Assembly: GCA_963751345.1 (NCBI GenBank)
Contig: CAVVUS010000044.1
Coordinates: 32,001 to 96,000 of the forward strand
DNA: 64,000 bases
Origin: an uncultured Chloroflexia bacterium
Lineage (GTDB): Bacteria > Chloroflexota > Anaerolineae > B4-G1 > SLSP01
Direction of reading: 5' to 3'
How positions within the stretch are numbered: the stretch's first letter is position 1; each line of letters starts with the position of its first letter. Under the pieces are notes generated by a model. It did no database searches. It saw nothing but the letters and a program-made list of their open reading frames with translations, and was not told where the DNA came from. Both the position numbers and the translations under genes were made by a program. Shown here one piece after another: positions 1 through 64,000 of this stretch.

Positions 1-1146
1 GTGCAGGAGCTCGATTCGGTGCTCCGCACCACGCACGATGGCGTCATCCTGTTGGACCTTGAGCTGCGGGTCCTTGCCGTCAATCGGGCGCTGGCCGATC
101 TCGTCGGCATTGCCCAGACAGACCTCGCGCGCCACCCCATCGATGCCCTGCAGCCTGGCGGCGATCCATTGATCGCGCGGATTGGCTACGAACTCGACGG
201 TCTGCGAGATGACTGCGCCCATCTGCTCAAGGGTGACGTAGAACAGATCGAAGCGGTCATCGTTCTTGGGCCCACGAGCCTGCACGTGAACCGCACGCTG
301 ACGCCGGTGCGTGACGGCGAAGGTTCCATCACGGGCTGGCTGTTGAACTTCCGTGATCTGACAGAGGAGCTCGAACTGAAGCATCTACGGGAGGATCTGA
401 CCGGCATGCTGGTGCACGACCTGCGCTCTCCGATGTCGTTGGTACTGGCCAGCCTATCGATGCTTCCCGAGGCCATAACGCGGCGGGAACAGGAGCAGGT
501 AGATCGCCTGGTTGCCATTGCGCAGCGCAGCGGCGAGCGCATTCTGACGCTCATCGACGATCTGCTCGACATCAGCCAGTTGGAGCGGGGACAACTGCCG
601 ATGAGCATTGAGTCCACCTCAATTGAGGAGCTCTTCCGCGAGGTGACCGCGCGCTATCTGCCCATGGCTTCAGCGAACGACATTGTGTTGGCGGTCGATG
701 CGGGCGACGCGTTGCCGCCGGTTGGCGTCGACGGCTCTCTCATCCTGCGTGTGCTATCGAACCTGGTGGACAACGCACTGAAGTTCACGCCCAATGGGGG
801 CGAGGTCAAGCTGTGCGCCCGTGAGGATGCGCGCACTGCACCGGGGGCTGTGATCGTCAGCGTCTGCGACACGGGCCCTGGGATCCCGTATGATGCACGC
901 CCTAAGTTGTTCGAGAAATTCCAGCAGGTACCGAACATCCATGGAAGGCGGCGAGGAACCGGCCTCGGCCTTCCCTTCTGCAAGCTGACGGTCGAAGCCC
1001 ACGGAGGCCAGATCTGGGTGGACAGTGAGGTGGGTCAGGGGAGCACTTTCTCACTAACGCTCCCGATTGTCGCTCCGCCGTTGTTGTCCGGCGCGTCTAT
1101 CGCCGATCGTCGCAGCGGGGCCGGTGAGGAAGCCAGCAGGGCATAG
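1..1146 (+). CDS. PAS-domain sensor histidine kinase (5' truncated by window edge)
   Basis: PAS-like N-terminus (DGVILLD..VNRAL), H-box VHDLRSP, N-box NLVDNALKFT, G1 DTGPGI, G2 GTGLGL. Confidence 0.92.
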   Translation: MQELDSVLRTTHDGVILLDLELRVLAVNRALADLVGIAQTDLARHPIDALQPGGDPLIARIGYELDGLRDDCAHLLKGDVEQIEAVIVLGPTSLHVNRTLTPVRDGEGSITGWLLNFRDLTEELELKHLREDLTGMLVHDLRSPMSLVLASLSMLPEAITRREQEQVDRLVAIAQRSGERILTLIDDLLDISQLERGQLPMSIESTSIEELFREVTARYLPMASANDIVLAVDAGDALPPVGVDGSLILRVLSNLVDNALKFTPNGGEVKLCAREDARTAPGAVIVSVCDTGPGIPYDARPKLFEKFQQVPNIHGRRRGTGLGLPFCKLTVEAHGGQIWVDSEVGQGSTFSLTLPIVAPPLLSGASIADRRSGAGEEASRA

Positions 1147-1161
1147 CCCGCGCAGGGCGAG

Positions 1162-1500
1162 TCAGTACCGCAGCACAGATTCGTAGCTCTTCCTGACCAT
1201 CGTCATCACTCGCTTCAGACGCTCCAGATCATCGACCATGACCTGGAGCCAACGCTCGATTTCCCGTTCCCCGGCTTTGAAGGATTGCGCCTCATACGTC
1301 GCTTCCAGATCCTCGCGGTCACGCTTGCGTATCTGTGTAATGACGACGCCGTCTGTGACGAGGAAGGCGAAGAGCTTACCGTCCACGAGGTACGCCGGGC
1401 AGCCAAACATCCGGCGCGTCGTGACCTTGGGCCAATAGAGGACCTGGCTCTCGAAGGCCTCGCGCAGCGCCTGGGCTTCAGATTCGGAATAGTAGATCAT
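1162..1500 (-). CDS. TfoX/Sxy N-terminal-like domain protein
   Basis: RRMFGCPAYLVDGKLFAF motif typical of TfoX_N; 112 aa. Confidence 0.7.
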   Translation of the reverse strand: MIYYSESEAQALREAFESQVLYWPKVTTRRMFGCPAYLVDGKLFAFLVTDGVVITQIRKRDREDLEATYEAQSFKAGEREIERWLQVMVDDLERLKRVMTMVRKSYESVLRY

Positions 1501-1516
1501 TGCGATCGCTTGTCAC

Positions 1517-3187
1517 TCAAGGGGTACCGGCCTCGATCTTGTCCAGCAAGTAGCTTACCGTCCCGTCATCGTAGCGGACGAGATCATGCGGCATGCGCGC
1601 ATCATACCAGGCCGTTTGCTCCCGGCTTTGCCCATCTGCATCGTCCCAGACTAGAACCACTTTCCATGTTACATAGGTCTTGTTAGGTGTCCAGGTCGGT
1701 TCACCGGTCTTGATCCTGAGGAAACCATCAGCGACCTGGACCTCGCCTTGCTCGTTTGCCTGGGCGACGGGGATGGGTCCCCCGTAGGGGATCTGAAAGG
1801 GTAGGGCGGCGGCCCGCCACGCCCACTCGTACGACATAAGCGTCCGCGTCGCCGGCACGGTCACCAGGCTGGGTTCTTGAGTACCGACCTGCACGACCAG
1901 GTCCGGTGAGCCGTCCGGGGCAGGATAGGTCATCTCGACGCTGTCGGAGCCTTCGGTGGTCCGGCGGGCCGTGAGTGCCGATAGGCCGAGGGCCGGTTCG
2001 GTCCACAGTGTCGACAATGTCCACTTTGTCGGTTCTGCCTGAAGGGACAACGGGAGGTTGAGCGATCCGAGGGGAAGTCCCTGCAGGCGCTGCGACAGTC
2101 CCGGGACCTCCGTCGTCAGATCGAAGCCTGCGTGATCGGCGTCGCAGGACAGGCTGACCATCTCGTCCTGCACGGCCCGCGCACACTGTGCCCTGCCGAT
2201 CTCGCGCCCAAGCGGGTCCTGGATGCTGTAGGTCCACCGGACAGGCTGTTGCCACGAGGTGGGCACGTCGAGATTGAGGTCGTCGTGGAGCACGGTCTGT
2301 GGAAACCGGCTGACCAACACCTCGGAACCTGCTGCATATGCGTAGACCGCTGCGAGTGCTAACAGGGGAATGGCCCATGCCCATCGGAAGAGGGCCGGCG
2401 CTCTCGCCTCGGTTGGGGGCGTCGGTACAGGCTCCGTCGTTTTCCAGAGCAGCCAGAGAGCAGCGAAGGAAAGTGGCGTCAGTAGGGCAGCCAGGCAGAG
2501 CGCCATTATCGTCAGTCCGCCCACCACCGTCGCAGGCGCGAAGCTGGTCGCGATCAGCAGCACGGTGGCGATGGCGTTGAAGGCTGAGTGCAGCGCCATG
2601 CCGGGAAAGATCGACCCCGTGCGCCAGGCGACGAAGCCCAGCGCCAGCGCAACCGGCACGAGGCTGAACACGCCTTGGAACCGCAGGTGGTAGAGGGCGA
2701 AGATGAGACCGCCAACCACCACGCCTACCCAGGCGTGATGGCGCTCGTAGGCGCGCTGCACGTAGCCGCGGAACATCAATTCCTCGCAGATGGGTGCCAC
2801 GACCACGGTTGTCAGAGCCAGGGCTATGGCTTCGAGGGCGTTGGCAGGAAACTGCGACGGTGTCGCGGGCGCCGTGTAGCCAAGGATCAGGGTCGACAAC
2901 AGGTTGAGTCCCACGCCCGTGATCCAGAGGCCGGGCAAGGCCGCGAGCGTCAGAAGGATGGTGCGACGCTCGGGTAGGTGGAGCCTGGCCGTCTGGAGGA
3001 TCGAGAGCCCCTCCAGACGCATGAAGAGCAGCGCTGTGACAGCCAGGGAGATCTCCACGATGATGCCGATGCCATAGCGGGCGAGAGGATCGGTCTCAGA
3101 GCGGCCGGCGAAGACCAGCACAGCAATACCGATGACCAAGTAGAGATTGGCCATCAGACGAGAGGGAAGCCGTCGCGGCGCGTTCAT
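1517..3187 (-). CDS. CPBP (CAAX/Abi) intramembrane metalloprotease with C-terminal extracytoplasmic domain
   Basis: EELMFRG, FALYH and H-x3-N (HSAFN) motifs in a multi-TM N-half, followed by a ~270-aa soluble tail. Confidence 0.85.
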   Translation of the reverse strand: MNAPRRLPSRLMANLYLVIGIAVLVFAGRSETDPLARYGIGIIVEISLAVTALLFMRLEGLSILQTARLHLPERRTILLTLAALPGLWITGVGLNLLSTLILGYTAPATPSQFPANALEAIALALTTVVVAPICEELMFRGYVQRAYERHHAWVGVVVGGLIFALYHLRFQGVFSLVPVALALGFVAWRTGSIFPGMALHSAFNAIATVLLIATSFAPATVVGGLTIMALCLAALLTPLSFAALWLLWKTTEPVPTPPTEARAPALFRWAWAIPLLALAAVYAYAAGSEVLVSRFPQTVLHDDLNLDVPTSWQQPVRWTYSIQDPLGREIGRAQCARAVQDEMVSLSCDADHAGFDLTTEVPGLSQRLQGLPLGSLNLPLSLQAEPTKWTLSTLWTEPALGLSALTARRTTEGSDSVEMTYPAPDGSPDLVVQVGTQEPSLVTVPATRTLMSYEWAWRAAALPFQIPYGGPIPVAQANEQGEVQVADGFLRIKTGEPTWTPNKTYVTWKVVLVWDDADGQSREQTAWYDARMPHDLVRYDDGTVSYLLDKIEAGTP

Positions 3188-3218
3188 CTGGTGCCCATCC
3201 TGGTGGAGTTCAACGGCT

Positions 3219-3758
3219 TCAGATGCGGCCGGTCCCGACCTCGAGGCCGGGGATGCGAGCGCGCTTCTCGACGTGGTGCATAGCCCACGTCATCAGCAGG
3301 ACGATGATGAGGTAGATGATCCCTATGAACGGCAACATGACCATCTGGTTGTAGTATCTGCTCATAATCCGTCGCGCCTCGCCAAAGAGGTCTGACACGG
3401 CGATCAGGGAGACGACGGACGTGTATTTCACCATATAGGCGACTTCGTTGGACCATGGCGCCACGACAAGTCGCATGGCCTGGGGCAGGACGATGTTCAC
3501 GATCGCCTGATAGCGGGTCATGCCGAGGGCGCGTGCCGCGACTGTCTGGCCGCTTCCGATCGCCTGGATCGCGCCACGGAAGTACTCGGCCTGGTAGGCG
3601 CCGCTATTCAGGCCCAGCGCAACATAGGCCGCTGCCATCGGGGAGAGGACGAGCAGACCGGCGGGAAAGCCGAGGCCCACGAGCACTGCCAAATCTCCGT
3701 AGGTCTTGTGCAACCCGGTCACGCGGATAATGGGGCCGCCCAAAGGCTCGCGTATCAT
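3219..3758 (-). pseudogene. Chimeric amino-acid ABC transporter remnant (ATPase N-terminus fused to permease C-half)
   Basis: First ~26 aa (IIRVTGLHKTYGDLAVL) match GlnQ-type ATPase starts. The rest (LNSGAYQAEYFRGAI..GQTVAARALGM..IVLPQAMR..KYTS) is a HisM/GlnP permease C-half. Confidence 0.7.
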
Positions 3759-3773
3759 CTGGCTTCGCTCAGG

Positions 3774-4277
3774 TCAGGCCTGCGCCTCGTCCTTTTCGAG
3801 AGGAGTGTAGAAGAGGTGGGATTCGCGAATGCTTAGATTGCTGGAACGGAGCTTGCCTGCCAACTCCGCCGCGATCCGCTGCATCACCTGAAAGCCAATC
3901 TCCGGGTAGTCTCTGCAGACCCGCAACAGACGGTCCCGCGGGATCCTGATGAGCTGTGCATCGGTGCTGCACCTCGCCGATGCCGTCCGCCTGCCATCCT
4001 GCTCGACAAGGGTCACCTCGCCAAAGGTGCTGGTGGGCGCCATCACGGCGACGGCAATCGGCGATTCTCCCTCACTCCGCGGTTCCAGGACGATTTCCAC
4101 GACGCCCTGTGCGATCACGTAGACGGAATCTCCCGGATCCTCTTCGTGGAAGACGTAATCGCCTGCGAGCAGTCTCATCTCTTCGCACGTCATCAGGATG
4201 ATGTCCATGTAGGAGTCCCTGAGACCTTCGAAGAGCCCCGAAGAACCGAGTATTCGCCTGCTTTCCTCGATATGCAT
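3774..4277 (-). CDS. Cyclic-nucleotide-binding domain protein
   Basis: VFHEEDPGDSVYVIAQG..FGEVTL..RRTASA cNMP-binding motif; no HTH. Confidence 0.85.
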   Translation of the reverse strand: MHIEESRRILGSSGLFEGLRDSYMDIILMTCEEMRLLAGDYVFHEEDPGDSVYVIAQGVVEIVLEPRSEGESPIAVAVMAPTSTFGEVTLVEQDGRRTASARCSTDAQLIRIPRDRLLRVCRDYPEIGFQVMQRIAAELAGKLRSSNLSIRESHLFYTPLEKDEAQA

Positions 4278-4296
4278 ATCTGGCTCTCGATCTCGC

Positions 4297-4785
4297 CTAG
4301 ATCTCGAGGCGCGTCAGAACACCGGTGGTCAGGTCGAGGGTGGCGAAGCTAGGGCGATGCCACAGCGTGCCGCCCAGGGCGCCGGGGTTGATGACGCGGG
4401 TCCTGCCAATCAGATGCTCCGTCTGCCGATGACTATGTCCCACGATCACGTAGTCGTAGGAGCGGGACGTCACCAGCTCACGCGCTGCGTCCGACTGACC
4501 GTTGTGGACCACGGCGATGGTCACACCATCCAGGCTCAGAGTCTGCCGGTCACGGAGCCGCCCCGGTCCGAAAAGCTGCTGAGCGGCGTGGGTAAGTGCG
4601 GTATCGTGATCCATATTGCCTCGCGCGATCCAGACATCAAAACTCTTGAACAGCCGCAAGGTGTGGGCGGCTGTCACGTCGCCGGCATGCAGAATCGTGG
4701 AGATCCCGTCAAGTCGAAGCTGAGCCAGCGCCCGGATGATGTTGGCGTGGCTGTCGTGGGTGTCCGATACAAGCCCTATTCGCAT
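4297..4785 (-). CDS. YfcE-family metallophosphoesterase
   Basis: SDTHD, HAGD, RGNMD, GHSH, NPGA motifs. Confidence 0.9.
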   Translation of the reverse strand: MRIGLVSDTHDSHANIIRALAQLRLDGISTILHAGDVTAAHTLRLFKSFDVWIARGNMDHDTALTHAAQQLFGPGRLRDRQTLSLDGVTIAVVHNGQSDAARELVTSRSYDYVIVGHSHRQTEHLIGRTRVINPGALGGTLWHRPSFATLDLTTGVLTRLEI

Positions 4786-4823
4786 GCGACGTCGTCAGTA
4801 TTGTGGGCCGAGCCGGACGCGTA

Positions 4824-5468
4824 CTACGAGGCGCGGACGTCGACGACTTCAACGCCGATCCCGTCCATTGCCCCGACCAATGCATCCTTGTCAATACAGC
4901 AGACCTTGATGACCAGGTTGCCGTGTCTCTGTTGCTCACTGTAGAACGTGCCAAGGGCCACGATATCGCCCCCGATAGCGGCGATCGCGCCCGCGATCTT
5001 GCTCAGCGTCCCCGGCTCGTCGTGGACATGGATAGTGAGCCGGATTCCCTCGTCGCGCGCGCCCATCATCTCGATGAGAACCTTGAAGATATCGGTCTCG
5101 GTAATGATGCCCACGACGAGTCTGTCTCGCACGACCGGGAGCCCGCTGACCCCACTGTCCACCATAACGCGGGCCGCTTCCTCCAGCGGTTCATCCTCGG
5201 TGACAGTGACGACGTCCCTGGCCATGATCTCCTTGACCTTGAGCTTGGAGAGCAGGTAGCCGATCTCGTAAACGTTGAGGCTGGTTGCGGGTGAAGGAGA
5301 GGCATAGAGCAAGTCCTTCTCGGCCACAATCCCTACAAGGTGTCCCCGCTTGTCGACGACAGGCATGCGCCGCACCTTCTTTTGCCGCATCAGGTTCAGC
5401 GCTTCGGATACGGAGGTGTCCGGCGAGACGGTCACCGGATTCTGGGTCATCCTGTCTTTGACGAACAT
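4824..5468 (-). CDS. acuB: CBS-CBS-ACT protein (AcuB-like)
   Basis: Two CBS domains (ASPSPATSL linker) plus ACT domain (DEPGTL). Confidence 0.85.
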   Translation of the reverse strand: MFVKDRMTQNPVTVSPDTSVSEALNLMRQKKVRRMPVVDKRGHLVGIVAEKDLLYASPSPATSLNVYEIGYLLSKLKVKEIMARDVVTVTEDEPLEEAARVMVDSGVSGLPVVRDRLVVGIITETDIFKVLIEMMGARDEGIRLTIHVHDEPGTLSKIAGAIAAIGGDIVALGTFYSEQQRHGNLVIKVCCIDKDALVGAMDGIGVEVVDVRAS

Positions 5469-5566
5469 CGTTGTCTCCTCATGCTAAAGTGGATTCGGAT
5501 ACCACTCCGATTATGCTATTATGGCATAGCTCGTCCGTTTGGCAAACTCAGCAAGAGGAGGCAGTC

Positions 5567-6658
5567 ATGCAGTCGGATTCCCCAATTCGGGTTGATCGAC
5601 AGGCTCTGGAGGGTTTCTGCCGCGAGGTATTTCGGACGTTGTCGCTCTCCGAGGCGGACGCAACGATGGCAGCCGAGGTCCTCGTTGCTGCGGATGCCCG
5701 CGGCATCCCCTCGCATGGTGTGGCTCGCCTGCCCCGGTACGTGCACGGCCTCGAGATCGGCCTGATGCGCCCGGACGCGACGCCTGAGACGATTCGTGAG
5801 ACGCCGTCATCGCTGCTGATCGATGCGTGCGGCGCGATGGGCGCGCCGGTCAGCGTGCGGACGATGCGCGCGGTGATCGCAAAGGCGGCGGAGTCCGGCG
5901 CAGCTTTCGGCTGTGTGCGGGACTCGAACCACTTCGGTATCGCAGGGTACTATGCCATGATGGCCCTGCAGGCCGACATGATTGGGTTTGCGATGACCAA
6001 CACGGCCGCGCTCGGCGTGCCGACCTTTGGCCGCGTGCCGCGCTTTGGCACTAATCCGATGGCTTTCGCAGCGCCGGCGGCTGAGGAGGGTGCCTTCGTG
6101 CTCGACATGGCGACGACTGTGGTGCCTCGCGGCAAGATCGAGGTGTATGAACGCCGTGGGAAGCTGCTGCCGGAGGGCTGGGCTGTCGACGAGGAGGGGC
6201 ATCCGGGCACAGATCCGGTGCTGATCCTGCAGAACCTCACGGATCAGATCGGCGGCATTCTGCCGTTGGGTGGCTTGGGTGAGACCTTTGGTGGCCACAA
6301 AGGCTACGGCCTAGCCGTGATGGTGGATATCCTGTGCGGCGTTCTGTCAGGAGGTGCCTTCGGCGCTGACATAGCCGATGCCCGAGGGTCCAGTGCCCGC
6401 GTGAGTCACTTCTTTGGCGCGATCAAGATTGAGGCTTTCCGCGAGCCGCACGGCTTCCGGCAGGATATGGACCGGCTGCTCCGCTCCCTCAGGGAGAGCC
6501 CTCCTGCCGAGGGCGCCTCACGGGTCTACTTCGCCGGGCTCAAGGAGTTCGAGCACGAGGCGGATTCCCTGCGCGCCGGCGTGCCCCTCACAGAGAAGGT
6601 CTACGGCCAACTCGTGGAGGTTGGTAATCGACTTGGCGTCGACGCTCCGACGGCCTAG
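5567..6658 (+). CDS. Ldh_2 family (malate/L-lactate/ureidoglycolate) dehydrogenase
   Basis: RGIPSHG, SNHFG, GTNP, LDMAT, GHKGYGL motifs; GAGGAGG SD upstream of ATG 5567. Confidence 0.9.
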   Translation: MQSDSPIRVDRQALEGFCREVFRTLSLSEADATMAAEVLVAADARGIPSHGVARLPRYVHGLEIGLMRPDATPETIRETPSSLLIDACGAMGAPVSVRTMRAVIAKAAESGAAFGCVRDSNHFGIAGYYAMMALQADMIGFAMTNTAALGVPTFGRVPRFGTNPMAFAAPAAEEGAFVLDMATTVVPRGKIEVYERRGKLLPEGWAVDEEGHPGTDPVLILQNLTDQIGGILPLGGLGETFGGHKGYGLAVMVDILCGVLSGGAFGADIADARGSSARVSHFFGAIKIEAFREPHGFRQDMDRLLRSLRESPPAEGASRVYFAGLKEFEHEADSLRAGVPLTEKVYGQLVEVGNRLGVDAPTA

Positions 6659-7149
6659 CGCAACCGCGGGATTCGGAGAAAGAGAAGCTGGCCCAACTGC
6701 AACGCGTCGAGCTGCTTCCAGACTGCCTTGCGCTTGCCACGCTCGTTTCTCAAGAGCTTGTAAGACCGAAGCCACGGCAAGAAGACCTGAAGCAACAGCC
6801 ACAGCGCCAGGGCGGACAGAGCCGTCTCGATCCACAGTCCTGATGTGAGGGCACTGAGCAGGAAGATACCGATGAACGCGAGCCCGCTGCCGGCGGTCGC
6901 GTGGGTGGTGGCATTCCACCATACGGGGGTACGCTCCTGCATAACCGCGGTGAGAGCCACAGGATAAGCCAGGAAAGCCGTGAAGAACAGCGCCCCAGAA
7001 AGGGCTTGTCGGGCGGGCTGGCCTGCTGACAGGCTGAGAAAGCTCAGGGCAATGCGCCCAAGCATATGGAGGATGATGGCCCAGATCAGCCCGGCGAACA
7101 TCGCCATACGGTTGAAATGTGCCGCAGGTTCCACCGCGCTAGACCCCAT
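6655..7149 (-). CDS. Hypothetical membrane protein (4 TM)
   Basis: Four hydrophobic segments; fills the gap downstream of folD on the same strand. Confidence 0.6.
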   Translation of the reverse strand: MGSSAVEPAAHFNRMAMFAGLIWAIILHMLGRIALSFLSLSAGQPARQALSGALFFTAFLAYPVALTAVMQERTPVWWNATTHATAGSGLAFIGIFLLSALTSGLWIETALSALALWLLLQVFLPWLRSYKLLRNERGKRKAVWKQLDALQLGQLLFLRIPRLR

Positions 7150-7305
7150 TGCCCAGCTTCCCTGAAGTCGCGCCGGTCTCCCAACCGCGGGCTCTCGCCA
7201 GCGATCGTGTCCTGCATGACCTGGACGGCATAGCAGGCGACGAATCTCAGCGGGATGATCGGATTGAAGATGCTCAGGAACACAAGCCCACGGCCCGTCA
7301 ATGGA

Positions 7306-8190
7306 CTATGTCAGCCCAGCGATACGCTTGGCAGCCGTCAGCGTGTTCTGAAGCAGCATAGCGATGGTCATGGGGCCAACACCGCGTGGCACGGGGGTGA
7401 TCCAGCTCGCGACCTCCTTGACCTGGTCAAAATCGACGTCGCCCACCAGCCGGTAGCCGCGCTTTGCCGATGGATCGTCGACGCGGTTGATGCCGACATC
7501 GATCACGACCGCACCTGGCTTGACCCAGTCTGCCTTCACCATCTGGGCCCGCCCCACGGCTGCCACCAGAATGTCGGCTCGTTTGACCACGGAGGGCAGA
7601 TCGCGGGTGCGCGAGTGGCAGATCGTCAGGGTGGCGTTTCTCTTGAGCAGGAGCATAGAGACCGGGAGTCCAACGATATTGCTGCGCCCCAGGACGACGG
7701 CTTCTTTGCCTTCGATCTCTACCCCGATCCGATCCAGCAGCTCGATAATGCCCGATGGAGTGGCCGGGGCGAAGAGGGGATCGCGTCCTTTCATCGCCAG
7801 CCGCCCGATATTGATGGGATGGAAGCCGTCCACGTCCTTCTTCAGATCGATAGCACTGAGGATGCTCTCCTCATCGAGATGGGCGGGCATGGGAAGCTGG
7901 ACGAGGATCCCGTGTATGTCCGCATCGGCATCAAGATCGCGCACTACGCTTTCCACCTCATCCTGGGATGCGTCCTTGGCCAGCTCGATGCCGACCGAGT
8001 GTATCCCCACCTCGGCACACCGGCGCCGCTTCATGCGCACGTAGGTTTGGGAACCAGGATCGTCGCCCACGAGCACCGTCGCCAGTCCGGGCACGAGGCC
8101 GCGCTCGGCCTTGAGCCGGGCGACCTCGTCGGTGATTTCCCCCTGGATGGTCTTTGCGATTGCCGTCCCGTCGATTAGCTGTCCTGTCAT
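7306..8190 (-). CDS. folD: Methylenetetrahydrofolate dehydrogenase/cyclohydrolase
   Basis: [38 protein letters not shown]; AGGAGG SD before ATG 8190. Confidence 0.97.
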
Positions 8191-8250
8191 GGTTCCTCCT
8201 TCGCTGTGATAACTCGGTTTCTGGCTATCGGCCACCGTGGCGCATGGCGG

Positions 8251-10014
8251 TCACGAAAGGCCGACAATCCTTCCGTCCTTGATATCGATGTTGAGGAAGT
8301 TCGGCGAGCTGGGCAACCCCGGCATCGTGCGGATGTCACCGGCCAACGGATAGAGAAAGCCGGCGCCGACGCTGGCCCGGATATCGCGGATCGGGAAAGT
8401 GTAGCCTTTCGGAACGCCTTTCAGGGCCGGGTCGTGGCTCAGCGAGAGGTGTGTCTTGGCCATACAAATGGGCATTTTGTCATAGCCCAGGTCGGTGTAG
8501 AGCTGGATCTTGGCCTCTGCCTCGGGGCTGTAGTCCACACCGTCGGCACCGTAGACCTCACTCGCCAGCTTGTCGATCTTGTCCTTGATGGGGAGATTCA
8601 GGTCGTAGAGAAACCTGAAGTCAGCGGGTTCCTCGGTTGCGCGGACGACAGCCTGGGCCAACTCGGCAGCTCCCTCACCGCCGTCGGCCCAATGGTGGGC
8701 TACGACTGCCTCGAAGGCACCGGCCTCCATTGCTGCGTCGTGGATGACGGCCCATTCAGCCGGTGTGTCGGTGGGGAAGGCGTTGATGGCGACCACGACG
8801 GGGATTCCGAACTTCCGGGCGATGGCGATGTGTGCCTTGAGGTTGGGTGTGCCCGCCCTCAGCAGGTCGAGGTGCTCTTCCGTGTACGCCCTGTCGAGGT
8901 CGCGTCCGGGTATCACCCGTGGCCCGCCGCCGTGCATCTTGAGCGCACGGACGGTCGCCACCAGGACGACTGCGCTCGGAAGGAGCCCGGACGCGCGGCA
9001 CTTGATGTCGAAGAACTTCTCCATGCCGATGTCTGCGCCGAAGCCCGATTCAGTGACAAGGAAGTCGGCCAGTTTCACGCCGAGCTGGTCAGCGATGACC
9101 GACGAGTTGCCGTGAGCGATGTTCGCGAAGGGCCCGGCGTGCACAAAGGCAGGCTGTTCTTCGAGTGTCTGCAGCAGGTTTGGCATGATAGCGTCCATCA
9201 TCAGCACCGTCATCGCGCCGGCTGTGCCGAGATCCTCCGTTGTGATCGGCTTCGGGTTCCTGACCGCGTCGTCAGTGCCGATCACGATCCGGCCGATTCG
9301 CTCCCGCATATCCTCCAAGCTCGTCGTGAGCGCCAGGATAGCCATCAACTCGCTGGCCACACTGATATCGAAGCCGGTCTGGCGTACCGGACCGTCAGCC
9401 TTGTCGCCGAGGCCGACGATGATGCTCCGGACTGCTCGATCATTCATATCGACCACGCGATTCCAGGTCACCGAGTAGGGGTCGATGTGGAGCTTGTGAA
9501 GTCCCTGCTTCTCGAAGAAGCTGTCACTCCAGCGCCCTTCGTGGTAGATACGCGCATCAATCGCCGCCGCACAGAGGTTGTGCGCCACGCCGATCGCGTG
9601 GATATCACCCGTCAAGTGTAGATTGAAGTCCTGCATCGGCACGATTTGGCTATACCCGCCGCCCGCCGCCCCGCCCTTGATGCCAAACGTCGGTCCCATC
9701 GAAGGCTGGCGGATGGCGGCCATCGCTTTATATCCGAGGTATCCCAGGGCCTCGGTCAGGCCGACCGTGGTCGTGGTCTTGCCCTCACCCAGGGGCGTTG
9801 GCGTGATGGCGGTTACATCGATGTACTTCGCAGTGGGACGGCTCTTGAGTTTGTCCCGGACGTCGAGATGCACTTTGGCCTTGTAGTTCCCATAGAGCTC
9901 CAGGTCGCTCTCGGCAAGGCCGATCGACGCCGCGACCTCGCGGATCGGACGAATATCCGCCGCCTGCGCGATCTCAATGTCCGTCGGGACGGGTTTCACT
10001 TTTCTCACGGCCAT
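8251..10014 (-). CDS. fhs: Formate--tetrahydrofolate ligase
   Basis: [46 protein letters not shown]. Confidence 0.98.
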
Positions 10015-10038
10015 CGCTTCACCTCCTTACGAGTGCGA

Positions 10039-10470
10039 CTAGAAAGCACCGATCTGGCAACTTGCGATCTTTACGCTGAGTCGTTCCGCCACCCAGCCGA
10101 TCTGCATGCGCGAAATGCCAAACTCGCTCGCGAGGCGCCACGCCTCAGCGCAGGCGAGATGCCCTTCCGATCTGCTGGCCGCCACTATGGCGGCCTCCAG
10201 GCCGTCGGGTGTGTCAAGCGCCTCGACGCCGCTGGCCTGCCAGCCGTGTTTCCCCGGATAGCCGAAGAGCCCCAACTGGCACCGAGTGAACCTGACCCTC
10301 ATCAGATCGGCTGTCTGTCCGACGGCTGAAGGCTTGACGCCGAGGGCCTGCGCTACGGCGAATGCGTCCGCGCAGCCAAGTTTCTCCTCTGTCAGAGCGT
10401 CGTGGATGGCCGCTGCGATGGTGGCATCCGGCGCGACGTCCGGCGGCAGCTTCTTGTCTTTGAGTGCCAT
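10039..10470 (-). CDS. Small protein with two repeats of C-A-x-A-(F/W)...CQ(L/I)GxF
   Basis: LGCADAF..CQLGLF and LACAEAW..CQIGAF; GGAGG SD; directly upstream of fhs. Confidence 0.8.
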   Translation of the reverse strand: MALKDKKLPPDVAPDATIAAAIHDALTEEKLGCADAFAVAQALGVKPSAVGQTADLMRVRFTRCQLGLFGYPGKHGWQASGVEALDTPDGLEAAIVAASRSEGHLACAEAWRLASEFGISRMQIGWVAERLSVKIASCQIGAF

Positions 10471-10606
10471 ATAGCCCTCCCAATCACGATTGTGGCTTCA
10501 CGAACCCTGTGGTCCCCAGGATATACTCGATGGTCGCCGGGCACAAGTGACGACCTGCCGGCGGAACAACGAGCGTCTCGCGGTGCCTCGCCGTCGCACT
10601 TAGGGG

Positions 10607-10634
10607 TTGACGGACGTATCTCCGACTCTATAAT
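10607..10634 (+). promoter_or_regulatory. Sigma70-type promoter for the response regulator-kinase operon
   Basis: TTGACG-N16-TATAAT. Confidence 0.75.
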
Positions 10635-10708
10635 TCCTGTTGGAGGCAGAGAAGGTTGTCGTTCCCACTATGTCGGTCTAGCGCCGCGAGCGCTTCGGAG
10701 GTTGCCGG

Positions 10709-11407
10709 ATGGCCAGGCACATTCTAGTCGTCGATGACGATGCCCTCCTGCGCCGCAGCCTGGCCTTCAACCTGGACAAGGCCGGATATCGCGTCAGTAC
10801 AGCGAGATCAGCCGAGGATGCCTTGGCGACGTCGCAGCTCGACCCACCGGATTTGGTCCTCCTCGATATCGGACTTCCCGGCATGGATGGTCTCGACGCC
10901 TTGCGTCGCCTCCGTCAGTACGGGGACGTCCCCGTGATCTTCCTCTCTGCACGGCGGCGCGAACTGGATCAAGTCCTCGGCCTGGAGCTGGGTGGCGACG
11001 ACTATGTGACCAAACCCTTCGATGCTGACGTGCTGCTCGCACGTATCAAGGCTGTCCTTCGCAGGAGTGGGGTGGATGGCGATGTGGGCATCCAGGTGGA
11101 GCCCCTCACGGTGGGCGACCTGACCATCAACCCTGCGGCCCATACGGTTGCGGTGAACGGCACGTATGTGGACCTCTCACCCCGCGAGTTCGATCTGCTC
11201 TATGCACTGGCCCAGGAGGCGGGTCGACCGGTTTCCGTCGACGGATTGCTTGCGCGGGTGTGGGGGGCCGAATACGCCGGTGAGCCACAGGTGGTCTACG
11301 TGCACGTCCGTTGGCTGCGGGAGAAACTCGAACCGGAGCCGAGTGCGCCCCGCCGTATTCTCACGGTTCGGGGTGTGGGCTACAAGCTGGTACCATATGA
11401 AGCCTAG
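10709..11407 (+). CDS. OmpR/PhoB family response regulator
   Basis: VVDDD, LLDIGLPGMDG, GGDDYVTKPF, winged helix ending TVRGVGYK. Confidence 0.96.
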   Translation: MARHILVVDDDALLRRSLAFNLDKAGYRVSTARSAEDALATSQLDPPDLVLLDIGLPGMDGLDALRRLRQYGDVPVIFLSARRRELDQVLGLELGGDDYVTKPFDADVLLARIKAVLRRSGVDGDVGIQVEPLTVGDLTINPAAHTVAVNGTYVDLSPREFDLLYALAQEAGRPVSVDGLLARVWGAEYAGEPQVVYVHVRWLREKLEPEPSAPRRILTVRGVGYKLVPYEA

Positions 11408-13217
11408 GGGCGGGTGGCTGCGGTCGCTGCGGGCACGGTCCGTGCTTAGCCATATCGTGCCGATATTGGTCGTGATCCCGATCGTCGGCATCGCGCTGAC
11501 GTATTTGCTGGGGACCCAAGTGCTGCTGGCGAGTCTTTCCAATGACCTGGAGCGCCAGGCCGGTTTGGTTGCTGCTGCTGCGGTGGCGTATCCGCAGGTG
11601 TGGTTCGATCAGAACGAGGCCCGGGCGTTCACGGCCCTGGTCGGCGAGCGTCTGACGGCGCAGGTAGCCCTGGTGGATCCGTCGGGCACCCTCCTGGCGA
11701 CGACCGACCCAGCCGAACAGGCGCTCGTGGGTCAACAATTGCAGCTTACCGGTCTGTCGGAAGCCTTGGCTACCGGGCAGATCGTCCGCGTGAACTACGG
11801 CGAGCAGCCCGGTACGGGCGCGGCCGAGGTATTGGTTCCGGTATTCGTCAACGGTCGGATCGCAGGCGTGATCCGGTTGACGGATCCGCTGTCGAGCGTG
11901 TACGCGCGGTTCCCGAGGACGCGCGCGCTCATCATCGGGGTCCTCGCTGCCGGACTGCTCGTAGGCGTCGGGATTGGTTGGTTCCTGGCTCTGAGCCTGG
12001 AGCGTCCCCTGGCGCAGGCCACCCAGGCGATCACGAAGATGTCGGGCGGAGAGCCACTCACGCAGCTTCCGGAACAGGGACCACAGGAGATCCGGCTGCT
12101 CCTTCGCGCCTTCAATACGCTGACGGGTCAACTGCGGAGCCTAGAGAAGGCGCGCCGGCGACTGCTGGCCAACCTCGTGCACGAGATCGGCCGCCCGCTG
12201 GGCGCGTTGCTCTCCGCGGCGCAGGCGCTTCGTGGCGGTGCCGACGAGGACCCGGATCTTCGTCGCGAACTCGTCGCGGGCATGGAGGTCGAGGTCGCCC
12301 AGATGCGGCACGTGCTGGACGATCTGACCCACCTCTACGATCGTACGATAGGCCCATTGGAGCTCGAGCGCAGACCTGTCGATCTGCGGGTCTGGCTTGC
12401 CCAGGCCATTGTGCCCTGGCGCGAGTCCGCCCAGAACAACGGTCTGACCTGGCAGGTGGCGCTTTCGCCCGACCTTCCTGAGGTGCGGATCGATGGGGAT
12501 CGGCTCGCGTCGGCGCTGGGGAACATCCTTAGCAACGCCATCAAGTTCACGCCGTCTGGCGGCGAGGTCGCGGTTTCCGCAGGTATGGAGGGTGACGAGG
12601 TTTGGGTCAGCGTCCGCGACACCGGGCCAGGCATCCCGTCTGAAGAGCTTGGTCGTATCTTCGTCCCGTTCTACCGAGGCGCGACGGGACGCCGGTTCCC
12701 ACAGGGCATGGGGCTTGGCCTGAGCATTGCGCGTGATGTGGTCAGCGCGCACGATGGTCGCATTACGGTCGAGAGCGATGTAGGGTTGGGGAGCGCCTTC
12801 ACGATCTGGCTGCCTGCGCCCTCGCCGAGGTTGGTGAATTGGAGAGCCCTGCCACCTCGGTTCCTGCTCAACCACCCTCATCGAGCCTCGCGGAGGCTTA
12901 AGGTCCTCTTAAGGTATCCTGTCACTCCTCTTAAGGACATCGCGCTCCTCCTGTGTTACGCTGATGACAACACTGAAAGTGGGTCATCACGGGTCCGCAA
13001 GGAACCCATAGGAATACAGGAGGAACGAGATGGTGAGGAAAAGACCTTTGGCGTGGATATCGTTGGTCGTGGCTTTTGCCGTGACCGCATTGACCGGCTG
13101 TGGAGCTGCCAGCCCGCTGGCTGCCCAGGTTGTCTCGGCGAATCAGCAGACGGCTCAGACTGCACAGAACGCACCTGCCGCATCGGCGCCGGCCTCGGGA
13201 TCGGCGCAGACGATTAG
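11397..13217 (+). CDS. HAMP-domain sensor histidine kinase (homology ends ~12825; ORF runs on to 13217)
   Basis: ATG 11397 overlaps the RR stop; 2 TM, HAMP, HEIGRP, NAIKFT, DTGPGI, GMGLGL. Confidence 0.9.
   Translation: MKPRGGWLRSLRARSVLSHIVPILVVIPIVGIALTYLLGTQVLLASLSNDLERQAGLVAAAAVAYPQVWFDQNEARAFTALVGERLTAQVALVDPSGTLLATTDPAEQALVGQQLQLTGLSEALATGQIVRVNYGEQPGTGAAEVLVPVFVNGRIAGVIRLTDPLSSVYARFPRTRALIIGVLAAGLLVGVGIGWFLALSLERPLAQATQAITKMSGGEPLTQLPEQGPQEIRLLLRAFNTLTGQLRSLEKARRRLLANLVHEIGRPLGALLSAAQALRGGADEDPDLRRELVAGMEVEVAQMRHVLDDLTHLYDRTIGPLELERRPVDLRVWLAQAIVPWRESAQNNGLTWQVALSPDLPEVRIDGDRLASALGNILSNAIKFTPSGGEVAVSAGMEGDEVWVSVRDTGPGIPSEELGRIFVPFYRGATGRRFPQGMGLGLSIARDVVSAHDGRITVESDVGLGSAFTIWLPAPSPRLVNWRALPPRFLLNHPHRASRRLKVLLRYPVTPLKDIALLLCYADDNTESGSSRVRKEPIGIQEERDGEEKTFGVDIVGRGFCRDRIDRLWSCQPAGCPGCLGESADGSDCTERTCRIGAGLGIGADD
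12897..12962 (+). promoter_or_regulatory. Phased CTTAAGG direct repeats (putative OmpR-family boxes) plus extended -10 for htrA
   Basis: CTTAAGG at 12897, 12908 and 12930 (11 and 22 bp apart); TGtTACGCT at 12954-12962. Confidence 0.65.
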
Positions 13218-14682
13218 TTCGGGCGTCATCGCAGGCCTGGAGAGCGCGCTGGAGCAGGTCTATACAAACGTAAGCCCTTCGGTCGTCTACATTGAGGTGC
13301 GGCAGGCAGGGACGGCGGCGCAGAATCTCCCGGGCTTCCCCTTCAGCACACCCCAGAGCCCCAATGGAACTCCCCAGTACCAGTATGGCTCCGGATCGGG
13401 TTTTGTCTGGGATATGTCCGGTGACATCGTGACCAACAACCACGTTGTCAATGGTGCAGACCAGATCATGGTGACATTCTCCGACGGCACGACGGTGCCG
13501 GCGACCGTCGTTGGCACGAACCCTGACAGCGATCTCGCCGTCATCAAGGTCGACGTGTCATCCAGCCTGCTTCACCCCGTGACGATGGGAGACTCCACGG
13601 CGGTCAAGGTTGGCGAGGTAGCGATTGCCATCGGCAATCCTTACGGCCTGGAGAGCACGATGACCGTGGGATTCATCAGTGGGCTTGGACGCTCGCTGCC
13701 CGTGCAGTCGTCGTCGAACAGCGCCGGCCCGACGTACAGCATTCCGGATGTTATCCAGACGGATGCGCCGATCAATCCCGGCAACTCCGGTGGCGTCCTG
13801 CTCAATGACCAAGGCGAGGTCGTGGGCGTGACTGCAGCCATCGAGTCAGCGTCCGGGGCTTCGGCGGGGGTCGGTTTCGTGATCCCGTCGGCGATCGTCG
13901 AGAAGGTCGTGCCCAGCCTGATCGACCAGGGATCCTATGCCGTGCCTTATCTGGGAATCAGTGGCGCGACACTTGACACACAGCTCGCCACCGCGATGAA
14001 CCTTGATCCCAATCAGCACGGTGTGCTGGTGGCGGACGTGGCGGCGGGTGGCCCAGCCGCTCTGGGTGGCCTACTTGGCAGCACGAACACGGCTACCATC
14101 GATGGACAGCAGGTTCAGGTCGGAGGTGACGTGATCGTCGCGATCGACGGCCACAACTTGAAGACCTTCGAGGACCTGGTCGCCTATCTCTGGGACAGCA
14201 CTCAGGTGGGCCAGCAGGTGACGTTGACCGTACTGAGGAACGGTCAGAGCCAGCAGATTGACGTCACGCTCCAGGCGCGGCCCGGAGCGCAGGTGGCCAC
14301 CGCCCCGCAGACAACGCAGGGTGAGACGAATCAGAGCGCCTGGCTCGGCATCACCGGGACGACGCTCTCTGCCGATATCGCGACCGCGATGGGGTTGCCC
14401 CAGAATCAGCAGGGGGTTCTGGTGAACGATATCGTGGCCGGCAGCCCGGCAGACCAGGCCGGGCTGCAGGGGGGTGGTACGACGACCACCATCGGTGGGC
14501 AGAGCGTAAGGATTGGGGGGGACGTGATCGTCGGCTGGGATAGCACGACAGTCACCGATTACACGCAGCTTCAGGGGCTTGTGGCGGCAGCACAGCCTGG
14601 GCAGACTGTCACGCTGCATATCCTGCGGAACGGATCGTCGATGACGCTTCAGGCCCAGCTTTCGGCCCGGCCGACGTCGTAG
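13030..14682 (+). CDS. htrA: HtrA/DegP-like serine protease lipoprotein with two PDZ domains
   Basis: Lipobox LTGC; TNNHVV, DLAV, QTDAPINPGNSGG; two GGDVI PDZ domains. Confidence 0.93.
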   Translation: MVRKRPLAWISLVVAFAVTALTGCGAASPLAAQVVSANQQTAQTAQNAPAASAPASGSAQTISSGVIAGLESALEQVYTNVSPSVVYIEVRQAGTAAQNLPGFPFSTPQSPNGTPQYQYGSGSGFVWDMSGDIVTNNHVVNGADQIMVTFSDGTTVPATVVGTNPDSDLAVIKVDVSSSLLHPVTMGDSTAVKVGEVAIAIGNPYGLESTMTVGFISGLGRSLPVQSSSNSAGPTYSIPDVIQTDAPINPGNSGGVLLNDQGEVVGVTAAIESASGASAGVGFVIPSAIVEKVVPSLIDQGSYAVPYLGISGATLDTQLATAMNLDPNQHGVLVADVAAGGPAALGGLLGSTNTATIDGQQVQVGGDVIVAIDGHNLKTFEDLVAYLWDSTQVGQQVTLTVLRNGQSQQIDVTLQARPGAQVATAPQTTQGETNQSAWLGITGTTLSADIATAMGLPQNQQGVLVNDIVAGSPADQAGLQGGGTTTTIGGQSVRIGGDVIVGWDSTTVTDYTQLQGLVAAAQPGQTVTLHILRNGSSMTLQAQLSARPTS

Positions 14683-14704
14683 TCCATCTCGTACCTCTGT
14701 TGGA

Positions 14705-14738
14705 CACAAGCGCTCCGGGGAAACCCGGGGCGCTTGTG
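14705..14738 (+). terminator. Stem-loop after htrA
   Basis: CACAAGCGCTCCGGG-GAAA-CCCGGGGCGCTTGTG. Confidence 0.75.
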
Positions 14739-14825
14739 ACGTTGTGGCGACGGCTGCGTTCCGTGCTACACTGACCTCGTCGCCATTTGGCTAACAGCGT
14801 GGTCTTAGTCGAGGGAGGGAGAGGT

Positions 14826-15293
14826 ATGTGGCAGGAGTTCAAGAAGTTCGTAGCTCGTGGCAACGTCATGGACCTGGCAATCGGCATCGTCATAGGCAGC
14901 GCGTTCGGCGCCATCGTCCAGTCACTCGTGAAGGATATCATCATGCCGCCGATCGGTCTGCTCCTCGGCAAGGTGGACTTTTCGAGTCTCTACATCAATC
15001 TGTCGGGCCAGTCGTATCCGACCCTGGATGCTGCCCAGCAAGCGGGTGCCGCCACCATCAACTACGGCCTCTTCATCAACACGATCATCAATTTCCTGAT
15101 CATCGCCTTCGCCATCTTCCTGATAGTCCAACAGGTGAACAAGCTCTCGCGGAAACCGGAAGCTGCGGCGGCACCGACGACGAAGAAGTGCTCCTATTGC
15201 TTCACGGATATCCCGGTTGCCGCCACGCGGTGCCCGAATTGCACGTCGAAGCTGGAGGTGCCCGCCACCGATCCCGCGGGCGCAGCTGACTGA
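14826..15293 (+). CDS. mscL: Large-conductance mechanosensitive channel with C-terminal CxxC..CxxC
   Basis: [35 protein letters not shown]; tail KCSYC..RCPNC. Confidence 0.95.
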
Positions 15294-15341
15294 CGGGGTC
15301 CCGGGCCGCCGAAGCGATCTGCGCCTCTGTGTAGGGGTCAG

Positions 15342-16722
15342 TCAGTCGCCCGTGCCCAGCACGCTGTTCAGGAACCTCCTGACGAAGCCTGGCGGCTCTT
15401 CAGCGTGAACTTCGGCCGTCTGACCACTGATGGCCACGGTATAGGTGATGCCGTCATACCGGTAGTTGGCAATCCATATGGGCACCAGCAGCAGCTTGTA
15501 GGTCTGGACGGAGAGGCTGCGCGAGAAGATCTTCAAGTCCTGTAACTTGCCCACCTCGCTCTCCGCCTGACGTTCGACGTCGGAGCGCGCGTGATCGAGT
15601 ACGCGGCGGCGGGCGACCAGCGAGGCATCGGACACGGTGATTTCGTGGATCTCTGCGGGCCAGTCGGCCAAGTAGGCGGGGTCGTAGGGAACCGCCGCGC
15701 TCAGGTCGAAGCGCTCAAAGATCTCGTGCAAGGCATAGGGGACCCTATGGGTCGCGGGCACGACGACGTCGCCGACCAGCACGTAGTGGTCGCCCTCGCG
15801 AACAGCCGAACCGCCGGCAAGTTGGCGCGGCTGGCGTGCTTGCGGGCCGCCAAAGGCGGAGATCAGGCTTCCGAAGTCGTCGTGGTCGTCGGCCTCGATG
15901 CCACGCCAGCCAAGGTTGCCCATCAGGTCAAACGTCCACATCGGCAGGTAGAGCCCTCGCGCCCTGGTCAGGCTGCACCTGCCGGTCTCCCGCCTTGTGA
16001 TCGAGCCAGGTACGGAACGCGCGCTGCGCCTGTGTGGCCTCGACCGCGAACGGGATCAGGCCTTCAGGTTGGACCATCGCCGGCGAATCGACCTCGACGA
16101 TGTGGCTCGATCCGCAGTAAGGGCAACGCGCTGAGAGTTCGAGCTTGGCCACGAGCGTGGCCTGGCATCCCTGGCAGCGATAGACGCGCGTCCCGGCTGG
16201 AAGCGCGTGGCCTATCGTGGTGGCGTTGGCGACCACAAAGTCATCCTCGTCGATCTGTCCGGCACCTCGAAGGGCCGACAGGGCCGGTGCACGATAGCCG
16301 CAGTAGGCGCACTCGACCACGGCCTTCGCGGGCTCGAAGCGCATCTGTCCCGCGCACTGAGGACAGATCATGCGTGTCGCTTCTACGGGCCTGGGGTCTG
16401 CAGGCGCCGTCCCGCCTGCGGGCGGCGCAACCGGCGCGTTGGGATCCACGATCTGTCCGGGATCCAACCGACCGTCCAGGATGGCGAACTCGCGGTGAGC
16501 CTCCGCGTCGGTTGGATCGATCGCCAGCACCGACTCGAGGTGATCCCGTTTCTCCTCAGGGTCCTCGGTGATACGGCTCAGCCACAGGTGGGCCTGGGCG
16601 ATCTGACCGTAATCGCCATCCAGGGTCAGTGCGCGTTCGAGATAACTGCGTCCCTCATGTAACTCCCCCGCACGGATGGCGGCAATGCCATAGACCAGCA
16701 TTCTGCGGACGGTTTCGGACAC
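15342..16722 (-). CDS. TPR plus zinc-ribbon protein (frameshift ~15945)
   Basis: TPR-like N-terminus, CPQC/CAYC/CQGC/CPYC, 'PEGLIPF' continuing into 'WTFD...LLLVPIWIANY...GQT' in the second frame. Confidence 0.7.
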
Positions 16723-16737
16723 GGCGGTCCTCCTTCA

Positions 16738-17970
16738 CTAGGGCTGGTAGACCACGGGATCCTGCGGGACGCCGTTGTAGCGAATCTCGAAGTGCAGGTG
16801 TGGGCCTGTCGAGTTGCCGGTGGTGCCACAGTAGCCTAGGAGTTGGCCCTGTGCCACAGCCTGTCCGAGGGCTACGGCGTAGCTGTTGAAGTGCCCGTAG
16901 TACGTGATGAACCCGTTGCCATGATCCACCCGCACCAAATTGCCGTAGCCACCGTTCCATCCGGCGGTGATCACCGTGCCGCCATCTGCGGCGTAGATGG
17001 GGTCGTTCAAGTGACAGCGGTAGTCGAGGCCGATGTGAGTTGGGTTGCGGGGGCCGTGGAAGGTGTAGCCCGAGACTTCGTAGGATCCCGTAGGGAGGAT
17101 GAAGTATCCGTTGGCGATGGCGTTCGCGGGCGGCGACACCGGCTCCGAAGGCGGCCGGGCGGCTCCCGTGCTGAGCGACGGGACCGGGGTCGGCGGCAGT
17201 GGCGGCTCCCAATCGAAGTCGGGACCGATGCCGCCGGGGATCAGCAGCATCGTGCCTTCGGCAAGTAGCTGGCCTGGCTCGACGGTGTTCCACGTATTGT
17301 ACAAGGCAGACGTGTCCACTTCATAGGTTTGGGCAATGTCGGCGGGCGTTTCGCCGGCCTGGACGGTGTGGTAGACCGCATCGACCGGTGGGATCTGCAA
17401 GGGCAGGCCGGGTTGAAGCAGCCATGGCGCGCCCTGGAGCACCTCCATGTTGGACCAGACGATAGTGTAGGGGGAGAGCTCGAACTGCTCGGCTATGCCG
17501 AAAACGGTGTCCCCTTCTTGCACCACGTACGTGATCACGTCAAGGCGCGGCCGCTTCGGCACCGTCGTGTCAGGCTTGGCCTGACGGGTGATGCCCGATG
17601 CGAGCTGCCCGGAGACCGCCCGCGGCGATTCGTAGCCGACCTCATTGCTGTTGGCCGTCGGGAGGGGTGTCTGCTCAGACGTCATTCCCGCCGGTGCGAC
17701 ACGAGCCTCGGGTGGTTCGAGCGCCAGTGTGGCCAGAGGCTGCAGGTTTTTCACGACGCCCACCGCCAGGGCCAGTGTAACGATGGCCAAATGGGCACTG
17801 TACCTGCCAAGGATGGCGTTGAGCCGCGGTCGCTGTGCTAACGTGTTCCGCAGTGAGGTCAGGACACACGATATTCTGGTTGTTAGCCTGCCGGCCAAGG
17901 CAAAGGCCGTATTGAGCGGGATAAGCTTCTCACGCTCGGCAGGCTGTCCTTCAGACGCGTCGCTATTCAC
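16738..17970 (-). CDS. LysM-domain M23 family peptidase
   Basis: Two LysM domains (YVVQEGDT, HTVQAGET); HIGLD, YGH, TGPHLHFE. Confidence 0.92.
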   Translation of the reverse strand: MNSDASEGQPAEREKLIPLNTAFALAGRLTTRISCVLTSLRNTLAQRPRLNAILGRYSAHLAIVTLALAVGVVKNLQPLATLALEPPEARVAPAGMTSEQTPLPTANSNEVGYESPRAVSGQLASGITRQAKPDTTVPKRPRLDVITYVVQEGDTVFGIAEQFELSPYTIVWSNMEVLQGAPWLLQPGLPLQIPPVDAVYHTVQAGETPADIAQTYEVDTSALYNTWNTVEPGQLLAEGTMLLIPGGIGPDFDWEPPLPPTPVPSLSTGAARPPSEPVSPPANAIANGYFILPTGSYEVSGYTFHGPRNPTHIGLDYRCHLNDPIYAADGGTVITAGWNGGYGNLVRVDHGNGFITYYGHFNSYAVALGQAVAQGQLLGYCGTTGNSTGPHLHFEIRYNGVPQDPVVYQP

Positions 17971-17999
17971 GGATAATCACTCCGAACTATGGGATTACG

Positions 18000-19553
18000 C
18001 TATCGACTCAGCAGCTGCTGCGGGAGCTCAGTGAGCTCCCGGCTGCCGAATGCATAAGCGGCAATTAGAAAGGCAGTGGCGCCGACGGCAAGGCCGCCGA
18101 CACTCGCGACAAGAAGCCCCGCACCTGACGTGAGGCGGCTGAACCCAAGCACCGCCAGCCCCATCACCGCCGTGACAAGCCCGGTGCGCAGCAGAGACAA
18201 GCCCAGCGCGCCGCCCTCGACACCCCCGAGGCGCCTACGCGCGATGGCCAACAGGATGATGACCTGGAGGGCGACGCCGAGCGAGTTGCCCAGCGCCATA
18301 CCCACGTGCGCCATCGGGACCAGCAGGGCCCATCCGACTGCCAGGTTGGTGATGAACCCGGCCGTGGCGGCCCAGAACGGCGTCCACATATCACGTTGGG
18401 CGTAGAAGAGCCGGCTGGTGACCTCCAGCGCACTGTGAGCCACCAATCCAATCGCGAAGGCCTGCAGCCCGCGATAGACTCTCTCCGTCGCCGCTGCGTC
18501 GAATGCACCACGCTGCAGGAAGATCGCGGTCAAGGGTCGGCCCAAAACGACGAGCCCGACGGCAGCAGGTATCGCCAACGCGAGCACAAGCCGCAGCGCC
18601 CAGGCCGCCGTGGCGCGGAGTCCCTCACGGTCGCCGGCATTGGCGCGCTGCGAGAGGGTGGGGAAGACGGTGAGGCCCAGCGCCGTGCCGATGATGGTCT
18701 CGGGGAACTGCATGAGGCGCCAGCCATACTCATAGCTGGAGATCGCGCCCGCCGCGAGCCTGGACCCTAGGAATGTGGGCAGCACAAAGTTGAGATAGGT
18801 GACGGCCAGTCCCATGACGCGTGGTCCCATCAGGCGAAGTACCTCCCGCAGGTCCGGGTGGCGCAGCCTGGGATACCAACGTGCGTGATAACGTATGAGA
18901 CCCGGGACAAGGATCAGGAAGTGGCCAACGGTGCCGGCGAGCCCGCCCCACGCCAGACCGTATACCCCCATGGTGGGTGCGAGAAAGAGCGCCCCGACGA
19001 TGCGTCCCATCGTGTACGAGAGCGGGGCCATCGCCGGCAGCAGAAAGTGCCGGTGTGCCTGGAGTGTGCTCATGACGATCCCGCTGACCGATGAGATGAC
19101 CGTCTGAAGGAGGACGAGCCGCATGAGGTGTGTGGCGAGATCGGCGCGCACGGCATCGAATCCGGGCGCAACTGCGCGGATCACGTAGGGCGCGAAGATC
19201 GCCGCCGCCGCACTGATCCCCGACACGATGATCAGTGCCCAGTTGATGACGACGGACGCCAGGGACCAGGCGCCCTCAGGGTCGTCACGCCCACGGTCGC
19301 CGCGCTCGATGTAGGCCGACAGCACAGGGATGAGCGCCGTCGCCATCGCGAGTCCGGCGACGACGTTGAAAAGCGCGTCCGGCAGCTCAAAGGCGGCGTA
19401 GTAGGCGTCCAGGGCCGCCGAGGTGCCGAACGCCCGGCCGACGGCGGCATCGCGCACAATCCCCAGGAGCTTGTCGATCGCAAAGAAGGCAGCGACCAGC
19501 GTGGCGGAGCGTGCTACCTGGCCATTCAGCGCGCGCGACGGTGTCTGTGACAC
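18000..19553 (-). CDS. murJ: Lipid II flippase MurJ
   Basis: LGIVRD..FG..DAYYAAFELPD, RLMQFP, FPTLS, QRGAF, RLFYA; ~14 TM. Confidence 0.93.
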   Translation of the reverse strand: MSQTPSRALNGQVARSATLVAAFFAIDKLLGIVRDAAVGRAFGTSAALDAYYAAFELPDALFNVVAGLAMATALIPVLSAYIERGDRGRDDPEGAWSLASVVINWALIIVSGISAAAAIFAPYVIRAVAPGFDAVRADLATHLMRLVLLQTVISSVSGIVMSTLQAHRHFLLPAMAPLSYTMGRIVGALFLAPTMGVYGLAWGGLAGTVGHFLILVPGLIRYHARWYPRLRHPDLREVLRLMGPRVMGLAVTYLNFVLPTFLGSRLAAGAISSYEYGWRLMQFPETIIGTALGLTVFPTLSQRANAGDREGLRATAAWALRLVLALAIPAAVGLVVLGRPLTAIFLQRGAFDAAATERVYRGLQAFAIGLVAHSALEVTSRLFYAQRDMWTPFWAATAGFITNLAVGWALLVPMAHVGMALGNSLGVALQVIILLAIARRRLGGVEGGALGLSLLRTGLVTAVMGLAVLGFSRLTSGAGLLVASVGGLAVGATAFLIAAYAFGSRELTELPQQLLSR

Positions 19554-19576
19554 GGTATTCTTCGCGATGTCCCTGT

Positions 19577-20884
19577 CTACTGCCCGATCTCAGCGAGGAC
19601 GTCGAGCGCAGGCTGCCAGCCCTCGTGGTACTTGAGTGCGGCATTTAGGTCAGCTTCGGCGCTCGTCAGGTCACCCTGGGCGATGCGCGCCTTTGCGCGC
19701 CACAGATAGGACTCCTCCAGGTCGCTCGCCGTGGCCAGCGTAGCATTTGCCAGGTCGACGACGTCGTCATAGCGTCCTATCTGATAGTAGGTCTCGTAGG
19801 GTCCGAACTGATACCAGAGCATTCGATAGTAGAGACCAAGTTCCCGCGTGGTGTCATAGGCCACAGCAGCCTCGTCGTAGCGCCCAAGAGCGGTCAGGTT
19901 GGTGCCTACCGTGAACCAGCCGTACGTCACCCAATCCGAACCGCACGTCGCGTAGGCGAAGCACGCGTCAGGCGGCGTGCCGATCTCCGCCTGCGCACGT
20001 GCCAGCGCTTGCTCGTACATCGACGTGTCATCCATATCCGGGCCGATGAGTGTTGTCAGCTCGTCCCAGCGATCGGGTGACGCGACTACGAGATAGGTCC
20101 AATCAAAGACACGCCAGAGTTCGCCGAACTCTGCGTAGGACATATAGGTGGGCGGATCGTAGAGCGAGTCGTACAGGTTGAGCTCTTGGGTCGTGTCGTC
20201 GTATCCGATGACCAGCCTGAAGTGGCCGAGTTGGTCGCGTGCATCGCGGACATACCACGTCTCCACGATCACGGGATAGCCGGCTCGCAGGAGCGCCTTG
20301 ACCCCGTCAAGCGTACCTCCGGCGCGGACAATGGCCTTCAGCCCGCGGTCCTCGGCATACGCTGCCATCTGTTCGATGCCGACGTGCTTGTCCTCGGGAT
20401 CGGGCTTCAGCACCGGGGCGATATCGGACTGCCGGTCGTCGAGACCCCAATACGACATTGCCATCCCCAGAGTGGTCGGACCGCAGTTGTTCCAGCCCTG
20501 TCGCTCGTGGCGGATGCCCTCAAGCAGCACCTGTGCCGGCGGCGTGGGAGTGATGGTGGGCGTTGGGGTGGGTGTCTCGGTGGGTAGGGGCGTGATCGAG
20601 GGTTGGGGCGTGCTGGTGGGCGGCGGGGTCAGGGTGGGGGTCGGTAGGGATGTCGGTGGTGGGTCCGTCGCCGATGCCGCCATTGCCGCTGGAGGCGCAA
20701 CCGCCGCACCGAGCGGCGTGGGAAGCGTCAAGGGGTGGTTACTGTGACGTAGCTCCTGGAGTTGTGCCGGAAGCAGACTGGCGTAGCGGCCCGGAAGGGC
20801 CCGCACGACAGTGGGGATGGCTAACAGAGCGGTTCCTACAAGAGATAGCGCCACGATGACTACGATGTAGTGTATCTTACGCAT
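19577..20884 (-). CDS. C39-like cysteine peptidase with Pro/Thr linker and TPRs (probably leaderless)
   Basis: N-terminal TM; QGWNNCGP, GHFRLVIGYD, YDS; TPR tail; TGgTATAGT 7 nt before ATG 20884. Confidence 0.85.
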   Translation of the reverse strand: MRKIHYIVVIVALSLVGTALLAIPTVVRALPGRYASLLPAQLQELRHSNHPLTLPTPLGAAVAPPAAMAASATDPPPTSLPTPTLTPPPTSTPQPSITPLPTETPTPTPTITPTPPAQVLLEGIRHERQGWNNCGPTTLGMAMSYWGLDDRQSDIAPVLKPDPEDKHVGIEQMAAYAEDRGLKAIVRAGGTLDGVKALLRAGYPVIVETWYVRDARDQLGHFRLVIGYDDTTQELNLYDSLYDPPTYMSYAEFGELWRVFDWTYLVVASPDRWDELTTLIGPDMDDTSMYEQALARAQAEIGTPPDACFAYATCGSDWVTYGWFTVGTNLTALGRYDEAAVAYDTTRELGLYYRMLWYQFGPYETYYQIGRYDDVVDLANATLATASDLEESYLWRAKARIAQGDLTSAEADLNAALKYHEGWQPALDVLAEIGQ

Positions 20885-20920
20885 GGAGCACACTATACCA
20901 GATTTCGCGGGAGGGCAAGG

Positions 20921-21196
20921 TCAAGGGGCGGGCTGAGCCTGCGGCTCGTCGCGGTACGCCCATCTGAGACGGTCCAGACGATCGAGGTAGTTCAACACAT
21001 CTGTCGAGTCCGTCCACTGGTCGATCGCGCCCAGGCGAGGAGGAAACGCGAGCACTTCGGGATCCGTGATCTGTGACTCGAATGGCATCTGTGAAACGTT
21101 CCGCGTGGATGACAAGAAAGGGACGGTCGAAGAACTGCAAGAAGCGCACCAAGGCTCCTTTGTCCACGTCTGTGTGAGAGCATATCCTCGGCCCAC
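20921..21196 (-). pseudogene. C-terminal remnant of a DUF4037-type protein
   Basis: Two frames join to ..QFFDRPFLVIHAERFTDAI/QITDPEVLAFPPRLGAIDQWTDSTDVL, the usual C-terminus of DUF4037 proteins; no room for the N-terminus. Confidence 0.55.
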
Positions 21197-21280
21197 AGTA
21201 TCACGTCCCGGTCGTCGTGCAAGCCGGGCGGGAGTTGCGACAGGCCGGGTGCGAGAGGGCAGGAAGCGGGCGCCTGATGG

Positions 21281-22769
21281 TCATCCAATGACAGCGTTGA
21301 GGCGCCGGAGGGCAGCCTCGCGCCCGATCGCCTCGAGTGTCTCATAGAGTGATGGCGTAGCTTGGCGCCCTGAGATGGCAATCCGTAGCGCCATGTAGAG
21401 CTCCCCGCGCTTCCATCCGAGAGCCTGGACCTGGGCATCGAGCACGGTCGCGAGGCCCTCCGAAGTCCATTCGTCAGCATGCAACCTTGCGAGTGCCCCG
21501 GCGGCCGTGGCAAGCGCTCTCTGCAGCACCGTCCACGTATGACGCCGTGTGAAGCGATTCTGGCCCAGTAACTCCAGACAGCCTCTCAGGGTCCGGGTCA
21601 TAGAAGAAGAAGGAGAGCAGGTCGGGTGCTTCGTTGAGCGTCTTCATGCGTTCTCGGACCAACGCCACGATACTTTCCGTGCGCTCCGTCTCCCGGGCGG
21701 ACCGGTCCATCACCGAGATAGGCTCTGCAGCACTAACGAGCGGCAGGACTCGCCGCGTCAGATCGGGTACCGGGAGATGTCGGATATAGTATCCGTTCAT
21801 CCACAGGAGCTTGTCCCGGTCAAAGATGGCATTGGACGGACTGCAGCGGCCCAGCGAGAACGACGCCAGCAAGTCGTCAAGGGACAGAATCTCCCGGTCT
21901 GTGCCCGGACTCCAGCCGCTGAGCGCGAGGTGGTTGAGCATAGCCTCCGGCAGATATCCCATCTCCTGGAATTCCCCGATGTAGACGGCGCCGGTGCGCT
22001 TGCTGATTTTCGACCGATCGGGGTTGAGCAACAGGCCGACGTGGGCGAAGGCCGGCGGATCGAAGCCCAGTGCTTCGTAGATCTGCAACTGGGGAAACGT
22101 GTTATTGAGATGCTCAGCCCCGCGGATGACGTGCGATATCTCCATCAGATGCTCATCAATGACTGTTGCGAAGTGATAGGTCGGCATCTTATCGGATTTC
22201 ACTATCACGGGATCGCCGATCAGCGCCGCGTCCTGCTCGACGCGGCCTTGCACGAGGTCCTCCAGCACCATAGGCTTGGGCGTGAGTCGCAGCCGCAGAA
22301 CGTTCGGCCGGCCTGCTCGCAAGCGAGTCTGCACTTCGGAGGATGTGAGCGACGCGCAGCGTCCGTCATACCTCGGCGGGTGGCCCTCGGCCAGGGCGGC
22401 CCCGCGCTGAGCTGCGAGCTCGTCCGGCGTGCAGAAACAGCGGTAGGCCCGCCCGCTGTCGAGGAGCCGCTGCGCATGTTCACTGTACAACTCCAACCTC
22501 TCCGACTGCCGGTAGGGGCCGTAAGGTCCGCCGATGTCCGGCCCCTCGTCCCACTGGAGTCCTAACCACTGCAGCCCTTCCAGGATGCCCTGCTCAGATC
22601 GAGCGGTGGACCGCCGGCGGTCGGTGTCGTCGATCCTGAGGATGAACCGTCCCTGGTGCTGCCGTGCGAAGAGCAGATTGTACAGGGCGCTTCGCGCTGT
22701 GCCTACGTGGCAGTGCCCCGTTGGACTCGGCGCGATTCGGACGCGAATCGGGCTGGTTGGACTGGTCAT
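21281..22769 (-). CDS. gltX: Glutamate--tRNA ligase (frameshift ~21580)
   Basis: RIAPSPTG-HCHVG (HIGH), LRIDDTD, YRQSER, CFC..YDGRC, KISKR (KMSKS); anticodon domain LRIAISG..TPSL in the second frame. Confidence 0.95.
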
Positions 22770-22796
22770 GGGTCTCTCCTGGTCTCTTGGGGGAAC

Positions 22797-22828
22797 AAAA
22801 AACCAGCCTACTTGCGGGTAGGCTGGTT
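22797..22828 (-). terminator. Intrinsic terminator (attenuator) in the gltX leader
   Basis: Minus strand AACCAGCCTAC-CCGCAA-GTAGGCTGGTT-TTTTGTT, ~28 nt before the gltX ATG. Confidence 0.88.
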
Positions 22829-22860
22829 GGTGACTCAGGTCGTCGGTCAGCTACGAAGCG

Positions 22861-22932
22861 TCAACCGTCCCGCACGGTAGGGGGGATGGACTGCTGCTCA
22901 CGCTGCTGCCGGCCGACCAATGGGTGGATCAT
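22861..22932 (-). CDS. Gln-rich leader peptide MIHPLVGRQQREQQSIPPTVRDG
   Basis: ATG 6 nt after -10 (leaderless); CAG CAG CGT GAG CAG CAG at 22908-22891; 3' end complementary to the terminator. Confidence 0.8.
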   Translation of the reverse strand: MIHPLVGRQQREQQSIPPTVRDG

Positions 22933-22938
22933 ATTCGC

Positions 22939-22966
22939 ATCGTACAGTGGATGGCCTTATTGTCAA
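22939..22966 (-). promoter_or_regulatory. Promoter of the gltX leader
   Basis: TTGACA-N16-TACGAT. Confidence 0.8.
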
Positions 22967-23131
22967 ATGGTGCCGTCCGCCACCCTCGATGGCAGACGGC
23001 CGAGGAGGGGAGGTCATCGTGAGTAGCCATCGCACGGACGATTGTGGTTCACGCGCCCCGGGCGTACAATCTGCCAACGTCGTGCCCAGCCATACCTCTG
23101 GCGGCTGGGGACCTCAGCAAGGAGACATCGC

Positions 23132-23497
23132 ATGAACCCACCAACTTTCTCAGGGTGGCACTATCGATACCTCATCATCGCGCTGGAGCAGCGGGACCCG
23201 CCGGCGCCGTGGGGCATCCACACGAACCTCGCGTTCAACGATGTTCCCGCCTGCAACTGCCCGGCGACCTTCCATAGTGGCCTCGATGTGCACGGACGTG
23301 AACTCGGCGGGTTCTTCAATACCGACGCGACGCGGACGATCGACGCGATGGTCCCGCCCATCTCGCCGGCGACGTGGCTCACCACACCGAACGGTGCGCC
23401 GATGCTGCGCGAGGCGATTGGTGCGGCGGCCCTCTTCGAAGGCGAGATGAGCCATCACGTCCACTTGCCCCTGGCGTTGGGATTGGGGGCGGCGTGA
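23132..23497 (+). CDS. Hypothetical protein with C-terminal 'VHLPL' tail (possibly a fragment)
   Basis: AAGGAG SD before ATG 23132; stop overlaps the xylB GTG. Confidence 0.45.
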   Translation: MNPPTFSGWHYRYLIIALEQRDPPAPWGIHTNLAFNDVPACNCPATFHSGLDVHGRELGGFFNTDATRTIDAMVPPISPATWLTTPNGAPMLREAIGAAALFEGEMSHHVHLPLALGLGAA

Positions 23498-25008
23498 GGA
23501 CCTCGCCCCTGCTCGTCGGGATTGACGTTGGCACCTCCAGCACCAGGAGCATCGTGGTGACGCCGGACGGCGACGTGCTGGGCTTGGCCGCCCGCGAAAC
23601 GCCGGTCGATACGCCCCGGCCCGGCTGGGCCGAGCAGGACGCGGACGTGTGGGTCGAGACCGCGCTGTCGACGACGCGCGCCGCAATGGCTGCGGCGGAC
23701 GTCGTCCCGGAGGCCGTGCATGCTATCGGCCTATCGGGCCAGATGCATGGCACCGTATGTGTGGGCGAGTCGGGGCGACCGCTGCGCCCTGCTGTGATCT
23801 GGGCCGACCAGAGGACGGTGCAGCAGGTCTCAGAGATCCGCGCGACGCTCGGCGCGGATCAGCTGGCGGCGTGGACGGGGAATCCACTGGCGACCGGCTT
23901 TATGCTGCCGACGTGGGTCTGGCTGCGCGAGCGGGAGCCGGACGTTCTGGCAGCCACGCGTTGGCTGATGCTCCCCAAGGATTACGTCCGCTATCGTCTG
24001 ACCGGCGAACCGGGCACCGAACCGAGTGATGCTTCCTCGACCTCGCTCTTCAATCCCGCAGAACGTCGATGGAGCGAGCCGCTGCTGGCGGCGCTTGATC
24101 TGCCGGACGGGTGTCTGCCGCCCGTCCATCTCTCCACGGCTGTCGCCGGCGGCCTGTTGCCCGATATGGCCGAGGCCGCGGGGCTGCGGCCGGGCACCCC
24201 GGTGATCTATGGTGGGAGCGACCAGGCGATGCAGGCGTTCGGGAATGGCGTGGTCTCGCCGGGCGTGGTCTCGTCCACCATCGGCACGGGAGGGCAACTC
24301 TTTGCGCCGACGGATCGGCCCGTGGTCGACGCGCCTCGGCTGCGGATGCACAGCTTCTGTCACGTCCTGCCCGACCTCTGGCACGTCGAGACCGCTATGC
24401 TTTCGGCAGGGCTATCGCTACGTTGGCTGAGGGATCAGGTGCTGGGTGTGGCCTCCTACGACGAGATCGTGGACGAGGCGCAAGGTGTGCAGCCGGGGGC
24501 GGATGGCCTCCTCTTCCAGCCCTACCTCGCCGGCGAACGCACGCCACACATGGATCCGCGCGCCAGAGGCAGTTTCGTCGGGTTGACGCGACGGCACACA
24601 CGCGCGCACCTAGCGCGGGCCGTGATGGAGGGCGTTGTCTTCGGCATGCGGCAGGGGCTCGACGTGATGCTGTCGTTGGGCGTGCCCGTGGACCGGATCG
24701 TGGCCTCTGGGGGCGCGACACGGCATCCGCTGTGGCTACAGTTGCAGGCCGACATCTACGACCGGCCTATTCACCGCACCGCCTCAGGGGAGGCCGCGGC
24801 GATGGGCGCCGCACTGCTGGCGGGCGTGGGTGTGGGCCTGTTCGCAGATGCACAGACTGCCATTCGCAGTGCCGTCCGCTGGCACGAGGGTGTCGTCCTG
24901 CCCGATCCGGGTCGTGCGAATCTCTATCAGCGTCACTACCAGCTCTACTGCGACCTATATCCTGCATTGGCGTCGACTGATTGGTCGCTGGGGACAACGG
25001 CTCAGTGA
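23494..25008 (+). CDS. xylB: Xylulokinase (FGGY family)
   Basis: GIDVGTSS, GLSGQMHG, PKDYVRY, SDASST, PYLAGERTP, RAVMEG. Confidence 0.92.
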   Translation: MRTSPLLVGIDVGTSSTRSIVVTPDGDVLGLAARETPVDTPRPGWAEQDADVWVETALSTTRAAMAAADVVPEAVHAIGLSGQMHGTVCVGESGRPLRPAVIWADQRTVQQVSEIRATLGADQLAAWTGNPLATGFMLPTWVWLREREPDVLAATRWLMLPKDYVRYRLTGEPGTEPSDASSTSLFNPAERRWSEPLLAALDLPDGCLPPVHLSTAVAGGLLPDMAEAAGLRPGTPVIYGGSDQAMQAFGNGVVSPGVVSSTIGTGGQLFAPTDRPVVDAPRLRMHSFCHVLPDLWHVETAMLSAGLSLRWLRDQVLGVASYDEIVDEAQGVQPGADGLLFQPYLAGERTPHMDPRARGSFVGLTRRHTRAHLARAVMEGVVFGMRQGLDVMLSLGVPVDRIVASGGATRHPLWLQLQADIYDRPIHRTASGEAAAMGAALLAGVGVGLFADAQTAIRSAVRWHEGVVLPDPGRANLYQRHYQLYCDLYPALASTDWSLGTTAQ

Positions 25009-25310
25009 TCGCTCATCGCCCCAAATTGACAGAGGAGATGTGGACGCCAATACCCCGTCGCCTCCCTGGTTCTGGAGCCCCGGTGTCTGTCGTGTCTATC
25101 TCAAGCGCTTGCATCGTGGTCATCGAGTTCGGCACCCGGCGGATGATCGCGCCATAGGTCAGTGTCCCGCTCTACACCCTTCTTGTACAAGACGGAGTAG
25201 TTGTTGTACAATCCCTCTCATACCGAAAGCTAACTTTCTGGTGCGGTCGGCGTACGTGCGCCGGTCGCCAGGGGAGTCAGCCTGAGCCATCGGCTGTGAG
25301 GAGGTGAGCT

Positions 25311-26601
25311 ATGGTTTCGCTGCGACGTATATGCCTCGCGGTCGTCACCCTTTCGGCGGTCCTGCTGTGCGCCAGCACGCCTGCGGCTGCATACCCTCAG
25401 GGGCAGACCGGCTCCGCCCCGCCTGTCCTGGGCTCCGGGCCCTTGTCGGGCGTCATCCGTGCCCCCGACGGTTATGCCACGCCGGCAGCGCCCGTACCGG
25501 AGTCCACGGGGACCGTGGCTGCGACCGGCGGGCTGCGGGCGGTGGCCGTTGTCGGAGACGTGGGCAGCGTGACGGCTACCTATAAGCAGGATATGGACTC
25601 CGCCGTGACGGCCCTGGAGGCGCACGGTGTTACGGTGACGCGCTTCACCTATGGTGAAGGTAGCTTCACCTGGGCGGATATCGTGGCGGCGGCACAAGGG
25701 TGCACACTTCCTGCTGTATATGGGCCATGGCGTTTACTGGGGTGGCACGTGCACCAACCCCACGAGTGTAGGGGGCTTCTACCTGGGACCAGGGCAGTTT
25801 GTGTCACCAGGTGCAGTCTACACAGACCTTGCGGGGCGACTGGCTGATGATGCAGTGATCATCTTCAGCCACGCGTGTTACACTGCCGGCAGTACTGCGT
25901 GCGATGCGAGCGGTCAACCGGGCGTGGCAGAGGCCGAGCGCCGCGTGACGCTCTATGCTGAGGCCTTCACCCATCTTGGTTTGCAGGCGTACTTTGCCAA
26001 CAACTACTTCGGGTCGGCCGCGGCCATCGTCAACCGTCTGCTCGACGATTCATCATTCCGGAGTAGCGTTGGCGACGTCTTCCGTGCCACGTACCCCAAC
26101 GGTTCAGGCAACCATCGCGATCTCAGTTACCCGGTCCCAGGCTACGATCTCTGGCTGAACGGCAGCGATGGGAATTGGGATCACGGCTTCGTGGGGCAGC
26201 CGTCCTACGTCTTCAGTGGGGACCTTGTTGTGCCTGAGCTGGGCGGACTTCCGGCGACGCTTGGCTTCCTGCACAGCGAATACGATCACGTCACCACACC
26301 CGCGGTCGCCCATCTCACTCCCGCCAATGTGACGACAGATGATCAGCTGACCTGGAGTGTGACCAAGGTCGGGAACTGGTTCAGCGTCGCGCCTCTTTCG
26401 GGCACAACGCCCGACGGATTCACGTTGTCTCCGGGAACCTTGGAGGCTCTGCCTCCCGGGTCCTACACGGGGGCGATCACCGTGTCGGTCACAGATCCCG
26501 CGGACGCCGTGGCGACTCCTCAGCGGATCGAGGTGTTCCTCCGGGTGACCGACGGGCCACTCTACATCGCGTACCTTCCTGCGGTCGCCAAGCACCCGTA
26601 G
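25311..26601 (+). CDS. Secreted protein with BACON-like domain and C-terminal YLPAV tail (frameshift ~25700)
   Basis: Signal peptide; LYMGHG..FSHAC (caspase/gingipain-like His-Cys spacing, inference); WFSVAPLSG..PGSYTGAITV. Confidence 0.7.
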
Positions 26602-26734
26602 TCGCCTAACCCAAACCTTGCCAACGATATCCACCCTCAGACCCACACAGCCCGTCATCTGGATCATCGGCGGGCGTGCTATGCTGTCAGTGATAGCCTG
26701 GATCGGCCGGGTTTCGCACTAAGGGAGGTAGACT

Positions 26735-27004
26735 ATGATGAAGCTGATGCTGCGGCATACGGTTCAGGACTTCGCGCGATGGAAGGTTGTCTTCGACCAG
26801 CACGAGTCCGCCCGCAAGGATGCCGGCCTGACGGTGGAGCATATCTGGCGGAACGCTGACAACCCTAACGAGGTCATTGTACTGATGGACGTCGCCGATG
26901 TGCAGGCGGCGCAGTTGTTTTCTGGTTCGGCTGAACTCAAGGAGGCCATGGCTGAGGGAGGCGTGATGGGGCCGCCCGACGCGGTCTTCCTTACGAGCGA
27001 TTGA
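26735..27004 (+). CDS. Small dimeric alpha-beta barrel ('cyclase'-like) protein
   Basis: HTVQDFARWKVVFD..DNPNEV..LKEAMAEGGV; GGGAGG SD. Confidence 0.75.
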   Translation: MMKLMLRHTVQDFARWKVVFDQHESARKDAGLTVEHIWRNADNPNEVIVLMDVADVQAAQLFSGSAELKEAMAEGGVMGPPDAVFLTSD

Positions 27005-27074
27005 GGCCACACCACATATGACGGGGCAGGTCCCCAGGCATGCGGCGACCAGAGGACCTGCCTGACCCTACGTG

Positions 27075-28364
27075 CTAGAAGGGGCGGGGAGCTGCGCCCA
27101 TCAGGTAGCCGAAACGTTCCATCAACTGCTCCGGCGTCATGTTGGTCTGTGCGGCCATTCTCGAGATCAGGATGTCGTCGTCGGCGTTCTCTTCCTTGAG
27201 ACGCACCATCAGCTTGTACGCTGAGTGGTACTGGGCGGAGTCCACATCGACGATGCGCACCTCGGTGCGCCCGGTCTCAGGATCCATCATGTCGTCAAAG
27301 GGGATCGGGACCACATGGCCATTCTGGATCGTCACGGTAGCGTGGCTGCCGCCGCTGAGCAGGAACTCAACCGCAGCCTGCCCGATGCTCCGCGTATAGT
27401 CGATGTCGTAGGGACTGGGGTCACAACTGCGGAGTTCGTACCCAATGTCCTTACTGACGAGGCGCATATCGATGCCGATCTCCTTGAGCTCGGTGCGAAC
27501 GGCCTTGCGCAGCGTGTCCCCGATGTTGATCTCGGCAAGTCGGACGTGGCCGTGCTCGTCCCTCTCAGCATTGTTAATTTCGTCAAAGTCTGACGGATCC
27601 ATCAACTCGACCAGACCCTCGGCAACCACGGCGACGCCGTGGTTGCGTCCCTCCGCGAGCCTGCGCAAGATCGATGCGACGAGGACGTCCACGACCTCCT
27701 GCATCCGCACTCTGCGCCCACGCCACTCCTCTGGGATGAGGGTAAGGGTCGCGCCCGAGCTACGGCCTATGGCGAGGGCAAGATGCCCGGCTTTGCGGCC
27801 CATGGCCACGACGATATACCATCTCTGGGTCGTCAAGGCGTCCTCCATCAGGCTCAAGACGATGCGCGCACCCGTGTCGCGGGCGGTCTCGAACCCGAAG
27901 GTGGGAATCTCGTAGGGCAGGGGCAGATCGTTATCGATGGTCTTCGGCGCGTGTGCGGTGCGGATCCGAACCCCAAGGTTCTCGTCAGCGTAGCGAGCCA
28001 CGCGGTAGGCAGAATAGGCCGTGTCGTCGCCGCCGATGGCCAGAAGGCAGCTAATGCCGTTGTCGATGAGGGCCTGACCACACTTGCGCAGCAGCGCCTC
28101 GTCGCGCGTTGGGTTCGCGCGGGACGTGTAGAGAATCGATCCGCCGCGGCTGTAGATGCGCGTGACGTCATCAAACGTGAGGCTCTGTCCGACGACCTTG
28201 CCCTCCATCAAGTGCTTGAAGCCCTCGCGGATGCCAATGACTTCCATCCCGTTGTTGAGTGCTTCAATCGTCGCCGCGTGAATCACGCCGTTGATGCCGG
28301 GGGCGGGGCCTCCGCCCACGAGAATACCGAGTTTGCCGTGTTTGGATTCGTAGATCATGCCCAT
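27075..28364 (-). CDS. pfp: PPi-dependent 6-phosphofructokinase
   Basis: GGGPAPGIN, GGDD (Asp) and PKTIDND (Lys) PPi signature, MGR, GYELR. Confidence 0.88.
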   Translation of the reverse strand: MGMIYESKHGKLGILVGGGPAPGINGVIHAATIEALNNGMEVIGIREGFKHLMEGKVVGQSLTFDDVTRIYSRGGSILYTSRANPTRDEALLRKCGQALIDNGISCLLAIGGDDTAYSAYRVARYADENLGVRIRTAHAPKTIDNDLPLPYEIPTFGFETARDTGARIVLSLMEDALTTQRWYIVVAMGRKAGHLALAIGRSSGATLTLIPEEWRGRRVRMQEVVDVLVASILRRLAEGRNHGVAVVAEGLVELMDPSDFDEINNAERDEHGHVRLAEINIGDTLRKAVRTELKEIGIDMRLVSKDIGYELRSCDPSPYDIDYTRSIGQAAVEFLLSGGSHATVTIQNGHVVPIPFDDMMDPETGRTEVRIVDVDSAQYHSAYKLMVRLKEENADDDILISRMAAQTNMTPEQLMERFGYLMGAAPRPF

Positions 28365-28504
28365 AGGTTGCCTCTCTTCAATGATTGTAGGTTTGCTTGA
28401 GCCGCAGGACGGCCAGCCTCGGCGAAGTATAACGTAAGTTAGGTCTCAGGCAATGACACCTAACCTTGCCCGTTTACCGGTTGACTGCGCGACCCAAAGG
28501 CAGA

Positions 28505-28891
28505 TCAACTACCCATGGGGGTGCCACGCTGCGCGAGCTGGAGCGCGATACCCCACGGGTCGCGTAGCATTACGAGACGCGTCCCGTCGGCTGAAGTTGA
28601 GTCCGAGAGCTCCGAAGCTCCGGCAGCGAGCAGCCGGGCCTTCGTCGCGCCCATATCCTCCACTGCGAAGGCGACGTGGACGACGAGAGGGTCCTGTTGT
28701 GTGTAGTCGGGAATCGGAGCCTTGGTGTTGGCATAGAGCTCGAAGATCACCCGGCCCGTGGCGTCGGCCAGGAATCGCATATAGGGTGGGCCATCGCCCG
28801 AACGCACGATGCGCATACCGCAGTTGTCGACGTACCACTCTGCCATCGATCTGGGGTCGGGCACATTGAGGGCGACGTGTTCGAAATACAT
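28505..28891 (-). CDS. VOC/glyoxalase family protein
   Basis: FEHVALNV..HVAFAV..LRDPWGIALQL; GAGGAGG SD. Confidence 0.88.
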   Translation of the reverse strand: MYFEHVALNVPDPRSMAEWYVDNCGMRIVRSGDGPPYMRFLADATGRVIFELYANTKAPIPDYTQQDPLVVHVAFAVEDMGATKARLLAAGASELSDSTSADGTRLVMLRDPWGIALQLAQRGTPMGS

Positions 28892-29152
28892 ACTGGGGCC
28901 TCCTCTGGTGTTATTGCCGCGCTTGATGGCATCCGATGACGGCTCTTGCGCGAGCACGGTAACGATGTCGTCCGATTGTACCTGCAAGCCCCTCAGGCGC
29001 AACAGCCCGGCCCTGCAAAGGCTGGAGTGGCATCGGTTTGTGTGGAGCCCAGTGGTCAGGTCTCACTCACCACCTAGAGTAGGGCGCCCGACGTGTCGCA
29101 GGAAAGCCACGCACCAAGCGTCAGGTTTGCGTCAAGTATTCCAGCAGACATC

Positions 29153-29255
29153 TGCTATTCTATATGTAGATCGCGCAGGAACGCGAGTGACATTAGATTC
29201 TCCTCCTTCTGGAGAACCGGAGGCATTGGGGACAGCCTCCGGTTCTTCACGTCTA
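29153..29255 (+). ncRNA. Putative small RNA, copy 1 (anti-SD seed plus hairpin)
   Basis: TGcTATTCT extended -10; CTCCTCCTT at 29200-29208; stem 29211-29248. Confidence 0.55.
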
Positions 29256-29373
29256 TGGAAGTATCCTCGGGTAACCAAACCTACTTCAGACCAACTGCGG
29301 CTGATTTTCCCGATACTGTAGGGATGACGTCAGCTAAACATCAGATAATCGTCAGGCGTGATCGCCATAATTA

Positions 29374-29473
29374 TGCTATATTTATCATACAAAACAGGGA
29401 CGCACACGACGTGAGATTTCCTCCTTTTGGAGAGCCGGAGGCTTCGGGGGCAGCCTCCGGCTCTTCGCGTCTC
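29374..29473 (+). ncRNA. Putative small RNA, copy 2
   Basis: TGcTATATT extended -10; TCCTCCTT at 29419-29426; stem 29429-29466 with a compensatory change relative to copy 1. Confidence 0.55.
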
Positions 29474-29701
29474 CAGGCCCAGTGGCGCTAAGGCCGGGCG
29501 CCTTCAGCCAGCCCCTGGGCCCCGTGCAAAGCCTTCCTTCCGTTTCATTCTAGGTAGGGGACGAACTCAGGCGGTATCGTGACGTAGCCTTGCATCGAGT
29601 CGAAGGCATCTCCGGTGGCCATAGGATAGGGCTCCGCCAACCAGGGATGAATATCGGAGACTTACGCGTGAAGCCGGTATCCCGGCCCGTGACACCCCAG
29701 A

Positions 29702-31568
29702 TCAGTAGACGACATCCATTCCACAGGTATCCGGGTTGCCAGAGCACCGAAACCGAAGCTCGTACCGGTGCCCCTTGTCGTCGATCAGATAGAGCGGTTC
29801 CGCGTGCTGCAGCGCTGCCCCGGCTTGCGGACACCATCCGAGCTCTTCCTTGATGCAGTAACGGGTCGTCATAACGACCCGCCCACGCATGTCGAGGCCC
29901 GATTCTGCGGCAGGCTCGATCTCGGTCACGCCGTGGCGACGATAGAAGTCCGCTGCTCTCTCATTCAGGACGTTGCCGCGGAACGTGAGTGTGCGTTCGG
30001 GGTAGGAGGCGTTGCTGGGCTCGGCGCGCCCTGCCATCACCGGCCGGTTAGTTTCACGGACAGCCGCCAGTCGCTCCAGCGCGTCGCGGCGCGCCTCGTT
30101 GAGTGCCGAGAAGCTGAGGAAACACGGCTCAGACCACGCAAGCGTGACGGACTCGCAGCGGTAGGGTGTGCCTCCGGTCTTCGCGAGTTGCTTCCGGGCG
30201 GTCTCCTCGGCTTGATCCGGCTTGCGGGCGATGACTTTTTCTCCGGCTAGCGACACTGTGGCGAGGTTGCCGTCCTCGTCCTCGACCTGCAGTCTCAGGC
30301 CGGTCGGCATTTCTCGCAAGGGTGAAATGCACTCCGATGGTGCGCTCAGGCCGTGCCTCCTCGATCTTGCGGAAGAAGTCGTGATCGTGGTTGCGATAGA
30401 TGCGTAGGCCTGCGCGAATGCCGTCCATGGTGTTGGGCGTCACGATGAGCGCCTGCCCTCTGCGTTGGCTGCCGTTCACGAGCGTCCCGGCCAGCTTGGC
30501 ATCGGCGCCGAAGAAGGCGAGGCCGTCTCCGTTGTGAAGCTCGACGTCGGTGTTCAGCCGGAAGTGTCGATCGTCAACCGCTGTCACAGACCCTATGAGT
30601 TCGCCCAGCATCTTGGGGGTCTCGATGGAGCCCGGCGATTCCTCTCGCCCGTGGAGGAAGTACGACGTGAAGCCTCGGTTGAAGGTCTTGTCGACGTCTG
30701 GCGACAACGCCCACCGGCTCATGCCCGACGAACTCCGGCGCAGGCCACGGCTCTGCATCTGGCGGTCGAGGGCCCGGCGATAGGCGCTGACGACATTGGT
30801 GACGTAGGCAGCGTCCTTGAGCCGCCCCTCGATCTTGAACGAGGACACGCCGGCATCGAGCATCTCGCCCAGGTCCTCCATCCGGTTCATATCGCGTAGT
30901 GATAGAAGATGGCGATCCCGGACCAGCACGTGTCCTTGGGCATCGGCGAGGTGATAGCTCCGCCGGCATGGTTGCGCGCAATCCCCGCGATTGCCGCTAC
31001 GGCCGCCCACGGCGTAGCTCATATAGCATTGGCCGCTGTAGCTGACGCACAGCGCTCCGTGCACGAAGGCCTCCAGCTCGATGGACTCTGTCGCGTCGCG
31101 AATGGCCCGGATCTCATCAAGCGTCAGCTCGCGGGCGAGGATGGCGCGGCGAAAGCCGACTTGCTCCAGGAACCGAACGCGCTCGGGCGTCGCGTTGTGC
31201 ATTTGGGTGCTGGCGATAAGGGAGATGGGGGGCAGGTCGCATTCGAGCAAGCCGACGTCCTGGACGATGACGGCGTCGACGCCGATGCGGTGGAGATCGC
31301 GGATGAGTTCAACCGCCGCGGGTAGCTCGTCGTCGTAGAGCAGCGTGTTGACCGTGACGTACACTCGCGCCCAATAGATGTGGGCGTAGGCGACCAGGGC
31401 CGCGATATCGTCGAGGTCGTTGCCCGCCCTGGTGCGGGCGCCAAAGCGCGGCGCGCCGATGTAGACGGCGTCGGCGCCCGCGTCGATGGCGGCTTTGCCG
31501 CAGACGAGGTCGCGGGCGGGCGCAAGAAGCTCAGTTGCCTACATCACTTGGTTCTCGGTACTCGTCAT
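29702..31568 (-). CDS. U32 family protein (RlhA-like, long form); in-frame TAG at codon 10 and frameshift ~30320
   Basis: ELLAPA, GADAVYIG, FVHGALCVSYSGQC, NRGDCAQPCR, FKIEGRLK; C-terminal 'QLAKTGGT..MTTRYC'. Confidence 0.88.
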
Positions 31569-31611
31569 TGATAGGGTGCATGCTATCAGGGGACGGGCGT
31601 GGGGTCAATGG

Positions 31612-32692
31612 TCAGTCCCCAAGGTTGACGGTCAGGCTCTCAGGCGTGAGCTTGTCCCACGCGCCGCGCTCAGGGCCAAGGTACCAGACACCGCCGTCGA
31701 GGGCGAGTAGGTAGGTTCCGTTGTACTTGTAGCGCGTCGTGCGTTGGAGCGCGGTGGTGTAGCCTTGCTCGCCATCGGTAGCCCACCCGAGCCGGTCACG
31801 CACGCCGGGCTCGTCGCGCCAGACAAGGCCAAAGCCACGGATCGGCTGCTGCAGCCCCTCCGGCGGCTGAAGCTCCGGGTCGCGGTCGGGCATGCCCTCC
31901 TGCCAGCGGTCCTCGAAACGCGTCCACCTGGTGGTGATCCCCACATCGTCGAAAAGCACGTAGACCACGTCCTCGGCGCCAACCCACACCATCGTCCCGT
32001 GCTCGAAGTGCTGCTCCGCGGCCTCACTGATCAGGACAGGTGTAGGGACAGATGTCCTCCGGATCCGGGGCGAAGAACCAGGCGTCGGGGCACCGCAGGA
32101 GGACGGTGACTCCAGCATAGGCTGATCGGTTGTCATCGTCCCAGATGTAGAGCAGGAAGTCTACCCAGTTCCGATCGGCCTGGGGTATCCGGTAGTCTGT
32201 GGATCCGTTCGGAGGCACGGGCAGCCCATCGGCAGGGAGCTGGCCACTTGCCATCAACTTGTAGAGTACCGCGCCGGTTGCTCCGGTGGTCTGCCACGTC
32301 AGTGTGATGTCGTCCCCGGGATCTGCAGTGTCGACGTCAGCGCGAAAGCTTCCGATTGTGGGCCCCGGAACCTCGGATGGGAGGGGCGTTGGCGTGGATG
32401 GGAGCACCGACCGTGTCGGGGTCGCCGTGGGCTTCGGTGTGGCAGTCCGACGTTGGGTGGGCCTCACCGTCGGGGACGGGGGCCGGCTCGTCGCTGTCGG
32501 GTGTGGCGTGGGAGTCGAGCTTGCGACGGCCGTCGGCTTGGGGTGCGATGTAGCCGACGGCGTGAGGTACGGTGTAGCAGGCGGATGGCGACAGCCGATC
32601 GTCAGGGCAAGGACTAGAGAGAACGGAGCCACGAGTGTACTCCAACGGCGCGCTGCCCGTTTCTGTGGAGACTGCGCCGGACGCTCGCTCAT
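31612..32692 (-). CDS. Pro/Thr-rich putative lipoprotein (frameshift ~32045)
   Basis: LTIGC lipobox, PT linker, C-terminal 'QHFEHGTMVW..PIRGFGLVW..LGWA' domain. Confidence 0.7.
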
Positions 32693-32735
32693 AGACCTCT
32701 CTCCGGCATTACCTCGGTGCGTGCCTCGGGTAGCC

Positions 32736-33263
32736 CTAGGTCCCGCGGCCGGCGTAGCTTCGCCCGATGGCCCACGCCAGGATCTCAGGCTCGCGGGCTG
32801 CCGTCGTGCAGAGCCGGCAGGGGTCCGGTCGGATGCCTACGCGGCCGAGATCGAGGCGATCGGCGTCCCAACAAGTGCAGATCGTGACGTCGGGATGGTG
32901 CGTGCCGTCCGTGTGGTGCGCGCAGGCATAGGCAAGCACCTCGAAGTCCGCATCGTCCAGATCGATGAGGTGACGCACAGTGGAGCGGGCCCAATCCGCG
33001 GCCCGCGCACCGTGCTGGGGGTCGTGGCCGTCGTTTTGGCGTCTGATGTCGTGGATGAAGGCGAATAGCTTGATGACCCTGGGATTGGCTCCGGTGACTC
33101 CGGCAAGGCGGAGGCCGTTATCACGTACGCGTTGCCAATGGGCGAGGCCGTGGATGCCGTGCCAGTCGAGGGCGTAGACTTCGTGCAACGCTGCCCATAG
33201 CTTCTCCGGGATCAAGTCTCGACGCGTATCCGGCGATTGCCCCATCGGGGTCTCATCGGTCAC
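32736..33263 (-). CDS. HD-domain phosphohydrolase
   Basis: HGLAHWQRV, FIHD, HG, HT, CWDADRLDL; promoter TTGACA-N16-TAGACT at 33324-33297. Confidence 0.85.
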   Translation of the reverse strand: MTDETPMGQSPDTRRDLIPEKLWAALHEVYALDWHGIHGLAHWQRVRDNGLRLAGVTGANPRVIKLFAFIHDIRRQNDGHDPQHGARAADWARSTVRHLIDLDDADFEVLAYACAHHTDGTHHPDVTICTCWDADRLDLGRVGIRPDPCRLCTTAAREPEILAWAIGRSYAGRGT

Positions 33264-33392
33264 TCAACGTCTCCTTGGTTGTGGGTCTGTACTCCCAGTC
33301 TACCTGCGCCGTGTTGGCTGTCAAACATATGAGGCGCCACACTCTGTTGTCCCATCGAGTTCCCTTCGCTCGCCGCGTGTCCACGTACAGCA

Positions 33393-33434
33393 AGCCGGGC
33401 CCCCTGGAGTCGACAGACTCCGGGGGGCCCGGCT
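33393..33434 (-). terminator. Long stem-loop after fusA
   Basis: Plus strand AGCCGGGCCCCCTGGAGTC-GACA-GACTCCGGGGGGCCCGGCT. Confidence 0.7.
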
Positions 33435-33455
33435 AGATATCAGATGCGAAGTGAC

Positions 33456-35564
33456 TTAGCTGACCGCCACGGCCTGTGCGAGACGTTCACGATTTGCCTC
33501 GATGACGCCCTGGGCCAGGTCGTCCGACAGCACCTCATACCGCTTGAACTCCAGGCTGAAGGTCCCGCGGCCCTGCGTGAGACTGCGCAGCTCGGTCGCG
33601 TAACCTCTGGCCTCGGCCAGAGGTACCTCACCATCCACGTTGCGGTAGTTGCCGCGCACGCGCATATCGTGCATGATGCCACGGCGCCGTCCGATGTCGG
33701 CCACGACGCCACCGAGATGTTCCTCCGGAACGTTGATGTCGAGGCCCATAATCGGCTCCATCAAGGCTGGGGCTGCTTTCCGGATAGCCTCCTTGACGGC
33801 CATGCTCCCGGCGATCTCGAAGTCAATCGATGCCGAGTCGACCTCGTGGTAATCGCCATCCAGGAGTATGACCCGGATGTCGGTGACGGGGTATCCGGCG
33901 ACGACGCCCTCCTCGAGGGCCCGGCGCACGCCCATCTCCACCGGTCGCACGAACTCGCGAGGCAGATCCGCACCCGAGGACTGGTTTTCGAAGACCACGC
34001 CGCCTTCGTCATCGGCCATTGGCTCCACTCGCAGCTCAATCTTGGCGTAATGGCCATGGCCGCCCGACTGCTTCCGATAGGTCGTGACGACCTGTCCGGG
34101 GTGTTGCACAGTCTCCCGATACGAGACCTGGGGCAAGCTGACCTTTGGCGACAGTCCGAATTCCCTGCGGAGCCGCTCGACCGCGACTTCCAGGTGTAGC
34201 TCGCCCATGCCCGAAAGCGTGAGCTCGCTCGTCTCGGAGATCACCTTCCATATGAGCGTGGGGTCCTCATCGCAGAGCCGCCGCACAGCGGCGTAGAGCT
34301 TGTCCCTCTCATTGTTGGAGCTCGGCGCAAGCGCCACCGAGATGACGGGCTCCGGGAAATCGAACAACTCCAGAAGGATGGGATCACCCGGATCACAGAG
34401 CGTGTCTCCGGTGACTGCCGATTTCATCCCGACGAGGGCAACGACGTCGCTGGCTCCCATCGACTCGGCCTGCTCGCGATGATTGGCCTGCATCCGGTAG
34501 ATTCGACCGACGCGCTCGTTCTCGCCCGTCCGCGGGTTGTAGATTACCTCGCCGGCTGCGACTTTGCCTGAGAAGACGCGCACCCATGTCAGGTGCCCGA
34601 CGTAGGGATCGACCATAATCTTGAAGGCCGACGCGCAGAACGGCACGTCAAATGAGCTCGGCCGCTCAAGTATCTCGTCCTCTGCGTTGGGGCGGTGACC
34701 CTTGGTCGGTGGCAGATCCACCGGCGACGGCAAGTAATCAACCACGGCATCCAGCAGCGGCTGAACGGCGATGCGCTGCTTGGAAGCACCACAGAGCACC
34801 GGAACGATCGTACCGTCGATGGTTGCCTTCCGCAAGGCCGCCTGAAGCGCAGCGTGGTCCGGCACGTCCCCGTCCAGGCGCTGCACCAACAGATCGTCGT
34901 CAGTCTCGCAGATGCTATCGATCAGGGCCTCGCGTGCGACCCGGACCTCATCGCGCATCTCGTCGGGAACCGACGTGACAGTGAAGGCCCCGTCCTCCTC
35001 ACCCCAGATCAGGGCCTGTTCGGTGAGCAGGTCGACGACGCCTCGGAACGTGTCCTCGATGCCGATCGGAAGCTGTATGGGCAGTGCACGCGGCGTGAGC
35101 CGCTCATGGATATCCCTAAGGACCCGGTCGAAGTCGGCGCCGGTGCGGTCGAGCTTGTTGACGTAGATAAGGCGCGAGAGCTTCTGGTGGTCTGCGTGTG
35201 CCCACACGGCCTCCGTCTGCGGCTCAACGCCGCCTACACCGCATAGGATCATCACCGCGCCATCGATGACGCGAATCGAGCGCACCACCTCGGCTGTGAA
35301 GTCGATGTGGCCCGGCGTATCGATCAGGTTGATGCGATGGTCGCGCCAATGACAAGCCGTCGCGGCCGACATAATCGTGATGCCGCGCTCGCGCTCCTGA
35401 TCCATCCAGTCGAGCTGGGTGTCACCGGCATCAATGTCGCCGGCTCGATGGATCCGGCCCGTATAGTACAGAATCGCCTCCGACGTCGTCGTCTTCCCGG
35501 CGTCCACGTGGGCGAAAATGCCTATGATTCTTACGTCAGATATCGGTGCTTCTTTCCTCGCCAT
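33456..35564 (-). CDS. fusA: Elongation factor G (stand-alone copy outside the str operon)
   Basis: AHVDAGKTT, RGITI, DTPGH, NKLD, GMGELHLE, KQSGGHG, HEVDS, LRSLTQGR. Confidence 0.96.
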   Translation of the reverse strand: MARKEAPISDVRIIGIFAHVDAGKTTTSEAILYYTGRIHRAGDIDAGDTQLDWMDQERERGITIMSAATACHWRDHRINLIDTPGHIDFTAEVVRSIRVIDGAVMILCGVGGVEPQTEAVWAHADHQKLSRLIYVNKLDRTGADFDRVLRDIHERLTPRALPIQLPIGIEDTFRGVVDLLTEQALIWGEEDGAFTVTSVPDEMRDEVRVAREALIDSICETDDDLLVQRLDGDVPDHAALQAALRKATIDGTIVPVLCGASKQRIAVQPLLDAVVDYLPSPVDLPPTKGHRPNAEDEILERPSSFDVPFCASAFKIMVDPYVGHLTWVRVFSGKVAAGEVIYNPRTGENERVGRIYRMQANHREQAESMGASDVVALVGMKSAVTGDTLCDPGDPILLELFDFPEPVISVALAPSSNNERDKLYAAVRRLCDEDPTLIWKVISETSELTLSGMGELHLEVAVERLRREFGLSPKVSLPQVSYRETVQHPGQVVTTYRKQSGGHGHYAKIELRVEPMADDEGGVVFENQSSGADLPREFVRPVEMGVRRALEEGVVAGYPVTDIRVILLDGDYHEVDSASIDFEIAGSMAVKEAIRKAAPALMEPIMGLDINVPEEHLGGVVADIGRRRGIMHDMRVRGNYRNVDGEVPLAEARGYATELRSLTQGRGTFSLEFKRYEVLSDDLAQGVIEANRERLAQAVAVS

Positions 35565-35724
35565 GTGTTACTCCTCAACCCCTCATTTCACAACATAAGC
35601 GGCGGTCAACGAAGCTTGGCCGCCGCCCGTTCAGTTCCCGCTTACACAATATCGTCGCCTAGCAGGCAGCAAAAGGACCTCGCCAAGGTACACGCGAGGC
35701 CCCACGCATAGTTAACGAGCCAAC

Positions 35725-35752
35725 ATTATAGCGTAACGGTGGGTTCTGTCAA
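35725..35752 (-). promoter_or_regulatory. Consensus promoter of fusA with ~155-nt structured leader
   Basis: TTGACA-N16-TATAAT. Confidence 0.85.
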
Positions 35753-35783
35753 GTTTCCGACGCGATATTTCACCGCTGCTGCA

Positions 35784-36759
35784 TTAGCCGGCAATCAGGC
35801 CTGCCTCCGCCACGCCCGGAGTCCGGGGTGGGGGCGCGAGCTCCTGTGCAGGTGCAGGCAGCCAGACGGAAAAAGTGGTGTTCGTATCAGCGCTTTCGAA
35901 AGTGATCTGGCCCCCGTGGGCGTTTACAATCCCCACGAGCGCTTCCACGCCGACGAGCCGCTCGGCTGCTGCGTTGGCATCAACGATGCGGCCCCTGGCA
36001 TCCAGACACGACAACACCATCCTGGATGCCCTCCACGATCCGGTCGCGCGCGACCGGTACGAGATCGAAGAGCTGCAATCGGCTGAAGCTATAAGAGAGG
36101 ATGAGACCGGTTAGCGCGAAGGCAACGGGCGACGGATCGCCGCTTCTGAAGAACTGAGGGTCCACCGCATAGATTGCATTACAAATCACGGGCGGAAAGA
36201 GGCTGACCAGAATGGCAATGGACTGGCTGCGGTAGATATGCCTCAGTCGAATTGCATCTGTCGCGAGCAGAACTGCAGCAATCGCGACCACCGTGTAGAC
36301 GTGGACGGCCATGACCCACCACATCGCGCCGTGACCGTAGTCGAGCACACGATGGGTGCTGTCGCGGAAGGTGAGGCTCGACCATATCAGACCGTGGGAG
36401 CCATTGGTGAACGCAAGCACTAACGAGACTGCGGGCACCGACCAGAGCGCGAAAAGCGCTACGGGTGACTTGAGAAGACGATTGTGGCGCGTGAATGCAG
36501 AGGCAAAGTACAGTAGGAAGGGACCGCAGGTCAGCGTGCCGAGGTAGGCGACCTGCGACCAAAGGACCTTCAGTGGGATGGTGACAGCATTTGCCTCAAA
36601 GACGCAGGCTGTCGCCCACTCAGTAACAGCCAGCATCGTCAGGGCAAGCGCCAGTCCGCCGGGACGATCCCGGTGGCGGTAGGCGACCAGCGCGACTCTC
36701 AGCGCGACAATCGTCGCGACAGTCAGGCCGATGCCATACGGGGTAATCTGCCAATCCAT
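35784..36759 (-). pseudogene. HisKA_7TM sensor kinase with internal deletion
   Basis: 7TM N-terminus, PVARD, start of PAS (LDARGRIVDANAAA), then a direct jump to the HATPase tail (IVNAHGGQITFES..TTFSVWLP). Confidence 0.75.
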
Positions 36760-36899
36760 TGTGGTCGCTGTCCGATCCGGATCGTATGATAACCCAGTTG
36801 GTCGCAACCTCAAGGTGCCCGCGCTCCCAGATGCTTGACTCCCCCTAACATAGGTGCGCTCGAGTTCCCGCTTGCGGTTTCGCAGCGTCCCATAGGGGG

Positions 36900-36928
36900 T
36901 TGACACGGATTCGCAGGTGCGGTACAAT
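36900..36928 (+). promoter_or_regulatory. Promoter of the HTH-MFS operon
   Basis: TTGACA-N17-TACAAT, followed by an AT-rich imperfect palindrome (possible operator). Confidence 0.7.
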
Positions 36929-36975
36929 CATTGTGATCGTAAAAAATATCTTTAGCGTTGCATAGAAGGTGAATC

Positions 36976-37668
36976 ATGACCGAGTCCGATATGGGACCAA
37001 CCGATGGCGGCGCGTGGCGGCCCGCTCGAATGTTTGAAATCCGCGACCTGGAGACGCTCAAGGTCATCGCAGATTCGCTGAGGACGCGCATCTTCGAACA
37101 ACTGATCGAAGAACCCCGGACCGTCAAGGAGGTCGCGTCGCGACTGGGTCTCGCCCCCAGCCGTCTCTACTATCACGTGTCGCTCCTTGAGGAATATGGC
37201 TTTATCCGCATCGTCGAGCAGCGCCTGGTCGGCAATCTGGTCGAGAAGGTCTACCGAGCCGTCGCTTCCGAGCTGGAGATAGCGCCCGAGCTGCTGTCGT
37301 TCGAGGCACCTGCTCGTATGGAGCGCATCAATATGCTGGCGATGTCGACGCTGGACGTCACCCGTGACGATCTGGCGCGTAGCCTGGAGGCGCGTGCTGT
37401 CGCCCTCGATGCCGGTGCGCCACAACGTCCGCGGTCGATTGTCGTGACCCGGGAGACCCATCGCATCCCAGAGTCGAAAGCCGACGAGTTTCGGGCCAAG
37501 CTGAAAGTGTTGTCCGACGAGTTCGACAGCTATACGGTCTCCGAGGCCGGGGACGACGAGGAAACGCATACGTATGCATTCACGGTGGCGTTCTATCCTC
37601 ACTTTGATTATCCCGGTGATGTGGATGAAGAGGGAGATGTGCCCGAAAGGTCGGAGGGCGAGCGATGA
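36976..37668 (+). CDS. ArsR-like (HTH_20) transcriptional regulator
   Basis: LKVIADSLRTRI..TVKEVA..LYYHVSLLEEYG..EKVYRA. Confidence 0.88.
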   Translation: MTESDMGPTDGGAWRPARMFEIRDLETLKVIADSLRTRIFEQLIEEPRTVKEVASRLGLAPSRLYYHVSLLEEYGFIRIVEQRLVGNLVEKVYRAVASELEIAPELLSFEAPARMERINMLAMSTLDVTRDDLARSLEARAVALDAGAPQRPRSIVVTRETHRIPESKADEFRAKLKVLSDEFDSYTVSEAGDDEETHTYAFTVAFYPHFDYPGDVDEEGDVPERSEGER

Positions 37669-39037
37669 GCCAAGTAGGGCAGGCGGTGTCACAGCGGCGA
37701 GACTCGGGTATGAAGTCCTTCTTCATCATCTGGGTGGGGCAGGTGATCTCGATCGTCGGGTCGGGGCTTACGGGGTTCGCCTTGGGCGTCTGGATGTTCG
37801 AGCGAACCGGCCAAGCGACGCCATTCGCCCTGACCGTCCTCTTTTCGAATTTGCCCGGGATCCTGCTGGCGCCGTTTGCGGGCTCGATCGCCGACCGGTG
37901 GAACCGGCGATGGTTGATGATCTTGTCCGACAGTGGCGACGCGTTGGTCACGCTCTGTGCCGTGATCCTGGTGGCCACAGGGCGTCTGGAGGTGTGGCAC
38001 GTATACGCCATTGCTACCTTGAGCAGCGCGTTTGCTGCCTTCCAAGAGCCCGCCTATATGGCCTCCATCACGATGCTGGTGCCCAAGGAGAACCTGAGCC
38101 GGGCGAACGGCCTGGTACAGACGGCCCAGGCTGTGCAGGTGTTGATCTCCCCGCTGCTCGCCGGCGCGTTGTTTGGCATTGTGGGGATGCGCGGTATCTT
38201 CGCGATCGACTTCGTAACCTACTTCTTCGCGGTCGGCGCTCTTTTCCTCGTGACGATTCCCCAGCCCAAGGGCTACAACAGACGAAGGGGAGGCCGAAGG
38301 TGGCACGTCGCGCAGTATCTTCTATGGTTGGCGGTATCTGCGGGCGAGGCCGGGCCTGTTCGGGTTGCTGCTCTACTTCGCACTCGTCAATTTCCTGCTC
38401 GCTTTCTCCTCGGTCTTGACGGGGCCGCTCGTGCTCTCGTTCAGCAACGCGGTCACGCTGGGCGCCGTCCAGACTGCATCGGGCGTCGGCATGATGCTGG
38501 GGAGCGTGGCGATCAGCTCGTGGGGTGGGCCACGCCGGCGGGTCGTCGGCGTGGTGGGTGCCATCGCACTGGCGTCGGTGGGAATCGTGACGATGGGACT
38601 GCGTCCGTCGGGTGCGCTGGTGGGAGCGGGGATGGGGCTCTTCCTCTTCTGCATCCCGATTGCTTCGGGGTGCAGCCAGGCAATCTTCCAGTCGAAGGTC
38701 GCGCCCGGACGTACAGGGTCGCGTCTTCGCCGTGCGGAGCATGATCGCGCGGTCCATCTCGCCGATCGCCTATCTTCTCGCCGGTCCCTTGGCCGACAAG
38801 GTCTTCCAGCCACTGATGTCAACCGGCAGTCTGCTTGCGGCAGGTCCGGTGGGGAAGATCGTCGGGACGGGACCCGGGCGTGGAATCGGATTGCTCTTTG
38901 TGCTGTCGGGCCTCTCTATGATGACCGCGAGTGCAGGGGCCTGGACCAATCCGCGCATCCGTCACGTGGAGACGGAGCTGCCGGACGCTAAGATCGAAGT
39001 GGAGGACAAGGCGCACGAAGTTGTCCTGAGCGCGTGA
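37665..39037 (+). CDS. MFS efflux transporter, DHA3/macrolide-like (frameshifts ~38300 and ~38710)
   Basis: WVGQVISIVGSGLT, GSIADRWNRR, QGRVFA, GPLAD across three frames. Confidence 0.85.
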
Positions 39038-39122
39038 TAGGGGTAGAATCCCACCGGTCTATATTATTCTGGGACCGTGGATTTGATGGGCCATCACCCT
39101 CTCATTGCAGAAAGGACTTATC

Positions 39123-39998
39123 ATGATCCGCTTTGCCGTAGTGACGGACAGTACATCTAATCTATCACCGGGGTTGGCCGAGGAGGTGGGGATTGAGGTT
39201 ATCCCTCTGACCGTACATTGGGGGGACGAATCATATCTGGATGGGGTGACGCAGGATGCGCCGACGTTTTATCGATGGCTGCGCCAGCGTAAGGACTTTC
39301 CCAAGACCTCTCAGCCCTCCGCAGGGGCCTTTATTGACTTCTTCCAGAAGGTCGCGGAGGAGAAGCAGACGGACACGATTCTCGGCGTCTTCATCTCGGC
39401 CGATATGAGCGGGACGATGGCATCGGCAACCCAGGCCAAGGCTCACCTGGCGGAAGCGCGGCCGGACCTCAGGATCGAGTTGGTGGACTCCCGCTCCGTG
39501 TCGATGGGACTCGGCCTGGTGGCGTTGGTGGCGCAGCGGGCAGCGGAGGCGGGGAAGTCCGTGGAGGAAGCCATTCGCGAGGTGGAGCGCTGCAAGGAGA
39601 ACCTTCATGTGATCTTCGCCGTGGACACGCTCGAATTCCTGCACCGCGGGGGACGGATAGGCGGGGCATCTCGGCTGCTGGGATCGGCGCTGAACCTGAA
39701 ACCCGTGCTCACCATTGAGGATGGCCGTGTCGAACCGCTGGAGAAGGTGCGCAGCCGGGGAAAGTCGCTGCGGCGGGTGATCGAAATCGCCGAAGACCGG
39801 CTCGGCGGACAACGCCCAACGGAGCTTGCGATCATGCAGGCCGAGGCCGACGATGATCTGCCGCGATTCACCGAGATGATAGAGGAACGGCTCAAGCCCA
39901 AGCGACTTTACTCTCGCGTCCTCTCTCCCGTGGTCGGAACGCATGGCGGTCCCGGCACCCTGGGTTTCGCGTTCTATACCGCCGACGTAGAGGAGTAG
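39123..39998 (+). CDS. DegV family fatty-acid-binding protein
   Basis: VTDST, KTSQPS, DSRSVSMG, LHRGGRIG, KPVL, GTHGGPG. Confidence 0.95.
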   Translation: MIRFAVVTDSTSNLSPGLAEEVGIEVIPLTVHWGDESYLDGVTQDAPTFYRWLRQRKDFPKTSQPSAGAFIDFFQKVAEEKQTDTILGVFISADMSGTMASATQAKAHLAEARPDLRIELVDSRSVSMGLGLVALVAQRAAEAGKSVEEAIREVERCKENLHVIFAVDTLEFLHRGGRIGGASRLLGSALNLKPVLTIEDGRVEPLEKVRSRGKSLRRVIEIAEDRLGGQRPTELAIMQAEADDDLPRFTEMIEERLKPKRLYSRVLSPVVGTHGGPGTLGFAFYTADVEE

Positions 39999-40036
39999 AG
40001 CGTTTCCCAAATGTGGCAAGTAGGAGGACGAGATCC

Positions 40037-41341
40037 ATGCGGATGACGGACGTTATCGAGAAGAAACGTGACGGCGGGCGTCTGAGCGCGCGGGAGATCG
40101 AGTTCTTCGTGAATGGGTACACGGGCGGTGCCATCCCTGACTATCAGGCATCCGCACTGCTGATGGCGATTTTTCTACGAGGCATGGAGGGCGACGAAAC
40201 GCGGGATCTGACCCTGGCAATGGCTCACTCGGGGGAGATGCTCGACCTCAGCGATGTGGCTCGCACCGTGGTGGACAAGCACTCGACAGGTGGGGTGGGC
40301 GACAAAGTCAGCCTTGTGGCTGTGCCTGCCGCCGCCGCAGCAGGATTGCCGGTGGGCAAGATGTCGGGCAGGGGGTTGGGTTTCTCCGGCGGCACCCTCG
40401 ACAAGCTGGAGTCGATCCCGGGCTATCGGGTGGATCTCTCGGTGGCGGAGTTCAAAGATCAATTGCGTCGGATCGGCATCGTGCTCACAGGACAATCGGC
40501 CGATCTGGCGCCGGCTGACGGCAAGCTCTATGCGCTGCGCGATGTAACGGGAACGGTGCCGAGCCTGCCGTTGATCGTGAGCTCGATTATGAGCAAGAAG
40601 ATAGCCGCCGGCGCCGATGCTATCGTCCTGGACGTGAAGGTGGGCAGTGGTGCGTTCATGAAGACGCTGGACGACGCCCGCGCCCTCGCTGTGGATATGG
40701 TGCGAATCGGGCAGCAGGTTGGCCGCAAGGTAGTGGCCCACATTGCCGATATGAACCAGCCGCTCGGGAAGGCCATCGGCAATGCCCTCGAAGTCATAGA
40801 AGCGCTGGAGACCCTGCGGGGTGGCGGGCCGCGTGACCTTGTGGATCACAGCGTACGCATTGCCGGCGAGATGCTCCATCTCGGCGGCGTGGCGACGAAT
40901 CTCGATGGAGGAATGCGGCTGGCTACGGAGATGCTTGCGTCAGGTGCTGCACTCGCCAAGTTCAGACAGCTGGTGGAAGCGCAGGGCGGAGACCCGGGCT
41001 ACGTGGATGATCCCGACCGGTTTCCACAGGCGCCCGTGGTCCTCACCGTCGAGGCAGCCGAAGCCGGCTATGTGGCAGGGATGGCGGCGGACGAGATCGG
41101 CATGGCGGTCGTCGGGCTTGGCGGCGGGCGCGAGAAGAAGGGGCAGCAGATCGATCACGCAGTTGGCGTGGTGGTGCACGTCGAGGTCGGCGATCACGTC
41201 GATCCGGGTCAGCCGCTCTTCACCGTCCACGCGGCATCTGAGAGCGCCGGGCAGCAGGCCGGCCGTCGGGTTCGCGACGCCGTGCGAATCACAGAGGATC
41301 GTGTGGCGGCCTTGCCCCTATTCTACGAGCGTATCACGTGA
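40037..41341 (+). CDS. pdp: Pyrimidine-nucleoside (thymidine) phosphorylase
   Basis: DKHSTGGVGDK, KMSGRGL, YALRDVT, SIMSKK, LDVKVGSGAFMK. Confidence 0.95.
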   Translation: MRMTDVIEKKRDGGRLSAREIEFFVNGYTGGAIPDYQASALLMAIFLRGMEGDETRDLTLAMAHSGEMLDLSDVARTVVDKHSTGGVGDKVSLVAVPAAAAAGLPVGKMSGRGLGFSGGTLDKLESIPGYRVDLSVAEFKDQLRRIGIVLTGQSADLAPADGKLYALRDVTGTVPSLPLIVSSIMSKKIAAGADAIVLDVKVGSGAFMKTLDDARALAVDMVRIGQQVGRKVVAHIADMNQPLGKAIGNALEVIEALETLRGGGPRDLVDHSVRIAGEMLHLGGVATNLDGGMRLATEMLASGAALAKFRQLVEAQGGDPGYVDDPDRFPQAPVVLTVEAAEAGYVAGMAADEIGMAVVGLGGGREKKGQQIDHAVGVVVHVEVGDHVDPGQPLFTVHAASESAGQQAGRRVRDAVRITEDRVAALPLFYERIT

Positions 41342-41355
41342 GGGCGGGCCCCGCG

Positions 41356-41383
41356 TTGTCATCCTGGGCTACCGTGTTATAAT
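41356..41383 (+). promoter_or_regulatory. secG promoter
   Basis: TTGTCA-N16-TATAAT. Confidence 0.7.
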
Positions 41384-41415
41384 CTCACTCAGTAGCCTCT
41401 GGAGGAAAGAAGAGA

Positions 41416-41640
41416 ATGCAGACATATCTGAACATCGTGCAGATCATCCTGGGCGTGGCGCTCACCAGCCTGGTTCTGTTGGATGTACGCAGTGGCGGTG
41501 CCGGCGGCATCTTCGGCGGCACGCAGACCAGCCTGATCCGGAAGCGGCGTGGCCCGGAACTGCTACTGTTTCGCTTGGTCATAGTTACCTCTGTGTTGTT
41601 CTTCCTGGTAGCCATCGTGAACGTTCTGGTCGTTGGCTAG
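41416..41640 (+). CDS. secG: Preprotein translocase subunit SecG
   Basis: 2 TM flanking GGAGGIFGG..KRRGPE. Confidence 0.88.
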   Translation: MQTYLNIVQIILGVALTSLVLLDVRSGGAGGIFGGTQTSLIRKRRGPELLLFRLVIVTSVLFFLVAIVNVLVVG

Positions 41641-41657
41641 CCGGATATCCCTGACCG

Positions 41658-41710
41658 GAAGGACGAGGGCTGAGCGGCGGGCGTCGTCCCGCTTCGGCTT
41701 CGTCCTTTTT
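41658..41710 (+). terminator. Terminator after secG
   Basis: GAAGGACGA...TCGTCCTTTTT. Confidence 0.7.
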
Positions 41711-41753
41711 GTTTCCTGCGGCCAGTCCGATCTAGCAGATTAGGTCGAGTCCT

Positions 41754-43439
41754 ATGTTTCGGCGTATTGGTTGGCAAGTTATGCTGGTCGGTGTCGGTTT
41801 CCTGGTTGCCGCATCGATCCTGGCCTACATCGCTTCCACTTACACCACGGAGTTCAGGCCTGCTCCCGGCGGCACCTACGTCGAGAGTGTAGGTGGTTAT
41901 CCCCAATCTCTCAATCCACTACTTAGCTTCTACAACGATGCCGACCGAGACGTCGCGGCCCTCATCTTCAGCGGTCTCACTCGCCTCAGTATGAACGGTG
42001 AGGTCGAGCCTGACCTCGCCACCGGTTGGGAGATCGAGGGTGGGGGGATCACGTACACTTTCACACTGAATCGCAATGTCGTGTGGCACGATGGATATCC
42101 CGTTACCGCCGCCGATGTCGTGTTCACGACCGAGCTACTCCAGGACCCGGACTATCCGGGCCCGTCCGATGTCGGGGAGCTCTGGCGGTCCGTCGATGTG
42201 AGCCAGCTGAACGATTACACCGTGCGCTTCGTTCTGAAGGAGCCCTATGCTCCGTTTATGGACTACACGACCATTGGGCTACTGCCGGAGCACCTGTTGC
42301 ACGGAACCAATGCGGCGGACCTTGCCCGGCTAGACTTCAACCGTGAGCCCGTAGGCACAGGGCCTTTTCACGTGACCGATGTCGAATTGGGCGAGGGGCA
42401 TATCTCGGCCGTCACGTTCAAGCGCTTCACGCGCTACTATGGGCGGAGCTCCTATCTGGAGAACATCGTGCTCCGCTTCTATCCGACCCCGCGCGCAGCC
42501 TTCGAGGCATATCAGGATGGCATCGTCGAGGGAGTCGCTCGCATCCCGGTGGATGTCCTGCCGGATGCCTTTGCCGAGCCTAACCTCCGGCTGTTCTCCG
42601 CCCCTACGGCTGAAATGTCGATGATCTATTTCAACGAACTGCTCACCGATACGCTACCCTTTGGTGATGCGACCGTCCGCCAGGCCTTGATGTACGGCCT
42701 AGATCGCCAGCGGCTCGTCGATGACGTGCTGCTGGGGCAGGCTGTCCTCCCACAGACGCCCTTGATCCCCGGCACGTGGGCCTATACCACGGAGGGTGTT
42801 CCCGAGTACACATACGACCTTCAGCAGGCCGAGGACCTAATGGCCCAGGCAGGGTGGCGGCGTAACGCGGTCACAGAGACGCTTCGCCGTTCGGATGGGA
42901 CGCCCCTGGCCTTTACTCTGGTCGCGTCGAGCGATCCTCTCGACAAGGCTGTGGCCGAGGACGTGTCGGCCCAGTGGGCTAGGCTCGGTGTGTCGGTCAC
43001 CGTTGAGACCGTGCCGGGCGCCGCCCTCACCGGCGTCCTGGACTCGCGCAGCTATCAGGCTGCGCTCGCCCGGCTGGTCATCCCCGGGGATCCCGATCCC
43101 TATCCGTTCTGGCACGAGACGCAGGCGCTTGCCGGCCAGGGGCAGAATTACGCCGGCTTCAAGAACCGGCGCATCAGCGAGCTGGTGGAGCAGGCGCGGA
43201 TGACCGTGCGGAGGGATGAGCGGCTGGAACTGTATCGTGAATTCCAGCAGCTGTTTATGCAAGAGCTGCCGGCGCTGCCGCTGTATGTCCCGGTGTACAC
43301 ATATGGGATGGACGAGAGGGTGAATGGCGGGCAGATCGGCCCGCTCATGAATCCGGGGGATCGATTCCTGACGGTCGCGGACTGGTATGTTCTGCAGCGC
43401 AGGGTCGTGGGAAGTCAGTTGGAGGACGCGGGACCATAA
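41754..43439 (+). CDS. Peptide ABC transporter substrate-binding protein (family 5)
   Basis: LNPLL, IFSGL, PDLA, WHDG.P.TAADVVFT, PVGTGPF. Confidence 0.92.
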   Translation: MFRRIGWQVMLVGVGFLVAASILAYIASTYTTEFRPAPGGTYVESVGGYPQSLNPLLSFYNDADRDVAALIFSGLTRLSMNGEVEPDLATGWEIEGGGITYTFTLNRNVVWHDGYPVTAADVVFTTELLQDPDYPGPSDVGELWRSVDVSQLNDYTVRFVLKEPYAPFMDYTTIGLLPEHLLHGTNAADLARLDFNREPVGTGPFHVTDVELGEGHISAVTFKRFTRYYGRSSYLENIVLRFYPTPRAAFEAYQDGIVEGVARIPVDVLPDAFAEPNLRLFSAPTAEMSMIYFNELLTDTLPFGDATVRQALMYGLDRQRLVDDVLLGQAVLPQTPLIPGTWAYTTEGVPEYTYDLQQAEDLMAQAGWRRNAVTETLRRSDGTPLAFTLVASSDPLDKAVAEDVSAQWARLGVSVTVETVPGAALTGVLDSRSYQAALARLVIPGDPDPYPFWHETQALAGQGQNYAGFKNRRISELVEQARMTVRRDERLELYREFQQLFMQELPALPLYVPVYTYGMDERVNGGQIGPLMNPGDRFLTVADWYVLQRRVVGSQLEDAGP

Positions 43440-43527
43440 GGATGCTCCTCACCACTTGTTGCGTCCCCTCTTGTTTATTGTATACTTACGCAGATGACAT
43501 TCTTAGCACACGCTTGGAGGATAGCGA

Positions 43528-46321
43528 ATGACAAAGAAGTGGGTTTACCTAGCTCGTAACGGCAAAGATGCCTACGCCGACGTATTGGGGCACGAGCCGA
43601 GTCTTGATGAGATGAAGGAGATCTTCGGCGGCAAGGGCGCCGGCCTGGTTGCGATGACCGCTGCTGGCGCGCCGGTGCCTCCGAGCTTCACCCTTACGAC
43701 AGAGGCTTGCGTTGCCTATATGGAAACGGGTGAGTTTGCCGAGGGTGTGTGGCAGCAGACACTCGATGCAATGAAGGATATCGAGAAGCAGACCGGCAAG
43801 AAGTTCGGGGATCCCAAGAATCCGCTGCTCGTGTCCGTTCGTTCAGGCGCCCGCCAATCGATGCCCGGTATGATGGACACGGTACTGAACCTGGGGCTCA
43901 ATGACGAGACCCGGGCGGCCTTGGCCGAGCTGACGGAAAACGAGTGGTTCTCCTACGATGCCTATCGCCGGTTCGTCACGATGTTCTCCGATATCGTGAT
44001 GGGATACGACCGCCAGTACTTCGAGGAGAAACTCGACGATGTCAAGGAGAAAGAGGGTGTCGAGCTCGATACCGAGGTCAGCCTCGAAGGCCTGAAGGGG
44101 CTGGTCGAGGAATACCGGAGGATGTACAGGCAGCGCTTCGACGAGGACTTCCCGACCGACCCGTACAAGCAGCTCGACCTCGCGATCAAGGCCGTGTTCA
44201 ATTCGTGGAACGCGCCGCGCGCCATCGCCTATCGCAATCACGAGGGGATTCCCCACCATTGGGGCACGGCCGTCAACGTCTGCACGATGGTCTTCGGCAA
44301 CATGGGCAATGATTCGGCGACGGGTGTGGCCTTCAGCCGCAGCCCCAGCACGGGTGCGCACGAATATCTCTACGGTGAGTTCCTCGTCAATGCACAGGGT
44401 GAGGACGTCGTCGCCGGCATCCGCACGCCGCAGCAGATTAGCCTGGCCGGTTCCATCGATTGGGCGAAGCGCCAGGGCATCTCCGAAGCGGAGCGCGCCA
44501 AGCGCTACCCCAGCCTGGAAGAGGTCATGCCCGCGACCTATCGCGAGTTCCTCGACATCGTCGCGATGCTGGAGAAGAACTACCGCGACATGCAGGATAT
44601 GGAGTTCACGGTCGAGCGCGGCACGCTCTGGATGCTCCAGACCCGGACCGGCAAGCGCACGGCTGCGGCACACGTCAAGATAGCCGTTGACCTCACGCTG
44701 GAGGGTGTCCTCACCAAGAAAGAGGCCCTGATGCGCGCGCTACCCGAGCATGTTGAGCAATTGCTGCGACCGGCTTTTGACCCGTCCGCAGAGAAGACCT
44801 CAATTGCCCGCGGCCTGAACGCATCGCCTGGTGCTGCCGTCGGCAAGGCCGTCTTCAACGCGGACCGCGCGATGGAAATGGCATCTCAGGGCGTCGGATG
44901 TCATCTTGGTGCGGCCTGAGACGTCGCCCGATGACGTCCCTGGTATGATGGCTTCGAAGGGTGTCCTAACTCAGAAGGGTGGGGCAACGTCGCACGCTGC
45001 CGTCGTTGCGCGCGGCAACAACCTGCCGTGTGTGGCCGGCTGCGGTGAAATCTCGGTGGATGTGAATCGCCGCCAGTTTGAGGCGCCGGATGGCACTGTG
45101 GTCCGCGAAGGCGACGTTATCTCCATCGATGGCTACACGGGCGAGGTCTTCGTCGGTGCGGTCCCAATGATCGCCAGCCGCTACGAGGAACAGGAGGATC
45201 TGATCATGCTCCTGAGCTGGGCTGACGAGGTTCGGACCCTGGGCGTCCGCACTAACGCCGACCTGCCGCACGATGCTCGCGCGGCTGTGGCTTTCGGTGC
45301 CGAGGGCATTGGCCTATGCAGGACCGAGCATATGTTCTTCGACGAGCGCGCCCGCGACGCCGTTGTTCGCATGATCATCGCCAAGACCGATGACGAGCGG
45401 CAGACTGCTCTCGACGACATGCTCCCGTTCCAGGAGCAAGACTTTGAGGGTGTCTTTGAGGCGATGGATGGCAAGCCCGTCATCATGCGCCTGATCGACC
45501 CGCCGATGCACGAGTTCCTGCCCAACCGTGAGGAACTGACCGACGAGGTCTACACGCTGAAGATGGAGATCCTGGCGAGCACGACTACCTTTGAGGCACT
45601 GGACAAGCTTCGCACTCGACTGGATTCTGCCGAAAAGATGCTCCAGATTGTTGAGAGCATGTGGGAAGTCAACCCGATGATGGGTCTGCGCGGCTGCCGT
45701 GCGGGCATCATGTACAAGGGACTGACGGAGATGCAGACGCGTGCCTACTTCCAGGCCGCGTGCCGCTGCGCGAAGCGTGGGATTGACGTGCATCCCGAAG
45801 TGATGATTCCCTTGGTGGGCGTCGTCAACGAGCTGATACTGGAGCGGGAGAAGCTCGAACCCGTTGCCAGAGAAGTCATGCGGGAAGAGGGCATTGAGGT
45901 GCCTGCAGTGTTCGGCACGATGATCGAGGTGCCGCGCGCGGCCTTGACCGCCGGTGAGATCGCCAAGCACGCGCAGTTCTTCTCCTTCGGGACGAACGAC
46001 TTGACGCAGATGACGTACGGCTACAGCCGCGACGATGCCGAGGGCAAGTTCCTGCTCCAGTACGTCGAGCGCGGTATCCTGCCCGAGAATCCGTTCCAGG
46101 TTCTGGATCAGGAGGGTGTGGGACGGCTGGTCGAGATGTGTGTCAAGGAAGGTCGCGCCGCGAACCCCGATCTTGAGGTGGGTATCTGCGGTGAGCACGG
46201 TGGTGAGCCGAAGTCGATCGACTTCTGTCACCGCGTTGGCCTGGACTACGTGAGTTGCTCGCCCTACCGTGTGCCGGTTGCCCGTCTGGCAGCGGCGCAG
46301 GCCGCAATTCGCAACCCGTAG
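43528..46321 (+). CDS. ppdK: Pyruvate, phosphate dikinase (frameshift ~44896)
   Basis: GGKGAGL, SVRSGA..SMPGMMDT, GEDVVAG, GATSHAAVVAR, GLCRTEHMF, GTNDLTQ, ICGEHGG; promoter TTGCGT-N16-TATACT. Confidence 0.96.
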
Positions 46322-46354
46322 GTATCGAGCCGCCTCAGGGCATAGCACCAACAA

Positions 46355-46395
46355 AAGTGCCGGGGAACGCCTTCATAGGCGCCTCCCCGGCACTT
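46355..46395. terminator. Bidirectional terminator between convergent genes
   Basis: AAGTGCCGGGGA...TCCCCGGCACTT. Confidence 0.75.
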
Positions 46396-46427
46396 CGTTG
46401 TGATGGCGGGATTGCCTTCGGTTGTCC

Positions 46428-49400
46428 TTACAGCGCGCCGGCGTCGGTGAGGATCGACCCGATGCGGGCCGCGTAGGCAGCGCGGATTTCGCGGTGCAGC
46501 GGAATCTGTTCAAGGTAGGTCCGGCGGAAGTGGCTGTCCGGGGGGATCAGCGCGTGTTTCCGCATTACCTCGTCGTAGGCGCGTCTGAGGAACCGCTGAG
46601 CCTGGTCTTGCCGCTGATTCGCCGCAAGTGCCTGGCTGTATCGGAAGAGCACTTCCTCGCTGACACACTCGATGATCTGTGCAAACCCAAAGGCCTGGTA
46701 GATCTCGTGCGCCCGCTCGGCTGCTTCCAGCGCCAGTGCGAGATACTCCTGTTCGCGATCGGGCACGGTATGCGCGAGCCCCAGGTACGCGACCGTCACC
46801 TTGGTGCAAGCGGCCATCTCATACTGCTCGGAGACAAGCGGATTGGCCCGTGCGAGGTCGCGCACGGCACAGCAGAGCCGGATAGCCGACGTCAGGGACC
46901 GAACCACTGTCTGAGCATCAGCCGTGGCAGCGGCCCTTGCTCCCTCTGCGTTGTGGAGGGTGGCTTCCACAAGCAGATGGGAGGCCTGGGCCCTGTCCGG
47001 CACCCAGTCGCCGATCGCACGGATCCGGTCGAGGGTAGCGCGGGCTTCCGCGTGCTCCGCCTGAGCCACCTGGATCTGGGCAACGTGGAACAGCGGATAG
47101 GCCTCGTCAGGGGAGCCTTCAAGGATGCGACGGCAGTCCTCCAGGGCACCCAGGGCCGCGGCGTAGTCGCCGAGGTAGATGCCGGTGATGCGGCCACAGG
47201 CCTGGAGAGCTTGGCTCTCCAGGGGGCGGTGACCAATCTCTCGGCTGGCGTGCAGGCGCTCCTGCTGATAGTCTGTGAGCAGGCGGTAGTAGTCGCCGCT
47301 GCGCTCAAACTCGAGCCCCAGCAGGTTTAGCAGCGTCATCTGGACGACCTTGTCCTCAATGCCCTCACTCATCGCCAGGGCGGTGGCGGCCTCGACGTAC
47401 TCCATTCCCCGCTCAGGTTGATCGCTGAAGGCGTGGATGGCACCCATCCCGACCAGAAGCCGTGCCTCGTAGGTCCGCTCGCCGGCAGTCGCGCGCAAGC
47501 TCGAGTGCCTCATCGGCCAGGGCCTGCCACGAAGGGTCGCTCAGAGCCAACCGCTGGTTGACCACGCTGATCATGCTCTCCAGCTCGCGCACGGGATCGC
47601 CCAACTGGCGTGAAATCGCGAGGGCCTCAAGCGCCAGCGGGGTACCCGCCTCGATGTCACCACGGTTCTGGTAGTCACCGACGCCCGGCTGATGCAGAAG
47701 GGCGTCAACGAGAAGCGCCGGATCATCACCGATCTCCCTGGCAAGAGGCAGAAGCTCCTTGGCATCGGCCAGCATCTTATCGAACTGCGCCATGAGGTAG
47801 TAGACCTTGTAACGTCCCATCAGGATCCGGAACCGTTCCTTCAGCCACTCGCAACGTGAGCTTCGATCTGTCGTTGGCTCTCCAACCTGGTCGAGCAACC
47901 GGAGAGCCTGGCTGTAGTGCTGGCTGGCCTCCACGTTGGCGTAGATGCTCCTTGCGCGCTCAGCGTTCTTGAGCGTGAAGATGAGTTCCTTGTCGGGCCG
48001 TTTCGCGTTCTGATAGTGGTACGCCAAGGCTCCCAGGTAGAGCCCCTGGTCCCGAGCGGCCGAATCGACCTCGCACACGGCTTCGAGGTACTCTGCGATC
48101 TGGAGGTGAAGGACGGTCCTCTGCGAACTCAGCAGACTATCGTAAGCCGCGTCGCGGATGAGCTTGGACTCAAAGATGTATTCGACCCCGAGGTCCGGCC
48201 CTCTGCCCCGCTCGGCGATGAGCTGCGCGCGCTGCAGGGATGTCAGATGAGTGCGGAGATCCGTGATATCGGGCGTGATAGCCATGAGGACGTTCGACCA
48301 GAAGATTGAGCCGATCACGGCCGCCCGCTGGAGGACTTGCTGTTCGGAGGATCCCAGCCGGTCGATGCGCGCCATCAGCAGCCCCTGCAAGCTGTCAGGC
48401 AGGCTCAGCGTGGTCACGGGCTGAGCAGCACGCCACACCTCGACGGTCTCTCCATCCTGGTTGGTGATGGCCTCTCGTACCAGGACCCCATCCGCAATCA
48501 GCGACCGCACCAACTCCTGCGTGTAGAACGGGTTGCCTTCGGCTCTTTGGATGATGAGGCTGACCGTCTCCTCGGAGAGGACGTCGGGCCCGATCATGTG
48601 GTCGAGCAGAGCCTGGCTCTCCTCGAGGCCGAAAGGCTCCAGGGTCACGGTGGTCAGTCGATGGGGATACTCCGTCTCGATGTCGTGGCGCAGGTCCCAT
48701 ACCACGGAGCCCCGCTCGGGCCGAAAGACGAAGAGCCAGAGAAGCTCGAGGTAGTCGCACAGGGGGAGGCAGTATCTGAGCAGATCAAGAGACGTCGCGT
48801 CTGCCCAGTGCATATCGTTGAAGTTGATGATGAGCGGCCCCTGCTGGGCCAGCGCCTCCACCCAGCGCCGAACCGCCAGGAACAAACGCTGCCGTTGGGC
48901 GTCCGCATCCAGACGCCTGACCTGCTCCTCATCCGACGGTTCCAGAGGGAGTCCCAGGAACTTGGCGAGGTCGGGGTAGATCTCGGTCATACTCTCTCCC
49001 CAGAGGGCCTCGACCTGTACGCGGAGTCTGTCGCGGATGTTCTCCTTCGACTCGTCCTTCCGTATGCCAAGCCAATGCTGCATCAGATCGTGCCACATAG
49101 CGTATGGCTGGGACTGATCGTAGGATCGGGCCCTGCCGCGGAGCTCGCGTGTTCTGAGCTCCGGCCCGAGTGCTGCCCTGAGTTCGCCGAGAAGCTCCGG
49201 ATCGGCGTCGTCGCCGACCGGCAATTCAGCGATCGATACCTCGGCCAACAGTGCCTCTTGCCTGGCGAGGTGGCGGCGGAACTCCTGGAGCAGCACGGAC
49301 TTGCCCATACCGCGCTCGCCCGTGACCATCAAAATGCCGCCGCGCCCCTCGCGTAGTTCGTCGACACAATCGACGAGTGTGGCCAACTCCGCCTCGCGTC

Positions 49401-50301
49401 CTATCAGCGGCGTGATGACATCGTACTCCTGGGACTGCTCAGGGGACAGCCGTGAAGCCAGAGGGCGGTAGACTGAGACCGGATGGCTGATGCCCTTGAC
49501 CTGGATCTCCCCCAGCGCCAGCCAATCGAACTGGCCCTCGACGAGGTGGTAGGTGCTCTCGCTGACGAGAACGGTGCCTGCCTCTGCCGCTTGCTCCATC
49601 CGTGCAGCCAGGGCGATGGCCTCGCCCATGGCTGTATCTTCGCTGTGGGTCTGGTCATCACCGACATTGGCAACGATGACCTCCCCAGTGTTGACACCGA
49701 CCCGCAGTGAGAGGTCGATACTCTCTCGCCGGGCCAACTCTGCCGCGTAGACTCCGATCGCCCGCTGCATAGCGAGGGCGGTTAGCACGCCCCGTTCAGG
49801 GTCATCCTCGTGGGCGACGACGGTGCCGAAGAAGGCCACCAGCCCGTCGCCCCGGAACTGGTCCACTGTGCCTCCGAAACGATAGATCTCGGCTTCGAGG
49901 AGCTTGAAGACGTGGTTCATCATCTCGACCCATCGCTCGCTGCCGACCTTCTCCAGGAGATCCGTGGACCCCTGTACATCTGCGAGGATGATGGTCGCGA
50001 CGCGCCGTTCACCCGTAAGCAGAGCTTCCTCCGCAGGCAGTTCGGGGTGAAGGGATGGGCTCTGACCGAGGTCAACCGGTGCTCCGCCATCGTCTTGCTG
50101 TGGAGCGCGCGTGCCCGTTGCCGCCGCACGGGCGGCGCCCGTCACGATCGGCGTGAGCTGAGCGCCGCACCGGCTGCAGTAGTGGTACAGGTAGGAAACG
50201 ACAGCTCCGCAGGTGGTACACGTCTGGGTCAGACGCGTGCCGCACATGCCGCAGTAATGGTCTTCGGGGGGCGCGGCGAAACCGCACGTTGGACAGTTCA
50301 T
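46428..50301 (-). CDS. Double zinc ribbon + class III nucleotide cyclase + AAA/STAND ATPase + TPR protein (frameshift ~47500)
   Basis: CPTC..CGMC..CTTC..CSRC; ERRVATIILADVQGST, GDG, RVGVNTG; GERGMGKS; DMHWAD; GNPF; TPR tail. Confidence 0.9.
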
Positions 50302-50402
50302 CTCAACGGCACCATCGGCCCGCGGCAGATCTCGAGGGGCGTGGATATCCGGGCCACGCAGACTATCGAACACCCTGCACTCAGGTCCAGGGGAGGTAAC
50401 GC

Positions 50403-50837
50403 TCAAGCACCGTCGAGAGCTGTCCGGAAGCGCTTCGCGAGTTCGACAAGGATCTCCACCGCGAGGTCTCCATCCCGGCGCAGCGCACCCAGGAAGTTCT
50501 CGCGCGGCAGTATCAAGCAGTGCGTCGGCTCGGTGGCGATGACGGAGGCTGTCCGCGGTCCGTTGTCCAATAGGGCCAATTCGCCGAAGAAGTCGGATGG
50601 ACCGAAGGTGTTCACCACGGCCTCTGAGCCATCGCTTCGCTGACGTACCGCCTTCGCTGCGCCCGACGCGATCACGAAGAATCCATAGCCGTCACGTCCT
50701 TGTGGCACGATCACCTCACCCTCGTCGCACGTGCGCTCGACAAAGATCCTGGCCAGATTCTGCAACTGGCGCCGCTTGAGATTCTCGAACAGGGGCACCT
50801 TCCCGATGATCTCGACAATCCGCTCCTCGTTAGCCAT
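50403..50837 (-). CDS. Stand-alone cyclic-nucleotide-binding protein
   Basis: FFGELALLDNGPRTASV. Confidence 0.9.
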   Translation of the reverse strand: MANEERIVEIIGKVPLFENLKRRQLQNLARIFVERTCDEGEVIVPQGRDGYGFFVIASGAAKAVRQRSDGSEAVVNTFGPSDFFGELALLDNGPRTASVIATEPTHCLILPRENFLGALRRDGDLAVEILVELAKRFRTALDGA

Positions 50838-51051
50838 TCCATTCCTCCGTGAAATGCATGATGGATACTCTCGGCTGTCCGACGTGATTGGGGTCGCGCC
50901 GCCACCGGCGCGCCAACTCTCCGATTATATCGTGGCGTGACTGGGAACGCAAATGCGAATGATAGTGGGTTGACAACTCCGGCTCGGTCCCCTAAGATCG
51001 TATCCGTTCAGCCGTGGCGACCGAGCTGCGTGTGAGCATATTCCGGGAGGT

Positions 51052-51794
51052 ATGATGCGAATCCACATCTATGATTCCAAAGACGAGATGGGAAGTGCGG
51101 CAGCGTCGCGAGCTGCCGGTGTACTCACAGACGCGATCGCGGCTCGCGGCGAGGCCAACCTGATCCTGGCTACCGGGGCGAGCCAATTCGAGATGCTGTC
51201 GAGCCTGGTTGCACAGGACGTGGATTGGTCCAGGGTGACGGTCTTTCACCTGGATGAGTACATCGGCCTGCCGGTGTCGCACCCGGCTAGTTTTCGGCGC
51301 TATCTGCGAGAGCGTTTCGTCGACAAGGTGCCGCCCTGGGGGCGTTCCACGCTATCGATGGAGAGAACCCGGACCCGCAAGTGGAGTGCCGGCGGGTGGG
51401 GGCCCTGATCCGGGCGTTGACCATCGATGTGGCGTGTATCGGGATTGGCGAAAACGGCCACCTGGCGTTCAACGATCCTCCCGCCGACTTTGAGACGGAC
51501 GAGCCCTACATCGTCGTGGACCTCGATGAGGCGTGCAGGCAGCAGCAACTTGGCGAGGGGTGGTTTCCCACGTTGGCGGCAGTGCCTCAGCAGGCGATCT
51601 CGATGAGCATCCGCCAGATCATGAAAAGCCGGGTCATCGTATGTACGGTGCCCGACGCGCGGAAAGCTGTGGCCGTGCAGAAGGCCGTCGAGGGTCCTGT
51701 GACCAACGAGTTGCCCTCGTCCATTCTGCAGGAGCATTCCGACTGCGATCTGTATCTGGACAGGCCCGCTGCGTCATTGCTGCGGAGTGTCTGA
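51052..51794 (+). CDS. nagB: Glucosamine-6-phosphate deaminase (frameshift ~51335)
   Basis: [26 protein letters not shown]; promoter TTGACA-N17-TAAGAT at 50970-50998. Confidence 0.9.
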
Positions 51795-51944
51795 ATCACG
51801 GATTCGCGGGATGACTCGGATGACACGGATAGTGCCTTCCGCGTTGCTCAACGCCGAGGGCGCGCAATCCAGAGAGTTAGCAGCCGCCGAGGGACGACCG
51901 GACACGCCGTGTCATCCGTGCGATCTGCTTCATCCGTGATTCAG
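51791..51944. repeat. ~154-bp element with long imperfect terminal inverted repeats
   Basis: CTGAATCACGGAT..CGGATGACACGG versus CCGTGTCATCCG..ATCCGTGATTCAG. Confidence 0.7.
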
Positions 51945-51967
51945 GCAAGTGGGCGAAGGAGGTTACG

Positions 51968-52928
51968 ATGACGGAGCTCGGTGCCGGGGCGATTCCCGGA
52001 TTCGTCGACTTGCAGGTCAATGGGTTCGGGGGCGTAGATTTCTCGGATCCCGGTCCTGACGCGTGATGCGGCCTCCGACGCATTCCGCGATCTGCTGGCC
52101 CACGGGACGGCCGGCTTCTTGCCTACCGTCATCACCAGTCCCCCGGAGGTCTACCGGCACAACCTCCCCTTGCTTGCGGACCTTGTGACGTCCGAGGAGT
52201 TCTCAGGGCGGGCGCTGGGCCTGCACCTGGAAGGCCCCTTCATCTCGCGAGTGCCCGGCGCAGTAGGGGCGCACGACCCACGGCACGTGGTGGACCCCGA
52301 TGTCGCGCTACTGGAGGAGCTCCTGGATCTCGGTGGTGGTCACGTACGCTTGCTCACGGTGGCCGCCGAGGCGCCCGGCGCGGAAGGTGTGGTGCGTCTT
52401 GCGGTCGCGCGTGGCGTCACCGTGTCAATTGGGCACTCCCTCTTCGATGCAGCGTCACTGGAGCGTATGCACGATGCCGGGGCTACCGCGCTGACGCACC
52501 TTGGCAACGGGCTCCCCAATATGCTGCCGCGGCACCCGAACCCGATCTGGGCCGGGCTGGGCAATGATGACTTCACGGCGATGGTCATCGCGGACGGGCA
52601 CCATCTTCCCCTGGATGTGCTCCGCACGATGGTGCGGGCGAAGGGGACGGAGCGGCTGATCGTCGTCAGCGATGCGTCGCCGGTGGCTGGGATGCCGCCG
52701 GGAGAGTACGACGTGATGGGGAACCACGCGATCCTGGAGCCGTCGGGGCGTCTCTACAACCCGGAGAAACAGTGCCTGGTGGGATCGACAGCCACGATGC
52801 GGGACTGCATGGACGTGCTGGCCGGGCTCGGGCTGCTCAGCCGGGAGGAATTGGTCCGCGTTGGGCTCGTCAACCCGCTTCGCCTTATCGGGCTGGACCC
52901 TGCGGACTGCGACCTTCTTCGAGAATGA
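51968..52928 (+). CDS. nagA: N-acetylglucosamine-6-phosphate deacetylase (frameshift ~52055)
   Basis: PGFVDLQVNGFGG, HLEGPF, GHS, THLGN, DGHH, VSDA. Confidence 0.9.
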
Positions 52929-53074
52929 TCGCGACACGGAGTCCGGGCGGACCGTCGAACCGCGGGTCCGGTCGCGAGCCAGAGCTTGCGATTTGGCACG
53001 TTGCAGGCGTGGGCGTTGCGCGGTCAGCAGATCTGTGGTCCGGTCGCCCTGGTGGTAACACGCGCTGGAACGTC

Positions 53075-53109
53075 AGAGGGCCTGCACGGTAGCTCCGTGC
53101 AGGCCCTCT
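53075..53109. terminator. Perfect 15-bp stem-loop between convergent units
   Basis: AGAGGGCCTGCACGG-TAGCT-CCGTGCAGGCCCTCT. Confidence 0.7.
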
Positions 53110-53111
53110 CG

Positions 53112-53498
53112 TTATGCTTTCGCGATGCGGTCAAGAGGACTGCGCGATGGGCTGACCTGGGCGATGTGAACGTTGACCCCCATCGGGTGGTGTGCTTCAT
53201 TCCTGTAGCTCTCGATCGAGCAGAGCCCTACCTCCGCCATCCAGGCAGGTTCGTCGACCTCGCGAACCTGAACCACGGCCCATGCTCCGGGCCCAAGCAA
53301 GCTACGCGCGAGTGCCAGGAGGCGTAGGCTCGTCGACGACAGTGGTGCGTCTGGCGCGATGTAGAACCACGATAGAAAGTCCTCATCGATCGCGACGACG
53401 ACATCATCGGCCAGGTTACCGCATCTGTGCTCAGCAAGCTTGAGGGTGTGGCAGATCCTCTCAGGTGCCTCACCCACGTGTTCCTTTGTGATTTTCAT
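53112..53498 (-). CDS. Hypothetical protein (128 aa)
   Basis: GGGGGAG SD before ATG 53498; overlaps the GNAT 3' end; ends at the terminator. Confidence 0.55.
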   Translation of the reverse strand: MKITKEHVGEAPERICHTLKLAEHRCGNLADDVVVAIDEDFLSWFYIAPDAPLSSTSLRLLALARSLLGPGAWAVVQVREVDEPAWMAEVGLCSIESYRNEAHHPMGVNVHIAQVSPSRSPLDRIAKA

Positions 53499-54607
53499 CT
53501 TCGTCTCCCCCCGCCACCGGTTGTTCGGCATCCAGCGGCTTTCGATAGACGGTCTCCCGCTCGTAGACCGTGTAGCCCATACTCTCGTAGAGCGCCAAGG
53601 CGCCATTGGGATTCAGCGCGTCGACGCCGAGCGCGGCCTCCGTCATCCCTAGTTCCCGGTGCATCACCAGGCTTCGGGCGATGAGCGCGCGCGCAAGCCC
53701 TCGCCGTCGCCACGGCCGGCGTACGCAGATCGTCTCAGTGTAGCCGCGCTTCCGACCGTACTCCTCGTTCTCTGCCTCGTCGATGAAGTTGAGGATCATC
53801 CCCGCGACCTCGTCCCCGGCCCAGGCGACCTGCCACAATGCCGGGTTGAACGTCGGGCTCTCCTGCCAGGAGGCGAAGTTCGAGTCGGCCCATTCCGCCT
53901 CGGAGAAGCCCCAGTGATCGCGGAAAGCCTCCCGCGCCGCGGCCCAGATCTGCAGGTAGTGCTCCGGCGCCACCGGCCTCACTTCAAGCCCGTCGGGTAT
54001 CGGATACGTCGGTACGCGGTCCAGGCCACGACGCACCATGCCGTAGCCGTAACGTACGGCCCGGTACCCCTCGCTATCCAGGAGCGCGATCCAGTCTGTC
54101 TCGTTCTCCTGGGCCCAACATTCAAACGTGCGCTCAGCACTCGCGTCGTGCTCTGCAGCGATGGCCCGCAGCCGATCTTCGTTATGGTGAAGCAGCGCCC
54201 TCCGGATGTCCTTGCCGCGCCATGCGGGGAGCAGAAAGGCAAAGTGCCCCAGGACGAGCGGTCCGTCGACGACCTGGTTCCACCAGACGCGCCCGTATCC
54301 CACGACATCTGCGCCCTGGGCGACGTCTGCGCCCCGGGCGACGTCTGCCTTCCCCGCTTGCGCTGTCGTGGACCTCGACCAGCGTCACGTCCGCCGCCGG
54401 ATCGCAGTTTGTCAGATGCGCATAGCTGCGTCTGAGGTCATCCAGCGTCTGAGTGCGCTCGAGACCGTCGGCCTCCTTGCTCCCCTCGATCACGGCAAGC
54501 ATAGCGGGGAGGTCTTCCTCACCCTTGTACCTGCGAAAGTGTACCCCCTCGATCTTCACGTTTTCTGTGACCAGCATCCTCGCATCCTGCACGGTAATGT
54601 CTGACAT
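53470..54607 (-). CDS. Tandem-domain GNAT acetyltransferase (frameshift ~54350)
   Basis: LLPAWRGKDI and VRRPWRRRGLARAL AcCoA motifs; LGVDALNPNGALALYESMGY; AAGGAG SD. Confidence 0.88.
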
Positions 54608-54654
54608 CGCTCGCTCCTTCATTCTGACCTGGGCCCACGGAGGGCCGGGACAAC

Positions 54655-54737
54655 AAAAAAAGGCCGTGGTGGAGACCCACGGCCTGGGAATGCTGGGACG
54701 AAAAACGGCCGTGGGATCGCAGTGACCCACGGCCGTT
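54655..54737 (-). terminator. Two tandem U-tailed hairpins with interchangeable arms in the GNAT leader
   Basis: AACGGCCGTGGG-N10-CCCACGGCCGTT-TTT and AGGCCGTGG-N7-CCACGGCCT-TTTTT. Confidence 0.85.
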
Positions 54738-54751
54738 GTGCTAGAGTTTGG

Positions 54752-54850
54752 CTATTCTAACCTTCCGGGAGGCGCACTGCGACAAGGCAAGGGTGCCAGT
54801 TCTGTGGCTGGCATCGTCTTGAAGCGAAGATAGGTTGCTGTTGTCATCAT
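54752..54850 (-). CDS. Putative leader peptide MMTTATYLRFKTMPATELAPLPCRSAPPGRLE
   Basis: GGAG SD 7 nt before ATG; lies between promoter TTGACA-N16-TACAAT (54916-54889) and the tandem hairpins. Confidence 0.6.
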   Translation of the reverse strand: MMTTATYLRFKTMPATELAPLPCRSAPPGRLE

Positions 54851-54955
54851 TATCAGTCTCCCAAAGGTGCTGCTGTTCAACTGCGCATATTGTAAACGAG
54901 GCCTGTTTTTTGTCAAACGAGGTGCGGGCATATCTACCGGTGCTATACTTGCCGC

Positions 54956-56625
54956 GTGATTGGCTCAAAGAGGGCTCAAGGGCGTGCGGTACACACCGTG
55001 GCGCGCGGTTTGGCCGCGGCTCTGTACCGGTGGCTCTGGGTGTGCCTGCTGCTCGTGTCCGTGGGCATACGCGCTGTGAGCCCGGACTGGGACTCAGGGA
55101 TTGCAGCTCATCCTGATGAGCGCTATCTCCTCGGGGTGGCCGCGGACGCACCCCTCTATGGGAATATCTGCGCCGTCGCCCCGGATTTCCCCTATGGACA
55201 TCTGCCGGTCACGCTGGCGCGCCTGCTGGTGTTATCGGCCCCGCGAGCCGATCCCCTCTACGCCGCGCGGCTCCTTTCAGCGCTGGTCGGGGTGATCCTT
55301 GTGGCGCTTGCGGGTGGGTGTGGTCGGTGGCTCGGAGGACGTGGCACCGCCCTCGTCTCGGGTACGCTGACGGCCTTTGCGCCATTCCTGGTGCAGCAGG
55401 CGCACTTCTTCACGGTCGATCCGTTTGCGGCGGCCTTCGTCTCGGGTGCCGTGCTGGCGGGCTGCCGTCATAGGTGGCGATGGTCAGGTGCGCTGCTCGG
55501 CCTGGCGGTCGCGTGCAAGGTATCGGTCGCGGTGGCTGCGTTGCCCCTGGCGACAGCTGCCTACTTGGCGATGTCCCCGAGCGACGCAGGAAAGGGTGGG
55601 AGATGGCGACGTGTAGGAGGGCTCCTGGGGATGACTGTGGTCGCCTTTGCCCTGGCCTCGCCGTGGTCACTGCTCGCGCCTGCTGCCTGTTGGCGAGGGC
55701 CCATCGCCCAAAGCCTGATGGCGAGCGGTCGATTCGATTTCCCCTACACGCGGCAGTACAACGGCACCCTGCCTTACGTCTACCCACTGGTCCAGATGGG
55801 GCTCTGGGGTCTCGGGCCGACGGCGACGATCTTCGGTCTCCTTGGCCTCGTGGTGGCCCCGCTAAGGACTGGTGTCCTTGCGGTCGCTGATGGGGCGGGC
55901 CGCGTGGCTCTGGCCGGTGCTCTTCTTCGTAGCGACGGCCGGACTTAGCGTGAAGTTCCCGCGCTATCTGCTCCCGCTGTACCCCTGGTGGTCAGCCTGG
56001 GCCGCACTCGCGGCCCTGACGATCTGGCGTCGCCGGTGGTGGCAGCGAGCGGCCCTGGCGGCGTTGGTCACCCTGCCCACCGTGGCGCTTGGCTTGGCGC
56101 AGGTGGGGGTGTATCGCGATGTGCACCCGTGGGTCGCGGCGTCGGAGTGGATCTACCACAACACGGCTGCCGGTGAGATCGTGGCCATCGAGGAATGGGA
56201 TCATCCTCTCCCTGTGCCACTTCCGGGACGGCGATCCTGAGGAGTACATCCAGATCACGCTCTCGACGCTTGCCGACGAGAGTGCAGCGAAAGCGCAAGC
56301 CCTTTCGCATGCCAGCTCTGAGGCTTCGATGATTGTCCTGGCAAGTCGCCGTGGGTATGGCGCCTTGGCGCGCCAACCGACCCGTCACGCGGCCACGTTG
56401 GCGTGGTACCAAAGCCTGTTTGACACTCGCAGCGTGGTGACCTTTACGCGCTGTCCGAGGATCGGGCCCGTGGCTCTTACCGATGATCCGCTGGCTGATG
56501 CCGGCTTGCCCGTGACGGCGACGCTTGCCGAGAGATGCAGCACGCGCTATGCGCTGCGATTGCCGCGCCTCGACGAGAGCTTCCGGGTCTACGACGCCCC
56601 GCTAGTCGTTCTGCTTCGAAGATAA
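54956..56625 (+). CDS. GT-C (PMT/ArnT-like, family 39) glycosyltransferase (frameshifts ~55870, ~56222)
   Basis: HPDE, FPYGHLP, QQAHFFTVD, ACK, PYTRQY, KFPRY, EEWD, DESFRVYD; TGcTATACT 6 nt before GTG. Confidence 0.82.
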
Positions 56626-56727
56626 CTCCCCCGCCGCACGTTCGCGTCGGAGCACACCGCAGGCCGCTGGGCATCCCTGCCCTGCTTGTCATGCGACCTG
56701 TCCGTGTTAGAATCTTCCGTTGGAGTT

Positions 56728-58278
56728 ATGATGACGTACTTCTACCCGCTCATGCTATACCTGGGATTCGGCGGCGGCCTGTTGCTTCTGGGGGTTGGCT
56801 CCATCCCGAAACTCCGCGCACTGCGAAAGCCCTTGTCAGCCACGTGCGTCACGGCCATGGCTATGATATGGGCACTCGCGCCATCGGCGGGGCGCTGGAT
56901 CCTGTCGGTCTGGAGCCCCAGCGGGGTCACAGGCGGGCTGTTGGTCCTCGATATGTCCTCCTCGGCATGGTGGTGTGTGCTGTTATTACTGGCTGCGGCG
57001 AGCGGCGCATTGTGGGTCACTGTCGCCGAGCGTACTGACGCTTTACCCCTCACGGGCATGTTGCTCGTGATCCTCCTCACTGTGACGTGGCTGGCACTGA
57101 CCTCAGGGTCGCTGCTGCTGACATTGGCGATGTGGACCGTCTTCGATCTGCTCTGGTTCGTCGTGCGGCTCGTTGCTGGCTCAGATGGTGAACGTGTGGT
57201 TTGGGGATCTGCGCTCAACGGCATGGCCTCGTTGATCCTCTGGGTTGCCTCACTCCTGCTGCTCCAGCAGGGCGACAGCGGGCTCTGGTGGCTGATGCGA
57301 CCATCCGGCTCCATTCTCACCCTGATGACGGGGGCAGCACTCGTGCGCATTGGCTTCTATCCCTTCCAGATGGTGCACACTGAGACGCTGCGTCCATCGA
57401 GACCCCTCGCCCTGATGAGCATGATGAACCCGTTCATGGGCGTTGCCCTGCTCTACCATCTGGCCTCGCTGCCTGCGCCCTATGGCCTCCCCAGCTGGCT
57501 CCCAGTCTGGGGGTGCCTATCGGTGTTCTGGTCGGGTGTGAAGGCGTTGAGCCTGCGTGGACGGGCTGCGTTGCTTCCCGCAGTCGTGGGCTGGCTCCTG
57601 GCGATTGTGACGGGCAGCGTCCTGTTGTCGAGTGCTGAGATGCTGTTAGTCGGCAGCGGCGTGTGGTTCGTGTGTGTTGCCCTGCTGCTGGTGGCCCGGA
57701 GCTTCAGTGCGCGGGATTTCTACATGTCCTGGCCCTCGGCGATAGCAGCCATCTTTCTTGTCGGAGCGCCTGTGTCGCCCCTGTACGGACTGTATACTGC
57801 GGTCCTGTCGGGCGCCCCCTGGGGGTGGCGGGTGCTCTTCGCGGTGGGTCTGTGTTTCCTCGTGGCCTCAACCTTTCGCGGCATCTCGTGGCATGTGAAG
57901 GTCCACGTGCGCCCCCCCACGTCGCGGCAGTGGCTCCCGATGCTGGGTGGATACCTCTTGGTGGCCGTTGCACTTACTGCGGTGACGAACAGCTTTCACG
58001 CGGGTGTTGCATCTGCACTGGGTTTCTCTCTGTGGGTCGTCGCCGTAGGCAGCGGCGTCGCGCTGGCGCGCTGGGGCGGCGGCGTCCAACGTGCCTGGCG
58101 GCAGGCTCGACCCGTGATCCAGCTTCTTGACCTGCAGTGGCTGTATCGGGCCGCTTGGCAAGGCGCACAGCACCTTCTTGGCGTGGTGCGCGTCACGGCT
58201 GAGGTGGTGGAAGGGAGCGGATCCGTGCTCTGGTCTGTATTGATCTTGCTTCTCGTCTTGCTGGTCCTAGGAAGCTGA
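56728..58278 (+). CDS. Divergent proton-conducting (NuoL/M/N-MrpD-like) membrane subunit
   Basis: ~14 TM; SLLLTLAMWTVFDL, RIGFYPFQ, VGAPVSP; C-terminal LQWLYR..EG. Confidence 0.65.
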   Translation: MMTYFYPLMLYLGFGGGLLLLGVGSIPKLRALRKPLSATCVTAMAMIWALAPSAGRWILSVWSPSGVTGGLLVLDMSSSAWWCVLLLLAAASGALWVTVAERTDALPLTGMLLVILLTVTWLALTSGSLLLTLAMWTVFDLLWFVVRLVAGSDGERVVWGSALNGMASLILWVASLLLLQQGDSGLWWLMRPSGSILTLMTGAALVRIGFYPFQMVHTETLRPSRPLALMSMMNPFMGVALLYHLASLPAPYGLPSWLPVWGCLSVFWSGVKALSLRGRAALLPAVVGWLLAIVTGSVLLSSAEMLLVGSGVWFVCVALLLVARSFSARDFYMSWPSAIAAIFLVGAPVSPLYGLYTAVLSGAPWGWRVLFAVGLCFLVASTFRGISWHVKVHVRPPTSRQWLPMLGGYLLVAVALTAVTNSFHAGVASALGFSLWVVAVGSGVALARWGGGVQRAWRQARPVIQLLDLQWLYRAAWQGAQHLLGVVRVTAEVVEGSGSVLWSVLILLLVLLVLGS

Positions 58279-58901
58279 TGGATTCCTTCGTCACCTGGCT
58301 CGATCGATTCTCCGAGTTCGTCTCGCTGCCTGCTGCCTGGGGCATCTTTGGTGCCGGCGCCGTCGTCTATCTCATCAACGCCTGGCGCATCCGCTTTCTC
58401 GCGCTGTTGGTTCAGTATGCTTTCATCGGCGTATTGTTCGCGCGCATCTTCGATACCCGTCCCGAGCTAACGCTGATGAAAGTGTTGGTCGGTTGGGTGA
58501 TCAGTGGCGCGCTGCTAATCAGCGCCGGGATCCGCCGGCGGTCAAGCCGCGAGCCGGGCAAGATCATGCGTTGGGCCGCGAACCTGCCGTTCCGCATCCT
58601 GATTCTGCTTACCGCGACGGTCGTCGCGAGGTTGGCTTCACAGCGCTTTGCCCTGCCCTATGTTTCGGCCGATCTTGGGTTGGCCTGTTTTGTCCTCGTG
58701 GTACTGGCCGTGCTCTTCTTCGGCACGGAGGAGGAAGATCCCGGTATCGTTGGCGTCGGCATTTTGAACCTTCTGGCAGCGTTGGACATCTTTTATTCGT
58801 CACAGGATCCGGGTTTGCTGGTGAGCGGTCTGTTGGTTGCCGTCAGCTTACTCGTTGGGCTCGCCGCGTCGTATCTCATGGTCACCGAGGCGTCTTCGTG
58901 A
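58278..58901 (+). CDS. Membrane protein (6-7 TM, HyfE/NuoK-like size)
   Basis: Translationally coupled on both sides (TGATG, GTGA); highly hydrophobic. Confidence 0.7.
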   Translation: MDSFVTWLDRFSEFVSLPAAWGIFGAGAVVYLINAWRIRFLALLVQYAFIGVLFARIFDTRPELTLMKVLVGWVISGALLISAGIRRRSSREPGKIMRWAANLPFRILILLTATVVARLASQRFALPYVSADLGLACFVLVVLAVLFFGTEEEDPGIVGVGILNLLAALDIFYSSQDPGLLVSGLLVAVSLLVGLAASYLMVTEASS

Positions 58902-60337
58902 GCTTGTCAGGTCCGCTCTTCATCGCGGTATCGTTGCTGGTCGCTGCGGCTGTCCTCCAGGCACTGCGGCGATGGACCGGAATTATGGCGTGGCTCGCTG
59001 CCGGAGTGTCGGGCGCTGTGGCCGGGCTCGTGGCCTTCGTGCCGCTCAATCGAGCGGTCGAGGTCGGCCCCTTCACGGTCACCTTGGGAGAGCCGCTTGT
59101 GCTACTGGGGCGTATCCTAGTGATCGAGGACGTCGACCGCCTGCCCCTGATCTTCATCTGTGCTACGGCGGCCGGCCTTTTCATCGTCGCCTGGCGGATC
59201 CTGCCGCACTCGAACTTCTTCGCATCCGGGTTGGCCATCATAGCATGCCTGGCCGGGGCGCTGATGGTGTCCCAGGTCGTCTATGCTGCGCTTCTGGTCG
59301 AGATGGCCGCGATCCTGACCGTCTTCCCGCTCCACGAGCCGATCGTGGCCGTCGATGGGAGCCACTATGGGGGGCAGACCAAGGGTGGCCTGCAGTACAT
59401 GGTCTACGCAACCCTGGCGCTGCCCGGCTTGATGATTACCCAGTTGCTGTTGGAGCAGTTCGCGATCTTCCCCAGCGATACGGGCCTGCTGCAGTCTGCC
59501 ACGGTGCTGTTGGGTCTCTCGCTGGCGATGCTGCTGGGCGCCGTGCCGTTCCAGTCCTGGTTGTCGACGGTGGCAACCGACGGCGCCCCGCCTGTGGTCA
59601 CGTTCCTCTTCACGGTCAACGTGGGCACGGTGTGGTTCTTGCTGCTTGCCTACCTGGAGTCCTACTCGTGGCTGAGTGAGCAAGCGGCCTTCGGCTCGCT
59701 CTTCACAATCGTCGGTCTGCTCATGATGGGACTGGGTGGGGCGCTGGCCGCCTCGCAGCGGCGCCTCGGCCGGATTGTGGGCTACGCCACCCTGGTGGAC
59801 AACGGTGCGATGTTCCTGGCGCTGGGCTCGCGCCAGGTCGCAGGCCTGTCGTTGACGATTGTGATGCTGATCGCGCGCCCGCTCGCGCTGGGCCTGATGA
59901 CGCTGGGGCTTGACGGATTGCGGCGTATTGGCCGAGGCGATGACCGGATCGAGGGCTTGTTGGGAGCTGCATGGCGGGTGCCGTGGCGCACCCTGGCGTT
60001 CATGTTCGGTGGCATTGCGATGGCAGGCTTTCCACTCTCGCTTGGCTTCAGTGCGCGTTGGGGGCTCTACCGGCTTGTCGCTCAGCAGAATCTCTTCGAG
60101 GCGGTAATTGCCCTCGCCGGGAGCGCGGGCATTATGATGGGTCTTGTCAGCGCTGTGCGAGTTCTCCTGGCATCGCCGGCCCAGGCCAGCGACAGGCGCA
60201 CCGCACCCGAGGATGGCGTAGTGTTGTTCCTCATCGTGGCCCTGATGATCGGCACGGTGACGCTCGGTCTGTTCCCCCAGATTGTCAGCCAGCTAGCTCT
60301 GCAGATGGCCCAAGGCTTCACGTTCTTCACCAGGTAG
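58898..60337 (+). CDS. Proton-conducting transporter membrane subunit (NuoN/MrpD-like)
   Basis: LLVE, GAVPFQSW, RIVGYA, GFPLSLGFSARW; start GTG 58898. Confidence 0.78.
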   Translation: MSLSGPLFIAVSLLVAAAVLQALRRWTGIMAWLAAGVSGAVAGLVAFVPLNRAVEVGPFTVTLGEPLVLLGRILVIEDVDRLPLIFICATAAGLFIVAWRILPHSNFFASGLAIIACLAGALMVSQVVYAALLVEMAAILTVFPLHEPIVAVDGSHYGGQTKGGLQYMVYATLALPGLMITQLLLEQFAIFPSDTGLLQSATVLLGLSLAMLLGAVPFQSWLSTVATDGAPPVVTFLFTVNVGTVWFLLLAYLESYSWLSEQAAFGSLFTIVGLLMMGLGGALAASQRRLGRIVGYATLVDNGAMFLALGSRQVAGLSLTIVMLIARPLALGLMTLGLDGLRRIGRGDDRIEGLLGAAWRVPWRTLAFMFGGIAMAGFPLSLGFSARWGLYRLVAQQNLFEAVIALAGSAGIMMGLVSAVRVLLASPAQASDRRTAPEDGVVLFLIVALMIGTVTLGLFPQIVSQLALQMAQGFTFFTR

Positions 60338-60389
60338 GCAGAACGTAACCAGGTGTCGGGCATCTACTCGACAGTGAGGTGGATGAAGG

Positions 60390-61994
60390 ATGTCACTGAG
60401 TATCTACGACTTCCGAATTCGTCAGCGAGATCACCTACTCAGCATCACCAGGGCGATGGTGTCGCGGCTGAGCATCCGTGGGGTGCTGCGCCTCATTCTG
60501 CAGGCTTCTGTCGACATGCTTCAGGGCCAATCAGGTCTGATCGCCCTGGCGAATGACGGCGGCGGATTCGGTTTCTGGGCCAGCTATGGGCTTCCGCCGG
60601 CTATGGTGGACTCGTTCAAACCCTTGGTCGAGGACGTGCCCGATGTGGAGCGGATCGAGGATTTCGTGATGCCCGATCTCGCGGAGAAACTCGGCGCGAT
60701 AGCAGATGAGACCGGGCTTCTGCTGCGCCAGGTTGTCGCTCTGCCTATGATCGCGGAGCAGGAACTCCTCGGCGTCATCTTCATCTTCAGGGCCCAGAGC
60801 TCAAGGTTTTCGCCGGACGATCGCCAGATCCTGGCAAGTTTCGCCGACTACGCCGCCATTGCGGTTCATAACGCGCGCCTCTACGAATCCGCTGAGACGG
60901 AGCGGCGACGGCTGGATGCGCTCCTGGAATCGACTGCCGACGGGGTGATGGTCCTTCGCCCTGATCTTCGATTCGAACGGTTCAACCGGGCGCTAGTGAC
61001 GCTGACAGGGTGGCCGGCGGCTGAGGCTGTGGGTCGGCAGCACGAGGATATCATCACGTGGGCGCGGCGGGCCTCCAGGTTAGCGCTGGAGGACGCCATT
61101 GCTCAAGGTTGGCCCACCGAGGAGGGCCGCACGCTCTACGTCGAGGGTGAGCTGCGACGCCGGAATGGCAGTCTGGTCTCTCTGGGCATTACCTACGCAC
61201 CGCTGATGACCCGCGGAGGGCAGCTTCTCAACATCATCGGCACAGCCCGCGATATCACGCGATTCCGGGAAGCGGACGCGATCAAGGATACCTTCATCTC
61301 GGTCGTATCCCACGAGCTCAAGACGCCGGTCGCCATCATCAAAGGGTATGCCGAGACCCTCCAGCGCCCCGAAGCACGGCGCGACGAGGATATGGTCGAG
61401 GAAATGCTCGCCGACATCTCACAGGAGGCCGACCGACTTGCGCGCCTGGTGGACGATCTACTGGATGCCTCACGCCTCCAGGCCGGTGGATTGCCGTTCA
61501 GGGACGTCGACGAGGTGGATCTGCGGCTCCTGGCCCAGCGCGTGGTGGACCGATATCGTGGTCGCACCAAGAAGCACCAACTGACGCTAGCTTTCCCGGA
61601 TGATTTCCCAGTAATCCTGGGCGATGTCCAGCGTCTGGAGCAGGTGCTCGATAACCTCGTGTCCAACGCGGTCAAGTACTCACCCCACGGTGGCAAGATC
61701 GAGGTCCGCGGTCGCGCTACACCTGCGGAGATCGTTATCTCCGTTTCCGATGAGGGTGTGGGCATTCCCCTCGACGAGCAGGAGCGGATTTTCGATCGCT
61801 TCTACCGCGTTGAGGGCCCTGAAACGCGGGCGGTGAGTGGCACCGGGCTTGGCCTCTATCTGACCCGAGCCATCGTGGAGGCCCATGGCGGGCGTTGCTG
61901 GGTTTCCAGTACACCCGGTCGCGGTTCAACTTTCTACGTTGCCCTCCCGAGGGAAACGGGCCTGGCTATCTGGCACGGCGAGACTCTGGTATAA
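60390..61994 (+). CDS. Cytoplasmic GAF-PAS sensor histidine kinase
   Basis: GAF (AAIAVHNARLY), PAS, SHELKTP, NAVKYS, DEGVGI, GTGLGL. Confidence 0.93.
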   Translation: MSLSIYDFRIRQRDHLLSITRAMVSRLSIRGVLRLILQASVDMLQGQSGLIALANDGGGFGFWASYGLPPAMVDSFKPLVEDVPDVERIEDFVMPDLAEKLGAIADETGLLLRQVVALPMIAEQELLGVIFIFRAQSSRFSPDDRQILASFADYAAIAVHNARLYESAETERRRLDALLESTADGVMVLRPDLRFERFNRALVTLTGWPAAEAVGRQHEDIITWARRASRLALEDAIAQGWPTEEGRTLYVEGELRRRNGSLVSLGITYAPLMTRGGQLLNIIGTARDITRFREADAIKDTFISVVSHELKTPVAIIKGYAETLQRPEARRDEDMVEEMLADISQEADRLARLVDDLLDASRLQAGGLPFRDVDEVDLRLLAQRVVDRYRGRTKKHQLTLAFPDDFPVILGDVQRLEQVLDNLVSNAVKYSPHGGKIEVRGRATPAEIVISVSDEGVGIPLDEQERIFDRFYRVEGPETRAVSGTGLGLYLTRAIVEAHGGRCWVSSTPGRGSTFYVALPRETGLAIWHGETLV

Positions 61995-62084
61995 TACGTG
62001 GGTTTGCGAAAGCCAACGGCGGCACCCGTAGGGTGCTGCCGACAAGAGATATTTGGGACGATGTCAGACCAAAGGAGTTACTGA

Positions 62085-63524
62085 ATGCCACCTAGATACG
62101 CAGCAGCAGTGAATTGCCCGTCCTGTGGAACGCGATTCCAGACGCCGGTAGAGCAGATTCTCGATGTTCGTGTGGATCCGTCGGCCAAGAATCGTGTGCT
62201 GAGCGGGACCGTCAATGTCGCTGTCTGTCCCTCGTGTGGCACGGGGGGAGCACTGAACCTGCCTTTCATCTATCATGATCCCGACAAGGAAGTTGCCCTT
62301 CTGTACCTTCCCGTCGACGCGGGTCCAAACGAGGTCGAGCGCCAGAGGGCCGCGGGTCGACTCACGCGACAGCTGATGGACGCAATGCCGCCGGAAGAGC
62401 GCAAGGGTTACCTGCTGCAACCGGAGACCTTCATCTCACTTGAGAGCTTGGCCAAACGACTGCTCGAGATCGAAGGGATCTCCGAAGAGGAAATGGCGCG
62501 CAGCGGACGGCAGCGAGAGTTCCTGGGGGAGCTGCTACAGGCCGAGGAGAGTGATTGGCCCGCTATGGTCGCCGAGAATGCATCGCTGGTGGATGAGGGG
62601 ATGTTTGCGTTCCTCGAATACGTGATGCAGCAATTTGCGTCTCCCGACAGGGAACCGGGTGCGGACACGGAGAAGTTGGATGCGCTTCACGAATACCTCG
62701 TGACGGAGACGGAGATGGGGCGACTGCTCTCCAGCCGGAGCGAGGTCGTGCGCCAGTTTGTCGAGGACCCTACGCGCGATTCGCTGCTGAACGCACTCAT
62801 CGCTTCCCCCGATGCAGAGACCGTGGATGTGTTGGTGCAGACCGGCATCTCTGTGATGGATTACGGATTCTTCCAGAAGCTCAACCAGCGCATCGAGGAG
62901 GCTGACTCCCCGGAGGCGAAGGCATCGCTCGTGCAGTTGCGCCGCTCTATCCTGGATATCCGGGATGAGATGATGAAGCAGAGCGAGGACGCTCTCCGCG
63001 AGCGCGCGGCGCTGCTGGCAAAGCTGGTGGACTCTGAGGATCCCCGGCGCATGGCGAGCAGCCATCTGTCTGAGCTGGACGACTTGTTCTTCACCGTGCT
63101 TGGCGCCGAGATCCAGGAGTCACAGCAGCACGGTGAGGCAGGTGTTACCAAGAGGCTCCAGGAGGTCGCACAAGCGGTGAATCAGGTGATGGAAAGCACC
63201 ATGCCACCTGAGATTGCCCTCACGCGAAGACTGATGGCCGCGCCTACGGATGAGCAGCTCGACGAGCAGTTGCGATCCGTGAAGGAACTACTGACGCCGG
63301 CCTTCCTGCAGTTCCTCGAGGCGCTGCGGGGCTCACTGGAGGAACAGGGCCAGAACGAGTCTGCGGAGCGTGTCGCGAAGATCAGGGCAAGGGCCGAACA
63401 GATCGCCCCTGCTGCAGCGGGCCAGGTACCTGCTGCCGGGGCGGTCACCGGGGAGCGCTCCCCTGCGCCCAGACGCGATTCGGAGGAGCGGACCCCATCG
63501 GGACTGATCATCGCCAAACATTAG
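62085..63524 (+). CDS. CpXC domain-containing protein
   Basis: CPSCG..CPSCG..PFIYHDP N-terminal domain plus long helical region. Confidence 0.85.
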   Translation: MPPRYAAAVNCPSCGTRFQTPVEQILDVRVDPSAKNRVLSGTVNVAVCPSCGTGGALNLPFIYHDPDKEVALLYLPVDAGPNEVERQRAAGRLTRQLMDAMPPEERKGYLLQPETFISLESLAKRLLEIEGISEEEMARSGRQREFLGELLQAEESDWPAMVAENASLVDEGMFAFLEYVMQQFASPDREPGADTEKLDALHEYLVTETEMGRLLSSRSEVVRQFVEDPTRDSLLNALIASPDAETVDVLVQTGISVMDYGFFQKLNQRIEEADSPEAKASLVQLRRSILDIRDEMMKQSEDALRERAALLAKLVDSEDPRRMASSHLSELDDLFFTVLGAEIQESQQHGEAGVTKRLQEVAQAVNQVMESTMPPEIALTRRLMAAPTDEQLDEQLRSVKELLTPAFLQFLEALRGSLEEQGQNESAERVAKIRARAEQIAPAAAGQVPAAGAVTGERSPAPRRDSEERTPSGLIIAKH

Positions 63525-63557
63525 GGCAACTGAGATGCCGCATTTCGATGCTAGAAT

Positions 63558-63585
63558 AGGGATGAGAGCCTGGGCTCTCATCCCT
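63558..63585 (+). terminator. Hairpin between the CpXC gene and polA, abutting an extended -10 (TGcTAGAAT)
   Basis: AGGGATGAGAGCC-TG-GGCTCTCATCCCT. Confidence 0.6.
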
Positions 63586-63619
63586 TGTCGTTTCTGGTTA
63601 GCCCGGACTGGAGCTTCAT

Positions 63620-64000
63620 ATGTCTCGTGAGAAACTGATACTTGTCGATGGACACTCGCTTGCCTACCGGGCGTTCCACGCGCTTCCGCCGGACCTTCAC
63701 GCCCCGTCCGGTGAGCTGACGAATGCCTCTTACGGTTTCACATTGATGCTGTTGTCGGTGTTGGAAGAGGAAACGCCCGACTATATCATCGTGGCCTTCG
63801 ACAAGGGTCCATCATTCCGCGTCCGTGAATACAATGCGTACAAGGCGCACCGTGCGAAGATGCCTGACGAGATGCGCGGGCAGATGGACCGGATCCGCCA
63901 GATCGTCGATGTTTTTGGCATTCCCACGGTCGAGCTCGAGGACTACGAGGCCGATGACCTGTTGGGAACGCTGTCGCGCCTGGCGGAGGAGGAGGGGCTC
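63620..64000 (+). CDS. polA: DNA polymerase I, 5'-3' exonuclease N-terminus (runs off window)
   Basis: MSREKLILVDGHSLAYRAFHALP..TNASYGF..AFD..FR..YKAHR..YEADDLLGTL. Confidence 0.93.
   Translation, partial: MSREKLILVDGHSLAYRAFHALPPDLHAPSGELTNASYGFTLMLLSVLEEETPDYIIVAFDKGPSFRVREYNAYKAHRAKMPDEMRGQMDRIRQIVDVFGIPTVELEDYEADDLLGTLSRLAEEEGL

Follow-up and report, generated by a model that had tools for sequence, protein, structure and literature searches.

In the genome of an uncultured Chloroflexia bacterium, a short open reading frame (uORF) with clustered Gln codons stands between a promoter and a gene for a glutamyl-tRNA synthetase (GluRS), which raises the question of what this leader does and why codons for glutamine should precede such a gene. 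We analyzed the leader within a stretch of 64,000 nucleotides (hereafter the window) and consider it likely that the locus is a ribosome-mediated (leader-peptide) transcription attenuator that controls the accessory GluRS gene gltX2. Leader-peptide attenuation is textbook knowledge; the known cases come mostly from Proteobacteria and Actinobacteria and concern a handful of amino acids. The promoter, uORF, codon cluster, complementary segments, terminator and gltX start that a first-pass annotation of this DNA had reported were all recovered at the same minus-strand positions, and the locus comprises the following features:

22939..22966, minus strand: sigma-70-type promoter; -35 element TTGACA (22966-22961), 16-nt spacer, -10 element TACGAT (22944-22939)
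22861..22932, minus strand: leader ORF (uORF) of 23 sense codons, MIHPLVGRQQREQQSIPPTVRDG followed by the stop
22891..22908, minus strand: regulatory codon cluster CAG CAG CGT GAG CAG CAG (Gln-Gln-Arg-Glu-Gln-Gln, codons 9-14)
22838..22918, minus strand: hairpin 1:2 (anti-antiterminator), predicted minimum free energy (MFE) structure of the free leader
22862..22874, minus strand: predicted antiterminator 5' strand, TGCGGG (22874-22869) plus GGTTG (22866-22862), overlapping the uORF stop
22813..22829, minus strand: predicted antiterminator 3' strand, CAACC (22829-22825) plus CCCGCA (22818-22813)
22795..22828, minus strand: intrinsic terminator; AACCAGCCTAC / CCGCAA / GTAGGCTGGTT stem-loop (22828-22801), then a T-run
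21281..22780, minus strand: gltX2, accessory glutamyl-tRNA synthetase; PF00749, 324.8 bits; TIGR00464, 434.2 bits for the first 390 aa only (curated cut-off 289.95 bits)

The promoter matches the consensus at 10 of 12 positions, and the same geometry is found ahead of the gltX2 orthologue in genome G002. Since the ATG of the uORF (22932-22930) lies 6 nt past the -10 element, translation of the leader probably starts without a 5' untranslated region. The leaderless geometry proposed in the first-pass annotation holds in G000 and G002 only, where such initiation is assumed; in G004 the -10 element ends 35 nt before the ATG. None of the three gltX2 leaders that we found carries an SD-like motif before the uORF. 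The TGA stop (22863-22861) falls within a conserved GGTTGA. The 5' arm of hairpin 1:2 (GGTCGGCCGGCAGC at 22918-22905 and further inward) spans the Gln/Glu codons, and its 3' arm ends with GCTGACCGACGACC (22851-22838); a CCTAC segment is located at 22881-22877 of the minus strand. The terminator possesses 11 pairs (6 of them G-C), a loop of 6, a folding energy of -18 kcal/mol and a TTTTGTT tail, and its 5' arm together with the loop makes up the 3' strand of the predicted antiterminator. We infer the transcription start, the 3' end of the transcript and readthrough at the leader from these sequence features. A look through sequencing runs for this DNA listed six DNA data sets, with 5-14% of the sampled words in them, and none of RNA.

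Taken by itself, this single locus does not exceed chance decisively; it is conservation that lifts the leader above it. The interval 21000-24000 contains two promoter-like sites (0.5 +/- 0.7 in shuffles) and two terminator-like sites (1.1 +/- 1.2 in shuffles). The 163-nt leader folds with -59.6 kcal/mol (z = -3.27), a value equalled by 1 of 200 shuffled sequences.

The start signals of gltX2, an SD-like AGGAGAG at 22780-22774 and the ATG at 22769, follow closely on the terminator. The reading frame of gltX2 breaks near 21586-21600, its C-terminal part runs on in a different frame to a stop at 21281, and tblastn against the intact G002 orthologue likewise returned two frames, so that gltX2 could be a pseudogene in this bacterium. 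This break lends some weight to the notion that promoter, uORF and terminator make up a unit of their own (a small RNA, a micro-protein gene, or a remnant beside a broken gltX2) that does not regulate gltX2 at all. Leader units can indeed stand apart from the gene behind them, as the promoter-like sites between terminator and gene in a glnA leader (G061) and an OTCase leader (G091) indicate, and trans-acting attenuator RNAs are described for rnTrpL. We nevertheless regard an independent unit as highly improbable. Just 25 nt separate the T-run (22795) from the ATG of gltX2 (22769), a gap too short for a further promoter, and a scan of 21000-24000 revealed no additional promoter-like site ahead of the gene. 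Moreover, intact orthologues of 495 aa (G002) and 518 aa (G004) stand behind the same leader; their TIGR00464 (bacterial glutamate--tRNA ligase) scores of 466.4 and 465.5, respectively, exceed the cut-off. The gatB gene is also split in the window's assembly, where it lies in four frame pieces, and this points to indel errors of sequencing and assembly.

The gene under the leader is an accessory second GluRS and not the housekeeping copy; the genome also encodes a first GluRS. The first-pass annotation had reasoned that bacteria lacking a glutaminyl-tRNA synthetase (GlnRS) make Gln-tRNA with a non-discriminating GluRS, and had called for a search of the genome for glnS, gatCAB and a second gltX. 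That search returned a GlnRS (TIGR00440, 741.7 bits) and the second GluRS, along with AsnRS and, of gatCAB, gatB. With a GlnRS present, the premise fails and the non-discriminating-GluRS rationale does not apply as written; for the same reason, it is not obvious why Gln codons should govern a GluRS.

Three of the family's 71 genomes, namely G000, G002 and G004, have a gltX2 paralog with at least 66% identity; the remaining GluRS matches among the 71 genomes are 38-56% identical, which is the level of GluRS1. A search of genome contigs with the GluRS2 alignment returned distant GluRS only (36-52% identity) and no orthologues, the peptide patterns in this search being generic GluRS patterns. The leader is present ahead of gltX2 in all three genomes, each time with an in-frame uORF, and the encoded peptides (MIHPLVGRQQREQQSIPPTVRDG, MIHPLIDQQRREQQSMPSILRDG and MRSTVVFEQEQQPIPRNPRDG, each ending at its stop codon) retain E-Q-Q within QQREQQ, QQRREQQ and EQEQQ. 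Conservation of the uORF and its Gln/Glu codons, which had been named beforehand as the decisive observation, was therefore found in three of three gltX2 leaders. As judged by a 3' half that is 81% identical, the gltX2 leader most likely arose from a resident citrate-synthase leader.

The resemblance to other leaders extends well beyond gltX2. Scored against a covariance model of related leaders, the window leader reaches 127.9 bits (E ~ 1e-28). Model R1 has matches in 41 of the 71 genomes of the family, and model R2, built on 52 leaders, in 94 of the 145 genomes of the order; at E <= 1e-4, model R2 matched none of 150 genomes sampled elsewhere in the phylum. Judged by these matches, the leader belongs to a scaffold family that extends across the order and has Gln, Pro or Arg codons at one and the same position, depending on the gene. 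An in-frame ATG without a stop before the conserved stop was found in 81 of 83 curated leaders. An SD-like 4-mer precedes a start in 41 of the 83, compared with 196 of 1660 control windows, and is missing from the uORFs of the other 42.

Pairing in the scaffold was assessed in 17 leaders, with the P1 and antiterminator structures for the pair counts written by hand. The OFF structure is 90.4% paired and has seven pairs that are changed on both sides, a number reached in 1 of 500 shuffles; in P1, the outer helix of hairpin 1:2, this applies to four of six pairs. The covarying terminator/antiterminator pairs that the first-pass annotation had suggested looking for were found in part: the terminator stem (96% paired) has both-side changes in 3 of 11 pairs, whereas the antiterminator (87% paired) has compensatory changes in 0 of 14, its sequences being nearly invariant. 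RNAalifold, run on a MAFFT alignment, recovered the invariant inner helix and the terminator only.

Across the family, the predicted leader-peptide codons track the downstream gene. This comparison covers 93 leader instances. The leaders of glnA (n = 19) carry 3-9 Gln codons each (one of them, L048, was mis-picked by the script, and its QQQ was read by eye), the single GlnRS leader carries QQQQQ, and the gltX2 leaders (n = 3) carry 3-4 Gln and 1-2 Glu codons. The recovered uORFs ahead of proS and proC mostly contain 4-6 Pro and at most one Gln codon, the two argG leaders encode RRR and RRARR, and the approximately 35 citrate-synthase leaders have a mixture of Gln and Pro codons. Six of the 93 instances were left out of the final uORF table, five because the terminator was not found (L028, L041, L175, L194 and L203) and one because the uORF was not found (L182); L048, L178, L201 and L176 were set aside as mis-picked uORFs. 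Read by eye, the uORFs of L175, L176, L182 and L203 are Pro-rich. Exceptions are L201, whose Pro-rich uORF runs into an in-frame TGA behind its twelfth codon, and L178, whose uORF is weakly Pro-rich. The proS identity was confirmed with Pfam for L175, L193, L189 and L198, and the other proS labels were assigned from N-terminal similarity by eye. The window cluster contains just four Gln codons and one Glu codon, and the CAGCAG and CAGCC words could be conserved for pairing instead of decoding.

These codon data also bear on the possibility of a structured leader RNA whose ligand would be a metabolite, a protein or a tRNA, as in a riboswitch or T-box, and whose uORF would be incidental. Such an RNA would fit the strong conservation of the scaffold in the GGTT(A/G)(G/A) block, in the CAGCC words and in the arms of the terminator, the predicted invariant inner helix, the covariation of P1, which a riboswitch would show as well, and the missing SD-like motif in half of the uORFs. 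We consider it very unlikely, however, since the amino acid of the variable block follows the gene, being Gln in the glnA, glnS and gltX2 leaders, Pro in those of proS and proC and Arg in those of argG; such a correspondence is not predicted by a single ligand-binding fold. The in-frame ORF from ATG to stop is kept almost throughout the curated leaders, and the indels of the block are multiples of three. Furthermore, no Rfam family matched the leader in a scan of 21000-25000 (E <= 10), T-box and glutamine riboswitches (glnA RNA, Downstream-peptide and Glutamine-II) included. T-boxes of normal form do occur elsewhere in this genome, where the same T-box model found six matches, three of them above the gathering score.

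Codons that follow the gene are what a ribosome-mediated attenuator would require. We also folded the leader under a ribosome mask. In the free window leader, the terminator 5' arm had a pairing probability of 0.15. The value was 0.52-0.59 for an A-site at codons 5-16 and 0.15-0.20 for one at codons 17-23. The G002 leader behaved in the same way, and the G004 leader gave no clear switch, with 0.64 when free versus 0.54-0.79 when stalled. Averaged over 82 leaders, the values were 0.43 for the free RNA, 0.71 for the stalled state and 0.38 for the late one; the stalled value exceeded both others in 75 of the 82, and did so by at least 0.15 in 52. With the A-site at codons 5-16, the MFE structure predicted for the nascent RNA contains the pairings TGCGGG:CCCGCA and GGTTG:CAACC. 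Two of the three antiterminator pairings of the first-pass annotation are thus predicted under the mask, whereas the third, CCTAC:GTAGG, is lost in G004. In a swap test, the antiterminator strands of the three gltX2 leaders preferred their own terminators over 92%, 93% and 99% of foreign ones, the 5' strand of the window leader doing better with its own than with 92% of them. For these three leaders, terminator-arm pairing did not stand out from that with shuffled spacers, as 30, 22 and 22 of 60 shuffles paired equally well. Antiterminator and terminator may be mutually exclusive.

These elements suggest the following course of events. The TTGACA/TACGAT promoter would place the start of the transcript at or beside the AUG of the 23-codon leader ORF. 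When no ribosome is on the leader, hairpin 1:2 would join the codon region to the segment 3' of the stop, the terminator would form, and transcription would end. Under smooth translation, a ribosome at the UGA within GGUUGA would mask UGCGGG..GGUUG, and the terminator would form again. A shortage of Gln-tRNA(Gln) or Glu-tRNA(Glu) would make the ribosome stall in the cluster, where it occupies the 5' arm of hairpin 1:2. UGCGGG..GGUUG, released in this way, could then pair with CAACC..CCCGCA, RNA polymerase would read through, and gltX2 would be made. The attenuator responding to Gln/Glu codons that the first-pass annotation had postulated for gltX is, in this respect, supported by the conserved E-Q-Q, the codon-matched homologous leaders and the predicted pairing.

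A ribosome might also stall elsewhere on the leader. The conserved C-terminus of the peptides (R-D/G-G-stop with Pro-Pro upstream) is reminiscent of an arrest peptide that halts the ribosome at or near the stop and not at hungry Gln codons, the trigger perhaps being a small molecule or the activity of a release factor or EF-P. Gly-stop ends nearly all leaders, many have PP or PxP a few codons before it, and the citrate-synthase leaders of the same genus keep a specific peptide, RQPxKPQP, and not a codon run. We judge arrest at the C-terminus to be improbable nonetheless. The GGTTAG / GGTTGA block that encodes Gly-stop is itself the antiterminator strand, so that RNA constraints account for this ending; in several leaders the stop comes three or eight codons later, behind a different C-terminus. 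A ribosome stalled at the stop would mask the antiterminator strand and favour termination, and the gene-specific codon runs would be left unaccounted for.

Among known systems, the pheM-pheST leader of Escherichia coli is a case of leader-peptide attenuation of an aminoacyl-tRNA synthetase operon. The gltX2 leader resembles it in its short ORF with many cognate codons, followed by an intrinsic terminator directly before the synthetase gene, and in the proposed signal, a ribosome stall that results from low levels of charged tRNA. It differs from pheM-pheST in having Gln and Glu codons in place of Phe codons, in the probably leaderless uORF start, and in its RNA scaffold, which is a different one and restricted to one order of another phylum. 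In addition, gltX2 is an accessory paralog, and the same scaffold would also govern biosynthetic and TCA-cycle genes.

T-boxes (RF00230) pose the same question about tRNA charging with the same output, terminator versus antiterminator, and stand before synthetase genes as well. In contrast to them, the gltX2 leader has neither a T-box match (E <= 10) nor a specifier-loop or T-box sequence, and it would sense charging via the translating ribosome and not by direct binding of the tRNA. The glutamine riboswitches (glnA RNA and Downstream-peptide) are likewise tied to glutamine and nitrogen genes. They respond to free glutamine, whereas the signal for the gltX2 leader would be Gln-tRNA(Gln), read through decoding.

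The three-state logic of hairpins 1:2, 2:3 and 3:4 is shared with trpL, hisL, leuL, thrL, ilvL and the actinobacterial leader peptides (PMC1262725). As in the classical attenuators, strand 1 contains the regulatory codons, and the stop codon is situated near strand 2. Unlike in these, the targets of the scaffold are glnA, citrate synthase, GlnRS, GluRS2, ProRS, proC and argG, and one conserved scaffold appears re-coded for several amino acids. In the leader ORFs of Salmonella mgtA and mgtCBR (PMC3641672), translation also chooses between alternative stem-loops, and Pro codons serve as the sensor as in the proS and proC members of the scaffold family. The mgtA and mgtCBR leaders belong to Mg2+ transport and virulence genes and not to synthetases; the scaffold family differs from them in its genes, RNA and phylum. 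A literature search that covered material outside supplementary files retrieved no Gln-codon attenuator, and none on gltX, glnA, glnS or citrate synthase.

The presence of the leader raises the question of what a second GluRS does in a bacterium that has a GlnRS as well. A tentative and rather doubtful answer, in our view, is that a single scaffold, re-coded many times for Gln, Glu, Pro and Arg, constitutes a translation-sensed 'glutamate-family regulon' tied to tRNA charging, with GluRS2 being a starvation-induced charger of tRNA(Gln) that feeds GatCAB. Such a regulon would couple the step into the TCA cycle (citrate synthase) with glutamine synthetase, the synthesis of proline and arginine, the uptake of amino acids, and the synthetases GlnRS, ProRS and GluRS2. 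In this case, GluRS2 would charge tRNA(Gln), alone or together with tRNA(Glu), and the GatCAB route would bypass GlnRS when Gln-tRNA(Gln) is low; this would account for the Gln codons beside Glu codons in the gltX2 leader. If the attenuator is real, members of this uncultured lineage would sense the sufficiency of glutamine, proline and arginine by decoding, and would possess a second mechanism for the control of synthetase genes beside the T-boxes of the same genome. The scaffold would then represent a natural modular attenuator whose specificity is altered by codon swapping, and its codon-to-gene rule would be directly testable and helpful for the annotation of MAGs.

On the minus strand of the window, we recovered the promoter, the leader open reading frame (uORF), its codon block, the terminator and the start of the glutamyl-tRNA synthetase (GluRS) gene exactly where the first-pass annotation had placed them:

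22966-22961, minus strand: -35 element TTGACA, followed by a 16-nt spacer
22944-22939, minus strand: -10 element TACGAT
22932-22861, minus strand: uORF of 23 codons, MIHPLVGRQQREQQSIPPTVRDG, with its ATG at 22932, 6 bases past the -10 element, and its TGA stop at 22863-22861
22908-22891, minus strand: codon block CAG CAG CGT GAG CAG CAG within the uORF
22828-22801, minus strand: terminator stem-loop AACCAGCCTAC/CCGCAA/GTAGGCTGGTT (-18 kcal/mol), then a T-run
3' of the terminator, minus strand: SD-like AGGAGAG, then the GluRS gene with its ATG at 22769

Consensus scans of 3 kb found two promoter-like sites (0.5 expected) and two terminator-like sites (1.1 expected) and are unremarkable by themselves. 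The fold of the leader surpassed that of 199 of 200 shuffled sequences (z = -3.27). The leader is neither a T-box nor a known glutamine riboswitch, since no Rfam family, including these two, matched it at E <= 10.

The gene behind the leader (ORF 21474-22769) matches PF00749 with 324.8 bits and, over its first 390 residues, the bacterial GluRS model TIGR00464 with 434.2 bits. The window's own genome possesses three PF00749 genes. One encodes a GlnRS (TIGR00440, 741.7 bits), another the first GluRS (TIGR00464, 530.6 bits), and the third is the leader-associated gene; AsnRS is also encoded, and the Gln-CUG, Gln-UUG, Glu-CUC and Glu-UUC tRNAs have a single gene each. When the proteins of 71 genomes from the family were searched, the leader-associated paralog (66-100% identity) was recovered from only three of them (G002, G004 and G000, the last being the window's own genome), and the remaining matches, at 38-56% identity, were at the level of the first GluRS. 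The gene behind the leader is thus, by sequence, an accessory enzyme, a second GluRS that we call gltX2. The first-pass annotation had reasoned from a lack of GlnRS to a non-discriminating GluRS; this rationale fails as stated because GlnRS is present in the genome. Of the other genes that it had proposed to look for, gatB (from gatCAB) and a second gltX were found. The gltX2 gene is split by a +1 frame break near 21586-21600 (minus strand), where the N-terminal frame stops at ..DPDPE; the last 100 residues are encoded in a different frame that runs to 21281. The orthologues of G002 and G004 are unbroken. Since gatB lies in four pieces with differing frames (G000:C10:223253-224686), a sign that indel errors may be present in this assembly, such indels seem a more likely cause of the break than decay into a pseudogene. 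Further 3' of gltX2 (19577-20893, minus strand), the window encodes a protein of 438 aa that combines a Peptidase_C39_2 domain and a TPR repeat with an extended Pro/Thr-rich linker following a signal-like N-terminus.

The leader precedes gltX2 in all three genomes. Their uORFs (MIHPLVGRQQREQQSIPPTVRDG, MIHPLIDQQRREQQSMPSILRDG and MRSTVVFEQEQQPIPRNPRDG) all keep E-Q-Q, have three to four Gln and one to two Glu codons each, and end with the stop codon inside GGTTGA; uORF and Gln cluster are thus conserved, and the first-pass annotation stands the test for which it had named a lack of such conservation as refuting. The uORF of the window lacks an SD sequence and is predicted to be initiated leaderless; this geometry recurs in G002 and is missing from G004, where 35 nt separate the ATG from the end of the top-scoring promoter-like site.

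The gltX2 leader belongs to a larger family. Over 77 nt, its 3' half shares 81% identity with another site in the same genome, a leader that precedes the gene for citrate synthase (PF00285; L024, G000:C40:25921-26070, uORF MILLLASRQPNKPQPMPPSTRGG), and these are the only two scaffold copies there. A covariance model built from 17 leaders matched 41 of the 71 genomes of the family. A second model, built from 52 leaders, was tried on 145 genomes of the order and matched 94 (by family, 51/70, 28/48 and 14/26, for the three families of the order) and none of 150 other genomes sampled from the phylum at E <= 1e-4, which doubles as a specificity control. Full leader units (uORF plus terminator) occur in pairs that look like tandem attenuators at L052 (G080), L064 (G082), L213 (G032) and L206 (G090); the gene behind the pair is citrate synthase in three of these genomes and glnA in the fourth.

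We examined 93 leader instances from two collection rounds (53 + 40) and called the downstream genes by BLAST to references, Pfam on representatives and reading of N-termini. These genes encode citrate synthase (about 35), glutamine synthetase (glnA, 19), prolyl-tRNA synthetase (19; 17 bacterial and two archaeal type), gltX2 (3), argininosuccinate synthase (2), amino-acid-binding proteins (4), metallophosphoesterase (3) and, once each, GlnRS, proC and OTCase, with a few unresolved. Coding content follows the gene: glnA uORFs contain ..NNQQQR.., ..RNQQQQQP.. or ..VQQQQQQC.., with up to nine consecutive Gln; proS uORFs (MMGYILPAPSSPQPYPFRGFG and similar) have, with exceptions, four to six Pro and at most one Gln; the proC uORF reads MTNCATPAPSSFLPFPSRGDG; argG uORFs contain ..DIRRRAQ.. 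and ..TARRARRE..; and citrate synthase uORFs carry a mixture of Arg, Gln and Pro codons (RQPNKPQP, RQQPKP, SQQKQQPNP). The GlnRS gene of G027 (TIGR00440, 654.4 bits), about 280 nt 3' of leader L204 with uORF MNTFTYNTQQQQQPSFIQSPG, is by sequence a second synthetase gene under a putative Gln-codon leader. Gene-specific coding in the leader is a hallmark of ribosome-mediated attenuation; it fits poorly with one ligand-binding RNA. An in-frame ATG is present in 81 of 83 curated leaders, and an SD-like 4-mer precedes a start in 41 of the 83, compared to 12% of control windows. In one proS leader (L201, G100), an in-frame TGA ends the Pro-rich uORF after 12 codons (MMGYTFPAPGSP); decay of the leader, an error in sequencing and recoding of the stop are candidate explanations. 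Two further leaders, L210 (G061, glnA) and L209 (G091, OTCase), have a promoter-like TTGACA..TATACT about 100-300 nt downstream, between their terminator and the gene; either the leader may stand as a unit of its own there, or two promoters may serve the gene.

The free gltX2 leader is predicted to fold into a long hairpin in which the codon region (22918 inward) pairs with sequence past the stop codon, as far as 22838, with the terminator alongside. We modelled the nascent transcript up to the terminator 3' arm thermodynamically, with an assumed ribosome footprint of 28 nt. When the A-site was placed at any of codons 5-16, a stretch that contains all Gln and Glu codons, the predicted minimum pairs TGCGGG (22874-22869) with CCCGCA and GGTTG (22866-22862) with CAACC; the first-pass annotation had proposed both, among its three antiterminator pairings. 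The modelled mean pairing probability of the terminator 5' arm was 0.15 in the free leader; an A-site at codons 5-16 raised it to 0.52-0.59, and for codons 17-23 it was 0.15-0.20. The predicted response of the G002 leader was similar, and G004 gave no clear-cut switch. Across 82 leaders, modelled mean pairing was 0.43, 0.71 and 0.38 in the free, stalled and late states; the stalled state ranked highest in 75 and did so by at least 0.15 in 52.

In the alignment of 17 leaders, the OFF structure, which consists of P1 (the outer helix of the anti-antiterminator hairpin), the inner helix and the terminator, was 90.4% paired with seven pairs changed on both sides, a number matched by one of 500 shuffles; four of the six P1 pairs showed such changes. 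The antiterminator was 87% paired compared to 18-50% when slid, a control that is lenient because the structure derives from one of the aligned sequences, and it carried no compensatory changes in this alignment because both strands are almost invariant. Across genera its two strands seem, by eye, to change together, e.g., GGGGAGGACGGTT pairs with AACCGGCCTTTCC in one genus. Shuffling the spacer gave a family-wide signal (0.73 versus 0.54; 23 of 47 leaders at <= 3/60). The three gltX2 leaders gave no such signal: 30, 22 and 22 of 60 shuffles were equally good. In a swap test, the gltX2 antiterminator strands preferred their own terminator over 92-99% of foreign ones; the family mean was only 64%.

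Of six defining features of ribosome-mediated attenuators, four were found (a leader ORF, codons matching the gene, an intrinsic terminator and an upstream hairpin over the codons); the fifth, an antiterminator that excludes the terminator, drew mixed results in the tests above, and the sixth, dependence on translation, is predicted. We consider it quite probable that the leader is a ribosome-mediated attenuator of gltX2, resembling trpL and hisL in its action and closest to pheM-pheST. Our searches covered the main text of open articles, and there we found neither a Gln-codon attenuator nor any case of a leader peptide controlling gltX, glnA, glnS or citrate synthase. The window's own genome has six T-box matches, three of them above the Rfam gathering score (C14:126863, C18:123492, C30:211375, plus three weaker places); T-boxes and putative leader-peptide attenuators therefore coexist in it. 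Two readings fit the Gln codons of the gltX2 leader: the leader may have been copied from the Gln/Pro-type citrate synthase leader, with Glu codons gained, or GluRS2 may charge tRNA(Gln) and thereby feed GatCAB, gatB being present.
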